From assembly GCA_024704765.1 (NCBI GenBank), contig JAKMXF010000221.1, forward strand, positions 372,001 through 436,000: a stretch of DNA of 64,000 bases, given 5' to 3'. Source of the DNA: Oopsacas minuta. Lineage: Eukaryota > Animalia > Porifera. This document shows positions 1-64,000 of the stretch, in pieces (position 1 is the stretch's first letter; each line of letters begins with the position of its first letter). The notes under the pieces are model-generated. The model was not told the origin of the DNA. It made no database searches and saw only the letters and a program-made list of their open reading frames with translations. Both the position numbers and the translations under genes were made by a program.

Positions 1-3000
1 GAACACCTCTTAGTTTTAAAGTATTTATCTGAATCATGGGCTGCACCTGAATTTCCTTTGTCTATAGAAAGTTTAGCAACTTGTCCCTTTTCAGAAGCCA
101 GTTTTGAGCTGAGCTGTTTCGTGAATGTTCGGGGAGGAGGTGGGGGTGGAGTTGACTTAGATAAATCTCTCTGTTCCTGAGGTATGAGAGTGGATACTAA
201 TATTTCCCGGGGCTCTGGAGAAGCTTTAGGGGTAGGAGTATCTGACACAGTACTGGCATCACTAGCTGGAGAGGGAGGCCTCTCTGGAGGTTGTTTATCT
301 AAGGTGCAATTAGCCAAATTTCAATTTAATGAATAAACTTCTAAAGTAAATACTAGCTTAATTATGTATTATATTTCCCTTAAATACAGCCAAACAACTC
401 ACAACAGCTTTTCTATAACATTAATTTCAAGCTAGAATGGTTTAAGGAGCCTGTAGAGTTCTATGTAGTGTGTTTGGCTGTATTTCCGTTAATCAAGAAT
501 ATACAACTAACTGTGATTTTAATGAACAAACTTGAAACTAGTTATAGAAAAGCTGTAACTGACTGCAGGGCAATAGCACTAGCTAGCTAGTTAAATATAC
601 AGAATTCTAACAAACATATTATATATAATTGATGGGTCTCTCATCAGTTGTCACACATCATACTCACTTTGTGGATTGCTGTTTTTGGTGCGGTTTCTAT
701 CGTCCATGGTTGCGTCAGGAGTATGGCTTATATATTTGTTAGACTAAAGTAGAAATTTTATAATATATCGTGTGGATAAAATATATTATAAAATACTGAC
801 TGTAGATCTCCTGAGATCTGTGACGTAAGCATAAGGTGCCGCGAAGTAGTTCGCACTGGTGGAAGAACTTCTTGTTGATTCTGCTCTAGCTACTTGATTG
901 ATTTGTCTGTGTATGAGTTTGGTGGATTGTCCTTCCTATTAGAATACGATTAAGTAATATAGAAGTCAATAAGGTTATGCAATTGTTTACTGAATTACCT
1001 CTTGACTATTTTCCAAGCTCTTCCTAGTATCAAGTCTAAAGAATAGATACATAATACTTAGCTATTACATAAGTAACTAAATTATACATACGGAGGATTG
1101 TTGACATGCTCATCAGATCCAGAATTCTCAAATGGTCGTCTCATGAAGGGACTCATTTTAAGGACGGGTCTAACCCTGGGCTGAATACGCAGACTCGCGG
1201 AGCCCTCGTGTTCTCCAGTAGGTGTTACGGACCGTCTGACTGTACGTGGGAGAGTAGCGTACATGCTGAGAACTGGTTTCTGTTCAGCTATCAAAGAGAA
1301 TGCAATAAATATCACTAAACATTAAATATTGATAATATTTAATAGAATTACAATCGTATTGACTTGATTTTCTCTTCATTTCTGATTTCCTAGTACGCTT
1401 TGGTCTCAGTAGTCCCTCAGAGTGTTTGTTATCATCTTTCTAAAGATTAAAAGATAATTAAAGTTTTTATTCAGAAGTAAATGAGTGAATTTATTATTTC
1501 TGCAAACTCACTCCAAATCCTACTTCCACATCCTCATTCGAGTTATGATTAATTCTCAGAAAGTCTAGATATATAGAGTTGTAATCCTGTCCATGAGAGC
1601 TGTCTACTCTCGTAAAACTCTCCTGTACATCTGGTGTAGTGAGTTTGTAATCATCAAGCTATATAGCAATGCATCGATCATATTAAATGTTATTATTACT
1701 AAAATTACCGATATTTATTCTGTTTACTTATTTATTTGATATAATAATATCTACATACATTTGTTCAATAGCTAATTCAATTAATAAACTATATTAAGAT
1801 GTTTTCTTAACTTCAGTGAGACAGCATAGAGGGATGTACCCTTTCATTTCCTCCTCTCCTCTTATTCGTATGCAATAACACCAGAAACTAATGAACGACA
1901 CCCCCAGCACTTGATCACCTTTGACAACGCTGAGCTTCTTGCCTGAGCACCATGGATACCATAAACACGCAAATATATTCAGCTTTAATACACCCAATAT
2001 ACCGCCTCTATATGTAGTGGTAACTCTATAATGTATTGCCCACTTCTTTTTCAATTCTTTCAGTCTCTTCTCTTCTCTCGTGAGAGTGAACTGGTTACAA
2101 CCAGGGATGACAGGCCATTTAATCCCTTTGTGATTATTAGCAGAGAATACCTGATTGAAATTATCGCTATATCCTAAGTCATATGGGTATATGAATGCAG
2201 GGAGGGAGGGATCGTATTTCCTCGCACTTTTCGCTCTCTCTATTATCCAGCTCTCTATGTTAGTCTGGTTCCTTATAATGCCAATCAGCTGGTAAGCTAC
2301 CAGAACAATACAGGATATAGTTGTAAACACAGACAATGCTATTGACCCATTTATCCATACAATCAGTAAACTATTGAGAGGTAGGATTGGAGGATATATG
2401 ATGAACTCTGAATTGGTGAGATGATGCCTGAACTTTACCATTGTGAATATAGCATGAGCACAGCCGAATATAACAAAGAATAAGAATCTAACAAAACTAT
2501 CCATATTCTTATGACCAACACAATTATTAATCCATGGACAATGATGATCCATTTTCAATACGCATCTCTCGCATACAGAACAATGATGAACTCTAGGAGC
2601 TTTGTAGCTCTCACATTTCTTGCAAAATAGTAAATATTCAGCGTCACTCTCTTTCTCAGGCTTCCAGCCTCTCTCTAAATACCCGGGCCCCCTGACTGAA
2701 TGAACATAAGCTGTTAGAATCAGAATATTCCATACACAGAATACAATAAGGTTGTAGTATTGGAAGTTAGAAGGAGCATGACATACTAATATTATTCCTG
2801 TATAGAATGTAGTGCAGTTTATAATGAATATTATTAGGAGAGTAGTGAGAGCTCCCCAGTGTCTCATTCTGGGTAATGTGCGCTGTTCCATTAAAATAAT
2901 AAATGACTAATTACAATTGTTATAAGAGCGTTTGTGAAGTTATTTATATAAAATTGTAACAGAATTGAAGCCTTCAATATGTTGCCTTAAGTAGTATTCA

Positions 3001-4422
3001 AGATTGAATCACACTAAGTATAGAATCAGAAAATTATTAGCATAATGCTGCAACGAACGAGTTCATAAAACTAGGTCTTGAACATACTTTACTGTATTTA
3101 TTGATTAGGGAGTAACTCACTGCAGAAGGAATAGAAGGAGTGGTGAGAGACATCTGACTTAATGTTGGAGATAAGCTGTCTATCTCAAATTCACTACGAA
3201 TAAAATTATAGATTAATTTCTATTTATTTAAATATGAAGTTGCTAACTCAAAATGTGATTTCATAGTCGAATCTGGTCTGTAGAGAGATCTCTCCTGAGC
3301 TTCTTTGAATCTTTTCTGACTATTTATCTCCTCTCTTGACAGCTAAATATATATTTATTACTTAATTACAAGAGAATGTGATTCTGTAAATAGTTAGCTT
3401 ACGTTAGATTCATCTAAATGAGAAGCTAGTAGAGACAGGTATTTGAAGATGTGAGCTTTCCCAAGACTGCATAACTAATGAAGGAATAGATTTGTATGAA
3501 TACTGTAATAATTATTAATTTTATTATTTCTACCTTAGCAGGAGGATGTCTGAGCGGATTGCTTTCCAAATTTATTTCTTGTAGACCTATGAGATGTCTG
3601 AAGCTGGGAGGGATCATATGTAGTTTATTGAAAGAGAGGTTTAGCTTCATTAACGGACAATACTGTAACTCTAAAAGTATTAATTAAGTTTTACAAAACT
3701 ACGGATTGAATAACAGTATGTAAATACCTTCAGGTACACGTTCTAGTTTATTTCTACTTATGTTGAGACATCTCAAGTTGCCCAGCTGTCCAATAGTACT
3801 GGGAAGCATTTTCAAAGAATTTGAACTCAAATCCTAGATTGAATTATTTAAGATCTGTAAAATCGCAATGATTAGATGCGAATTACGAAACTCACCAAAA
3901 CTTTTAACTTTTCTAAGAACCTGATATCTTCAGGAATAGTCTTGAGTCTATTACAGCTAATGTCCAGCAGCTCAAGGTTGTATGTTGTCAAAATAAGGGG
4001 GAATACTACCAGAGAGTTGCGGCTAAATATAGTATTAAGTAATCATTTATGTGAGGATATAAGGATCTATTTCTCACCTCAGAATTAGTTCTTTGAGAGA
4101 ATAGAGGTTCTTAAGGTCAGAGCTAAATTCTCGTATGAAATTATTGTGTAGATTGAGTCTAGTTAGAATCATACACTTCCTGAATATGTCTGGTACTTTC
4201 TTGAACTTGTTGTTAGAAAGTTCTATTCAAATAGTATTAAATAATGATTCAAAATAATAATTATACTAAGGGCTTACCAATAATATAAACATCTTCCACA
4301 TCATACTTATCACAACTGTTAGGGAATTCTCTCAAATTTCTGTTATTGAGTAGTAGTTTCCCGGTCTTCTCTGCGTCCTCAAAACAGCTGTCTACAGGCT
4401 TACCTACTAATCCGTGCATCAT
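1..4422 (-). CDS. LRCH: LRCH-family leucine-rich-repeat protein, multi-exon, 3' end beyond window start
   Basis: Phase-consistent GT-AG exons: 4422-4278 (MMHGLVGKPVDSCFEDAEKTGKLLLNNRNLREFP), 4222-4078, 4022-3896, 3833-3728, 3670-3534, 3474-3403, then further small exons down to an open exon 298-<1. LRRs end in NPLRHPPAK|LCSLGKAHIFKYL, matching the LRCH signature NPLQSPPAQICxKGKVHIFKYL. CH domain not seen (expected beyond the window). Confidence 0.85.
387..480. mobile_element. Short TA-flanked MITE-like inverted-repeat element in an LRCH intron
   Basis: TA-CAGCCAAACA...TGTTTGGCTG-TA. The inverted match extends to 15 bp (aaatacagccaaaca / tgtttggctgtattt). Ends resemble Tc1/mariner-pogo elements. 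Confidence 0.55.
1794..2891 (-). CDS. ZDHHC6: DHHC palmitoyltransferase, ZDHHC6-like, intronless, nested on the same strand in LRCH intron 1659-3120
   Basis: CKKC..KAPRVHHCSVCERCVLKMDHHCPWINNCVG cysteine-rich domain, TM helices, YPYDLG motif, and a C-terminal SH3-like region ending KGYIPLCCL, as in ZDHHC6. Confidence 0.9.
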   Translation of the reverse strand: MEQRTLPRMRHWGALTTLLIIFIINCTTFYTGIILVCHAPSNFQYYNLIVFCVWNILILTAYVHSVRGPGYLERGWKPEKESDAEYLLFCKKCESYKAPRVHHCSVCERCVLKMDHHCPWINNCVGHKNMDSFVRFLFFVIFGCAHAIFTMVKFRHHLTNSEFIIYPPILPLNSLLIVWINGSIALSVFTTISCIVLVAYQLIGIIRNQTNIESWIIERAKSARKYDPSLPAFIYPYDLGYSDNFNQVFSANNHKGIKWPVIPGCNQFTLTREEKRLKELKKKWAIHYRVTTTYRGGILGVLKLNIFACLWYPWCSGKKLSVVKGDQVLGVSFISFWCYCIRIRGEEEMKGYIPLCCLTEVKKTS

Positions 4423-4552
4423 CTTTCCACACTAATTTGCTGCTGAGACTGTATATATTATAATAGCCAACAAAATGATTGGTGAATAGAACTCGGAAAT
4501 TGAGGATTAGCATTGACTGTAAATATGTCAAATTTTAAAAAGTAAATATATT

Positions 4553-5098
4553 CTATTTAAGAGATAATTCTACTTTTATAGGTCTGCTTCTGGGACACAC
4601 TTTTTGCATCTTCTTAGCTAGATGAACGTCACATGACCATGTGCTAATGTAGCCAGGTAATGTCTCAGTTTTATTCGGCTTTTCTTTAATAGATTCTAAC
4701 ATTTTATCAATTTCTTGTTGCTGTTTCTTGTTGTTGAGGGATTGTATATCTTTTTTGAATTTCCATAACTTGAATGCATCGTTTGACATTTGTTTCTTCT
4801 CTTTCATACCCAATGCTTCTTGTCTACTGCACTCTCTCAGTATTAATTTCTCTCTTGCGATTATTTGATCTTTCTGCTTCTGCCGGTAGAGCCATTGCTG
4901 GAAGTTATCATTACTGTTTGGATGAGCTATAGGTGCATACGGTATTGTAGCAACCAACTCGCTAACTTTAACTTTCTTCACTTTATCTTTATTCTCTTCA
5001 CCTGACAGCATCTCATCAACAGCCTTACCTATCTCACCTGTCCCTCTATCCAGAAATGTAGCGTCTAATACTTCTTCAAATGTCTGTCTTTTGTACAT
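4553..5098 (-). CDS. Uncharacterised 181-aa coiled-coil protein, weakly CCDC34/CCDC181/MAP9-like
   Basis: Intact ATG-initiated ORF with charged helical segments FQQWLYRQKQK and AFKLWKFKKD. Family assignment is tentative. Confidence 0.55.
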   Translation of the reverse strand: MYKRQTFEEVLDATFLDRGTGEIGKAVDEMLSGEENKDKVKKVKVSELVATIPYAPIAHPNSNDNFQQWLYRQKQKDQIIAREKLILRECSRQEALGMKEKKQMSNDAFKLWKFKKDIQSLNNKKQQQEIDKMLESIKEKPNKTETLPGYISTWSCDVHLAKKMQKVCPRSRPIKVELSLK

Positions 5099-5159
5099 AA
5101 TTATCTTACTAATATTTTCACATTTATGGTTTAACTTACGTATATTTATTAGCCATCAA

Positions 5160-8100
5160 ATGCATACTCTACTGAGAAGACCTGTTAATCTAAAACGTCT
5201 AGCCAGGAGCTTTTCTGGCGTTACAATCCCTCCCAGATACAAGAACGAACCTATCAGCAGTTTCTTGCCCGGGACTGAAGAGAGAGCTCTCCTCAAACAG
5301 GAACTGGAGGACCTGAAGACAGCGGGGCCAGTTGAAATCCCACTTGTGATCGGAGGAGAAGAGATACACACTGAGAATAAAGCTCAACAACTCTGTCCTT
5401 ATCAGCACGATAGGATTATCTCTGAAGTTAGCCTAGCAGATGAGAACCACATTGATAAAGCAATAAAAGTAGCTCTGCACAAGAGGAAGGAATGGGAACT
5501 AACTCCTTTCGATCGTAGAGCTGCTGTATTTCTAAAAGCAGCTGATCTGCTAGCCGGGAAGTACAGGAATAAAGTACTGGCTGCTACCATGATAGGACAA
5601 GGAAAGGTGAAATTATAATCACAACATATTATACTCGTTACTATGTATATACTAATGTTATTATTACAATAGACAGCATTTCAAGCAGAGATCGATGCGA
5701 CATGTGAACTGATCGACTTCTTCCGATTCGGAGTACAGTACGCTCAAGAAATATACTCCAACCAGCCGGAGCTACACTCCCCGGGGGTATGGAATAGACT
5801 GATGTATAGAGGATTAGAGGGATTCATTGCAGCTATTAGTCCATTCAATTTTACTGCTATAGGAGGGAATCTTGGGGGAACTCCTGCTATAATGGGTAAT
5901 GTAATACTATGGAAGCCTTCACAACAAGCTATGTTATCAAATTGGGTTGTATTCCAGACACTAAGGGAAGCAGGGATACCTGATGGAGTTATGAACTTTC
6001 TACCCAGCACTGTACCTCTATTCGGTGATATAGTTCTAGCTAGTCCTCACCTAGCCGGACTAAACTTCACTGGAAGCTCAAATACACTGAGAACTCTCTG
6101 GAAACAAGTGAGTAATAATTGTATCATGCTAGCGTCGCTTACGAATAAATCAGGAAAATATGAAATGAAATAATTTCTAGTTCGTACTCTCAACAATGAG
6201 ACAAATCAACTAATCTACAATATGTAGCAAAACTCAAATAACTTCCTAATGAAGCTATAATCTAACCTAATATTAATTTCTAATATGTAATTAAATGGAA
6301 TTTCCCAATCTTTTCACTGTTGAGATGTTCCTGCTGTATTTCTCCTTGAATTCCCACGAACACTCTCCCTTTCACGAAATTGATATTCTCTATCTTCTCT
6401 CCCATCTTTGAGCTCAATTCTTGTAGCAAATCTATTCTTGAGGTATAAGCCTCTACAACTAGCGTACATCTTCCCATTGATACGTTACAATCTATCCCAT
6501 CAATGTTGGTAATGATATCTGTAGCATGACAGGGTACTCCGGTGAGAGTTATGTCTCTAGCTGCTAGAGATATCTTATCACTGCTCTGCTCACAAGATGT
6601 GATAGTAAGTGCGATTTTATTTTCCTTAGCTCTACACTCTGCATTAACCATGTTTACATCCTTAATTCCCCGCGCCATCAGAATCCCGAATAACACGCTA
6701 GACACCAAAAGAGATTTGTATTTATTCGCTGTTTCTCCTTCCAATTTCATTTCCAATGCCTTATCCTTGCTAATCGAAGCGAGTACAACTCCCAGCTTCT
6801 TAGCTAGTGACACATAAGGCACGAGGTGTTTAGAGCTAGCGTGGACTAAGGAGGGAGCATTCACCACCCCAACTAAAGGCCTTCCTTTCACGACATCAAC
6901 AAACTGCTCTGCTATTTCTCTAGCAACTCTCTTCTGTGCTTCTTTAGTACTAGCCCCTAAATGTGGTGTAGCTATTACATTTTCATGTTTGAATAAAGCT
7001 TCGTTCTTTGGTGGTTCTACATCATACACGTCTAGTGCTGCTCCTGACACATGTCCACTGACCAGTCCCCTGTAAAGAGCATCCTCATCTATAATTCCAC
7101 CACGTGCACAATTCAGGATTTTTATTCCAGGCTTACACTTACTGATGTTTTCTTCATTGATCAGATTACGAGTCTCAGGCAGTAGAGGGGTGTGTAAAGT
7201 CATGTAGTCAGCTGTAGCTAGCATCTCATCCCACGACAATACCTCTACTCCGAATTTAGCTGCAGCTTCTGCTGGGATAATCGGGTCATATCCAATCGTT
7301 CTCATCCCGAAAGACTGCATCCTTATAGCTACCTCTCGTCCTATCTTGCCTAGCCCTACTATAAATAGGGTCTTCCCCATCAACTCAGTACCCATGAATA
7401 GTTTCCGGTCCCATCTTCCAGCCTTCATAGAAGCATCCGCTTTAGGTATACTCCTTGCCATGCAGCCCATCATGAAGCAGGTCAGCTCTACAGCACTGAT
7501 CGTGTTACCACCGGGAGTATTCATTACGATTATTCCTTGATTCGTGGCTGCGTCCAGATCAATGTTATCTACTCCTGTACCGGCCCTGCCAATTATACGC
7601 AGTATACAACCTGGAGTATTAATGACGTCAGCAGTTACCTTTGTAGCAGAGCGTACAATTAGACCGTCATACTCAGTGACGGCTTTCTTGAGTTCTTCTT
7701 TGCTCAGTCCAGTCTTAACGTCAACTTTAATACCATTCTCTTCTAGTATTGACTTGCAGCTGGGGTCAGCTTGATCACTGATAAGCACGCGAGTAAGTTT
7801 AAGATCCATTCTGTAGCTACTAATATATATGTCTGTGTATTATAAACTTGTTTTTATACATTTGTAACGGTACAGCATGATATTACTGTGAGGATGATAT
7901 TTGCATTCATTTCCACCTCTACTAATGCATAATTCATGATAATGACCTCTTAAGGTCAAATTATGAATTGATTAGTCTATAATACAATGATTTGAGATAG
8001 CATGAGTTAAGCTATTCATGATTATAATGCTGCTGTAATTATAGGTTGGAGAGAATATCAATCGCTACAATACGTATCCACGTATCGTAGGGGAGGCAGG

Positions 8101-8851
8101 AGGTAAGAACTATCACTTAGCACACGAAAGTGCAGATGGAGACAGCTTAGTGAATGGGACTGTACGCTCTGCATTCGAGTACAGCGGACAGAAATGTTCC
8201 GCATGTTCTAGACTCTATGTACCACGTCCTCTCTGGGAGAACGAAGTGAGAGACAAACTAATCGAGAGGACTCAGAGCCTGGCACTGAGTTCTCCAGAGG
8301 ACTTTACAACCTTCCTAACAGCTGTTATAGACGAGAAAGCATTTGATCGAATCAAGTCTTACATAGACTTAGCTAAACAGAGTCCTGATACAGAGATACT
8401 GACAGGGGGAGGATGTGACAAGACCAAGGGGTATTTCGTAGAACCCACCATAATCCTTACTACTAATCCAAATCATAAGCTAATGCGTGAAGAGATATTC
8501 GGTCCTGTGTTGACTGTATTCGTATATGAACCTCAATACTGGGAGGGAGTATTAACATTGGTGGATGAGAGCACTACCTATTCGTTGACAGGATCTTTGT
8601 TTGCTAGAGACACTGGTGTTATAGCAAATGCAACTGAGAAACTGAGAAATTCCGCAGGAAACTATTATATCAACGACAAAAGCACTGGTAGTGTAGTGGG
8701 ACAACAACCATTCGGAGGGACTAGATCCTCTGGTACAAACGACAAATCTGGCTCCATAGCCTATCTCTTGAAATGGACCTCATGGATGTCTATCAAGGAA
8801 AACTTTATCCCACTCGATAAGTACAACTACCCGTATATGAGTGAGAAATAA
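5160..8851 (+). CDS. ALDH4A1: Delta-1-pyrroline-5-carboxylate dehydrogenase, mitochondrial; exons 5160-5606, 5673-6107, 8045-8851
   Basis: GQGK|TAFQAEIDA, SPFNFTAIGGNL, NFTGSS, LWKQ|VGENINRY..GEAGGKN, catalytic SAFEYSGQKCSACS, EEIFGP, GTNDKSGS. Both introns are GT-AG phase 0. N-terminus is presequence-like. Confidence 0.97.
6280..7809 (-). CDS. PHGDH: D-3-phosphoglycerate dehydrogenase, intronless, nested antisense in ALDH4A1 intron 6108-8044
   Basis: LIVRSATKVT, GRAGTGVDNID, NTPGGNTISAVE, VGLGKIG Rossmann motif, NCARGGII, TPHLGAST..AQ. Confidence 0.97.
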   Translation of the reverse strand: MDLKLTRVLISDQADPSCKSILEENGIKVDVKTGLSKEELKKAVTEYDGLIVRSATKVTADVINTPGCILRIIGRAGTGVDNIDLDAATNQGIIVMNTPGGNTISAVELTCFMMGCMARSIPKADASMKAGRWDRKLFMGTELMGKTLFIVGLGKIGREVAIRMQSFGMRTIGYDPIIPAEAAAKFGVEVLSWDEMLATADYMTLHTPLLPETRNLINEENISKCKPGIKILNCARGGIIDEDALYRGLVSGHVSGAALDVYDVEPPKNEALFKHENVIATPHLGASTKEAQKRVAREIAEQFVDVVKGRPLVGVVNAPSLVHASSKHLVPYVSLAKKLGVVLASISKDKALEMKLEGETANKYKSLLVSSVLFGILMARGIKDVNMVNAECRAKENKIALTITSCEQSSDKISLAARDITLTGVPCHATDIITNIDGIDCNVSMGRCTLVVEAYTSRIDLLQELSSKMGEKIENINFVKGRVFVGIQGEIQQEHLNSEKIGKFHLITY

Positions 8852-9218
8852 CAGAATAACGAATCGTGGATTGTGAACTTTACACCTTAATAATTATTCT
8901 TTGCTATACGAGGCTAAACGTAGTTAGTATAACTTATAAATTATAGCATTTTTGTCACAGTATCACATAATATTAGCATGCAAAACAGGTGGAATCGTGA
9001 AACAAAGTGATCAAGTATTTATCATACAAAGTCCGTGAGTTTTGAGTTAAAAAATCTTTTAAGTTAGTTAAATCAGAAGAGAGAATAATATAAACAGAAC
9101 CATTTTGTGCCCAGAGCCAGATATTCTTATTTCATCAGTTATCTCCAGTATCTTCCGATAATAACACCTATAAAATATAAGAAAATAATTACTATTCTGT
9201 TTGTAATTAGAAATAATT

Positions 9219-12200
9219 ATGTCCAGATCTGATCTAAGTAACGGGCTGCTCACCGGACTCCCTCCCGATCTACAGACGAAACTCTTAAAGAAAATAGCTC
9301 AGCTTACAAAGGTTATTTATACTCTACACACGAAGAGCGAGGATCAAGACCAGATAACAGATGCTCTTAGGATAAAATACGAAGAGGATCTGACTAAATC
9401 TAGTCAGGAGTATGAGATTAGAGTTGAACAGTTCCACACTAAATATCTCCGTGAAATAGAGAAGTATAGAGGGCAATTAAAACAAGCAGATATCAAACTC
9501 AAGGAGATGAACGAATCACTGAAAAGTGTAGAGAACAAGTCTGAAACGCAGAAATCTTATTACATCAATGAACTATCTCTCTTAGATAAGAAGTATACGA
9601 ATGAATTGGATAAACTCTTAGATTCAGTGACAAAGAACAACAGCAGAGCGGCGAGTGTTAAAGAGATAGAAGATCAGAATCGGGAGAGGGTCAAACTTCT
9701 GGAAGAAGCACACCAAACAGAGATTGATAGAATTGTGTCAAAGTTTGTGGATGAGAACAAACTATTACGGAAAGAAATTGACTCTCTGCAATCGGAACAA
9801 GCTATAGAAAATAGAGAAAGAGAATCTTTGATAGAAACACATAGAGAACAGATGGAGAGATTGGTATCTGAGCAAGATAAGGCTCTGACAGATGCAAGAG
9901 AGGAAGCACAGAGTACTGTAGACCATCTCTTAGAAGATATGAAGGAGAAGTACGTGAAGGAGAGAGGGGTATTACACTCTCAAATATCATCAATGCAGAG
10001 CAAAATATCTTCTATAGAGCAAGATAACCAGAATCTGAATATCAGGTCTGGCCAGTTGGAGGACAAACTGCATGGAGCTAGCACTGAGAGTGAAGAATTA
10101 CAAAATGAGTTTAGAAAACTTTCTCAAGAAAAGATCTCTATAGAAGAAGAGCTTAATCTCAAGAATAGAGAGTTAGTCGCATTAATGAAGAGATATGAAA
10201 CTGTTCAGACTCTGGAAACGGATAGGATAACAAAGATTGGTGAATTGGAGATCAAATTATCTGCTTTAGGATCTACAATGAGTGCTTTAGAGTCTGAGAG
10301 AGATGCTCTATTCACCAGTCTCTCTGAGGCGAGAAAGGACAGTGAGAAACACTTGAACAGATTTAAACAGAACGACAGGGCTACAGAAGGTAGGATAAAA
10401 TGTCTAGAACAAGAGTGTGGCAAATTGAAACAACAGATAACAGTTCAGGATGAAGAAATGGAGAGTGAGAGAGGAAAGTCACGACTGACTCTTGAACAAC
10501 AAAAGGTCTTGCTAGAAAATAAAATGGAAGAGGAGCACAAGAGAGCTATGAAGAATGCAGAGAAGAACACACAAGCTGCTCTCATACAGTTACATCAAGA
10601 TCTAACTAATACACATCAATTCGAAGTGGAAAAACTGAGTTCTGAGAAAGATGAGAATATCAGAAGTCTTGAAGAAAGTGTAGAAGCACTTGTACGTGCG
10701 GTTAATGACAAGACTCGAGAGATAGACTCTCTAACTGTACGTCTAAAAGAGGGAGAGTCAGGAGCTGTGAACGCCGCAGAACAGGTCGGTGCTCTACAAA
10801 ACAAACTGAAACAAGTCTCATTAGAGATGAGAGATAAACACGATACAGAAATACAGCTTAATATAGATAAGATAGCTCTAGAAAGAATGTGTGAAGAGAT
10901 ACAGTTAGAAGCTAGGAAGAGAGAGCAAGAACTTATCGCTAATTCTAAAACAGAAACAAATACTTATATTTCTGAACTGAATCAGAAATGGGAATCCAAG
11001 AACGAAGAAGAACTCACAAATTTAGAGAATATTCTCAGACAAGCTCACACGACAGAGCTTAGCAGATATAAACTAGAATTTGAAGAGAAGTTAAGGTTAG
11101 AACTCGATAGAGTGGAGTCTGAATGGGGGGACAGAGATAACCAGAGAGAACAGGAGCTGGTCAGGATAGAGAGAGATCTGTTAGCAGCTCAGGAAGAGAA
11201 ACACAAGCTTCAAGCTGCTGTGGATGAGAAAGAACGGATGTTATTATGTGAGAAGAAGGAAAGAGAGCAGAACTCTAGCATCAGCAAAGAAGAAGTAGAG
11301 CGTATTAAGGAGCAATACAGTACGGAGGTAGAAGCAGTTAAACAAGCTATGAGTATGCGATCAGCTGCAGAAATGAGTGATCTACGTAGTCAGTATGAGA
11401 AGGAACTAGCTGGCGTTAGAGCAGGTCATAACGCCTCTGTTAATGCTCTTAAAGATAGTTTGAATAGAGAGAAGTTAGGAGTATTAAGAGAAATAGAGAC
11501 CAGGCATAGGACAGAAATTGAAGCTATAAGATCTAATAATTTACAGAGTATAGAGCAAATACAACGGAGCAATGAAGAAGAGAAGAAAAACAAATTATCT
11601 AAGCTGGAGGCAGAATTCAAACTGGTCCTGGAAGAGAAAGATGGAAGTGTTTCTGAGTTAAAGAGAGAATTAAGAGAGATGAGTAATCAAATAATCACTC
11701 AAGACAGCTCCAGTTTAGAATACAAGGAAGATATTTCCAGATTACATAATGCTATCAGAGATATGGGAGTGTCTTTAGAACAGAAGGAGAGCGAGCTCCT
11801 AGCAGCTAGAAGAAATAGCAGTCAGCAGCTGAAACAGAGAGATTTGGAGATTAGAACTATTCATCAGAAAGATGTGAAGATTCTGGAAGAGAGGTACCAG
11901 ATACGAGCCAAACAGCTGGCTGGAGATTTCACCTTAATAAGAAGAGGATTAGAGGGAAAGATTGAGGAATTGAATGAAGAACTGGAGCAAGCAGATAAGC
12001 GTTATTTTTCGAGAGAACCGCGGTCTGAAGATCTCATACTAATCTCTGAACTACAGAGAAGTGTTAATCTACGAGAAGCGGAGTTGGATAAAATGAGGGA
12101 AGAAATGAAATTCTACAAACTAGAATTGATAAATCGCGAGCAAAGTTATAACAAATTGTTTGGTACAAAGCCTAAAATTGGATTGGTTACTACCGCCGGT

Positions 12201-12389
12201 CAGACGAAGAGCAAGCCCACAGAAGGGGGAGTATCTTGTAACAGTTACCCGAGTGCACCCACCCTTACGTCACAGAGGTCCCGTGTGCTAACAACGAGCA
12301 GAGAGGGAGAGACTGTTAAACCAGCAAAAGCTGAACACAAGAGTAAGACACCAACTCCCAGTCAGGCTAGATTACAACACATTACTTAA
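9219..12389 (+). CDS. FAM184A: FAM184-like long coiled-coil protein, intronless, 1056 aa
   Basis: N-terminal KKIAQLTKVIYTL and C-terminal FYKLELINREQSYNKLF are the two conserved FAM184 blocks; heptad-rich sequence lies between. Confidence 0.85.
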   Translation: MSRSDLSNGLLTGLPPDLQTKLLKKIAQLTKVIYTLHTKSEDQDQITDALRIKYEEDLTKSSQEYEIRVEQFHTKYLREIEKYRGQLKQADIKLKEMNESLKSVENKSETQKSYYINELSLLDKKYTNELDKLLDSVTKNNSRAASVKEIEDQNRERVKLLEEAHQTEIDRIVSKFVDENKLLRKEIDSLQSEQAIENRERESLIETHREQMERLVSEQDKALTDAREEAQSTVDHLLEDMKEKYVKERGVLHSQISSMQSKISSIEQDNQNLNIRSGQLEDKLHGASTESEELQNEFRKLSQEKISIEEELNLKNRELVALMKRYETVQTLETDRITKIGELEIKLSALGSTMSALESERDALFTSLSEARKDSEKHLNRFKQNDRATEGRIKCLEQECGKLKQQITVQDEEMESERGKSRLTLEQQKVLLENKMEEEHKRAMKNAEKNTQAALIQLHQDLTNTHQFEVEKLSSEKDENIRSLEESVEALVRAVNDKTREIDSLTVRLKEGESGAVNAAEQVGALQNKLKQVSLEMRDKHDTEIQLNIDKIALERMCEEIQLEARKREQELIANSKTETNTYISELNQKWESKNEEELTNLENILRQAHTTELSRYKLEFEEKLRLELDRVESEWGDRDNQREQELVRIERDLLAAQEEKHKLQAAVDEKERMLLCEKKEREQNSSISKEEVERIKEQYSTEVEAVKQAMSMRSAAEMSDLRSQYEKELAGVRAGHNASVNALKDSLNREKLGVLREIETRHRTEIEAIRSNNLQSIEQIQRSNEEEKKNKLSKLEAEFKLVLEEKDGSVSELKRELREMSNQIITQDSSSLEYKEDISRLHNAIRDMGVSLEQKESELLAARRNSSQQLKQRDLEIRTIHQKDVKILEERYQIRAKQLAGDFTLIRRGLEGKIEELNEELEQADKRYFSREPRSEDLILISELQRSVNLREAELDKMREEMKFYKLELINREQSYNKLFGTKPKIGLVTTAGQTKSKPTEGGVSCNSYPSAPTLTSQRSRVLTTSREGETVKPAKAEHKSKTPTPSQARLQHIT

Positions 12390-12477
12390 CGAGTAATACT
12401 ATTTGTTTGTAATAATCACTTCTCCATCATGAAATGTATTTCTAACTAGCACACTTATTAAATTACAAATATAATTA

Positions 12478-13384
12478 CTACCTAGTTACAAACTTACCGA
12501 TTAGGAATGCTGCAATCAGCTTGTGGTTGTAATTAAGTGGATTATAACTCGGAAATTCTTCAAGAGAGAATGCTAGCACGGCTAGAGATACGGTAGTGAG
12601 TGCTATTGGAAGCCAGGGAATCTTCTTGTTAAGGAGTCCAGGCTTGTTACCTATACATTATAATGAATAAATCAAATATTACCATTGTATAATTCCCTAA
12701 AATATACCTTTCTTAGTTATCTTTGATTTAGTGCCATTCTTTCCAGTTGTAATAGCCTAATTGAATTAAATATGTAAATTATGATAATAAGTGAGAATTG
12801 GAGCTAACCTCTGTCTCTATAGAATCCTCGTTAATATTTATAAATACCGGAACATCTTTCTTTCCGATGCAAGCCTGATTAGAGAATATCTTCATTAGGA
12901 AATTGTCTGCATACCCAGTTATATTCTCTTCAATTGAACGCCGTATTATAGCACTATACAGCATGCAATAACAGAGTAATCTAGTACAGATAATGAATTA
13001 CTCACATTTCAACACAGAAATGAGGTTTCACAGATCCCTCAGCATTCCTTACAGTGTACTTCCTAGGAGCTGTCGTGTATACTATAGAACAATTATATAA
13101 TAGTGATGTCATAGAAATTATATTATTATCAATTCTGTACATTTATAATGAATCTCAAAGTCAAACGGATTGTAGAGAGTTAGATTCTTCTCGCACTGCT
13201 CCCGATTAAACACTAGCTTGTCAGAAGAGAGAATAACTGGTATCAGTCCGCCCTTCAATGAGCCATTAGCTGAGGGAGCTTCTCGTCCCTGGTGCCTTGC
13301 CTTTCTATGTTCTACTACGTAGCTAGGTCCAGTATTTGAGCGTGTGGATCTAACTGAATGTAAGCTCTCATCTGGAGAGTCCAT
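12478..13384 (-). CDS. MOSPD1: Motile sperm domain-containing protein (MOSPD1/3-like), about 5 exons; 3' end approximate
   Basis: LTLYNPFDFEIHYK|LYTTAPRKYTVRNAEGSVKPHFCVEI, followed by TM segments ending NHKLIAAFLIG, matching MOSPD1 LTLYNPYEF...NQKLVAAYILG. Confidence 0.8.
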
Positions 13385-13534
13385 TCAGACAAATATCTGC
13401 TATAGTAAATGACATTGTATTTTGTTAAGAAGAAGTTTATCTTATTTCAAAATGATTCCATTAACCAAAGAACACAGCCAAAATATGATACTAAAAATAA
13501 GATACACTATTAATATTCCTTAAAAATTCTATAA

Positions 13535-14893
13535 TTATTGAGTCTCATCCTTCCGTTCAGCAGGAGTAGGTTCAGCACTAGGGGGTATCTCTTCAGGGGT
13601 AGCCTTGTCAGGAGGGGGTATCTCTTCAGGGGTAGCCTTGTCAAGAGGAGGTGTCTCTTCAGGTGTAGCCTTGTCAGGAGGGGGTATCTCTTCAGGGGTA
13701 GCCTTGTCAGGAGGGGGTGTCTCTTCAGGGGGTGTCTCTTCAGGGGTAGCCTTGTCAAGAGGAGGTGTCTCTTCAGGTGTAGCCTTGTCAGGAGGGGGTA
13801 TCTCTTCAGGGGTAGCCTTGTCAGGAGGAGGTGCCTCTTCAGGGGTAGCCTTGTCAGGATGGGGTGCTTCTACCGGAGCAGGATTAACTACACCTGTTCC
13901 AGAGAGGAGAGGAGTAGCCCCTTTTTGAGTAGGAATAAATCTCTGTAGAATCTCCTGAAGCTGTCTCATCAACATATCCTCTTCTTCAATGGTAGAGTGA
14001 GTACCAGTAGATAGGTGTTCGGGTATTACTACTCTGTCCTGGAAAAATCTTCCGCTGGGGAACTCTCTGATCCTTGGAGTAACACACAGCCAGTGAGCCG
14101 TGTCAGCTCCCTGTTGTGGAGTACGCAGTTTGTTACGCATCCACCAATGAAATGTAGGCAAACCTTTTTGCACTATAGTAGTATCAGCCCAGCCCGGATG
14201 CATTGTACTGAAATGAATGGATTCGTACATTTGTGACCAGTAACGCATGATAACAAGTTGCTGCCGTTTGTTCTGTGCATACACGAACACACTATCGAAC
14301 TTCCCTTTGGTTGAGTTAAGATCATTGGGTATCATCTTCATAGTGTACATTCCAGCAGAGCATACGGTAACTACTCTAGGGTCTATTGATCTCTCCAGAA
14401 TAGGAACAAATAATGTGGTCATTATATAGACTGCTAGCGTGTTCGTTGCAAAGTTAATTTCGAAATTTTCATCAGTCATAGTTCGTGTGTTCACGCAACA
14501 ACCAGCATTATTAACTAACACATCAAGAGGGGTACCAGTCCCAATGAACTCGGAGCAGAAGCGTAGCACATCCCTGGTTCTAGACAGGTCACACACGTAC
14601 AGGAATACATTCTCATTTCCGGTTTCCTTCTTAATCTTTTCCCTAGCATCTACACCTCTCTGCTCGTTACGACACACCATATGTACTGTACCACCAGATC
14701 TAGCTATGTTTAGAGCTACACAGTATCCGATACCACTGTTTGAACCTGTTATCATATAGCCTCTCCCTGTCAAGTCTCCTCCAAGGTCTCCTTCTATGAA
14801 AGCACGACTCGCTTTCTCGTAACCTCCCCTAGTATACTCCTTTGTACCCTTATGAAACCAAGAAGCGTTTCTGAAAAATGACTGTGACATCAC
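13535..14893 (-). CDS. DHRS12: Short-chain dehydrogenase/reductase DHRS12-like with a Pro/Glu-rich repeat tail
   Basis: TGSNSGIG, NNAG, YAQNK catalytic YxxxK, MHPGWADT, LRTPQQGADT; about 130 aa C-terminal extension. Confidence 0.92.
   Translation of the reverse strand: MMSQSFFRNASWFHKGTKEYTRGGYEKASRAFIEGDLGGDLTGRGYMITGSNSGIGYCVALNIARSGGTVHMVCRNEQRGVDAREKIKKETGNENVFLYVCDLSRTRDVLRFCSEFIGTGTPLDVLVNNAGCCVNTRTMTDENFEINFATNTLAVYIMTTLFVPILERSIDPRVVTVCSAGMYTMKMIPNDLNSTKGKFDSVFVYAQNKRQQLVIMRYWSQMYESIHFSTMHPGWADTTIVQKGLPTFHWWMRNKLRTPQQGADTAHWLCVTPRIREFPSGRFFQDRVVIPEHLSTGTHSTIEEEDMLMRQLQEILQRFIPTQKGATPLLSGTGVVNPAPVEAPHPDKATPEEAPPPDKATPEEIPPPDKATPEETPPLDKATPEETPPEETPPPDKATPEEIPPPDKATPEETPPLDKATPEEIPPPDKATPEEIPPSAEPTPAERKDETQ
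13578..13870 (-). repeat. Coding minisatellite, 33-bp unit (about 8 copies plus a 15-bp partial), encoding DKATPEE[A/I/T]PP[P/L/S]
   Basis: Unit GGAGGGGGTATCTCTTCAGGGGTAGCCTTGTCA with variants is directly visible in the sequence. Confidence 0.95.
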
Positions 14894-15003
14894 TACAATA
14901 TATATGTTAATATTATTAACACCTATCAGTTGATAAACCCATACAAATCATAAAAATATAGACATCTGATACAACCACTAAAAACACCTATAACGTTATA
15001 ACA

Positions 15004-17383
15004 CTAAGAGAATATCTTAATTCTGTCAGTGATACAAGCTCTACATAACGGACATACATACAGCTCCTTAGCACACGTCTCACATATCTGATGATGTCTA
15101 CAGGGCATCAATACAATAGCCTTCTCTTCAGTAGCACATACGATACACAGTCTCTGGTCATCTAGTACTCTCATTTCTTCTTGAAGAAGATTTGTGAGTT
15201 CTTTAACTCGTACCTCACTAACTGAGGATACAGGACCCTCTCTATTGCAGATTAGCTCGTAGAGAGCATTACTCCTCTCCGCGAGCATTTTTCTCAATCG
15301 TAATATCTTCTGTTTTTCAACCTCCTCGCCCCTAGCGTGACTAGCCCTGACTTCCTCAAGATTAGATCGTAGCTCATCAATTAGGTCTTGTTTGTGTGAT
15401 AGGTCACTCCGTGTATCAATCAATTCATCTTTCAGCTTACTTAACTCCTTGCTAGCTGCTGTATCCGCTTCTCTCATCTTGTCATCATAGGACTGTATAA
15501 GGGCAGCTTGTTTGTTAAAGAAGTTATCCTCTCCATCCTGTAGCTTCTGCTCCAGTATAGTAACCTCGTGCTGTAGACTCTGATACTGAGTAAGCATTGT
15601 CCCTTCTCTCTGTACCATCTGATTCTTCAAATACTCTAAACTCTCACTCAGAGCTTGTATTCGTTCTTCCTTCTCCTTTGTAAGGAGGGTGTCTGGCAGT
15701 ATGTGTATGCTCTGACAGAAAGGAGGGACCGTATGACAAACTTGAGACATGAGATCTCCCAGAATAGAAGCGTACCCGAAAGTTACGCCAGAAACCATCA
15801 TTTGATTGGTAGGGAAACTCACTATAGAGACAAATTTAACAACAGAGCTTATAGAGTAATTAAACTAACTTACTAGCATCCTGCTTGAGTGTAAAGAAAA
15901 TAGAATTAGCTAGGAATCCGTGAGGAAAGAAGGGATGAGCTGTAGCACTATTTACACAGAACTTAGAACAAATAGTATCACGGTTAAGCATCCATAATGG
16001 TATCTGTATGAACTTCTCTACTGTTATATGTATCTTATCAACTCTTTGTAAAGTAATAATCACACACCCGATGGAAATACTGGGATATACTGTTCTCACA
16101 ATTTGTACGGCATGTCTGAGAATATTCATCTCATCTTCTGATAAGCTGTCAACAGAGACTATATCATCAAATAGCTTCATACCCGGGTTAATATTTGTCT
16201 TAAGGTACTGTTCACGGGATAGGAACATACCAGACCGCATCAGGAGATCTACCAACATGTTATTACACACTATTATATTCTGTCCTATTTCCGTCTTTAT
16301 GTCAGAGAGAGAACTTCCTGATGAACTGAGGGGGTATGCTTCCTCCCCGTACCGCTTAAAGAACTCCATAGCTAGAGATTTAGCCGTCTGTCTATTGTCA
16401 AAATAAAACCCTGCATGTCTTGTGTCACAACTATTGTCTCCCTTCTCCACTAATAGTCCCAAATACACGGGAATCAATTCCGGACGTGACTCCAGGGCTC
16501 TTGCCCACATAGCGGACAAAGTGTGATCCAGTTCTGACTGTTGTAGCACAGATCTCCTGTCTCTGTCTAGTCTAAGTATATGCAAATTAACGCCAGCTAG
16601 CATTCCTCCAGCTGCCTTAGACATGTCTGACACCCAAATCTGTCTAACATACAATTGCCCTGAGAACCTGGGAGCTAGCAATAACCAACCAGATTCACTC
16701 TTAACAAAATCTTCCTGAAGTAATGTTTCTAAGAATAGGAATCTCTGAGAGAACTTCCTCCACTCGCTCAGTAGGATGGGATACAAGGTCAGACAAGTAT
16801 CAGTAGGGGACAATTGGAGAGTAGAGGTGTCAACATCTACCTCTCCTTCTGCATTCCTCTTACTAACTTGTATAGTAAGTACCTGCTCTTCAAATACAGG
16901 GTCACGTTCCATACAGAAGCCCCATTTATCACTTTGTGTCTGCATAACTAGTTGTCTCCCCTCGCGAACCAACGCCAGAGCTCCTACCTTAAGTCCCTCC
17001 CCAAACTGACCGATAACTTCTTTTCTTTCTGACTTAGCAGAGTATCCAAGTAGCAGAACCTTACGAGCTAACTCTGTATAACTGTTGATAAGATGAATAG
17101 AGTTATTCAGTTTATCTACTTCTATTCTACCCAATTGTATTTCCTCCGTCTCCCCGTAGTAGCGAGCATAAGCACTGTATACCTCAAGGACCTGAGATTC
17201 ATTTCGAGAGAGTAACGGACCTTCTAACGATTTGTTTTGTGGTACAGAATTGGATATGTGATCTATTGTAGAAAGGAGACCGTCATACCAATTCTGTACT
17301 ATCTCTCTAAGTCCTTCCCATATCTTCCAAGACTTAGCATAATCTTGCGTGAGAGAGAGACGGATGGTATGCTCACTCATCAA
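15004..17383 (-). CDS. GHKL (HATPase_c-like) ATPase + coiled coil + C-terminal RING finger, 775 aa; exons 17383-15874 and 15821-15004
   Basis: N-box GLREIVQNWYDG, LLLGYSAK lid, G2 box GQFGEGLKVG, LYV..LDRDR region. A 52-bp intron (GTAAGT...CTCTATAG, phase 1) joins the two listed ORFs in frame. RING: CIVC..LMPCRH..CETC..CPLCR. Confidence 0.8.
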
Positions 17384-17642
17384 TCTACATATAGAGGAGT
17401 TTGACTGTTAGGAAGTTGTATTCGCATGAATTCCCCTTGCTAATTCGCAAAGATAGAGAATAATGACATTACGTACAGTATTCATCCCCGACACATAGAT
17501 ACGTATTGAATGTGAAACTTTAATAATTCAAATTCCATTTGTAAGAAACTAAAGCTAAAATTAAGATAATAGTAAGTGTTGCATAAAGTAGAAACGATGC
17601 TCGGCTAGAAATTAAGGAATTACACTAACTACGTATTTGTAA

Positions 17643-18407
17643 TTATATACTAGTTCTCTGCCATGGATAGGTGATGGGTGCGTCACTACCCTTTTTGATC
17701 CACATTGGTTTAGATGCGTTTGTTGTTACATTTTCACACATAATTTGCTCTGCATTTTCACTTCTCCATTTGTTAACAAAATCTTCATTATACAATACTT
17801 TAGCTATTCCAAGTTCTCTACAACAGGAAGTGAGAGCTTCTCTCTTAGCAAATTCAAAAGCATAAACTAATCCACTCTTATAACCACTCGGAGTATACCA
17901 AGGACCATCTCCAATAGCCATCATCATGAATCTCCCCGAGATATACAAACCGAATTCTCGACTAACAATTCTTGAACCATCAGGGTTTTGTATGAATGAA
18001 GGCTCAGAGATTGGAATAATATTCCAACCGCCTATGCCAAATGTTTTGTTAAGCAAGTCTGGATAGTAGCTAGATGGTACATATAAACTTCCATCCACCC
18101 GCTTAATTCTAATATCAACAGGTTCAGGGGGAGTATGGAGTAAGGAAACTATCTTATCACTCAGAGGTTCCTTACAAATACCAATAAACGGGTCATTGGG
18201 CGTAGGTGTAGCTTGATAATATTTCCTCAAATCTTCAAGTGAAGAATCATTCGGCCTTCTACTACGAGGGGGTGACCAGTTTGAAAAATTTTCTCCTTCA
18301 GAGACCGCTTGATTGGAAGGATCATAATAGTTTCTGTGTCTTGTAGCGGCCGTAGCTTGTAAGCGAGGGGATGCTATTAGCAATTTTCTTATGGTACTAC
18401 ACAACAT
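17643..18407 (-). CDS. MGM101: Mgm101-like mitochondrial genome maintenance protein (Rad52-family single-strand annealing protein), intronless
   Basis: DIRIKRVDGSLYVP..LLNKTFGIGGW, VSREFGL, KREALTSCCRELGIAKVLYNEDFVNKWR, ENVTT..K.MW.KK...YPW parallel yeast Mgm101 motifs. N-terminus is basic and free of acidic residues, like a presequence. Confidence 0.85.
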   Translation of the reverse strand: MLCSTIRKLLIASPRLQATAATRHRNYYDPSNQAVSEGENFSNWSPPRSRRPNDSSLEDLRKYYQATPTPNDPFIGICKEPLSDKIVSLLHTPPEPVDIRIKRVDGSLYVPSSYYPDLLNKTFGIGGWNIIPISEPSFIQNPDGSRIVSREFGLYISGRFMMMAIGDGPWYTPSGYKSGLVYAFEFAKREALTSCCRELGIAKVLYNEDFVNKWRSENAEQIMCENVTTNASKPMWIKKGSDAPITYPWQRTSI

Positions 18408-19657
18408 GTTAAGTGATACGACAGTGCTACTATTATATCTAGTATATGATTGATAAATGATGTTAACTTAATATCTCAATAAATACAGGGAGGGTTAAAG
18501 AAATAACCTCCACGGTAAAGCTACAATTCTAAATCCCAAACACAAACATTCCAGCAACATCAAAGTTAAAGATCATAAAGTGATCAATACCATGCGCAAA
18601 GCATTGAAATGTAATTGAAAGTATTTCCGTAATACATCCACCAATTAGTTAAGAACTCATTTATTATTCAAAAGAAATTATTTCCTAAGCAAATCTGCAG
18701 AAATAAACAGAATAAGTGGTTTGTCAATAATGAGTATTTGAGTAATAAATAAAAGGTAATAGGAATAGAGAAATTGATTACTTTAAATATGCCCGAATTT
18801 GCCGAATACTCTTGTTGACAGCTTGTCAATGAATATAACATAATACATTCAAGTTAAACAAGTTATCAAAATGGAATTGTTAATCCCTAAAGTTTTATGG
18901 AGAAGTAAATTATATTTATGAATTTTGATACTTAAGGATCTGAGAACTGCATTCTATGTAGCAGATAGAAATTAGGGAACTACGGGAGCTAATATCTCCT
19001 CGAAATTAAGGAACTATCCTCAAAAAGTCAATAAAACATTTTCGTGAGAGATGTAAGATGCGATTTAATACAAATCCACCACCAGTTGTGGTGTACTAGT
19101 AATTATTAAATAGGAGAGCGTATTTGCTAATTAATTCCTTTATTCTAGTGGAATATTATGAACAGAAATGGTCATATCCTAAGATGATGTTAATATATTT
19201 ACAGCTGTATTAGAAAAAGGCTACGTTATCTGTCATTGAGAATGAATTGATTAAATCATAAATCCCAATATTACAACCATAATTATGAATAGAAAGTAAA
19301 CTGAAAAATAAATTCAAACAAAGAGATTAAATTCTAACGATAAAGATGATTAATTAGAGAATTGTTAAGTGGACAAATTCTAGATAAATTGGTAGAGATT
19401 ATAGCAAACAGAGTTTAAATAGCTCAGGTCAGATATGAGATTCTTCGAAGAAATGGAAAATAAATGACTTCAGTTTGAAAGAACTGGTATAGCTGGAAGC
19501 TATACTATTCTATCAATCAGAAATTCTCAAAATATTGCACGAGCTTAAATATAATAATGTTAGGTGTAGAATTACTTTGAAGGCAAATTTATAATGTTAA
19601 AGAGTATAAATAGATAGTTGAATCGAAGAATATAGAATAACTAGTCTCCTAGCTAAA

Positions 19658-20206
19658 ATGATCTCTCTTATTTCCTCCTTACGAATTGGTCAAAGAAAAA
19701 ATTCAACAATAAATGGGTCGATGACAGACTTAATGAACCCGAAAAAAAGTATATTTTTCACGCCTACGCGCGCTTCAAATAATACTAAAGGACCGAAATG
19801 GTGTATGAGACATAATTTAGTCTGTCTGAACACAATCCCAGCCCCTTCATTCCAAAACTCAATGATTTGTGAAGATTACGTAGTTGTAAAGTCAAGTACT
19901 GATAGATATAAGGATCTATTCATTGACCCGTTACCTGAAGTACCCAGCTATATAGCAGCTCCACCCCCACTGAAATCTCTACCCATCTCTAAATCTATGT
20001 CAGATATTATGAGTTCTAGCGGACAGAAAATTTATAAATCAAGTCCACTATCAGAAATGTCTTTCGCTTCAAAAATCCTTCCAAAGGATGATGAAATAGT
20101 TGAAGGAGATTCAGATAGCTCCGAAGAAATAGACCCCAGGATATATAACAATCCTCCTCCTCCCTTAAAATTACATAAGAACCTCCCTGTTATGCAAGTT
20201 CACTAG
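19658..20206 (+). CDS. Unknown 182-aa Ser/Pro-rich protein (possible orphan)
   Basis: Uninterrupted ATG ORF in AT-rich context, preceded by CTAG; no domain recognised. Confidence 0.5.
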   Translation: MISLISSLRIGQRKNSTINGSMTDLMNPKKSIFFTPTRASNNTKGPKWCMRHNLVCLNTIPAPSFQNSMICEDYVVVKSSTDRYKDLFIDPLPEVPSYIAAPPPLKSLPISKSMSDIMSSSGQKIYKSSPLSEMSFASKILPKDDEIVEGDSDSSEEIDPRIYNNPPPPLKLHKNLPVMQVH

Positions 20207-20422
20207 TTTTAATTTTTATAAATATTTAATTAGAATAAACTCATGACTAACTCGTTTGGTAAATAATTTGATAGGGGAGGTGTAATGTAAGAGGAGCTCT
20301 AACATACATGGGAGATCCTAATCGCCTCGATTAGGCATGTATGAGAGAGATCAACATTTATCTTTCGTTAAAAGGTAGGAAATGCAAATAAGTAAAAAAC
20401 TAAAATTGATAGTGAATAGTGC

Positions 20423-21529
20423 CTACAAATTTTTCTTTAACAGCTTTGGTCCTGTCCCGATAGCTGTATGTATAACATACTTGATGCCGTCTTTATGTGG
20501 AGTAACCCCTAAGCTTGATACAAAGGCTGGTAAGTCAGTAGGAGATACACTATTAGATTTCCCAATAACAAATTTATCTTCATTGCTAGTTGGAAATAAA
20601 TAATGAATGATAGCTAGGACCTGTTTAACGTGTTGCTTCTGTACAAGTAGACAAGCGTTAGGTCCCGCATCAAATGTATAACCTAGCCTTACTTCACTGC
20701 ATTGCTCATTATAACGATGTACCATGTTAATAATCTTATGAGATACTTCATTGAGGTAGAATAGAGGTGGTAACGTATCCATACAAATTGCATGAAACTG
20801 GTTACTATCCATCATAGTTAGCTTAGCTAAAGACTCGAAATTTCGCTCAGAGATAGCCGTCTTTATCAGCTGAATACGCTCTGGAACAATGGACTCAGCG
20901 CGTGTATTTATTAACGGGCTAGTCTTGACAGATCGTTGCATTCCATGACTACTCGAAACTGACTTTTTTTGATCACTAACTACAAGAATAAGTACTTGTA
21001 ACTCAGGCCAATAATCCTCACTGAACACCTGATAAGCTATACTGTCCTCTCCGTTAGACAGAACACCTCGCTTCCATTCAACAAATCCTCCGTACATACT
21101 TCTACAAGCACTGCCTGAGCCTCTACGAGCTATCGCAGACAACTCACAATCTAACTGGAACAGCTGTGCTAGCGAATAAACAAGACAAGCAAACCCAGCA
21201 GCTGAGGAGGCTAGTCCAGCTGCTGTAGGGAAATTGTTAGTAGATTCTATCCACACTCTTTCATGTCTCCCACTCAGCTGCCGGAGTGTTTGGAGACAGG
21301 ACAGGTACCGGGGAGTGTCTAGAGAATGAGGGAGTCCGTTTATAGTCAGAGAGTCCTGGGAGATAGCAGTATCTGTGTATACATAGTTTGTGGTGCATAG
21401 TTCTTCTTGATCAAGTGTGATACTAAGGGAAGAGTTGAGAGGGAGTATCAAATTCTCATCTCTCTTTCCCCAGTATTTAATTAAAGCAATATTGACTGGA
21501 GCAGAGCATTCTACTTCTCTACGAGTCAT
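20423..21529 (-). CDS. MVD: Diphosphomevalonate decarboxylase, intronless
   Basis: APVNIALIKYWGKR, NNFPTAAGLASSAAG, ARRGSGSACRS, DSNQFHA, YTFDAGPNA. Confidence 0.98.
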   Translation of the reverse strand: MTRREVECSAPVNIALIKYWGKRDENLILPLNSSLSITLDQEELCTTNYVYTDTAISQDSLTINGLPHSLDTPRYLSCLQTLRQLSGRHERVWIESTNNFPTAAGLASSAAGFACLVYSLAQLFQLDCELSAIARRGSGSACRSMYGGFVEWKRGVLSNGEDSIAYQVFSEDYWPELQVLILVVSDQKKSVSSSHGMQRSVKTSPLINTRAESIVPERIQLIKTAISERNFESLAKLTMMDSNQFHAICMDTLPPLFYLNEVSHKIINMVHRYNEQCSEVRLGYTFDAGPNACLLVQKQHVKQVLAIIHYLFPTSNEDKFVIGKSNSVSPTDLPAFVSSLGVTPHKDGIKYVIHTAIGTGPKLLKKNL

Positions 21530-22021
21530 GTATTAAGCAAGATTAGTATCCTGCTATTCTTAGTAATGGTATGATGAAAGTATTACAAACTTTACTATCA
21601 ATCCGGAAATTATGGCGTAGAAAGGTGGAAGAAGGTAAAAGGAAGAAACTTTATGTAAAATAAAGAGTTTTAACACGTGAATCAATGAAAGCAAACTGAT
21701 ATTACTTAATTAGCGTTAATAATTAAACCTGACACGAATGAAGTAATATCAGTTTGGTAAATTTGGTAAATTTGTAAACAAATTTTCTCTATCGCTCGCA
21801 GTCAAAAATATTTCTAAAATATATCAACTAAGTATAAAGAGAACAGTGGTTATGTAGTAATATATGACAATAATATTCAAGATAACATGAAAATGGAAAC
21901 AGCACTACTTATTCAAATATTGTAAGTGGGAGATATGAAACACACTCTTACCAATAATACCAAGCTAAAATCACAAATACTTATACTCCATAGTCCCTAG
22001 TTACAGTAATCACTAATAAAC

Positions 22022-22588
22022 TTAGTTAATATGTCTTCTAGTGCCAGGAGCCCCCATTCCAGACTGACTTGCTCCTGTATTGGAACCAGCTTGAAGCCCA
22101 ATGATCTTTTTTCCTTCAATAATTGTTTGTTCCGAGAACTCTCTAACATTTGCATCTGCTTCCTTAGGGGACAAGATAGGTCCATCCCATCCTTTCTTGT
22201 GAGCCTTCCTATCAAGTGCGAAGAGTGTAGCGATAACCTGAGCCAGATCGTTAGCCTCGAAGAGGTCCAGAGTCACAAAACAATCCTTTTCACTTACGCC
22301 GTAATTCTTCGCAGCAGAAAGGAAAACTCCAACACATTCCATTTGCTTGAATGGCATGGATGTTTCTTTCAGGAATTTTTTAGCAACGCTGCCTGGGGCG
22401 ATCTCGTTAATGAGTTTGCATAATACTATTCCATCTTTTAGCCAAGTATGAAAATTATCTTCCAAACTTTCATCAATAACTGCTTCTATCCAGGCGATCG
22501 CTTTTGCTTCATCTTCGAAGGGGTACGTCTCCATCTTCTTCTTCTGGATATCTGCAGCGATTCCTGATTTTTCAGCTCGATGTGCCAT
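22022..22588 (-). CDS. Calponin/transgelin (myophilin-like) protein, paralog 1
   Basis: CH domain (LKDGIVLCKLIN, FKQME, DLFE) plus one calponin repeat IIGLQAGSNTGASQSGM. Confidence 0.92.
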   Translation of the reverse strand: MAHRAEKSGIAADIQKKKMETYPFEDEAKAIAWIEAVIDESLEDNFHTWLKDGIVLCKLINEIAPGSVAKKFLKETSMPFKQMECVGVFLSAAKNYGVSEKDCFVTLDLFEANDLAQVIATLFALDRKAHKKGWDGPILSPKEADANVREFSEQTIIEGKKIIGLQAGSNTGASQSGMGAPGTRRHIN

Positions 22589-23100
22589 TCTTGCAAATAA
22601 TTAGTTGTTTGGATTGAATTAACTACTAATAATAACTCAATATTCCTATTTATACACTCAACTAGGCAAAACTTTTTACCATAAATGGACAAAGAAACCC
22701 AAAACCATTTGAACTACCATAACATTAATGTATTTTGGTTTGGGTTCATTATTACCCCACGCTCATAGAAGTAATACACCAATAGATAATGTAGTCCAAA
22801 TGTGAATTTTCGAATAATTCGGATAAGAAATTCATTAGCAACATCTACGTAACACAGACAATCAAAAGTGTGTGCTTAAGAAATATTGTAAGAGGAGGTT
22901 TAATGCTCCAACGCTATGGTAAGCATAGAACACGCAATCAATGTAAAAGTTCTTTGATCAAATTCTACTAATATTCTGACAAAGATAACCACTATTAATC
23001 TATGATATTTCCTAGATTGTATAAAGAATGTCCAAAGCTATCAAAACGAACAAAATACTAAAACGCGATATTCTAAGAAAGTTAAAATAGAAATTATTAA

Positions 23101-24012
23101 CTAAACGAGAAAAGGTATGATGGCATATCTTCCACGCGGATAATCTTTAAACTCTCTCCTATAATTCTTATGCTTCCCAATAGCCCAGATTGCCATCTGG
23201 AGAAAGCCAGCTAATGTGAAAAAAAGCGCAGGTAGGCATTGGGTCATGAGAGAGAAACCAAACCAAGCAGCAACCTCGTAGCTGTAGTTAGGACAAGAAA
23301 CTAAGCCAAACAACCATGTGAATGGATTGAGCGTAGGGATTGGGATCCTACGTTCTGTAGTCCCACTTGCTCTGAGATTAGAGAGAGCTACGTGAATGCT
23401 AAAATTTCCTAATTCACAGAAAACAAATATAGCAAGGCCCGTGTATACCTGAGCCTCTCCAAAATTGGGTGGAGTATACTGAGGGTGATTCACATAGTAA
23501 GCAATGAATGCAGCGAACCCCCAATAATAAGACGAATTCTTGAATAAATTCATTATAGGCATGGTGCCATGGGAGAATTTGTGTATGAACAGAGTCTCAA
23601 GTATCCGCTTAAAATAGTGGAAAATCCAACAACCAGCTGCAAGCTCCACAACACAGTCGTGTTTCGGGATAGGCGTACCGTAGATATACTGAGGGAATAA
23701 GAAGAACAACGGGTAGATACAGAGAGGACCAAAGTACTCCCAGAAAAACACGATTCCCCATCCAATCTGTGGTCCTAGATCCTTGAAGTACAGCGTGTCG
23801 TTATCTGTAATGTTTAGCTCAGCTAGAGTTTTATTATCAGACAAAGCTTTCTCTTTAGGATCAAACTTAAACTGTTGACGAGACACATAGTATTTAGGTT
23901 TTTGTATAGCGTACAGATTCTTTACATTCAAAATAGTAGAGTCTGATTCTAGACCAGTTAGAGTGCAGATAACCTTTTCGGGAGCACGTTGATGAGCAAT
24001 CTTAAGCTGCAT
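23101..24012 (-). CDS. TECR: Very-long-chain enoyl-CoA reductase, intronless
   Basis: Ubiquitin-like N-terminus, YFKDLGPQIGW, ETLFIHKFSHGTMP..NLFKNS, VSCPNYSYE, YP..R.AIIPF. Confidence 0.97.
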   Translation of the reverse strand: MQLKIAHQRAPEKVICTLTGLESDSTILNVKNLYAIQKPKYYVSRQQFKFDPKEKALSDNKTLAELNITDNDTLYFKDLGPQIGWGIVFFWEYFGPLCIYPLFFLFPQYIYGTPIPKHDCVVELAAGCWIFHYFKRILETLFIHKFSHGTMPIMNLFKNSSYYWGFAAFIAYYVNHPQYTPPNFGEAQVYTGLAIFVFCELGNFSIHVALSNLRASGTTERRIPIPTLNPFTWLFGLVSCPNYSYEVAAWFGFSLMTQCLPALFFTLAGFLQMAIWAIGKHKNYRREFKDYPRGRYAIIPFLV

Positions 24013-24945
24013 TCTGTTATTATCGAATAACTAAGTTATTGAAACGAGCATAAACCTGAAATTAACATTTAAGAGTCTATAGAAAGAAGTGTTCCTTACA
24101 TAGTTAATGATTTTAAACCATACAACTAGCTATTGAAATAGTGGCTTCAAGTACAGAGTATTTCCTCAGCCAAATTGTACAAGTAAGTAATCCATAAAAG
24201 ATGATACATACGCGGGTCTACTGGCCAGGCATGTCTCATTGTTTCAGAAAACAGTGGAATATTGTATTATTACAAAATTGATGTAATTATTAACGTTATC
24301 TCTATCTGGACTTTATAATGATTAGGAATATAAACCTAGATTAATGAATATGGCTAAAATAGACAATTGAATATATATGCTATATTTATGAGAACACATG
24401 TGGTTGCAGGAGGTTCCAAATAGAACAACTCGTGGTCTAAACTTGAACTAAGTCTACAATTAATAAATGGTATATGAGAGCTGATTACTTGCATATCCAC
24501 ATATCCATTTCCTTAGAGGTAGTTTGTGGGGAACAGCATGTTTAAAGGAGGTGCTTATAATAGCTTGCTAATATTATAATAAAATAGAAAACATTATACG
24601 CAGGTAGGTATAAGTTACTTTATTGAGCGATGCATAGATTCGCTCAATTGTAGTTCTATGCAATGTACTACAGGTGATGTTCCTCTCACAGTAAACAATG
24701 CAATCATCCGAATCCAATGAATCGTCACGAATAACTCAAAAGTGATCAAATGCATTGCACTGCTTACAAACTCAGATTGAATATAGCCAATATTGCTAGA
24801 CAGATATCGTGACAGATTGAATCGGCTAATGCAGTCATTCAAATGGGAAATTGAATGATAAACTGTATATCTTAAACACTAACAAGAGGAATCTTATTAG
24901 GAGCTCCTAGTTAGATATGTGACTTGACGTCTCGTCAGATATCCT

Positions 24946-26244
24946 TCAGATTGCATCCATAGGAGTAGGAATATCTTCACTATTAGTAATTGATAATCTC
25001 GTTACTGCTTTACGTAATATGATAGAAACATACACAGATCCTGTCTTATCCTCGCATACAGCTATAAGATACCTCATGAGCGCATCACCACACCCCTCAC
25101 AGCCATACAGCTGTTGGAAACAAGTTATACTCTTCATAGCGAGTTCATGGTAGTTCTGATTTTTTGCTGTTTTGTCCTTTTTACGTTGAGAACACTGAGT
25201 TATAACTTTTATAAGAGCAAGTGACAACTGGAAGAGATGGATATGAATCTGTTGAGCGCAGTGCTGACAGATGTACAGGACTAAATCCATAGATTTATAC
25301 CTGACCTCTTCTGCAGCTAGGTCTGGGAGGGCTAGGAAGAATACAATAGCCTTGACTAGCTGGGAGAGATGAGGGAGGAGAGCTGACTCAAAGAGGGGAA
25401 CTGTTTGAGATAACATATTAACTCTATCACGCTTCAGTTCTATACTATAACTCTGCGGGATTGTAGACAATAAATTATAGAGATAAGTGTCGTGATGTGT
25501 GAGTCCTATAGTCAGGGGGGTTACTGATATATTTGGGGGTTGTTCAATGAGAGACAAGAGTTGTACCATAAGAAGTTGGAAGTTTGAGAGAACATTAGAA
25601 TAGTTAGAATAAACATATCTCTCTAATGCATGAAGTAATACCTCGAGGCGATTATATATAACCAAGTCTGCTTTGGTGACATTACGAGTCATGTATATAG
25701 TGCTTTTCAGACCGATAACTTGATTGTCTGGTGTCAGATCATCCAGTAGTCTCAGTAGAATTGGAAAGAATAAATTGAGATATGTACCCAAGGTAGGATA
25801 TGGGATATTTGATTGTATCCATGTAGCTATTAATCTAACTGTGGGAGAGTTTTCCCAACCATTTGTACTGATGAGTTGTTGTATTTGCTTGAATAGTTCA
25901 GAAATAACATAGCTATCATGTATTGTGGTTGTTAGGAAGGATAGTATGTCATTAACTTCATAAGCAGAGTAGATTTGTTGAAGTAATAGTTTAGAGAGTT
26001 TTCGAGTATCAGCGGAGTGCCATGAGCCGGGTATCTGATGCAGAGCTGCTAGAAAGAAGAGAGGAGAGAGAGTAGAAATATCCACAACAATAGCTTCACT
26101 ACTCAGAGCTGATAGAACGTTATTCAGAAGAGACACGAATTGCTCAGCACCACAAACGAATAATTCATCTGAGATAGTTGACAGCCCGCAGCATTCAAGA
26201 ATATTCCGATTTGATAAGTTAGATAAATCTGGAGTATAAGCCAT
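24946..26244 (-). CDS. TTI2: TELO2-interacting protein 2 (TTT complex), intronless
   Basis: FPILLRLLDDLTPDNQVIGL..NVTKADLVIYNRLEVLLHAL resembles the TTI2 core (LVISDDYQTENKILG..NVPAADLLQYNRAQVLYHAI); HEAT-like helices. Confidence 0.75.
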   Translation of the reverse strand: MAYTPDLSNLSNRNILECCGLSTISDELFVCGAEQFVSLLNNVLSALSSEAIVVDISTLSPLFFLAALHQIPGSWHSADTRKLSKLLLQQIYSAYEVNDILSFLTTTIHDSYVISELFKQIQQLISTNGWENSPTVRLIATWIQSNIPYPTLGTYLNLFFPILLRLLDDLTPDNQVIGLKSTIYMTRNVTKADLVIYNRLEVLLHALERYVYSNYSNVLSNFQLLMVQLLSLIEQPPNISVTPLTIGLTHHDTYLYNLLSTIPQSYSIELKRDRVNMLSQTVPLFESALLPHLSQLVKAIVFFLALPDLAAEEVRYKSMDLVLYICQHCAQQIHIHLFQLSLALIKVITQCSQRKKDKTAKNQNYHELAMKSITCFQQLYGCEGCGDALMRYLIAVCEDKTGSVYVSIILRKAVTRLSITNSEDIPTPMDAI

Positions 26245-26328
26245 GCTATAGATCTAATTTCAAATATTACTATTTGAATAAATCAGATAAACTTAAGCCT
26301 GTTCTGTTAACAATAAATAACAATCAAA

Positions 26329-26760
26329 TCAGTATTGATAGCTAATATGAGTTTTTATTTCATCTAACATTTCTTGTAGCTCCTCATCATCTATGTTACT
26401 CTCTAAACTCCTTATATATGATTTAGCCTCATCAGCTACTTCAGGACACAGATTACCAATAGCTACCATCTCAAATGGATGTAGTGATTTGGTGGATAGA
26501 GTCTGTCTTACTGTTTTGACTGTTTGCTCGTTTGTGAATTTACTGAACTGTTGGACATAATCATAAGTCTTCTGGAATACCTCAGGGAGTTCTTGATCTT
26601 CATTGAAAGTCTCCTGGAGCTTCTTCCTCTCCTCGAGTAATAGTTTCACTTCGCTAATCATCAGGGCTTGTGCATTGTCGAACTCTTTGTTGAACTTTAG
26701 GTCGTTAGCATCTTCCTGGTTCTCCATGCCTTCTCCTGTAACTGCATTGCTAGAAGCCAT
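26329..26760 (-). CDS. POLR2D: RNA polymerase II subunit RPB4, intronless
   Basis: EDANDLKF..EF.NA.ALMISEV, KTYDYV..FSKF, LHPFE...IGNLCPE.ADEAKSYI.SL. Confidence 0.97.
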   Translation of the reverse strand: MASSNAVTGEGMENQEDANDLKFNKEFDNAQALMISEVKLLLEERKKLQETFNEDQELPEVFQKTYDYVQQFSKFTNEQTVKTVRQTLSTKSLHPFEMVAIGNLCPEVADEAKSYIRSLESNIDDEELQEMLDEIKTHISYQY

Positions 26761-26816
26761 TAGCTAATTTCATAGAAATAGAGATTTACTTATTCGCTGT
26801 GAGTAAACCTAAGCGA

Positions 26817-26956
26817 TATAAATCAACTCCTGTTATATCGAAGCTCAAGGGACAGCGATAATTACTTCGGTATAACCGATTAAACTTCTGTTACTGCGAC
26901 AGTTTGGGATTATATTTGTACAATTTAAGAGTTCGATATAACAGGAGTTGTCTGTA
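26817..26956. mobile_element. Tigger/pogo-like MITE of about 135 bp between ICT1 and POLR2D
   Basis: Perfect 19-bp inverted repeat CAACTCCTGTTATATCGAA (26824-26842) / TTCGATATAACAGGAGTTG (26932-26950). Right end ...TCTG-TA; left terminus slightly decayed. Confidence 0.7.
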
Positions 26957-26985
26957 TTATATTTCCTTTAATTAATAAATACTAA

Positions 26986-27528
26986 TCATGTATAGCCAAA
27001 TGGATCTCCTTTCCTCTCCTTCCTGGACATTTTAAACATTCTCCTTCTTTCCTTAGCACTTGCTTCTAACTCTTTTATCTTCAAACGTTTAGCTTCATTA
27101 GGTACACTAGGCTTATAAAACGACCTTTCTATGATAGATTGCAGTTTTATAATAGCATTTCTTTCGTTACAAAGTTGGTTACGAGTGGACTGAGATTCTA
27201 AGAGGAGAATTCCGTCTTTTGTGAATTTGTTCTTATGCTTAGTAAGCATAGCTTGCCTAACCTCCTCTGGGAGCCAGTCAGCTGTATTTATGTTAAATCG
27301 TATTTGTACCTTAGTCTTGAGTTTGTTAACATTTTGACCTCCAGGACCGCTACTCTTTGAGTATAGTATTTCAAGCTTATCTACAGGAATTCTACCGTAC
27401 TGAGTCATGTATGTTTCTGAATAACAGTTCGATATAACCGAGTACATAGCACGTAAAGTATAGAGAGAAGGAGACCGAGTTTTGTGAAGCAATAAGCATC
27501 GGAATATAAACAGATTGGTTTTAAACAT
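26986..27528 (-). CDS. MRPL58: Mitochondrial peptidyl-tRNA hydrolase ICT1/mL62
   Basis: YSKSSGPGGQNVNK GGQ motif, DG.L...SQ.TR.Q, basic C-terminal tail, presequence-like N-terminus. Confidence 0.95.
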   Translation of the reverse strand: MFKTNLFIFRCLLLHKTRSPSLYTLRAMYSVISNCYSETYMTQYGRIPVDKLEILYSKSSGPGGQNVNKLKTKVQIRFNINTADWLPEEVRQAMLTKHKNKFTKDGILLLESQSTRNQLCNERNAIIKLQSIIERSFYKPSVPNEAKRLKIKELEASAKERRRMFKMSRKERKGDPFGYT

Positions 27529-28012
27529 TCTAGGCTAATACTAGTAATAGAGATTAGTTAAAATCCGTAATTTATCGAAAAAGAAATTACTTAAAGTTAG
27601 AAAAGATTCGGAAATGATAAACACAATCGGAGGACTATTCCGCGGATATGAACTGGAAATTCTAGAAATCTCCACAGATTCAAAACACAATCGATTATAC
27701 TATAACTGAGTCAGTTACGAGGGACAAAATGTACCTGAATACTAGCATAGTAAATAATCGATAGCATTGGAATCTGACCTACTCGTATCCACAACAGGAA
27801 CGTGTGCCTAGATTAGAACATGGATGTGTTCATGAACTACAGCCCCATCCAAACTCTAAGCCAGCTAGCATTACCCATCATGAATAAGTAAGATATAATT
27901 ATAGATTTTTACTTCTCAGAAAATATGAATAAAGATGTTTCTAGTTTGTCTGCTATAGAAGAGCTACGAGCTACTCTTACTACTATCTAGAAGTAACGCT
28001 AACTACCTGCTA

Positions 28013-29490
28013 TTAGAGGTACTTTTGTGAGCCATACATCTGTCCTCTATGTACACGTATGAGATTCCTGTTACCTCTACCTCTGCCACCTGCATATCTA
28101 GAATAACGAGAGGACTGAGCGCGGGGATCCTGTCTCCTGGTATGAATAGTCTCAGTTTCCATCGGTTTATCCTCTAGAGGATCAGTTCGCATTCTCTTAT
28201 CTGGAATAGGAGAGACCTCGTTTATAAGCTGAGGTGCGGAGGCCTCAGGTTTTGGAGGGACCATTTCGACAACTTCTGGTTCGGCATGATGTTCTTCTAC
28301 TCCTAGACCCATATTCATCTGCTCACCGAGCTCAGCAACTGTATTATCTTCAGCAGGAGTCTCATTGAGCTTTCTCTTCCTGTCTTCTTGTCCGTAAGGT
28401 AAAATATTCGTGTATTTCTTATCCAGACCTATCCCCTTGATAGCTAGGATGGAAGCTTCATACTTTGCTTGTCTCTTGGTTGGTAATACATCACTGATAT
28501 ATACGAGTTCCCTTCCTGAGTCATTGATCGTTACAGTACAAGGATCTGTGATTAAGTCATGCTGAAATGTAACGTTCTTGGCACCAAATTCCTTTAGAAG
28601 CAGAGTTACCGGATGTAAACTTATGCTATTAGGATCTGTAGAGTTCTGCTTTATCCGGCCTAGTCTATATTCCCAATCAGGGAACTCCAGCCCTTCTAGT
28701 TCCTTAAGAGCAGCTACACAAGCATGCATACGAGATAGATGAGGATTGTTACCAGGTATTGTTACTGGGAACACATGATCTCCTATTGTTACTGTAGTAG
28801 TAGCTTGAGTCTTGATAAGAGCGTCAGGGTATTTCTCCCTTAGGATACTAAATGGAGTATCCTTATTTGTATGTGATTGTTTAGGGACTTTCTTAGGAGC
28901 TGGTGACGTAAGAGGAGCATACTGATTGTACGCGTGGTAAAATTGAGGATTATGGGGGCTTGGGTATCTAGGTGAGAAAGCCATTGGACCCCAGGGATTA
29001 GGGTACATAGGGTGCATATAAGGAGTTCTGTTTATAGGGGATTTTTCGTTTGCCTCTTCTGGAAGATTTGCGGGATCACAGAGGAACTCATAGGCATATT
29101 GAGCCGCAGCCTTGCGAGCCTATAAAAGGAAAAAATTCAATATTAATCAAAGCAAATTACAATCAATATATTAACTATGACTACCTTCTTTTTAGCCTGT
29201 CCAAATGCTGTAAAGGTCTTATCGATTCCTTCAATCTTCAACACTACTCCAAACGGCTCTGTAGGAGTACCAGCTGTCTCAGTAAAGCGTACATCTTTGT
29301 AACCAAGAGCCATCAAATCTTGTAGAGGGTTCTCATTAACCGGGGGGTAAACTGGGGTTGGGTAGTAGCCTGGCATATGCATACCAGGGTACATGACGGG
29401 AGGGTTACCAAGCTCCGCAGAGAACCCGTACTTGTTCTCCTGACCGCTTAGTTTTGCGTCAGCGGAGAAATCTTGTCCAGACTGTTCCAT
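28013..29490 (-). CDS. Double-stranded-RNA-binding-domain protein of about 470 aa; exons 29490-29185 and 29119-28013
   Basis: A 65-bp phase-0 intron joins FGQAKKK|ARKAAAQYAYEFL, the dsRBD helix-2 motif. Two more divergent dsRBD-like units (TPFSILREKY..; HPVTLL..TKRQAKYEASILAI) and an RG-rich C-terminus. Confidence 0.75.
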
Positions 29491-29627
29491 TATTCTTCTA
29501 TAACTAATTCACAATACAAGATTACGTTAGATTATTCGCTAATTGTATTGTGATATCAATGCAGTGAATAGAGCTATAGATTAATAATATATGGAATATC
29601 ATGTGATGTGTATATGTATATGAAGCA

Positions 29628-30014
29628 CTACTTTCCTTTCTCTTTAAAATAACTACCCAGATTCTCAGCCGATTCAATACACACACTAGCATATTGGGTA
29701 TTGTTCCATGTAGTGAATATTATCAAGGTCTTAGTCTTGACTAACACCAACCCATCTCTCTTATTCACTAAGTATATAGAGAATTTATCTGCACGTATTG
29801 CCCGGTAGGTTACCCCACCAAATATCACGCCATCTTCTCTACACCTGGGGAGATCTTCGAATAAAGAGACCAGATAAGTGATGTCATCAGAGCTCAAATT
29901 GAATCCTAAACTAGCTACACGTAATGAACTATCCTGTCTCCGAAATATGGCAGCATGTTCCACGTGATTTGTGTCTATTAGTCGCTTCTGTATTAGCTCT
30001 GGTATTTCATTCAT
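29628..30014 (-). CDS. PFN4: Profilin-4-like protein (ATG at 30014)
   Basis: HVEHAAI..SLRVASLGF, YRAIRADKFSIY, SVCIESAENLGSYFKEKG align with PFN4 (HVDSAALI..YRCVRADEYSLY..SICVEATESLGDYLRKKG). Confidence 0.85.
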   Translation of the reverse strand: MNEIPELIQKRLIDTNHVEHAAIFRRQDSSLRVASLGFNLSSDDITYLVSLFEDLPRCREDGVIFGGVTYRAIRADKFSIYLVNKRDGLVLVKTKTLIIFTTWNNTQYASVCIESAENLGSYFKEKGK

Positions 30015-30205
30015 AGAGACCACAAATACCAATGAACTAAGGGGTAACTAACAATATGCAATGAAATTAAAGTATAGATATTTGCGAGACGAACCATGGA
30101 GAAGGATGGACCCAATTCCTTAAGATAGATCATATAATGTTATATTGATATTACATTATTGGTGGATAAATATGAATAGACAGTACAAATAATTATGTAA
30201 GGTAC

Positions 30206-30232
30206 TGTGTATGTGTGTGTATGTGTGTGTGT
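30206..30232. repeat. Imperfect (TG)n microsatellite just downstream of the RIB43A stop codon
   Basis: tgtgtatgtgtgtgtatgtgtgtgtgt is visible in the sequence. Confidence 0.85.
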
Positions 30233-30244
30233 AGAAGTGATCGG

Positions 30245-33123
30245 TTAACGAGTACTAGTATTGAATTGAGAGAAATATTCCATGGATGGTTTGTTCGTAT
30301 AGAGTTCTCGATCCATGAAATTCTTCCTAGAACGTTGCTCTTCTCCCAATCGAGTGTTGTCATCATACATTTGTTTGTCTAAATCAGTTCTTCTCCTGAC
30401 ATCCCTGGTTTCTAGAATAGTCCCTAATCTAGCCTGTGCTATCCTGTTTCTATCCCATTCCATCTCTTCTAGACGTTCCTGTGTCTTCTGTTCTCTCTTT
30501 TCCTGGCACTGGGCTGCTTGTCCGTCAAGTACGTGTTGTCTCTACAAATATACAATAGTGAATAGCTATGAATAGTTACAGCAAACTCCCGTCATATCGA
30601 AGCTTTAGAGACCACTACAATTACTTCGGTATAAATTTTTGAGTGGTAATACCTGCTCAGCTGTGAATCCCTTCCATCTATCTGTGACTACACGATGAGA
30701 CCCAAAAGCTGATTGAGATACCTCTGGGTTCTCACTCAACAAGTCAGAATTTATCCAATTAGAGAGTTCAGCGAAATTATCGTCTTGTTCCTGAGCCTGT
30801 TCTTGCTGTCTGTTACTCCGTCTCTCCTCTGCTTGACGGACATTATCAGATTTCCTATCAGTCTCTAATCTACGTCTACTATCTTCAAAGTTCTTATTCA
30901 TCTCAACTGCTCGTCTGTCTAGCTCTCTAGATCTCAGCTCGTACTGACGAGACGCTTCCCTCTTCTCTGAGGATACTCTCTGCTTGTCTGCCATCTGGCC
31001 TGTTAGCCACTCTCTCATTTGCTCCTGTTGGAGCTTACGTCTCTTCTCATAGTTTAGATCTTCTCCTGCGAATCTATTACAGAATATTAAAGTATTCAGT
31101 AAAGAATTTCACAAATATTTCTAATTAGAGAAATATTATTATATCATAACCCGTAATATAGAATGCCCTAACAATAAAAGGGGTCATGGGTGGTCAGCTG
31201 GACTCCAGAGCATCCGAGGGGGAATTACAATCTTGCGGAGTTCAGTATAATCCAGAAATCATATTACACAACATTGCATAATCAAATAGTTGGCCTGTAC
31301 ATGTAGCCCCCTTGTCTGAGATCTTTTGGTTTACAGTTAAAGGAATATTCTACAACCCATGTCAATACAATCTGGGACACTTATTCATAAACTGTACGCC
31401 AATTTTAATATTTAACCAGAGTCGGGACAATTATTCACTACTTTGGTATAACTTGTATAATATCTTATTACCACTATACTGTAAGTTTTGACATTAGATA
31501 ATACGAGCAGTGTAACAGACAGGGAAGCTAATTAATAATTCAAGTATCCTCATTGCTACAAAGTAAATTAATTTTAGTGAAACTTTGGGATAGAAATTCG
31601 AACATAAGAAGTATAAAACTATGAAAAAAGAAGAGACCTATCAAATACTGAAGAGAAATAATCATGGGTAACCGCGTAACAAACTATTCAAAGGTGGTGA
31701 AAACTCCAATTCAGACTGCAATCAGTACTAAATACTTTAAAACTCAGTTCACAATATTAGTGCAAGAAGCAAAGCTGTGTGAATGGAATAACAAACTGAT
31801 GGAGAATGTATTTACTTAACGGATGGGGTAGACAGGAAGCACCTAGAATATCAGTGTACTCTTATTCTGGAGAGCTCGTTACAAGTTTCTCCAACGAAAA
31901 AATGATTTGTACGAGCTGCATAGAAATACACAGAAATAATATCTACGTTATTGACACTAAAGCACATGCTGTATTCCATTTCGGTGAGATAGAAGGATTT
32001 AGTATCTGTAGTATGGTCGGAGGGAAGGGATCAGCTGACACAATTCAAATGTCCAACTCAATTATAGGTATCTACCAAAGGAGAAGTCTACGTAGCAGAT
32101 AGATACAATGACAGAGTACAAATACTGGATGGAAGTTTGAGGTATGCTCGTAGCATTACTCATCCTACAATTATACAGCCAATTGATGTTAAGAGTGTAA
32201 AAAATGAAGTGATTGTACTCAGTTATTCAGACTCATATAACATACATACATCCTCTGCAGATGAAAAGAGGATGACTTATAATCTCAACAGTATACAGTC
32301 TAGGTATCAACTTAAAAGCGTTCAATTGGGGCCTATGAATAGCATACTAATGAGAGAAGAGAGCGATAATGTAATTAAACTATTCTCATGTGAAGGGAGG
32401 TTGTTACAAGAGATTGAAGTCAAGAATAAATTGAGGACAGTTAAAACTATAACTCGAGACTCCAGTATCGGAATAGTAGGAATATATAAATATAAAGCAA
32501 ATTTTGGACTTGAAATGGTCTCAAGACAGCAGATGGAGACAAGCTAGATGTCCAAAAAATAGTAACACTAATGTTGTTTCAAGGATATCATTCATTCATT
32601 CATTTCTTATTATTAATGTGTATTGAATAAATGCTAAATATACTCACTTTTGCATTCCTGAGACAGTAAGGCGGGGATCTTCGTCTCCAATACGAGCTGG
32701 ATTGTCCTTAAGTTTCGTTTGAGGATCATTTAAATCAAACTCTAATCTATCCTGGAATCTCTGATTCTCCTGTCTGTATCTGATCATTGATTGAGAAAGG
32801 TCCTTAGCTTGGTCACTTCGTCTCTGATCCAATATCTGACAGAGCTTATCGTTTTGTATCATTTCTCGTCCGAAGGCATCAGTTCTGTTAGCTTCCTCTG
32901 CTTCTAATTTTTTCCTATCTTCAACCTAAAAATAGGAAGAATTAATCTAAAATATTCTAATTAATAAAGTTATTCTTACTTGCGAATTGATCGCATTAAG
33001 ATCTAGTCCCATAGTTCTCTCTCTAGCATTGAATATAGTGTTCTTCCTTTGTTCCTCTCTCTTTCTACGTGCTTCTACAGCTAGTTTCTCACGCTGATCG
33101 GGGGGTAGGTCTACCTTATACAT
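30245..33123 (-). CDS. RIBC2: RIB43A-like ciliary microtubule inner protein; exons 33123-32980, 32925-32648, 31073-30653, 30541-30245
   Basis: MYKVDLPPD..IFNARERTMGLD, EFDLNDP, SGMQK|FAGEDL, SDLLSENP, DRWKGFT, YFSQFNTSTR. All junctions are GT-AG and phase-consistent. RIBC1 versus RIBC2 is unresolved. Confidence 0.92.
31620..32547 (+). pseudogene. Degenerate NHL-repeat (beta-propeller) gene nested antisense in RIB43A intron 31074-32647; 5' limit approximate
   Basis: GGKGS in one frame continues, after a frameshift near 32039, as QFKCPTQL*VSTKGEVYVADRYNDRVQILD, an NHL consensus with an in-frame TAG at 32065-32067. Confidence 0.7.
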
Positions 33124-33191
33124 CTAACTATCAATATTAAAAATATATTCCAAATAATTAAAGTCGAAATAATAAATATTCAAAAGATTAT

Positions 33192-35070
33192 TTAATTCAA
33201 TAAATTATTTGATAAATACAAATCATCCACAATTGTTACTATTTTTAATAACTCTTGAGAAATATAACTCATCTGTCTGAGAGCTACATCTGCACTCGTG
33301 GCTTTGTTCTTACAAAAAATTTCATGTACACTCCTACCACTAGTCTGCTTCAAGATGAAGGAGAATAAGCTCTTAACTACCCAGTTATGGTGTGGCATCA
33401 ATGTAACCTGATATGCATCCATTGCTGCCTTTTCCGATTCAAGATTATTGTCTGATAATCCTGAGCAATATATCTGTATAAAATGTATACTTCTGTTCAA
33501 CCATAATAAACCAATAGTAGCAGATTTATCTGCTTTATGCTCGCCTCTCCATTTCTCAGCTAAGATTAGTTCATTCAATGTTTTATGATTTTCAAGCTTT
33601 GTTTCAATTTTGCAAATATTTCCTAGAATATCACTTTTCATAGGAGCACAAACACTACCAAATAATTGTATCAAAAGGTCAGGAAATTGCCTAGAAGTTT
33701 TTAGAAAAGGGGCCATCTGGATTTTATCAGGTTCTGACAAGGTTACCACAAAGCCGATACTTTGACAAATAGGGGAGAGAACAGTATCTCCGTCAACTAG
33801 AGGGTGGGGGGGAACGAAAGGGGATGGAAGAGACACTGTGTCATCTGGGAGGGTCACACAGTTCTCATAGCACGAGGAAGGTGTAGAGGAGCGATCAGGA
33901 ATAGAGTTAGACAGAGTAAAACTGGTTATAGGGTGGAGATAGGAGGGAGGAGAGAGAAAGGTTTCTTCAGTAACCTGCGTGAGAGATCAATAAACCCATA
34001 GCTAGTTAACTCTCGGGATAATTATATAAAAATAGAATAAGCTACGTATTAATAATCTGTAACATTTAGTCATCTCTCGTTATATTGAAAATAAGATAAC
34101 TACTTCGAAATTTAATGTTACTTTGATGGCTTGGGACCATATTTTGTACTGCGATGTAAGCGGGTATTCCGTGTTCAATATAATGGGAGTGGCTCTAGTG
34201 CATTCGGGCTGAGCACTAAAATACCTATTGAACTGTTATTAATATTTAAATAACAAAATTCACTTTTGAATAAATCACTAATACAATTGTATAATTATGG
34301 ATGGATTATATTAATCAGAGACCTCATATGGTGTGGCAGAAGTAGAGCGAGAGCTCTGAGCTCGAGGAGCAGGGAGACGGGGAAGGAATGGAGAGTCTGA
34401 AGGAGTTATCAAGGGGAGGGTACCCATTGGCTCTGACCCATCATGTGATTCAGATAACATAATATTAGTGATAGATAGACACTCATCAAATGTCGTAAGG
34501 ATAGAATCACAGGTTGATGATATCAACAGACTCAGAGACTGGATTCTCTTAAATTCGTCTATGTTTGATTTAGTTACCGCCTCTACCTCAGTTTTTAGAG
34601 CAGAAATCTGGAAATAACAAGAATATTGAATAATGAACCTATCAAAATGTGTAGTTATACCTCACTTGTCTTAGTAGTAGCTGTCTATTAGTATCGAACT
34701 CATTGCGTTTATCCTTCAACCTCATCACATCAACATTCCTATCTACCCACACGTTACTACCTTCCTTCTCTCGCTTATTATCCTCACTTTCCATTTTAGC
34801 ATTGGCTAGTGCTACTAACCATTGCTGTCTCTCTGAAGAAGTTGAGGCTTTCAGATAAATACACCGTTTAGAAGGCAGTGCTATGTCAAGCCTACAATGG
34901 TCATGAGGGTGTGAGATTGGTCTGCAATGGATTACCTGCACTGATCCCCTGCAGCCCGCCTCCACTTCCTCACAGGACAGGTAGTACGATAGTACTCCTT
35001 GATTCAGGAGAAAATATCGGCGCTTCCATCCTGAGATATAGTTAGTCCATTTACTCAAGTACCCTTCCAT
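33192..35070 (-). CDS. PLEKHA8: FAPP2-like PH + glycolipid-transfer-domain protein; exons 35070-34666, 34607-34323, 33974-33192
   Basis: PH domain MEGYLSKWTNYISGWKRRYF..ERQQWLVAL; GLTP domain APMKSDILGNI, ATIGLLWLNR, AYQVTLMPHHNWVVK. Phases are compatible, but the second donor (GTCTCT) is weak. Confidence 0.82.
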
Positions 35071-35953
35071 TACTGCACTGCTAATACAAATTGAAAGTTA
35101 ATTTCTCACAGAAAATATAAATATAATCAATCTAGCCATTTTGTTAGTATCGATTACGTTATAACAAGTGATAATTGAACGGATATCCTCACAGTAAGTT
35201 CTTATTGAATAGAGCAAAAAGATTTTATAGCAGGGCTTTTGCTAACGTGGTAATTAGCAACACTTGTATGCAATAATTTCTGATATATTTTGGTTTATAG
35301 TTGTCGTGAGCATTTCTATTATTTATGTGGTATCATAATCATAAGGATACGCGTGACGTATCTCCTGATTTTACAACCTGTTGTTTCAAATTACAAACGC
35401 ATAAGATCAGTGGTTGCTAACATACAATTATTATCCATCCACATGTGGCCGATTATATACAAGCAGAAATATGGTATAATCTCTGGTATGGTATCCTCTC
35501 TCAACTGCTGGTGTGTACTCGTGTACTCATCAGTTGGATAGAGAGGATAGAATTGACTAGAGGCTTTGGACTGATTTCTAAGTATACAGGATCTTAGTTC
35601 ACCTGACTCTCGGACATATATTATTCCATAATTATTCTAAATATTAACTCTTGATTGAGTATATCAGTCAGTCAATCCGTTCGTTCGTTCGTCCGTTGTT
35701 CAGGTACCTTGAAACTTGAAATACTTCGTAACAAATAATTCCTAAGCGCCTGCAACAATAAATAATGCAATATTAACCGATTACGGCCAAAGTGTTACGT
35801 TCGTAACGAAAAGGGACAAGTATTATCCAATTCCCCACCCAAATCGAGATTTTAGCACCTTTTTGACGTCATAAAATCACGCATTTTTCTCGGTAGTATT
35901 CGATTAATTACTGCCATATAATATACACCAGTATAGTTACTAGTGAGATTACA

Positions 35954-37704
35954 ATGGATAATCAGCTGACTCTAAGATGGGAAGACATCCATCCTCCCCT
36001 CTCCCCCTCCACTCTACGGGCTCTATCAGGTCTCGGTTTTTGCGAGGCTACACCTGTACAAGCATCTGTCATACCTCACTTCCTCTCAAATAAAGATATC
36101 GTAGCAGAGGCAGTGACAGGCTCTGGCAAAACGCTCGCTTTCTTAATTCCAATCCTAGAAATAATATCTGGTATAATTCCAGTAGAAGATGCTAGCAATA
36201 TATTATCCCTTATTGTCACACCGACTAGAGAGCTGGCCTACCAGATAGATTCTGTGCTGACACAGTGTATAAAGGAGTTCCCGAATTATAGGAGCCTGCT
36301 GGTAGTAGGAGGGTACAGTACACATAAGGATATTAGTTGTCTGAGGGAAGTACGTCCTCATATACTCATCGGAACTCCTGGTATGTTGTTAACTACAAAT
36401 ATTCAAATTGTTATATACTTTTCATAGGAAAACTCTACGATTTACTTCAGCAAAAAGATAACAATCTCTCGAACAGTTTACGAAGTTTAGAAGTTCTGGT
36501 GCTAGATGAGGCTGATAGGCTACTGAGTATGGGATTTGAAGAGTCTGTCACTTCCTTACTCAAATCTCTCCCTAAACAGAGACGCACTGGACTATTCTCT
36601 GCTACACAGACTAATGAAGTAGAGAAGTTAATTAGAGTAGGACTTAGGAATCCGATCAGAATTAATGTTACTCAGCTCAACTCTTCTGTCAGCACCCCAA
36701 TATCTCTCCGAAACTATTATACTCTCACTCCAGCAAATTTGAAACTTGCTTCATTGATTGCATTCCTGAAAGAACATTTGGGTGCTAAGATAATCCTATT
36801 CCTAGCAACCTGTGTGGGTGTGGACTATTTCAGTCGGATACTAGCAGAAGAACTCAAAGATACGAAAGTTCTATCAATTCACGGCAAGATGAAGGATCGG
36901 AGATTTTCCATATTCGATAAATTTCGTAATTTAGAATCCGGGATACTAATGTGTACTGACGTAATGGCAAGGGGTATAGACATCCCAAGTGTAGATTGGG
37001 TGGTGCAGTTCGATCCTCCCTCCATGGCCTCGTTCTTTGTACACAGGGTTGGTAGGACAGCTCGTTGCGGACAAGAGGGCAGATCTCTCCTGTTCCTACT
37101 CCCAAATGAGAAGGAATACATTGCATTCATTCAGTACAATCAAAAAGTAGAATTAGAGTCACTAGCAATTAATACAGATGTACAACCTATGACTGATAGA
37201 ATTCGTGAACTATCAATGAAGGAGAGAGAGGTTTATGAAAAAGGGTTAAGAGCATTTGTATCTTTCATACAATTCTATGCCAAACACGAATGCAATCTAA
37301 TCTTCAGACTAAAAGAATTGGATTTCGGGGGTCTGGCTATGGGCTACGGATTGCTACACCTCCCTTCAATGCCTGAACTACGGAATAAGCGGGTACATTC
37401 CACAGGATTTCTTCCTCATCATATGGACTATGCTACAATCCGCTACAAAGATAAAGTTAGAGAGAAGCAGAGGCTGAAACGGATCAGTGAGGGTACTACT
37501 AAGAAGAAGGAAAAGATTAGGAAGATCCTGGATCTGAATCCTATTCGAAAGAAAAAGCTAAACAAAAAGAAAATGTCAAAACAGATTTCTCACAAATTCT
37601 CTGCTGAAGAACTTGATGAGTTGACTAAAGAAGCTAGGTTACTCAAAAAGTTCAAAATGGGGAAGATATCGAAAAAAGAATTTGAAAGATTAGTTGATGA
37701 TTGA
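35954..37704 (+). CDS. DDX55: DEAD-box RNA helicase DDX55/Spb4; intron 36381-36427
   Basis: Q motif, AVTGSGKT, PTRELA, TPG|K, DEAD, LFSAT, TDVMARGID, HRVGRTAR, ELDFGGLAMGYGLLHLPSMPE. Confidence 0.95.
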
Positions 37705-37850
37705 GATATGTTAAATATGAAAATAAAGTGATTAGAGGAGCAGAATAATCAACAAATTTTAATAACCTTGTCCAGTCAGTCGTTAGATAAGTTATATAGC
37801 AAAGATGTTCTCACGTTCTAATAAATATTAGATATATATTAAAAAACTAA

Positions 37851-37935
37851 AGTCGACATCCGTTATCTCGAACATATTTTCATTCCCCATACCCTTCTCT
37901 ACAACAAATTTGCTTATATCTATTGTCCGTTATCT
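37851..37935. mobile_element. Probable decayed Tigger-like MITE end fragment
   Basis: AGTCGACATCCGTTATCTCGAAC plus an internal repeat TCCGTTATCTAGAA; no matching second terminus found. Confidence 0.35.
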
Positions 37936-38138
37936 AGAAAAGCAGATCTTGAATTTCCTAATTACACACTTGTATGAACTTGACCCAACAACAAGATTTC
38001 CCAATTCAATACATAGGCTTAGATATCAATGCTATGGCTTAGCCTTGCAGAAATTGAATTGATGTATAGAAAGCACTTCTACTAAATGAATTGCATAAAA
38101 TGTGATTTGTAAAATATCTTAAGAAGAATTATAATTCT

Positions 38139-40223
38139 ATGTTCAGTATGTATTCGCGCCTCATGCCTAAATTCAAAAGCATATCCCACGTTTACAGAAT
38201 GTTGAAAAGTTCTAGAATAACTAAGATAATATGTTTAATACTGTTGCTATATCTTATATTTCTAATCCCGAAAAGATCAAGCAAAGATCCCGAAGTGAAT
38301 GCAAAGGAAATTTATGAAAATCTTTCGAACTTAAAACAGATATTAAAACCCCGAATTATACCCAGTGAACTTCATCCAGAAGAGTTTGATACAGATTTTG
38401 ACAGAAATCTCCCTGAACTTAGAAAACGAATTCTGAGACTCTCCAGTCACAAAAAGTTCCCTTCTCATTTCATAAATGTTGATGCTCTATACAGCAATGA
38501 TTTGAATAAGAATCTATTCACAGACATACCAGGGGGGTTTATGAATATTTATACATGGAGAGATCATTGTTCTGAATCAATAGACATATTGAAGGCGAAA
38601 ATAGATTTTCCATGCAATCCTTGGAGAAAATCTGCTACTCATATTCTCGCTACTATCAAGTCTATAGAGTTTACTGGTGTTAGAATATTTGGTTATATAA
38701 TGCCTCCCGTGAGTGGTAGTTATTCATTTCAAGTGTCCTATTTCGGATCTGTTGAGTTATGGCTATCTCCTGATGAACTGCCTTCCAATGCAGTAGAATA
38801 CAAAATATCAATTCCTGATATTGTAACACATTCTGCCAAGGCAAAATGGCAAGTAAGTCACTTCACTGTTAATCTTGTTGCGGACAATAAGCAATACATT
38901 GAGATTCTACATGCTAGCAATACAGAGGGGGTGTTAGAGGTTAAATGGAAAGATAATTCCTCTCCAGATTACAAACCAATACCAACAGAATATATTTATC
39001 CTTTCGTACATGACTTCGGTAATGGAGTTATTCCTGAGACTTACAAATCTACTCTCCCGTTACATGCTCCTAGTTCTGAGCTAACTAACATAATGCATCC
39101 TTTTGATGAGAGGAATACTCTCTTCTTGCATTCTCACGTTGATATTGATGAGTTTGGAGACAGTTTTGCATTTCCTCCTTGTGATTACACCCCGTCTTAT
39201 GTGGATATAGACCCAATAAGAATAGCGAATAACCTCGGTATTATAAATACATACCCTGCTGTCAATCTCTACACACGAATCGTGGAGTTATCAATACGCA
39301 CTGCAGTCATAAGCGAACAATTAATGAACAAAGTTTTGAACCTTTTCATGCATCACTTAATGTTTTCAAACCCTACAGCTCGTCTGTCTCGTCTCATAAA
39401 CATGGAGAGACTTGTTGACAAATTGAATGGTGATTTGTTTCTAGTTGAGGTGCTGATTACTTATGCACAGAATCCACTAAAGGAATATCTCATCTCTGAG
39501 TTCGTAGTATTGGATCACAAAGACTTGCCTCCTTCTCTATTGTGTCATCCTATCGACATGAAGATGCATAGAGATACATTTGTACACTTTCTTGTCACAC
39601 ACAGGAATTTCCCCCAAATGATACGAGAGTTTGTTCAGAACATGGAGCGAGTATATGATGAGAGTGGAGATGAGAATTTTGGTATAATAATAGTAAACTA
39701 TGTGACGCCTCTGATTGACGTAATAACCTTGTTACGTCAGAGCAGACTCAAGCACTGGTCTGTGATTGATTTTGGAGGACCTTGGGAGAAGACGGCAGCT
39801 ATTAATGTAGGAATAGATAGTGTTAAGAATCCAAATGACATAATATACATAACTGATCTGTCTATACATTATCCAGCACATCTACCTGATACTATACGGA
39901 AACACACTTTCCAGGGTTACTCAGGATTTGCTCCTATCATATTCTATTTTTCTTGCGAGTTCAGCGGGCAATCATTCTACGATCAATTCTACTTTGGATT
40001 ATACTCTATAACTGGTTATGGACTGTTTAGTTTGTACAAATCTGATTGGATTAAAGTTGGAGGGATGGATTCCTCTCAGTTCAAAGGTATATGGGGCTTT
40101 GAAGATAACGATCTTGCTAACCGTGTCCTCAAAACTGGCTATGTTGTGTTCAGACTAATAGTGCGAGACTTTTATCACCAAAATCACACTTATTCTGGTC
40201 TATGGGATGATAAAAAATATTGA
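38139..40223 (+). CDS. B4GALNT3/4-like beta-1,4-GalNAc transferase (type II TM, PA14 domain, GT7-like catalytic domain), copy A
   Basis: PA14 GVRIFGYIMPP..GSYSF..VELWLS. Catalytic DLSIHYP..IRKH..FAP..GYGLFSLYKSDW.KVGGM..WGFEDNDL matches the B4GALNT3/4 C-terminus. Confidence 0.88.
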   Translation: MFSMYSRLMPKFKSISHVYRMLKSSRITKIICLILLLYLIFLIPKRSSKDPEVNAKEIYENLSNLKQILKPRIIPSELHPEEFDTDFDRNLPELRKRILRLSSHKKFPSHFINVDALYSNDLNKNLFTDIPGGFMNIYTWRDHCSESIDILKAKIDFPCNPWRKSATHILATIKSIEFTGVRIFGYIMPPVSGSYSFQVSYFGSVELWLSPDELPSNAVEYKISIPDIVTHSAKAKWQVSHFTVNLVADNKQYIEILHASNTEGVLEVKWKDNSSPDYKPIPTEYIYPFVHDFGNGVIPETYKSTLPLHAPSSELTNIMHPFDERNTLFLHSHVDIDEFGDSFAFPPCDYTPSYVDIDPIRIANNLGIINTYPAVNLYTRIVELSIRTAVISEQLMNKVLNLFMHHLMFSNPTARLSRLINMERLVDKLNGDLFLVEVLITYAQNPLKEYLISEFVVLDHKDLPPSLLCHPIDMKMHRDTFVHFLVTHRNFPQMIREFVQNMERVYDESGDENFGIIIVNYVTPLIDVITLLRQSRLKHWSVIDFGGPWEKTAAINVGIDSVKNPNDIIYITDLSIHYPAHLPDTIRKHTFQGYSGFAPIIFYFSCEFSGQSFYDQFYFGLYSITGYGLFSLYKSDWIKVGGMDSSQFKGIWGFEDNDLANRVLKTGYVVFRLIVRDFYHQNHTYSGLWDDKKY

Positions 40224-40722
40224 ACCAAATCGCAGAAATTTTGTTATATTTAGCAAAGTTACATCTCTTGTTTTAGGATGGTGTATGTATGTATATTGAC
40301 AAATAATTATAATCACATATTAACGTGCGTTACGTACACCTTAAAATGGCGGGTGAGCGAAATACAGGCCTTCGTCAGTTACTCAGCGGACGAATGAAGG
40401 CATTAGAGTGCGAGGATTTGATAAAGCTATGGAATACTGGTTGCTAATGTTGGTAGTCAAGACTTAAGTGTATCCAGATCTTACAAAAAAATCCAAACAA
40501 ATACCATAATAACCATTGAGATCAAGAAAATAGTCTGTTCGGGTTAAAACTACTTTACAGAAGCAATGCATCTGAAGAGTTTCGAACCTAGAAAAATCCT
40601 AAACAGATGTTGTTCGCATTGTTCGGACAATATATGTGTGGAGTTAATGTAATTGATATAATAATAGCTATAAACGACAACAATGAAATTAAGTAGTTTT
40701 CTAAGTGAGATATAAAATCAGT

Positions 40723-42771
40723 TCAATATTTTTTACCATCCCATAGACCAGAATAAGTGTGATTTTGGTGATAAAAGTCTCGCACTATTAGTCTGAATAC
40801 AACATAGCCAGTTTTGAGGACACGGTTAGCAAGATCGTTATCTTCAAAGCCCCATATACCTTTGAACTGAGAGGAATCCATCCCTCCAACTTTAATCCAG
40901 TCTGATTTGTACAAACTAAACAGTCCGTAACCAGTTACAGAGTATAATCCAAAGTACTGTTTTTCAATAAACATTTGCATATTAAAGCCACAAGAAAAAT
41001 AGAATATGATAGGAGCAAATCCTGAGTAACCCTGGAAAGTGTGTTTCCGTATAGTATCAGGTAGATGTGCTGGATAATGTATAGACAGATCAGTTATGTA
41101 TATTATGTCATCTGGATTCTTAACACTATCTATTCCTACATTAATAGCTGCCGTCTTCTCCCAAGGTCCTCCAAAATCAATCACAGACCAGTGCTTGAGT
41201 CTGCTCTGACGTAACAAGGTTATTACGTCAATCAGAGGCGTCACATAGTTTACTATTATTATACCAAAATTCTCATCTCCACTCTCATCATATACTCGCT
41301 CCATGTTCTGAACAAACTCTCGTATCATTTGGGGGAAATTCCTGTGTGTGACAAGAAAGTGTACAAATGTATCTCTATGCATCTTCATGTCGATAGGATG
41401 ACACAATAGAGAAGGAGGCAAGTCTTTGTGATCCAATACTACGAACTCAGAGATGAGATATTCCTTTAGTGGATTCTGTGCATAAGTAATCAGCACCTCA
41501 ACTAGAAACAAATCACCATTCAATTCGTCAACAAGTCTCTCCATGTTTATGAGACGAGACAGATGAGCTGTAGGGTTTGAAAACATTAAGTGATGCATGA
41601 AAAGGTTCAAAACTTTGTTCATTAATTGTTCGCTTATGACTGCAGTGCGTATTGATAACTCCACGTGTATTGTGTAGAGATTGACAGCAGGGTATGTATT
41701 TATAATACCGAGGTTATTCGCTATTCTTATTGGGTCTATATCCACATAAGACGGGGTGTAATCACAAGGAGGAAATACAAAACTGTCTCCAAACTCATCA
41801 ATATCAACGTGAGAATGCAAGAAGAGAGTATTCCTCTCATCAAAAGGATGCATTATGTTAGTTAGCTCAGAACTAGGAGCATGTAACGGGAGAGTAGATT
41901 TGTAAGTCTCAGGAATAACTCCATTACCGAAGTCATGTACGAAAGGATAAATATATTCTGTTGGTATTGGTTTGTAATCTGGAGAGGAATTATCTTTCCA
42001 TTTAACCTCTAACACCCCCTCTGTATTGCTAGCATGTAGAATCTCAATGTATTGCTTATTGTCCGCAACAAGATTAACAGTGAAGTGACTTACTTGCCAT
42101 TTTGCCTTGGCAGAATGTGTTACAATATCAGGAATTGATATTTTGTATTCTACTGCATTGGAAGGCAGTTCATCAGGAGATAGCCATAACTCAACAGATC
42201 CGAAATAGGACACTTGAAATGAATAACTACCACTCACGGGAGGCATTATATAACCAAATATTCTAACACCAGTAAACTCTATAGACTTGATAGTAGCGAG
42301 AATATGAGTAGCAGATTTTCTCCAAGGATTGCATGGAAAATCTATTTTCGCCTTCAATATGTCTATTGATTCAGAACAATGATCTCTCCATGTATAAATA
42401 TTCATAAACCCCCCTGGTATGTCTGTGAATAGATTCTTATTCAAATCATTGCTGTATAGAGCATCAACATTTATGAAATGAGAAGGGAACTGGTTGGCAT
42501 TGGATATTCTCAAAATCCGTTTTCTTAGTTTAGGGAGATTGCTATCAAAATCTGGAATTGGCTGACCGAATTCAATTTCAATTTCTAGTCCATCGAGATA
42601 TTTATCAATAGGAAATGGAGAGAATTGTTTTCTTCTTGAATTATTCGTAAATAATACAACAATAAATATCAATAAAAACAAAGATATTAGCTTGATTGTA
42701 CAAGGAGTTTTGCACCATTTGTAGAGCTTGTGGAATAGATGTTTTGTAGTCAAGGCCATAAGAGATATCAT
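40723..42771 (-). CDS. B4GALNT3/4-like transferase, copy B (inverted duplicate of copy A)
   Basis: Near-identical to copy A from FPSHFINVD to the stop codon; the N-terminal ~90 aa are divergent. Confidence 0.88.
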   Translation of the reverse strand: MISLMALTTKHLFHKLYKWCKTPCTIKLISLFLLIFIVVLFTNNSRRKQFSPFPIDKYLDGLEIEIEFGQPIPDFDSNLPKLRKRILRISNANQFPSHFINVDALYSNDLNKNLFTDIPGGFMNIYTWRDHCSESIDILKAKIDFPCNPWRKSATHILATIKSIEFTGVRIFGYIMPPVSGSYSFQVSYFGSVELWLSPDELPSNAVEYKISIPDIVTHSAKAKWQVSHFTVNLVADNKQYIEILHASNTEGVLEVKWKDNSSPDYKPIPTEYIYPFVHDFGNGVIPETYKSTLPLHAPSSELTNIMHPFDERNTLFLHSHVDIDEFGDSFVFPPCDYTPSYVDIDPIRIANNLGIINTYPAVNLYTIHVELSIRTAVISEQLMNKVLNLFMHHLMFSNPTAHLSRLINMERLVDELNGDLFLVEVLITYAQNPLKEYLISEFVVLDHKDLPPSLLCHPIDMKMHRDTFVHFLVTHRNFPQMIREFVQNMERVYDESGDENFGIIIVNYVTPLIDVITLLRQSRLKHWSVIDFGGPWEKTAAINVGIDSVKNPDDIIYITDLSIHYPAHLPDTIRKHTFQGYSGFAPIIFYFSCGFNMQMFIEKQYFGLYSVTGYGLFSLYKSDWIKVGGMDSSQFKGIWGFEDNDLANRVLKTGYVVFRLIVRDFYHQNHTYSGLWDGKKY

Positions 42772-43100
42772 TATAAATGTACTGGGGGTGTGTGTATTGC
42801 AACTGATGCCAAAATTATAATCAGATTTTCCTGACCACTAATAATTTATGGGGTATTAATAATGCGAATATAGCGCCAAGTTACGACACAAAATAACGGC
42901 TAACAATACTAGATATTCTCGTACTAAAAGGTGTTTATGTTGAGAAAATATGCTTATATCAACAATACAATGTGCCTATTTCGGAAACGACTAGGAGCAT
43001 ACTTACTCGACTTTTTATTATATGATTATTTACCCCAGGGGGTTGTTATTTTATTAATGTTGTACATAACTAATATGCTGATTAGTTCTAGACAGCTGTT

Positions 43101-43844
43101 GTGGCTTTTCCAGTTAGATTCATTACCCTCGATCTCTTCGAGACATGTATACATATTCATCCTTCACTCTCTTACCACTATACCCGTGTTGCCAATAATT
43201 ATGGAATTGATTTGTATCAGGAGAAAGTTGAAACTAACTTTCGTTCAGTTTACAAAATGTTTAAACACGACCTTTCTCATTTGTATTATGATCCTGGCAA
43301 GTCTCAAGATTGGTGGCATAGAGTAGCTTCTAGAACTCTTGAACTATCGAGTGTAGCTAAGTTTCCAGATACTACTCGTATCAACCATGTTTCTAGTGAA
43401 TTGTTTGAGGAGTTTAAAACAACTAGATGTTGGTCTGTTTACCCTGATGCTATAGACTTCTTAGAACATTGCCGAGACAATGCCCTACCCATGGCTGGTA
43501 TTTCTAATTTTGATCAGAGACTTTCTCCTCTGCTTTGCAGTTTATCAATAAGTAAATATTTCCTGTTTGTGATGAGTTTAGCCTACAAACCGAGTACATA
43601 CTGCTTTCAAGAAGCTCTCAAACGCACTGGCTATGATCCTAAATATTGTTGCCATATTGGAGATAGTATTCGAGAAGATTGCGTGACTGCTTTATCTATC
43701 GGCATGAAACCGGTTCTTATAAATAGGAGAGAGGACGAAAAATATATTATTCAACAATTGAAAGACTCAGGGGTTGGTGTTGAAGATCTAATTCTAGTTA
43801 AATCTCTCTCAGAATTGAAAAACAAGATAAAAATAAATAAATAG
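43101..43844 (+). CDS. HDHD3: HAD-superfamily hydrolase HDHD3-like; start codon unresolved (GTG at 43101)
   Basis: Motif I ITLDLFET, ISNFDQRL, KP..F..AL, HIGDS.REDC..A..IGM. Confidence 0.8.
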   Translation: MAFPVRFITLDLFETCIHIHPSLSYHYTRVANNYGIDLYQEKVETNFRSVYKMFKHDLSHLYYDPGKSQDWWHRVASRTLELSSVAKFPDTTRINHVSSELFEEFKTTRCWSVYPDAIDFLEHCRDNALPMAGISNFDQRLSPLLCSLSISKYFLFVMSLAYKPSTYCFQEALKRTGYDPKYCCHIGDSIREDCVTALSIGMKPVLINRREDEKYIIQQLKDSGVGVEDLILVKSLSELKNKIKINK

Positions 43845-43962
43845 TTTTCGCTTTTCCAATTCCATCACCGATTCGATTACGAACATTGAATATTTATTTT
43901 ACATAACTTTAGATATATTTTTGAAAGGTAAAGTGATGACTTTTCAACTTTGCAATCTTAAA

Positions 43963-45032
43963 ATGTTTTCACCTGTCTTCCAGTGCTTTGCCCGGAGACT
44001 TTCATCAAGTTCTTCTGCCCCAGATCCTAAGATATACGAGTTCAGGCAATACTCCATCAGACCAGACTCTCTCACGAAGTTTATTCAGGTACCGTAGTCT
44101 GGGGCTACTTTGGCCTACTGGGTTTGCTTTAGCCCAAATATCAGAGTTTCAAAGAAACTAGATTAGATTCAGTATTATATTTGAATATGACTTGGCAAAT
44201 TTTTAACGAATTTTCAAATATCGGTAGACAATTCCGAATACAAATACAATATCTATTCGATACGTAAGGAAATTTCAATATTTGGGCTAAAGCAAACCCA
44301 GTGGGCCAAATTAGCCCCAGTTTACGGTATCCAATCTTTCAAATTATTTTACTATTCACTTAATGCACTATATTATTTGCTTTTATTGTACACTAGCTCT
44401 CAAAAGAACAATTCCATCTTCGCTTATCTCACAGCAAGCTTGTGGGTTACTTCACAGTAGAGCTCGGAGACCTAAGCAAAGTACTACATATATGGGAATA
44501 CGATTCATTCGAGCATAGAAGAAGAGTCAGGGAAGAACTGTCCAAAGATGTCACATGGATCACTCAGTATGTTAAGCCTGCATTTCCACTAATAACTGGA
44601 CAAACTAATGCAGTTCTTAGGAGGATACCAGGTTATGGAGGAGGTCTAGACCCTAAAGGTGATAATATGAGCTAATCTTAAGTTAGTTAAATAAGTTTTT
44701 ATTGATAACTAATTTGTGTAGATGATTCCAAATCAGTTTATTTACTGCAATCTCGAATCCTGAAGGCTGATTCAGAGCCTCAAGTCTTAACCAGATTACA
44801 GAAGCCTCCAGATATTAATCCCTCTTGCATGCTAGCTATGTGGAGAGGAGTATTTGGATCAACCCCTTCCCTCTATTCCCTTCATAAATTCCCTACATTT
44901 GACGTTATAGGTCCTTCAAGCCTTGATGATATAATAAACAAAACCAGTGAAACGCTGCTATTTCTAAATTCTCATTCGCTGAGTGTATCTAACCTAGGGC
45001 TACTTCCTACCCCATGGTCTACTCTACAATGA
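43963..45032 (+). CDS. NIPSNAP3A: NipSnap3-like mitochondrial protein; exons 43963-44088, 44397-44658, 44722-45032
   Basis: IYEFRQYSIRP..|..HLRLSHSKLVGYFTVELG..VLHIWEYDSFEHRRRVREEL; C-terminus LLPTPWSTLQ. The second domain is divergent. Confidence 0.85.
44092..44327. mobile_element. 236-bp MITE with about 50-bp TIRs and TA target-site duplication in NIPSNAP intron 1
   Basis: TA-CCGTAGTCTGGGGCTACTTTGGCCTACTGGGTTTGCTTTAGCCCAAATAT ... ATATTTGGGCTAAAGCAAACCCAGTGGGCCAAATTAGCCCCAGTTTACGG-TA, with about 5 mismatches. Confidence 0.9.
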
Positions 45033-45427
45033 ATCAATTTTGAGGATATTCATTGACGATTCGATATTTGGCTAGAATTCTCTTATTATTATATTTTATG
45101 TGTTTCTAATAAATTTGATTCTCTCATACAAGGAAGCAGTAATTGTTAGTGGTAAGGCAAAACAGTTGAAAGCAATACTATAGCTGTGCTTCCATTTATA
45201 ATTACATTCATCTTGATTATTATCGATTGAAATTAACTTCTCATTATTGTATTTAACTTCTCCAGCATATTACAGGATTCTTTTCTTACATAATATCCTC
45301 TCATTTGGTTTTTAAGGTAAAATCTGTATAGTGACTATGCTATAAATGTAACTCACCTTGGCCATAGTAAGTTATAACTTAAGAATTCTTATTTGTTTAG
45401 TGCTTTACAAGGACATGAGAAAGTAGA

Positions 45428-48400
45428 ATGTCAGCGTTTTATCTCTTCTGCCCAGGTTCATTAATTTCCAAGAAGCACAGGTCCAAATCAAGTGAGTTAA
45501 TTGTGTTAGGAAACTGTTTACTTGTTTATTTTAAATTATTTTTAGAGGACAAGTTGAAACTGATTCAGCAAACTTCAATCAGAGTAGACCCTCTCTACGA
45601 GACTATTCCTGCTCAGACAAAATACTCACAGGATAATAGGGGTAAACACTCCTTTGTACCCACGGGGAAACTTCCTTCTAGTCTATTGAACAGTTCAACT
45701 AATGCTGCACACATTGAATGCAGTTACACTCCTCCTGTTGGTGATCACCAGAACTTAGCTGTCGTGTCCGGACAGACAGTACATGTATTACAACAGGACA
45801 AATATTGGAGCTACGTCATAGACCAGCATAACCAATTAGGGTATGTTCCATCTGAGATCCTCTCTATCCTAGATACATCGGAACAGGAAACCTGTAAGAA
45901 TAACTCTAATTCTATCATTTATGTCAACACGGGTACAACTCTCTCTACATCTCTTAGAAGTGATTCATCTAGAAATGTAAGTGTTACGCACTTTATCTGC
46001 TTGAATTAGTATTATTTTATAAGTCATTACTGTTTAGTTAATACACACGAGTAATAATCTGATGGCTTCTGGGAATAATCTCATATCATATATAGCTAAT
46101 TTGTCAGTGAATGAATTAGCCGAATTGATTTCGATCGAGTGAAATGATCATTGAAAATTTAATAATTTATAAGAAGGTATTTACATACGGTACCTTTATT
46201 TTGATAATTATTTACTTGTTTATATATTTCCTAGACCCCTCCGACTACTCCTGAAAGCTTATACAGTAAAGTAAAAAAGAGCAACAAATCCTCTCAAAAG
46301 AAACCGAAATCCAACCTCCTCCTCTCTACCTCCCCTCCACAGAGTATAGGAACGTTTCACAATGCTTTCACCACTTTCTCTAAGACTCCTGTCGAGATAC
46401 GCACCCTCTTACACAGCTACAGGTCTAGACAAGAGAATGACTTAACTGTTAGGAAAGGAGAGCAAGTAACGGTGTTGAATCGCTCAGATCATGATTGGGT
46501 CTGGGTGGTGAGAGGAGATGGAGAAGAGGGATTTATTCCTACTTCCTATTCTGTGTATACAAATTCTTATTCTGGTAAGTAACTAATTAACTTTATGCAC
46601 GTAATTACAGCAACGTATTTCTTAACCAAAACATTGTCTTCAGAAATATGATCATTTACTCAAGTTACACGAATGAATCTATAAATTACGGAAATTCCAA
46701 GAATGAGAATTCATATACTTTCTAATTAGATTATAAGCTATACAACAAACCTGATACAAATAATATTACTTCATTGAAATAAACACATGGACAAGTTCCG
46801 TCTTTCCAAGTATTCCATTCCGTATCGCTGCTGTTATAATCAGGGTTCTCTAGCTGTAATTATTTATGCTACCTGATATGCCTCTGAGTATGTGGTAAAC
46901 ACATTTTTTTGATGATTTGGGCATTTGGCTAGGTGATACCAAACGCCCCATCTAACGGCACTCATATCCTATTACTGTTTACAAAATATTATCGCTCTGG
47001 CATCAATAAATATCGGATTCACATTCTGCTAAATATTTCGGTAAATTCAAGACTAAGCAAGCATAGCGAATAGTGTAGCGTATTTGTTGCTAACTTAGCT
47101 ACCTCAGTTTCACTAATCTTGGCCTTACTAACCAAGTATTATTATGTTATGACCACGTGATTAGGCCTTACTTTGTTGAATACAATACAATAGAGCTAGA
47201 TACACCGAACTTGCATTTTTCTGATAGGTTTCAATATTCATAGAACTGTTATCCTCATTCAATGCTATTTTCTACATCAATTCTGAATGTATATAAGCTG
47301 GGGAAATTATGAAAGTATAAATGATAAGATCATAACATTTGAGCGTAACTATTTAGTACAGAAATGTATAGAGCTGAGAAATCAGGGCTAGCGGCTGATA
47401 TTCAACAAAAACGATTTGAAACTTATCCTAAACAAGATGAGAAGCGAGTGATTCAATGGATGGAGGATGTTTTGGGTGAAGAAATGGATTGTAATTTCTA
47501 TGAATGGCTCAGAGACGGATCTGTTATCTGTAGACTGTTTAATGAAATTGAAGATGACAATGAAAATAAAATTCCAGCAAAGCACTGTAAGGCTAGTACG
47601 GTTTTGTTCAAACAACTGGAGAATATTGGCGTGTTCCTGAATGCATGTAAGAAGTACGGCCTGTCTCAGAGCGACTGCTTTGTCTCTTTAGATCTCCACG
47701 AATTGAATGATTTAGCTCAAGTACTCACTACTATATTCGCGCTAGATCGTAAAGCACATAAGAAAGGTTGGGACGGACCAACACTCTCCCCCAAAGAGGC
47801 GGATCACAATAAAAGAGAGTTTACAGATAAACAGCTGAGAGCTGGAGCCGGAATGATCCCCCTGCAGTCCGCGTACCTCCCGGGTGCCTCACAGAAGGGA
47901 ATGGCTGCCCCCGGTACTCGTAGACAACTAATGCCAGCTCCTACTAATGACCATGATTGATATATTCTAATAAATAGAACTTATAAATATGCGATAATTG
48001 TTAGCTACTTTTATTTATACAAAACTGGTATAAATAGTTTCTTTATTTAATTCTTATTTTAGGTTCTGACCACTATAAGCACGCTAAACTGACAAAGGCA
48101 CATAGTCATAGTACTGGATACAAATCCTCCTCTTCTACTACAAACTCTAATCAGCTGTCTGCAGCGTTTTCTGATCATCTGCGTATCACTCCGGTCCGGT
48201 CTGCACCCCACTCTCCAGCTGATGGAGACCTCTCCTATCTACACGTACGTTCAGAGCCTACATTCGATAAACAGAGACGAGTTCATTACAGGAAGAGTCC
48301 GGATAGGATGACGTCACGGGAAAAAAGATGCACTACTCCGAATAGTTTCGTGGAAAAGCGAGCAATTTCGCTGGAGTATATTGACAAGAAACAACCTTAC

Positions 48401-48886
48401 GCATCCTCCTCCAGTCTACAGCTGTCTAACCGACACAGGACAGCCTCTTTACACCCCATACTGACATGTAACTCTCCTTGCTTTAGTCCTCCACACTCAC
48501 AAACATCCAATCATTTTATTTACCCTCACTCCATACCGAAGCACACTAGACCTGCTCCTGACCCCCCGTCAGAGTGTTTGTATGAGAATGTTGAAAATAT
48601 CTATCCTATGCAAGGCTACACTCATTCATGTCATCACGTAGATATACAGGATAATATATACATGAATGCTCCGGGGCTAGATGCTAATGGGAAGCCTAGC
48701 CTCGTTCCTTCTATCATGACAATGCAGGACAGAATACTGCTTATGGATAAAGACCCCGTACATTTCCCTCACAGCTACTCAGACCTTAGCATCGGACAGA
48801 CCTCCTCCCTTGGAGACCTAAACTCAGTATCGGAATTCAACCAGTATCACCAAAAGCATGCCCTCATGAAGGAGGACATGGTATAA
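45428..48886 (+). CDS. Two-SH3 adaptor resembling Dlish/Vamana; exons 45428-45491, 45546-45976, 46235-46574, 48063-48886
   Basis: SH3 #1 GQTVHVLQQDKYWSYV..LGYVP; SH3 #2 LHSYRSRQENDLTVRKGEQVTVLNRSDHDWVWVVRGDGEEGFIP; N-terminal MSAFYLFCP. All junctions are phase-consistent. Confidence 0.75.
47364..47960 (+). CDS. Calponin/transgelin (myophilin-like) protein, paralog 2, nested on the same strand in intron 46575-48062 of the SH3 gene
   Basis: CH domain WLRDGSVICRLFN..FKQLENI and shared block LDRKAHKKGWDGP.LSPKEAD; calponin repeat IPLQSAYLPGASQKGM. Confidence 0.92.
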   Translation: MYRAEKSGLAADIQQKRFETYPKQDEKRVIQWMEDVLGEEMDCNFYEWLRDGSVICRLFNEIEDDNENKIPAKHCKASTVLFKQLENIGVFLNACKKYGLSQSDCFVSLDLHELNDLAQVLTTIFALDRKAHKKGWDGPTLSPKEADHNKREFTDKQLRAGAGMIPLQSAYLPGASQKGMAAPGTRRQLMPAPTNDHD

Positions 48887-49109
48887 CATAACTCACTTGT
48901 TTCATTTCCACATATTAATTAGTTATTTTAATTAGCGTTCTAATGCTATTTCTACAAGAATCTGCTATTTTCTATTTAGTGCACCTTCCCTCACTTCCCA
49001 ATAATTGGCTTATTACAGGTTCATACCCTTATATGGCAATATCGAGCACTTATGCTCTACACAGCTAATTTTGGCTATTAATTAATCATTCAAATTAGCT
49101 GTTGCTATT

Positions 49110-50018
49110 ATGGCCGGGGTAACACAGAGAAAATCTGGATTTGCTAGACAAGCGAGTGAGATAAACAAATTGCCAGATTTAGCAATCGAGAAAGAACTAA
49201 CAAGTAAGTATCATCGCTGGCTGTGGCTATTTATAGCTCTTCAGAACATAGTGTTGGATTTCGGTCGTCCTTTCCTTGCGCTTCTATTCACTGACAGTTA
49301 TTTCCCACTGAATAGAGCAAGTCTAGGCGACTATGCACATATGTTACACAACGTTACAATGTCATTCTCAATCTTGTATCTACTCAAACGCAGGACACCT
49401 GACTGGCTTAAACACATGCTAGTTATCGTGTATGTAATGGGTGCTAGTATTCATCTGGTCGGAGACTCAATTAACCATAGACTAGTGCTGTCTGGTTATA
49501 AGAACTATTTGACAGTGGAGGATAACCCAATAATGCGTAATGTACAGCCCAGGTCTCTTATCCAGTCTTTCCAGCTATTATACTTCTATGATGAGTATCT
49601 AGGTCACTTCATGTGGTACTTGCCTCTATTCATTTCATTATATTTATACTATTGCAACTCGTTTGCTGCACAGAAATGTATGTTCTCTGCTGGTCCTATG
49701 TTCCTTATGAATCTTGCATTGAATGCTGGAGTATTCTGGTATTTGGTAACTGAGGCTCAGCTCATTGAGCTGTATATAGGGCTCATGACGTCATTCTTAT
49801 TTATAACTTTGTTAGAAGTATCGAGAGGAAGGTTTCCAGACATTAACGGTATATTTATTGTATTAACTATGACAGTGTCTGGGATATTGATCCTTATATG
49901 GGTGTATTGGCTATGGAATGACACCATATTGAGGGAAAGATACCCCGGAGTACTCTACGTACCAGAACCTTGGTCTGTTCTACCGATGAGGGTTAATATA
50001 TCTGAAATATTCGGGTAA
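49110..50018 (+). CDS. CLN6: Ceroid-lipofuscinosis neuronal protein 6 (ER membrane), intronless
   Basis: LQNIVLDFGRP..FPLNRASLGDYAHM, MGASIHLVGDSINHRL, SFQLLYFYDEYLGHFMWY, LYVPEPWS. Confidence 0.95.
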   Translation: MAGVTQRKSGFARQASEINKLPDLAIEKELTSKYHRWLWLFIALQNIVLDFGRPFLALLFTDSYFPLNRASLGDYAHMLHNVTMSFSILYLLKRRTPDWLKHMLVIVYVMGASIHLVGDSINHRLVLSGYKNYLTVEDNPIMRNVQPRSLIQSFQLLYFYDEYLGHFMWYLPLFISLYLYYCNSFAAQKCMFSAGPMFLMNLALNAGVFWYLVTEAQLIELYIGLMTSFLFITLLEVSRGRFPDINGIFIVLTMTVSGILILIWVYWLWNDTILRERYPGVLYVPEPWSVLPMRVNISEIFG

Positions 50019-50320
50019 ATTATATGAGAAAATAGTTATATATCTTTGCTTCCAATTTGATAGATTATCTGTTACTGATTTATTTATTTGTGATGAATAC
50101 TTTAGTTTGTGTCTCATTATCTTTTTCCACTATTGCTTGTGGCTCAACCACTTTGCATTGCCATATTTCGAAAACTATAAGTCTGTTCTATATGCTCTAA
50201 ATTGCAAAAAAATGTAGGTCTGAGTGTCCTCTTCCCGAAAAGCAGTGTCTCGGGACAGTTTATCACACTATAGCTACACTGCATTGGGGCTTGAATATTA
50301 ATAATTGTTATTACGTAGAA

Positions 50321-51118
50321 ATGCTATGTTTTGTGTGGCTATCAGCTGATGCATACTTTGTATGTATGACACATGCTCTCTCCACTGAGAAGGAGGAGAT
50401 CATGGGGTTGTTGCTAGGTGAGACACTGCCGGGGGACACAGTATGGATATACGGGGTGTTTATGATGAGACGCTCAGACAAGCGAGCTGACAGAGTTGAG
50501 ATATCCCCTGAACAGCTGTCCGCAGCCCTTACTGAGTCACAAACTCTATCGCAGGAGCTGGGGAAAGAGATCCGTGTGTTGGGATGGTACCATTCACACC
50601 CTCATATAACCATATCCCCCTCCCATGTAGATGTACGTACCCAGCATCAGTACCAGAGTCTAGACCCTAATTTCTTCGGTCTAATCGTATCTGCTTTCCA
50701 CGAGGAGATGGACCGCACCTCCTCTATTAAGATTACATGCTTCCAAGCTGATAAAGAGGTACACCCGACTCATGAGGTGTTTATTAAGAAAGAAATCCCA
50801 TTTGCCATACAGAACACCGGTGTGTCTATAGGATCAGCTTGTCTTAATGCATACCTTCAGTTGCCAAGGATACTTTTCCAAGAGGAGGAAGAGGGGTACA
50901 GACAATTCCAGGGTAATGACTCTCAAGATTTCCTTACAACTGTCTACAATGGATCAGTCTATACCCAGAATATGGAGAGAATACTCACTGATATTTGTAA
51001 CCCAGTTCTCAGGATCTTAGAGTCACACCTTCAATCTCAACAACAACTGATTAAGACCCTTGAGGATGAGAAAGACAGGCTGGTACAGGAGATGAGTGGG
51101 GCTCATCAGGTCATTTGA
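50321..51118 (+). CDS. BRCC3: K63-specific JAMM deubiquitinase BRCC36, intronless (ATG at 50321)
   Basis: HALSTEKEEIMGL, RRSDKRADRVEISPEQLS, GWYHSHPHITISPSHVD..Q..YQ.LD; JAMM metal ligands intact. Confidence 0.96.
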   Translation: MLCFVWLSADAYFVCMTHALSTEKEEIMGLLLGETLPGDTVWIYGVFMMRRSDKRADRVEISPEQLSAALTESQTLSQELGKEIRVLGWYHSHPHITISPSHVDVRTQHQYQSLDPNFFGLIVSAFHEEMDRTSSIKITCFQADKEVHPTHEVFIKKEIPFAIQNTGVSIGSACLNAYLQLPRILFQEEEEGYRQFQGNDSQDFLTTVYNGSVYTQNMERILTDICNPVLRILESHLQSQQQLIKTLEDEKDRLVQEMSGAHQVI

Positions 51119-51481
51119 TGGATAATTGGAATTTCTGTGTATTTAGTCTTTAATATATTTATAAGAAATATTCCAGCTTGTTTTAAATCCTAATACACTG
51201 CCTTTACGGGCTATTTTTAGCTACTATTGCTGAGTTTATTTGTGGCGAATAATATCACAGAATTTATAGATTCATATTTGGAATGTTTTTACTAAGTTAT
51301 TCTCATTTTAGCTTTGTCTTCTTAAACAGATTATTTAGTATTGATTCATGCCATTCATGAAGTAATTGCCAAATTATCTAATTGTTTGTTTATTGTTTAC
51401 CTAGCAACGAATTAAGCATAAAGCAAGGTATATCTATCAAATTACCATTAATACATAATCTATCCATATTAGCTAATTATT

Positions 51482-54265
51482 ATGGGGTGTGGTAGTTCTA
51501 AGACCAAGTCAAACAATATACAGGTCCTGGTTGCTCCTACTCGGGGTGATCACAGTTCCAACAGCGATCCTCTGGGTCTCAGCACGAGGACAGCTAGCTC
51601 TAGTGCGGTTATCACTGGTCAGGATCCTAAACCTCTCTACTCCAGCTCCAGACCTCCATCTAATACCAGTGTGTCTACAGGATCAGTAGCTAGTCCTCCT
51701 GCTGGATTTTATAGGTAAATTAATGTAATTATTTTAATAACATTGAATTTATTTATATATTTTAGAGACCAAGCATCTTCTCAGTCTAAGCGTAGTTCGC
51801 GGCCTGCTAGCTCCTCGCGTAGAGATGTGAGTGGTCTCCGTCGCAGATCCACAACCCCTGCTATCCTATCTTTCTCCGGCTCCGGTAGATTCTCACGAAC
51901 TGCTCAGATTGCAGACAGAGAGAGGGAGAAAGACGCTGCTATATTTAAAGTAGACTCTGCTGATGAGAGTTTAGCTATCCTCACTCCCTCCCTAGAACAG
52001 ACAGATCTAGATTGTAGTCAGAACTTAGGCGAGTCAAGAAACCGATCTCTCAATCTGAGTTTTACAGCTGTTACACATTCTATCCCCTCCCGTCTCTGTC
52101 CCCTCTGTCAGAGTTTATTCAGCACCAAGGGTACACACACTCCTCTCCTGTTGATATGCGGACACTCCTTCTGTAAGACCTGTCTGGACAAGATCACTTG
52201 TAATCCTGATATAGACCGCATCAGGTGTCCTTGTGGAGTAGACACGAGTGTTGAGCTTCAGAGCGAGTTCGTGCTAGCTAGGAACCAAGCTCTCCTGGAG
52301 CTGTTAGAAATAGAGCAACTACACTCACAGAAACTAGTAGCAAGGTAATACTGTATGCATACAATAGCTTAATTCTAATGCTCTTTGTATAGGAAGGAGG
52401 AAGGATGTGCTGAATGTGAATCAGCAGCTGCTACTCGCTGGTGCTGTGAGTGCGGAGCTCCTTACTGTGAGTCCTGCTGTCTAGCTGCTCACGAGAAATT
52501 ACGAGTCCTCTCTCATCACAAACCCCTCCCCATTTCTCAGCGACCTCTCCCTGCTCCCATGTGTAAGGCCCATCCCGGACAGAGCTACAAGCTCTACTGT
52601 GAGACCGATCAAGTAAGTCTTTGATATATTTATTAATTTCATTATTAACTAATGAATGTGCTCCTGTTAGGTCCCTATGTGTCTAATGTGTAAATACTCC
52701 AATCAGCATAGAGGTCATCAGTTCGATCTCCTTACCCGTACGTCTCAGCGGTATATCACTTCTCTGCAAGATCAGTTGAGTAATCTGAGAGGCATAAAAG
52801 CTGATATGACACGGTGTAGTAGTGTTACTCATCACAAATGGTCATTTATACGGGAGGAGGCAAGAGTCCAGCAGAATCAGTTAGAAGCTCACTTCTCTGC
52901 TCTCAGGAAAGATCTGTTATCTACTCTAGACTTGAGAGAGAATAGATTATTGAATTTATTAGATAGTCAGGTGCAAGCTAAGCAGGATATGACACATGAA
53001 TTCATGTTGGATCTATGTTTAGGAATGTCTAGGGTGAGTTATCACCTACTACAGCTATTACAGATAAGTTTATGAGTGTTTACAGGTGATAGCAGCTGAG
53101 CAGGAAGCCGAGAGATTACTCACTGTCAACCCTGTCACTTTACTGCTTAGCAGACATCACATGGATGAGGTTATGAGTAGAGTACTGATGCTAAATTTGG
53201 CTAGTTTATCTCATAATGAACCTCCTATACCAATGAGTCTACCTAAATCTACTTCTGATAATCTCAAAGGATTGATTACTACACACGGAGATGTATTGCA
53301 GCTACCTGGAGAGCCTTGGTTCACTGATGTACGTGTTGGACCTAAAAAGATTCATATTGAGTGGGAAGCGATTTCAATCCCTGAGAAAGGAGATCAGAAG
53401 AAGAATAAATCTTTCTCTTTACACTTCTTCGCTTCTCTAAAGAACGCTAAGAGACAAGCTATATCAGAAGATCTCAATCATAGCAAGCATTTGATGGAGT
53501 ATGTAGGTAAGTCAGTTACAATGAAACCTCCATAAACTGGGACTTTGGTTGGAACGGGGTAGCATTTTCGGCGTTCCTGACACCCCATTTGTGGAGTCAT
53601 TAACACACTAGTATTTACAGTACATGTTAGGATGGCGAGCAAGATCTCAGCGAGGTAATCGTGCTGAAGGCGTTACAGAGGTAGATAGCGGAGTACACTC
53701 AGCTTCTATTGACTACTCTAATTCCTCTCAAGGTAGACACAGTATTCCTCCTGTACAACCAGATGAAGCTGTCCTACCTCCTCCCTCAGCTTCCAATCAT
53801 CATAGCAGTCACAGTTCATTCGAATCCTTTCCGCAGACCCCTTCTAGTCAGCGACCTATAAAACTACCTCCTCTTATCAAAGTTAAGACACAGGAGGAAT
53901 CCAGGAGTATTCTAGAGGGTTCTTTCAACTTCCAAGATGAGACTACACCCCTGGATCACCCGGTCATACTCCCAGAGAGGGGCCAGGAGGAGAGCGGATG
54001 TAGCGATGAGTCTGTCTCTTCTCAAGGGAGTGACTTTAATCGGTTTGAATATGACCATGAGAGGTCTCCCGCTACTCCCTACCAAGAGGCCTATTCAGGA
54101 ACAGAATCTAGATTTACTCATAAGAACCTGATAGCTGGGGGGACATACTACTACCGAGTACGGTGTAAGAACAGTGCTGGGTGGGGACCTTGGAGTAAAG
54201 TGTTGAAATGTACTACTAAGTCATCCACACACAGACGAGCTTCATTCACCATTATGAATAATTAG
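51482..54265 (+). CDS. TRIM-like RING / B-box1 / B-box2 / coiled-coil / FN3 protein; exons 51482-51714, 51766-52344, 52393-52612, 52671-53033, 53086-53506, 53631-54265
   Basis: MGCGSSK N-terminus; RING CPLC..LLICGHSFCKTC..CPC; B-boxes CAEC..CCEC..CESC..H..H and CKAH..YCETDQ|VPMCLMC..H..H; FN3 end YYYRVRCKNSAGWGPWS. All junctions are phase-consistent. Confidence 0.85.
53517..53602. mobile_element. Possible decayed MITE in the last intron of the TRIM gene
   Basis: TACAATGAAACCTCCATAAAC ... TTTGTGGAGTCATTA form imperfect inverted ends. Confidence 0.35.
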
Positions 54266-54415
54266 ATGACGTCATGACGAAGCTCAACTTTGTATATGTG
54301 AACTGAAACTTTATAGTTTTCACACTTTTATATTTTATTCTCTTTTGATGAGATTATAAAATTTTCTACATTTTTCATGTAATTTGTGTGAGAATATTTA
54401 CTAATTGTGTCACAG

Positions 54416-57400
54416 ATGGATGATTTTTTGACTCTGCTAGACATACACAAGTCTGTACAGATTACATACAAAGATGCTGTTCGTATTAAAACTATAGAAG
54501 CAATGACTACAGCTGAACCTCGTAATTATCCAGAGTTGATGCTACGTAGACTGATGCTAGCTAATATTCGGTGTCGTCACCTTCCTCAAATACAGGATCT
54601 TCCTCGTACTGTAGATGCGTTCTCAGATGATGAAGAATTGGATCAGAAAGGACAGATCCATCCAATGGATGTTCTCTCCTATTTATACCTGACTGCTTAT
54701 CCTCTGTTCAGACAGTCTCTAGCACTACAGCTTAATAAATGTCAGTTCTCTGTCCCACTTGTAATTCCGGACCCTAACACCTCTGTACCCATTTATTATA
54801 TTTTCGCACTCAGTCCTCTCATTAAGAACTATCTCTCCCAAACAGTTCCAACCTCCCTCTCTGTCTCTAGCGAGGTGCTACCTGTCGTAGCTTTCTTTCG
54901 GGTGGGACACTTGGGTTCAACAGGTCACTCTAAGTCCCAACTACTTAACAGAGTATTCCAAGATGGGAACGGCTGCTTCTTCAATAGAAACCTTGCTAGT
55001 AGTGTGAAGAGCAGAGTTCTATTTAACGGAACTATTGAGGCAGCTTGGTATGCACCCAGTGGCGTAGAGACAGAGGACCTATACAGTACCCCTGTTACAT
55101 TCCTCAATCTGAGAGGAGACTCGTTACTGTACCCCTCTCAGAGGTCTCTCCTCTTATCCGTGTCTTCTCTAGTGTTCCTGTTCCTATCAATGAATGACAT
55201 CACTGATAGTGAATTGTCTCAGCTACAAAGTATATACAGCGAGTGTGATAACAGTAAAGTTATTCTAGTTCTTGTTACACAGAACCCTCAGAAAAAAGAT
55301 TTATTCTTGGAATATTTCCCAGACGCATACACATACATGAAGCTTAAAGTTGGCTCTGAGGGACAAAACGTTACTAATCTACAGGATCATATAAAAAAGG
55401 GTCTCAAGGATAAGACCAAAAAGACCTCTCTTAATTCGATACAAGAGGAGGCGGAACAACTTGGAATGATTCTAGACTCCTCTCAGATTCCTCACACTAG
55501 TTTAAAAGCAGTTTACAAACTAACTTCTATACTATACTCAGAATCTGGACCTTCATTACCTTTACAACACACTGGTTGGTATAAATGGTGCGAGGCTCAG
55601 AGAGAGCTCCATACTATGTACTCTGTATCAGAGAATGTTAGTGAGCTCGGTGAGCGTATTAGTGAGACCTGTCGCTTAGCGAGGAGAGAGCAGTATGAGA
55701 TCATTACACAGGGTAACTCTCCTTTTATCCTGGAATTTCTTTCTTATTGCAAACAGTTTTGTAATGAGCTTGATAGCTTCGAATATTTATGGAAGATTCT
55801 AATCACACAACTCAACACTAATAACAGAGTTAATTCAAAGTTCCTTTCAGTTCCTCACGCGGTTTTAAACACGTCTTTACCTTTAGAACTTCTCTCTATT
55901 CAGGCTAATCAATCTGATCGAAAACTTCAATCAGGGGTGACTGTTATCCATAGTGAACATATACTTAGAGAACTAGCTCAGCTGTTTGAAGTATATGATA
56001 ATGCAACAGTTTTGGAGAAGAAGAATTTAGTTGAGATCCTCCCTTACAGTCCCGTCCTCCTTCCTCAGTTAGCAGCTGAGCTGTTACTGAGAGGACATTG
56101 CTGTGAACTCCTAGACGGAGTAGTTAACCATGTGCCTACACGCTGGATTAGACGAGTACTAGAAGCTCTCAAGGTAAAGGTAGGGAGAAATAAGCGTCTA
56201 TTCGTAATAGCAATATTAGGCGTACAAAGTAGTGGGAAGTCAACTCTACTGAACACTATGTTTGGACAACATTTTGCTGTCAGTTCAGCTCGATGCACAC
56301 GAGGTGTATTAATGCAATTAATAGCTGTAACAACACCCAAGGCAGGATTTGATTATATCGTGCTTTTGGATACAGAGGGCCTCTCTAACCCCGAGCAAGA
56401 CTCTAACGATCATGATAACGAGCTAGCTACATTTGTAGTAGGACTATCAGACCTAACTATTGTAAATATTTCAATGGAGAACAATATTGAGGTTAAAAAT
56501 ATTCTACAGATTACTGTACTAGCATTGATTCGTATGCAACTCACTTATTCTAAACCTAAGTGCATATTTGTGCATCAAAATGTGACTGATATAATGGCAT
56601 CTGTCAATCTACAAGACACGAGAGATAATCTTGTTACATGCCTGAATGAAAATACTCGATCAGCTGTTATTCACAAGCATCAGACAGATAAACTCACTAA
56701 TTTTAATGACGTAATAGATTTCGATCCTGCACATGACGTATGGTACTTCCCGGGGTATCTAGAGGGGGCACAATCTATGTCCTGGGTCTCAGAGAACTAT
56801 TCACTACAGGCTGAGAGACTCAGGCATTATATACTTGAGTCTAACCGTGGAAATAGGGATCGGTTTCAAAGTATTGGAGAATGGGCTTTGAAGCTGGAGA
56901 ATATATGGCAATGTGTATTGAAGGAAGATTTTGTGTTTCATTATACAAATGTTAAAGAGATTAATGACCATTTTGAGTTGGACTCTGTCCTGGCTGGTTG
57001 GTCATTTCAGTTCTCTAATGAGATGTCTCAATGGGCCTCAGATGCCATCAATCAGCTGTCAAATTGTAGCAGTCAGGATCTAGGACATGTTTGGAATAAG
57101 ATACAAGGAGAGATACCTATCGTCTGTCAGTCTGTTTTGATAGATAAACAACAGGAAATAATTGAGGAATATTTTGAATCTTCTCAAAAGAAACAAAGTT
57201 TTCTAAAATGGAGAGATTCTACCCTTGACCTGTTCAATAGGTTTCGTACAAAAGAGCAGCATAGGATAGAGACAGACTGTTTTCATTTTCAAACTGCTCA
57301 GCTTAAACTACAAGTAATTAAACAGTACTTTGAGGAAACGAAAAGATTTTTATCGGATAAAGTTAGACAGCTATTTGAACAGATTAAGTCAGAAAATAAA

Positions 57401-59212
57401 TCATTTGAAAGTCCTGAAGTAATTGACAACATATTTGAAAAAGAATGGTCTATATGGATTTCTAAAGTTGCTCCCAATTCATCTGTCAGTTCTCTAACTG
57501 TTAGTGATATTGAGGTTGACATTCAGAACGTAATCCTTACTACACCTTGTCTTCAGTCTATACAGAGAGATCATAAGATGAATCTATTCCAATCCCTCAA
57601 GGATCACACTCTCATATCTGGTATAGAATTTGATTTAGGACAGCACCATTTCTCTGTAAATAACAATATAGATGGTAATATAATACAGATGATACAGAGA
57701 CCTTATACTACGTTCTTCCAGTTGCTGGAGGCACTGAAAGCCTCTACGGGGTTATTCGCGGCTTCTACCCCTCCGGATTCTGAGGATCTGGATTACTCAA
57801 GGGCTAAAAAGTACACCAATACTCTAAATGATAGGTGTCAAGAGTTTGTAAATAATTTACCAACAAATAGCAATTATAACCAGTCATATGTAACTTCTCT
57901 AGTGGAGCTTATTGCTACTGAAACCAAGAAAATAAACTTTGAAGAGAGATCGAGTGCAGAAACCAGCATTGAGTTCTCGAACCTTTTCATCTTAGAATTT
58001 GCGTTCTATCAATGTTGTCGAGCATTTGTACAGTTTGACCAGTTACAGAACTCTTTCTTAGAGAGAACCAACCCTGATACTCAGTTGAAAATACTAAAAG
58101 AAGAATTGAAGTTAATATTCACTTCTCTCTGTGAGGGGATTGAAAAGGAAGACCACTCCTCCTCTCTCCTTGCCTCCCTCCTTATCGAGGGGGTCAAGAA
58201 GGCTCTTGTCGACACCGTACAGCGTGTAGCAGTACTTAAGTTCACACAAGAACCTGAGCACGAGAATATTTACAAGACAAGACAGCTGTTACATTTACAA
58301 GTATTGAAGGATTTAGCGAATAGGAAATCTTTCCATGATTACATACAGTATATACAGCATCCGTTACAATACATGGAGAGTTGGATTAAAGATAATTTGG
58401 TGAATTATTGTACTATGGAGTCTACGATTGAGAGACTTAAGCGAGAAGTATTAGATCCTGCTTTGAGGGAGAAAATTAACATTATCAGTGATTCTGGAGA
58501 ATCAGCTGTCCCTGATAATGATTCTGACCAGTATACAGCTGAACAATGGAATAGTTGGAAGATAGAGTTTCATGCTAGGATATTAACTTGTGTCAGAGAT
58601 ATTGATTTTGATACCTTGTCACGTATTGATACGTATGCTGTCACAAATCTCCCACAATTTTGTCAGTTCCTGACTCATAATCTCTCCAAAGAGGCTAAAG
58701 ACTTCAATTGGAAGGATTGGATTCACTCTCTAATGCTTAGAGGCCTTCCATCTCAATCTCTAGTTGGTAATTTATTGGAGTGTCGTGCCCTTTGTCCTTT
58801 CTGTCGTGAGCCCTGTCAGAGAGGGGGTATCAAGCACCAGCACTATTGCGGGTCATTCCACAGACCTAAAGGCATAGGAGGTTGCTATCACAACTTAATT
58901 AATACTCTCTCAATAGCAGAATGCACTAGTTCAGTGGGTAGTGACAAGAAGTTCTGGTATGGTAATCAAAACTACGCTTATGCTGACTACAGGCAGGTTA
59001 ACGATCTGTTCGCTTCATGGCGTATCTTGCCTGAAGATGCAGTAGAGTCACGATACTGGCAATGGGTGCTGTTTCACTTCCAGCCGCAATTTTGTGCTAA
59101 ATACGGGTATGCTCCTAATCAGCTGGTGACCAGATGGTCTCACCTAACGGAAGAGGATATAGTGGAAGATCTGGAGAGACATTATCAGAACTATTGCTTC
59201 AGAACTATGTAG
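54416..59212 (+). CDS. Very large GTPase, GVIN1/URGCP family, about 1598 aa, intronless
   Basis: HPMD..CQFSVPL, SKSQLLN, LELLDG, G1 GVQSSGKSTLLNTMFG, RCTRG, G3 DTEGL, HDNELATFVVGLSDLT, CPFC..C...H..H..HRP.GIGG, YW.WV..F. Confidence 0.92.
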   Translation: MDDFLTLLDIHKSVQITYKDAVRIKTIEAMTTAEPRNYPELMLRRLMLANIRCRHLPQIQDLPRTVDAFSDDEELDQKGQIHPMDVLSYLYLTAYPLFRQSLALQLNKCQFSVPLVIPDPNTSVPIYYIFALSPLIKNYLSQTVPTSLSVSSEVLPVVAFFRVGHLGSTGHSKSQLLNRVFQDGNGCFFNRNLASSVKSRVLFNGTIEAAWYAPSGVETEDLYSTPVTFLNLRGDSLLYPSQRSLLLSVSSLVFLFLSMNDITDSELSQLQSIYSECDNSKVILVLVTQNPQKKDLFLEYFPDAYTYMKLKVGSEGQNVTNLQDHIKKGLKDKTKKTSLNSIQEEAEQLGMILDSSQIPHTSLKAVYKLTSILYSESGPSLPLQHTGWYKWCEAQRELHTMYSVSENVSELGERISETCRLARREQYEIITQGNSPFILEFLSYCKQFCNELDSFEYLWKILITQLNTNNRVNSKFLSVPHAVLNTSLPLELLSIQANQSDRKLQSGVTVIHSEHILRELAQLFEVYDNATVLEKKNLVEILPYSPVLLPQLAAELLLRGHCCELLDGVVNHVPTRWIRRVLEALKVKVGRNKRLFVIAILGVQSSGKSTLLNTMFGQHFAVSSARCTRGVLMQLIAVTTPKAGFDYIVLLDTEGLSNPEQDSNDHDNELATFVVGLSDLTIVNISMENNIEVKNILQITVLALIRMQLTYSKPKCIFVHQNVTDIMASVNLQDTRDNLVTCLNENTRSAVIHKHQTDKLTNFNDVIDFDPAHDVWYFPGYLEGAQSMSWVSENYSLQAERLRHYILESNRGNRDRFQSIGEWALKLENIWQCVLKEDFVFHYTNVKEINDHFELDSVLAGWSFQFSNEMSQWASDAINQLSNCSSQDLGHVWNKIQGEIPIVCQSVLIDKQQEIIEEYFESSQKKQSFLKWRDSTLDLFNRFRTKEQHRIETDCFHFQTAQLKLQVIKQYFEETKRFLSDKVRQLFEQIKSENKSFESPEVIDNIFEKEWSIWISKVAPNSSVSSLTVSDIEVDIQNVILTTPCLQSIQRDHKMNLFQSLKDHTLISGIEFDLGQHHFSVNNNIDGNIIQMIQRPYTTFFQLLEALKASTGLFAASTPPDSEDLDYSRAKKYTNTLNDRCQEFVNNLPTNSNYNQSYVTSLVELIATETKKINFEERSSAETSIEFSNLFILEFAFYQCCRAFVQFDQLQNSFLERTNPDTQLKILKEELKLIFTSLCEGIEKEDHSSSLLASLLIEGVKKALVDTVQRVAVLKFTQEPEHENIYKTRQLLHLQVLKDLANRKSFHDYIQYIQHPLQYMESWIKDNLVNYCTMESTIERLKREVLDPALREKINIISDSGESAVPDNDSDQYTAEQWNSWKIEFHARILTCVRDIDFDTLSRIDTYAVTNLPQFCQFLTHNLSKEAKDFNWKDWIHSLMLRGLPSQSLVGNLLECRALCPFCREPCQRGGIKHQHYCGSFHRPKGIGGCYHNLINTLSIAECTSSVGSDKKFWYGNQNYAYADYRQVNDLFASWRILPEDAVESRYWQWVLFHFQPQFCAKYGYAPNQLVTRWSHLTEEDIVEDLERHYQNYCFRTM

Positions 59213-59373
59213 AGCATTCCATTTCATTGGGTTTGTTGCTATTTCTAGTAGTAAATATTTATCGAATTGTTTTTGCTCTGTAATTGCTATGTGAATTTTA
59301 CTATTTTTATTTATTTCTATGATTTACTACTAATATATTTACTAAATTTTACACTGTTTTTTAAGCCTTTCAA

Positions 59374-60285
59374 ATGGCTAAGTATTCAGTTAAACATATA
59401 GCTATAGCTCTGAATGTTGTATTGTTTTCAATTTTGTCCTTATTCCTGGCTACCCGTATCTACTTATATTTCTTCCCTGAGCTCAGATCTGGAATTGACT
59501 GTATACCAATTAGTTACCCACCCACCCATCCATATATTACTAGTCCCATTCCTACTGTACATTATGGTAACCTGGGTTGTCCTATAACTCCAAAGATACT
59601 CCCTAAACCAGGCCCAAAAGTAGCACTAGCTAGTTTTCCGGGCTCTGGGAATTCTTGGGTTCGCTACCTCATGGAGCAGGGCTCTGGTTATTATACAGGC
59701 TCTGTGTATATTGACCGTAAGCTACAGAGCTATGGAAATCTAGAATCAGTTTTCAACAGTTCTGTCATTGCTATTAAAACTCACGAGTCACACGGAATAA
59801 TCAACAAATATTTCACAAAAGCTATTGATTACAAGAAATGTATTCTTATTGTCAGAAACCCAAAGCAAACTTTAATTGCAGAAATAAATCGTTTCTTTAC
59901 AAATGATCACACAAAATCTGTACAAACTTCTAAATGGAAAAGTGATAATATTCAGCAGAAATTACTGGAGTTAGCCTATGGATGGAAGTCCTTCATGTTA
60001 TCCTGGCTTGATTACAGTAATCCCCTGTTAGTTGTACAATATGAGAAATTAATGGAGAATTATCAACTGGAATTGCACAGGATTTTACGTTTTTTGGAGT
60101 TGGATATTAATGAGGAAGGAATGCAATGTCTTGAGCATAACAATTCAGGTTATTTTAAAAGGTTTAAACAATCCGAACCTTATTTATCCCCAGAAGTTTT
60201 GCTGTTAATTCAACACGTATATTCAGAAGTGGAGCCTTTGCTTACTAGACATAATGTTACACATTATTCAGGTATTATTAATTAG
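59374..60285 (+). CDS. Golgi-type sulfotransferase, WSCD1/2-like catalytic domain without WSC domains
   Basis: Type II TM; ALASFPGSGNSWVRYL..GYYTGSVY, IKTHE, LIVRNP, YEKL. PAPS-binding motifs resemble WSCD proteins. Confidence 0.85.
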   Translation: MAKYSVKHIAIALNVVLFSILSLFLATRIYLYFFPELRSGIDCIPISYPPTHPYITSPIPTVHYGNLGCPITPKILPKPGPKVALASFPGSGNSWVRYLMEQGSGYYTGSVYIDRKLQSYGNLESVFNSSVIAIKTHESHGIINKYFTKAIDYKKCILIVRNPKQTLIAEINRFFTNDHTKSVQTSKWKSDNIQQKLLELAYGWKSFMLSWLDYSNPLLVVQYEKLMENYQLELHRILRFLELDINEEGMQCLEHNNSGYFKRFKQSEPYLSPEVLLLIQHVYSEVEPLLTRHNVTHYSGIIN

Positions 60286-60602
60286 GAAATATTCAATAAT
60301 TATATTTCTAGATTTCTAAATTTTATCAATCAAATTCTATGTTTACTTTCAACCAACACTTTTTCTCATATGTTTATCATATGATAACTGGAAATTTTGC
60401 TTCCTTAGCTTTCCCACTGTATTTCCTATTACTGGTCTGTGATAATATTGAGATATTGAGTATAAGTATTAGTTTAATGAATATAGTAACAATACATAAC
60501 AATAAGAATAATATGCAGGAAAAATGAACAACAAACTAAATAGGATCTATATCATTAGTCATTACTGATAGCATGCATGTCTCATGAATATACGATTGAG
60601 AA

Positions 60603-62483
60603 TTAATCCACTTCATCTACAGACGTCCCCTGGGCATGGCCATTGGGTACGTCACCAGCTTGATAGAGCTTCATGATTATTGGTTTACAGACATCCTCTA
60701 TCTCCTTTTGTTGGTATTCAATCTCCTCCTTCTTTGCTGACTGGTTGGTGTCTAGCCAATTGAGTGTACTCTTCACAGCGTCCTGTACCTTGTGTATGTC
60801 CTGTTCAGAGAGCTTCTCTTTAGCCTTGGAGTCTTCTACTGTGGTTTTGAGTTGAAAGGAATAACTCTCAAGATCATTCTTTGCTTTTATTCTCTCCCTC
60901 TGTTCATCATCTTCATTTTTGAACAGCTTAGCCTCGTCTACCATTCTCTGGATCTGTTCTTTGGAGAGACGATCTCTATCGTTCTTGATTGTAATATTCT
61001 TCACTTTATTAGTTCCTTTCTCTACAGCACTCACGTTCATAATTCCATCTGAATTCACGTCTAGAGTTACTTCTATTTGGGGTACAGCTCTTGGTGCAGG
61101 AGGGATACCAGTCAGATCGAATCTTCCCAGCAAATTGTTATCTTTCGTCAGAGCTCGTTCCCCCTCGTATACCTGTATAGTCACGGCTGGTTGGTTGTCT
61201 ACGTATGTTGTGAATGTTTTCTCTTGTTTGGTGGGCATGCGTGTGTTACGATCGATTAGATTAGTCATAACTCCTCCAGCTGTCTCTATCCCTAGAGAGA
61301 GAGGGATTACATCTATCAGCAGTACGTCTTGCAGAACTTCGGATTTATCTGCCTTCAGGATAGCGGCCTGTACAGCTGCTCCGTAAGCTACAGCTTCATC
61401 AGGGTTAATACTTCTGTTTAGCTCTTTTCCGTTGAAGAAGTCTTGGAGCAACTTTCGAATCTTTGGAATGCGAGTCGATCCTCCAACGAGCACAACCTCA
61501 TGGATGTCACCCTTTCCTAGTTTAGCGTCTCTGAGGGCCTTCTCGACTGGTTCAAGAGTTCCGCGGAATAGATCCTGGTTCAGTTCTTCAAAGCGAGCCC
61601 TAGAAATCTTACTGTAAAAGTCAATCCCCTCAAATAGTGCTTCTATCTCGATGTTTGCCTGAGCGCTGGTAGACAAAGTACGTTTTGCGGTCTCACAGGC
61701 TGTTCTCAGGCGTCTTAGTGCTCGCTTGCTGCTGCTAAGATCCTTCTTATTTTTGCGTTTGAATTCTTCCACGAAATGCTGTACCATCCGGTTGTCAAAA
61801 TCCTCCCCTCCCAAATGAGTGTCTCCAGCAGTACTCCTAACTTCAAATATTCCATCATCTATGGTCAGAACCGATACATCAAATGTCCCACCGCCTAGGT
61901 CAAATATGAGAACAGATCTTTCTCCCTCCTTCTTGTCAAGTCCGTAGGCTATTGCTGCAGCAGTTGGTTCATTAATTATCCTGATCACATTGAGACCTGA
62001 AATTATTCCTGCATCCTTTGTAGCTTGTCTCTGTGCATCATTGAAGTAAGCTGGTACTGTAATTACAGCATCTGATACTTTTTTCCCCAGATACTCCTCA
62101 GCAGTTTCCTTCATTTTCAGCAGAACCATGCTAGATATCTCCTCGGGATAGAACGACTTAACTTCTCCCTTGTATTCCACCAGGATTTTAGCTCGACCTG
62201 CTTCGTTGATTACTTTGAAAGGCCAGTACTTCATGTCTGATTGGATTACAGGGTCATCGAATTTACGTCCGATGAGACGCTTTGCATCGAATACAGTATT
62301 TGAATGGTTCATTGACACCTGGGCCTTTGCAGCATCTCCTATTAGACGCTCCGTGTCATTGAATGCTACATAGCTTGGGGTAGTGCGATTGCCTTGGTTG
62401 TTCGCGATTATTTCCACTTTTCCGTGTTGGAATATTCCCACACACGAGTATGTAGTTCCTAGATCGATTCCGATTGCTGTCAT
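60603..62483 (-). CDS. HSP70: Cytosolic Hsp70, probably heat-inducible, intronless
   Basis: [37 protein letters not shown]; ends GTSVDEVD; heat-shock elements upstream. Confidence 0.98.
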
Positions 62484-62574
62484 CTTGATTAGAGTTTGTA
62501 GATTTGTTTATTTGATTATTCTTTGTTGACTTGTAATTCTTTTTTGGTTTATTTTTCTTAACATCTTTCGATTA

Positions 62575-62580
62575 TTTATA
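62575..62580 (-). promoter_or_regulatory. TATA box for HSP70
   Basis: TATAAA on the minus strand, about 35 bp downstream of the proximal HSE and followed by an A-rich leader. Confidence 0.6.
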
Positions 62581-62613
62581 TTTTTTATGATTTTAAGCTA
62601 GAATAACTCAGAT

Positions 62614-62835
62614 ATTCCAGAACTTTCTAGAAGTCTAATAATTACCTTTTGGGACAGTAATTTTAGTGGCCTAGAATATTCTAGCAACTTTTCACTACTT
62701 ATTAATTCTGTTAATTTTAGAATTCTTCTAGAATATTCCAGAAAGTTCTATTCTATGGAATCTATTATATAGAAAGTAATTCATAGAAAGATGCTAGTCT
62801 ATATGCTAATAGAATGTTCTGGAATATTCTAGAAT
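62614..62835. promoter_or_regulatory. Heat-shock element (nGAAn) array
   Basis: Perfect alternating units: TTCcaGAActTTCtaGAA (62615-62632, 4 units), TTCtaGAAtaTTCcaGAAagTTC (62726-62748, 5 units), GAAtgTTCtgGAAtaTTCtaGAA (62812-62834, 5 units), plus a partial element near 62672. Confidence 0.93.
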
Positions 62836-63005
62836 AGTGGCTTACATTGATTTTTGTACTAGAGTAGAATTGAGTTGCTGTTTGACCAGCTTTGAGGCCT
62901 TGGCTGGCATCTAGGGGGCACAAGTTGTATCTAACCTAGCATTATTGTCTGAACCGAAAATTACATAATTAATTGTAACACATATGATGCATACTTGTAG
63001 ATACT

Positions 63006-64000
63006 ATGGGGTGTTTATTTCCTAAGTTTAAATCAACTAAATCGTTACGACAAACACCCTCACTGGCCGCCTCATCTTCAAAGGACTATGGTACACTCCA
63101 TAACTCTCAAGAGATAGCTCATGTTCCAACTACACCATCACCATCATACTACTCTCCTAGTCCTTACAACCCAGCTTACACTCCGATAAATCCCCCTCTT
63201 GACATAACCTATACTGCTGATAGGAAGGGTACTCGTGGAGATTCCATTCACTCAAAGAAAGGTAGCTTAAGACGTGGAAATATGCCAATACGAATAGCTA
63301 CATGGAACCTGCTGTTATTCTCTAAGGAGAAAGCTTCTCATCCTGAAGTATTAAAAATAATAGTAGATATCATTCTAGCTAATCAGCTGGACCTTATAGC
63401 TGTACAGGAGTTGTCAGATAAGATTGCTTTGAAGCTGGTTTGTGATGAGCTAAACAGGAGTAAGAATGGGGTTTGGAAATATAAGGTATCCGAGCGTGCA
63501 GGAAGGATGTTCCAGTCTAACGAGTATTTGGGGTATATCTGGAATACAAGCAAAGGTTTGCGAATGAAAAGCGATCGTCTGCTCACTCAGAACAAGAGTT
63601 TTGCTCGTAGCCCCTATCTTGCTAAATTCATTATAAACAAACAAAATATGCTACTTGTTAATGTACACTTGAAAGCTGTAGGACTAGCTAGAGAAGATAT
63701 TAACAGAACTAGAGATGAAGTAGATCTGCTATCACTCCTGATACAGTCAATTTACAGTATATCTGATTTTACATCTGTACATACATTTTTACTCGGAGAT
63801 TTCAACTTGTGTCCTGACTCAGACTTCGATAGAATATACCAAAGTGGTTTCCAGAACCTGTTAGCTAAAGGGACACATACTAACATTAGTGCGCGTAACC
63901 CTCGGGGCTCAATGAGTTATGACAATATTTGGGTGTCTTTAGAAACGCTAGAGACGGTGTATGGAGGGAAGTGTGGGGTTGTGAGAGATGGTCTGGTTGA
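63006..64000 (+). CDS. EEPD1: EEPD1-like exonuclease/endonuclease/phosphatase-domain protein, runs off the window end (absent from the ORF track)
   Basis: Open frame from ATG 63006: MGCLFPK..., RIATWNL..EKASHPEV, IAVQEL, GRMFQSNEYLGYIWN, VNVHLKA, LLGDFN, SYDNIW. Confidence 0.85.
   Translation, partial: MGCLFPKFKSTKSLRQTPSLAASSSKDYGTLHNSQEIAHVPTTPSPSYYSPSPYNPAYTPINPPLDITYTADRKGTRGDSIHSKKGSLRRGNMPIRIATWNLLLFSKEKASHPEVLKIIVDIILANQLDLIAVQELSDKIALKLVCDELNRSKNGVWKYKVSERAGRMFQSNEYLGYIWNTSKGLRMKSDRLLTQNKSFARSPYLAKFIINKQNMLLVNVHLKAVGLAREDINRTRDEVDLLSLLIQSIYSISDFTSVHTFLLGDFNLCPDSDFDRIYQSGFQNLLAKGTHTNISARNPRGSMSYDNIWVSLETLETVYGGKCGVVRDGLV

Follow-up and report, generated by a model that had tools for sequence, protein, structure and literature searches.

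In the glass sponge Oopsacas minuta, two open reading frames lie side by side on the minus strand of a 64,000-nt stretch of genomic DNA (hereafter the window), at 15860-17383 and 15004-15822 in the open reading frame listing. The first carries motifs of a GHKL ATPase and the second carries a RING. Do they belong to one gene, what kind of protein would such a gene encode, and how did a GHKL module of phage or microbial type come to lie in an animal genome? The answer that we hold to be probable, with reservations, is a 774-aa predicted RING E3 ligase from a eukaryotic family not yet characterised, built from GHKL, transducer-like, helical, dead zincin-like, linker plus coiled-coil, and RING parts, and probably working as a nucleotide-gated dimer.

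Gene structure and expression

The coding region (15004-17380; all features described here are on the minus strand) extends from an ATG at 17380 to a stop codon at 15004-15006 and holds 774 codons in two exons. Coding exon 1 (15874-17380) encodes aa 1-502 and base 1 of codon 503, and coding exon 2 (15004-15821) supplies the final two bases of that codon, 271 codons and the stop. They are separated by a 52-nt phase-1 intron (15822-15873, GTAAGT...TAG), whose removal leaves an A|TG junction encoding Met at codon 503. The sequence-only reading had joined the two frames through this intron and had named the 15874/15821 junction as the point to check. Both were confirmed: in the RNA-like run X4, a 326-nt contig connects 15821 to 15874 in frame with exactly 52 nt skipped (CT..AC on the plus strand), and the public NCBI model P0001 (774 aa = 502 + 1 + 271), identical to ours over the whole coding region, makes the same exon join. 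The motifs quoted in that reading were also all present, namely REIVQNWYDG at aa 25-34, LLLGYSAK at 109-116, GQFGEGLK at 124-131, LYV...LDRDR at 243-275, and the C3HC4 RING.

Run X4 is not recorded as RNA and is judged to be RNA-seq from its features: remnants of TruSeq adaptors occur in it, depth differs strongly from gene to gene, and its contigs tile only 14973-17362 in the window, none of them covering the intron. The intron is retained in the DNA-like runs X1 and X3, which come from the same sample as X4. RNA-seq from the Oopsacas minuta genome project has been reported in the genome paper (PMC10280926). Upstream of the ATG, the 5' UTR (17381-17441) has an AG acceptor at 17441/17440. In run X4 a loose end there continues into a leader, 23 nt or more in length. 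The 23-nt leader was not found in the 64,000-nt window with up to 2 mismatches allowed, so a spliced leader and a distant exon cannot be told apart.

The reading of the two frames as separate genes, a 507-aa GHKL protein and a RING protein whose start lies at an internal codon, draws on the fact that prokaryote-style gene callers list them apart in several assemblies. It was rejected as highly improbable, being contradicted by the X4 junction contig. Moreover, full-length relatives of ~780 aa occur in many taxa, and exon 2 has no in-frame ATG start close to its 5' end. In a second hexactinellid assembly (L006) the split into two open reading frames ~50 nt apart is kept with unchanged neighbours, and the gene order Mgm101-gene-SDR is conserved between the two species. 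The Oopsacas minuta gene is real, expressed and single-copy, with two coding exons. Its product is named 'Chain B, BIRC7' at NCBI, a misnomer that stems from the match of its RING to IAP-type RINGs. As the sequence-only reading had supposed, the gene matches no animal gene that has been named or characterised. The family is undescribed in the literature found on GHKL with RING, SprT or phage, and on MPN635, a coverage too incomplete to prove novelty.

Domains of the predicted protein

The first ~215 residues (16736-17380) form a predicted GHKL (Bergerat-fold) domain, as indicated by an AlphaFold (AF2) model, Foldseek, VIA and the family profile. The AF2 model of exon 1 has a pLDDT of 91.7. Searched with Foldseek against the PDB, it matched TRAP1/Hsp90 at 1.5e-8 and MORC2 at 5.5e-6, with a probability of 1.00 to Hsp90, TRAP1 and MORC2. 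A VIA structure search aligned it with the N-terminal and middle parts of TRAP1 over 260 residues spanning aa 7-341 (Z 14.3), and gave Z ~11 for topoisomerase VI-B, topoisomerase II and MORC; overall, with Hsp90 and GyrB/ParE included, scores ranged from 10.7 to 14.4. Hsp90/TRAP1 thus ranked highest in structural similarity, followed by topoisomerase VI-B, topoisomerase II and MORC. Judged from the model, the N-terminal part is a GHKL fold followed by a transducer-like domain. Sequence-level scores were weak. The family profile aligned to HtpG (0.053) and MORC2 (0.25) through motifs I-III, no Pfam family matched exon 1 at E <=0.1, HSP90 and HATPase_c models included, and phmmer against the PDB returned a single chance match.

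The motifs were followed through 212 sequences, comprising 172 phage-type and 40 eukaryotic forms. Motif I, the N-box (REIVQNWYDG, 17279-17308), contains ExxxNxxD as E26, N30 and D33 and aligns to the N-boxes of HtpG (ELISNASDA) and MORC2. It is near-invariant: E26 is found in 169/172 phage and 37/40 eukaryotic forms, and N30 and D33 each in 172/172 and 39/40, the remainder being gaps. Similarly, the lid Lys K116 and the motif III glycines G124, G127 and G129 (LLLGYSAK...GQFGEGLK, 16988-17056) are invariant or nearly so and have IGQYGNGLKSG as their aligned counterpart in MORC2. The ~55-aa insert that separates motif I from motif II (17105-17278) is modelled as a beta-meander with strands at 52-61, 65-74 and 80-89. 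This insert belongs to the eukaryotic forms only, and every phage-type row of the alignment has gaps in its place.

Motif II departs from the GHKL ATPase pattern. Where DxGxG is expected, the window protein reads NSYTEL, with no glycine. The profile alignment sets N99 of this segment (LINSYTEL, 17069-17092) at the position of the adenine-binding Asp, against the D of 'DNGVGM' in HtpG and of 'DDGAGM' in MORC2, a placement that rests on weak profile matches and the fold and not on a superposed structure. Asn occupies position 99 in every eukaryotic form (40/40) and in 157/172 phage forms; over the 212 sequences the residue is always Asn, Ser or Thr, never Asp. G101 is kept in 155/172 phage forms vs 8/40 eukaryotic forms, and the motif II glycines are missing from most animal forms. 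In Hsp90, the corresponding Asp-to-Asn change abolishes ATP binding. The label 'ATPase' used in the sequence-only reading was therefore weakened to a putative one: with the adenine-binding Asp replaced by Asn and the glycines lost in animals, motif II is non-canonical. From these residues, ATP binding and hydrolysis by the window protein may be absent or altered.

It could be argued that the GHKL-like module is a pseudo-ATPase, either a static scaffold for a client or ligand or a pocket for a ligand other than ATP, which would make the protein an adaptor-type RING E3 without a nucleotide cycle. Asn99 in place of the adenine-contacting Asp, the retention of G101 in just 8/40 eukaryotic forms, the insert that separates motifs I and II, and the lack of a match to the HATPase_c and HSP90 Pfam models all speak for this explanation. 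We nevertheless find it unlikely. The catalytic-base E26, the Mg-binding N30, D33, K116, GxxGxG and LDRDR are almost always kept in phage and eukaryotic forms alike, and between the window protein and a close relative all five differences within aa 145-280 are synonymous. Without a pocket for catalysis or ligand binding, this degree of conservation would be difficult to account for, and Asn could in principle still hydrogen-bond adenine.

The GHKL domain is followed by a beta-rich segment resembling a transducer or middle domain (~aa 216-280, 16541-16735), through which the structural alignments to TRAP1, topoisomerase VI-B, GyrB and MORC extend. It contains LDRDR (16556-16570), in which D272, R273, D274 and R275 are invariant. 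The stretch 'LYVRQIWV ... LDRDR' resembles 'LYVRRVFI ... NLSRE' of Hsp90, which includes the catalytic Arg. A profile of aa 200-300 searched against the PDB gave chance matches only and no Hsp90 chain, and correspondence to the Hsp90 middle domain was set aside at the sequence level, its basis being the overall structural alignment alone. The next segment is helical in the predicted models (~aa 281-406, 16163-16540), and VIA found no specific PDB match for it, only generic helical ones at Z <5.5.

The last part of exon 1 (~aa 407-502, 15875-16162) appears to be a degenerate zincin-like fold. In an exhaustive VIA search the top three matches were zincins, 3e11 (Z 6.0), 1g12 (Z 5.7) and HtpX 3cqb (Z 5.5), all of them weak, and the remaining matches were mostly zincins as well. 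An Atlas shape search of the same part led to M56/M48 peptidases, and Foldseek with the C-terminal half by itself gave no match at E <=0.001. The protease motif HExxH is present in the aligned region of 158/172 phage forms vs 0/40 eukaryotic forms, the window protein included among those without it, and the C-termini of phage homologues have weak Pfam matches to SprT-like and M48 families. From the models and these weak similarities, the segment is probably a catalytically dead zincin-like fold. The domain order given in the sequence-only reading (GHKL fold, transducer-like region, helical part, coiled coil, RING) was upheld, except that its helical part ends as this degenerate fold.

Exon 2 begins with a variable linker (exon-2 aa 1-50, 15670-15821) that aligns poorly among animals. 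Over exon-2 aa 1-62, which take in the linker and the first coiled-coil residues, six of ten differences from the organism-B contig are non-synonymous. The coiled-coil-like region (exon-2 aa 51-215, 15175-15669) was recognised by heptad contrast and composition: its crude heptad contrast is 0.41, compared with 0.25 on average and at most 0.38 over 200 shuffles, it contains one Pro and 35% charged residues, and it has weak matches to Pfam coiled-coil models.

The protein ends in an IAP-type C3HC4 RING with a pre-RING helix and a C-terminal tail (15007-15156). The RING matches PF13920 at 3.8e-11 (43.1 bits against a gathering cut-off of 27), and its PDB matches are cIAP2 (4.7e-11), cIAP1, XIAP, BIRC7 (4auq_B) and MYLIP. 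All eight Zn ligands, in C3HC4 spacing, and 'CPLCR' align with cIAP2 and cIAP1, as does the C-terminal tail, with its aromatic residue, with cIAP. From this it would be expected that the RING binds an E2 and transfers ubiquitin. The likeness to the IAP-type RING E3s (cIAP1/2, XIAP, BIRC7 and MYLIP, 5e-11 to 5e-9), which covers the RING, the preceding helix and the C-terminal tail, is however confined to the final ~60 residues, and the window protein lacks BIR, CARD and UBA domains.

Relatives in phages and eukaryotes

The front two-thirds of the protein (aa 1 to ~450) is homologous to a very large uncharacterised phage family, phrog_6077. The profile of this family matches aa 88-381 at 2.5e-30, and alignments to phage forms show 23-30% identity across ~440 aa; the two groups have their invariant residues in common, Asn99 and LDRDR among them. 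Homologues were found by tblastn in 108 phage genomes, those of E. coli K-12 and Pseudomonas PAO1 phages among them, and on the phage-like contigs L003 and L004, and the phage-type family comprises 6220 clusters at 50% identity. A BFVD structural search returned phage proteins at 1e-22 to 1e-17. The suggestion that the GHKL module is of phage or microbial type, and not from a standard animal GHKL family, was borne out by the phrog_6077 match and by the BFVD phage scores of 1e-22 vs 1e-8 for Hsp90.

The phrog_6077 proteins are 360-460 aa long and, unlike the window protein, have no 55-aa insert, coiled coil or RING, and 158/172 keep HExxH. Their genes sit among early and DNA-metabolism genes, and members carry annotations as varied as 'histidine kinase-like ATPase', 'RIIA lysis inhibitor' and 'chaperon', the family being uncharacterised. 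T4 rIIA-type proteins likewise start with a phage GHKL N-domain and continue into a C-terminal part that varies (PMC7824862), and they form the second tier of BFVD structural matches (1e-6 to 1e-4). They are, however, far more distant than phrog_6077, belong to another PHROG, are 650-1000 aa long, and have no HExxH or RING.

Among eukaryotes, each of the long forms tested (749-961 aa) ends in PF13920. Outside animals, RING-bearing forms were found in Platysulcus and on two protist-like contigs. For the protist that carries L010, the best named matches of its PRP8 are all 63-68% identical across kingdoms, which indicates a non-animal eukaryote. The tree is unrooted, since rIIA, sacsin and Hsp90 resemble the family in the GHKL part only and too weakly to serve as a reliable outgroup. 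In it, a single branch (100/99) sets all the eukaryotic forms apart. The RING-bearing forms make up one clade with protist sequences at its base, and the animal forms make up one clade (90/83) nested among non-animal eukaryotes. No vertebrate or ecdysozoan protein was found among the named sequence matches. Orthologues on chromosome-scale scaffolds have ~17 exons in scallop and ~15 in Corticium, with many boundaries in common. The Oopsacas intron, at aa 503, coincides with no exon boundary in either and therefore cannot be called ancestral. Compared with a ~97%-identical relative, the gene shows constraint, with 19 synonymous and 17 non-synonymous differences.

These observations bear on the proposal that the module was possibly acquired horizontally. 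Phage proteins are the nearest outside the family by sequence, profile and shape, which could also suggest that this part of the gene came in as contamination from a phage or bacterium, or by a recent transfer limited to Oopsacas or to animals. Such an origin was rejected as extremely improbable: the gene contains a spliced intron, it lies between animal genes in an order shared with the second hexactinellid, its scallop and Corticium orthologues have 15-17 exons on chromosome-scale scaffolds, and the eukaryotic forms, non-animals among them, form one clade with merely 23-30% identity to phage forms. The phage-type character of the module stands, and its acquisition was not special to animals: RING-bearing forms occur in non-animal eukaryotes too. 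This is an old protein family common to bacterial viruses, some protists and marine animals. Because of the non-animal RING forms, the intron-rich animal genes and the single animal clade, any transfer, its direction left unrooted, would be ancient and predate animals.

Proposed mechanism and other GHKL systems

Since dimers are formed by GHKL N-domains, by coiled coils and by IAP-type RINGs alike, the protein is proposed to act as a dimer. Nucleotide binding would shut the N-terminal gate round a client, which the middle, helical and pseudo-protease parts would hold, after which the RING dimer would bring in E2~ubiquitin and tag either the client or the ligase itself. What the analysis shows is the splicing, the folds, the homology, the motif census and the phylogenetic pattern; dimerisation, nucleotide gating, E3 activity, the client and any part played in defence or quality control are inferred from these, as are the roles proposed in the sequence-only reading, ubiquitination of what the protein clamps and innate defence. 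In the eukaryotic lineage the protease motif would have been lost and the coiled coil and RING gained, turning a phage ancestor's 'bind, then cut' into 'bind, then ubiquitinate'.

A broader and distinctly speculative extension is that the eukaryotic family serves as a sensor in innate immunity or proteostasis and is derived from a phage or prophage weapon, a 'GHKL clamp + zincin protease', which an early eukaryote captured. Its protease site would have decayed to a client-binding pseudo-enzyme and its effector would have been swapped for a dimeric RING, with the Asn of motif II reflecting a distinct nucleotide-handling chemistry. The sensor would still be used by marine invertebrates and some protists and be apparently missing in vertebrates and ecdysozoans. 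If this were true, target destruction would have shifted from direct cleavage to ubiquitination. What is new here is an architectural variant of GHKL-effector proteins, in which the sensor half is common to thousands of phage proteins and the effector is a predicted ubiquitin ligase. It raises the questions of how protein destruction is tied to a GHKL clamp, which ligand occupies a GHKL pocket with Asn replacing the adenine-binding Asp, and what role the very common phage version has during infection. With ~440 aa in phages, ~775 aa in animals and a nearly intron-free gene in glass sponges, the family offers a small tractable system.

Proteins that combine GHKL with a swappable effector, such as MORC, sacsin and Tiamat/NOV, are increasingly seen as machines for immunity or quality control that prokaryotes and eukaryotes have in common. 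The Hsp90 family (TRAP1, HtpG, Hsp90 and GRP94) provides the best structural matches to the N-terminal and middle parts of the window protein, and motif I (ExxxNxxD) and motif III (GxxGxG) of HtpG align with it. In contrast to Hsp90, the window protein has Asn for Asp in motif II, no Pfam HSP90 or HATPase_c match, no sequence match to the middle domain, and a pseudo-zincin, coiled coil and RING in place of the C-terminal dimerisation domain. MORC ATPases likewise combine GHKL, transducer and coiled coil, and MORC2 aligns at motifs I-III and is a structural match (Z 11.1). MORC is nevertheless a weaker structural match than Hsp90, and the window protein has a RING effector and lacks both the motif II Asp and a CW or other chromatin-reader domain.

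Sacsin, Tiamat (TmtA) and NO VEIN (NOV) share with the window protein a design in which GHKL is followed by a helical region, a metalloprotease-like fold without HExxH and a swappable C-terminal effector. Two preprints on these proteins (10.64898/2026.09.30.754977, 10.64898/2026.09.30.755639) provide a precedent for a GHKL module combined with a metalloprotease-like fold that is inactive and an effector that can be swapped, and Tiamat is reported to keep canonical ATPase residues (preprint on Tiamat/NOV/sacsin). The window protein also has a metalloprotease-like fold without HExxH downstream of GHKL, although the zincin matches are weak (Z 5.5-6.0). It differs in being ~5-6x shorter, in having a RING effector where theirs is a nuclease, HEPN or J domain, in the Asn of motif II, and in that its closest kin are phage proteins with intact HExxH.

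From this comparison, the window protein might be a much shortened and diverged representative of the sacsin/Tiamat/NOV lineage with a RING effector, and not of a separate GHKL lineage. We consider this possible, if on the doubtful side. Its phage relatives have sub-threshold matches to the NCBIfam model P_loop_sacsin, an N-terminal ATP-binding domain (2.6e-7, 31 bits, under the 50-bit cut-off), and to PADLOC TmtA (1e-6), and Tiamat too has a metalloprotease-like fold behind its ATPase, with effectors swapped. On the other hand, these sacsin and TmtA matches span only ~65 residues around motifs I-II, and the window protein itself gave nothing meaningful against NCBIfam and PADLOC, sacsin and TmtA included. 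Neither TPR-like repeats nor 'Fold B' was identified, the helical domain matches being generic, and the canonical ATPase residues of Tiamat stand against the motif II Asn here. The proposed kinship does find a precedent in plants, as the sacsin-like Arabidopsis protein AT5G23110 joins three sacsin repeats to a terminal RING of the same family, PF13920. AT5G23110 has several thousand residues and three repeats, and the likeness seen between it and the window protein is one of domain type.

Gene structure and splicing

The GHKL-RING gene occupies 15004-17380 on the minus strand (774 codons), with exon 1 at 15874-17380 and exon 2 at 15004-15821. An ORF listing gave its two minus-strand ORFs exactly where a sequence-only reading had put them, and their proposed union into one gene by a 52-base intron (GTAAGT...TAG) holds: removal of the intron gives A/TG at the junction (phase 1) and the frame runs on. 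A database search matched the translated first ORF, along its full length and with 100% identity, to an NCBI protein of 774 aa (P0001) from the glass sponge Oopsacas minuta, the source of the window; P0001 served as the full-length form, the two exons being used as separate queries. This protein is named 'Chain B, Baculoviral IAP repeat-containing protein 7', a misnomer that arises because its RING matches BIRC7 (4auq_B). The gene is already publicly annotated, under a wrong name, and its family is uncharacterised.

Splicing was checked by aligning four public sequencing runs over window positions 13500-18500. The O. minuta genome project data include Illumina RNA-seq, paired-end DNA, Nextera mate-pair, and PacBio reads (PMC10280926). 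Two runs, X1 and X3, behave like genomic DNA: depth is flat, the intron is kept in both, and Nextera adaptor remnants were found in one. A third run from the same sample, X4, has TruSeq adaptor remnants, and its depth over Mgm101 next door is 15,000-40,000, as against ~550 over the GHKL-RING gene. The contigs of X4 tile 14973-17362 only, without covering the intron; a 326-nt contig spans the 15821/15874 junction directly, skipping 52 bases bounded by CT..AC on the plus strand. Because the record of X4 carries no RNA label, we infer from this behaviour that it is RNA-seq. In the fourth run, X5, which bears another organism label, the locus is found at ~97% identity with the intron included. Moreover, in a second hexactinellid assembly (70% protein identity) both ORFs recur, ~50 nt apart, and gene order is retained, with Mgm101 upstream and SDR downstream as in Oopsacas. 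The GHKL-RING gene is spliced across the 52-nt intron.

The GHKL module and its phage relatives

In searches with the N-terminal 502 residues, no Pfam family appeared at E up to 0.1, and the sole PDB match by phmmer was a chance one. An AlphaFold2 model of exon 1, built on a 105-sequence alignment, reached a mean pLDDT of 91.7. Foldseek against the PDB placed Hsp90-family chains on top (TRAP1 1.5e-8, probability 1.00), followed by MORC2. A second structural aligner matched the TRAP1 N+M domains to model residues 7-341 (Z 14.3, 260 residues, rmsd 5.1), with Z ~11 for topoisomerase VI-B, phage and yeast topoisomerase II, MORC2/3, and ParE/GyrB. These matches bear out, at the level of fold, the earlier description of this part as GHKL plus an S5-like region. 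The family profile aligned weakly with HtpG and MORC2 (E 0.053 and 0.25) through the classical motifs, pairing E26-x3-N30-x2-D33 with the N-box, K116 with the lid lysine, and G124/G127/G129 with GxxGxG.

The closest sequences outside the family are phage proteins; the phage affinity suspected from sequence was right. The phage protein family phrog_6077, labelled function unknown, matched at 2.5e-30, and tblastn with a 438-aa metagenomic member as query reached 108 phage genomes, whose hosts include Vibrio, Pseudomonas, Pectobacterium, Escherichia, Erwinia, and Moorella. Their annotations vary ('hypothetical', 'histidine kinase-like ATPase', 'RIIA lysis inhibitor', 'chaperon'). Predicted viral structures matched at 1e-22 to 1e-17, with rIIA proteins next at 1e-6. 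In a profile search of 1.84 billion representatives, 6220 clusters had an E of 1e-3 or lower, and for 1855 it was 1e-30 or lower; among the best 150 of the 6220, most were 430-460 aa long. Phage members also gave sub-threshold matches to the sacsin N-terminal ATP-binding model and to Tiamat TmtA. By alignment, eukaryotic forms carry an insert of ~55 residues between motifs I and II, which phage forms lack. The ~440-aa forms are located on phage-like contigs amid small early genes. In three of four distinct phage loci inspected (L001, 2743-3648; L002, 6775-8148; L003, 5781-6629; not L004/L005), the GHKL-zincin gene has a DNA ligase gene no more than ~1.5 kb away. This proximity may simply mark a replication module or may be functional; DNA-protein crosslinks are targets of SprT/Wss1-like proteases.

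Key positions were counted in 40 eukaryotic and 172 phage-type sequences. E26, N30, D33, K116, the three glycines, and D272-R273-D274-R275 are near-invariant, and the putative nucleotide pocket is clearly under strong constraint. Asn99 aligns with the adenine-binding Asp of 'DxGxG' (motif II); this position is Asn in 40/40 eukaryotic and 157/172 phage-type sequences, Ser or Thr in the remainder, and never Asp. The Gly that follows survives in 155/172 phage forms versus only 8/40 eukaryotic ones, and the window reads NSYTEL. In Hsp90 the equivalent Asp-to-Asn change abolishes ATP binding. Therefore, while the architecture and phage affinity of the sequence-only reading stand, its 'ATPase' label needs a caveat, and the main rival account, to be weighed against the constrained pocket, is that the module is a pseudo-ATPase scaffold.

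Constraint was also compared with the ~97%-identical X5 contig, where numbers are small: among the coding differences listed (at least 36), 19 were synonymous and 17 non-synonymous. All five listed differences in residues 145-280 were synonymous, residues 288-476 had 11 non-synonymous and nine synonymous, the linker had six and four, and the intron had four changes in 52 nt. The rear of exon 1 (15875-16540) and the linker take most amino-acid changes and the GHKL core in 16541-17380 none at these 36 sites, which suggest a tightly held core and a faster-evolving rear half. Such a pattern, from only 36 sites, is what would be expected for a variable recognition surface.

Zincin-like region, RING, and candidate mechanism

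Phage-type C-termini share a conserved HExxH-containing segment (158/172 phage-type versus 0/40 eukaryotic forms), and the eukaryotic residues aligned there are unrelated. Phage C-terminal fragments gave weak but consistent metallopeptidase matches (SprT-like 0.01-0.07, M48 0.12, DUF6782). Folded alone, window residues 281-502 gave pLDDT 89.5; Foldseek with this model found no match, and an Atlas shape search yielded M56/M48 peptidases along with phage GHKL clusters. In an exhaustive structural search the top three matches to residues ~407-502 were zincins (3e11, Z 6.0; deuterolysin 1g12, Z 5.7; HtpX 3cqb, Z 5.5), and further matches were mostly zincins (aminopeptidase N, LTA4 hydrolase, selecase, Ste24, abylysin, ACE2). 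Low Z values are insufficient alone; because they combine with HExxH in the aligned phage region, the best reading of the modelled end of exon 1 is a probably catalytically dead, degenerate zincin fold.

Residues 51-215 of exon 2 resemble a coiled coil, with a crude heptad contrast of 0.41 (shuffle mean 0.25, maximum 0.38 in 200 shuffles), 35% charged residues, and one proline. A PF13920 RING (43 bits versus a cut-off of 27) makes up the last 50 residues and aligns with cIAP2, cIAP1, XIAP, and BIRC7 at 5e-11 to 5e-9 through the pre-RING helix, all eight ligands, 'CPLCR', and the C-terminal tail.

GHKL N-domains dimerise upon nucleotide binding, and coiled coils and IAP-type RINGs dimerise too; on this ground the simplest model would be a constitutive dimer. 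Nucleotide would drive opening and closing of an N-terminal gate, the transducer-like, helical, and pseudo-zincin parts would hold a client, and the RING dimer would bring E2~ubiquitin, marking the client or the ligase itself. Phage relatives might do the same job with a live protease instead of the RING. Innate defence, proposed in the sequence-only reading, is one possible role. For Tiamat, NO VEIN, and sacsin, two 2026 preprints (10.64898/2026.09.30.754977, 10.64898/2026.09.30.755639) report the same design principle, in which a GHKL ATPase is combined with helical repeats, a Wss1-like metalloprotease fold that is inactive, and effectors that can be swapped; they also describe a plant sacsin-like protein with a C-terminal PF13920 RING. 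The GHKL-RING family is absent from both, as is the word 'RING' from the Tiamat text, and we rate it a new architectural variant among GHKL-effector proteins.

Eukaryotic distribution, origin, and neighbouring genes

Eukaryotic forms are 749-961 aa long and end in the same RING. They were found in sponges (Oopsacas, the second hexactinellid, Oscarella, Corticium, Dysidea), the coral Oculina, scallops, abalones, an ark clam, and a hemichordate, in the stramenopile Platysulcus tardus, and as intron-less genes on two protist-like contigs. The PRP8 on one of these contigs (L010, 9497-13818) carries an intein (Hom_end_hint) and is only 63-68% identical to all named eukaryotes. The scallop gene has ~17 exons over 37 kb and that of Corticium ~15; ~8-10 boundaries, approximate because they derive from tblastn, fall within a few residues of each other. 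In Corticium candelabrum a tandem second copy lies directly downstream (L008, 18038-19446; first exon 69% identity).

In a maximum-likelihood tree of 75 rows and 437 columns, a single branch (bootstrap 100, SH-aLRT 99) sets all eukaryotic forms apart, and within them the animal-like rows cluster together (90/83), nested among non-animal eukaryotes. The tree has no outgroup, so the direction of transfer is not proven by it. Phage-type forms are far more diverse and the eukaryotic stem is single and long, a pattern consistent with one ancient capture by an early eukaryote, after which animals would have inherited the gene vertically, with losses. The earlier idea of a horizontally acquired ATPase may hold, but a recent or animal-specific transfer is at odds with the single eukaryotic branch and nested animal group; transfer, if any, predates animals. 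Contamination of the gene was excluded.

Mgm101, the GHKL-RING gene, and SDR lie on the same strand (13538-18407, minus) with gaps of only ~260 and ~113 nt. At 17381-17441 (minus), an AG acceptor ~60 nt upstream of the ATG is joined, in an RNA-like contig, to 23 nt that occur nowhere in the 64-kb window. These may come from a distant 5' exon or be a trans-spliced leader, as is reported in the glass sponge Aphrocallistes (PMC10282587). Because of this spacing and the leader, operon-like co-transcription of the three genes is a possibility. In the second hexactinellid assembly an extra ART-like gene (ADP-ribosyltransferase, weak Pfam; L006, 6953-8359), absent from the Oopsacas window, lies between the RING exon and SDR. 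The SDR ORF ends in ~9 tandem Pro-rich 'PDKATPEE'-like units (13538-13800, minus); there, at 13599-13799, the DNA contigs of two runs break, a sign that this repeat may assemble poorly. The gene at 17646-18407 (minus), whose contig depth in the RNA-like run is far above that of its neighbours, is a clear homologue in an animal of Mgm101 (mitochondrial genome maintenance; Pfam Mgm101p, 9.1e-37).
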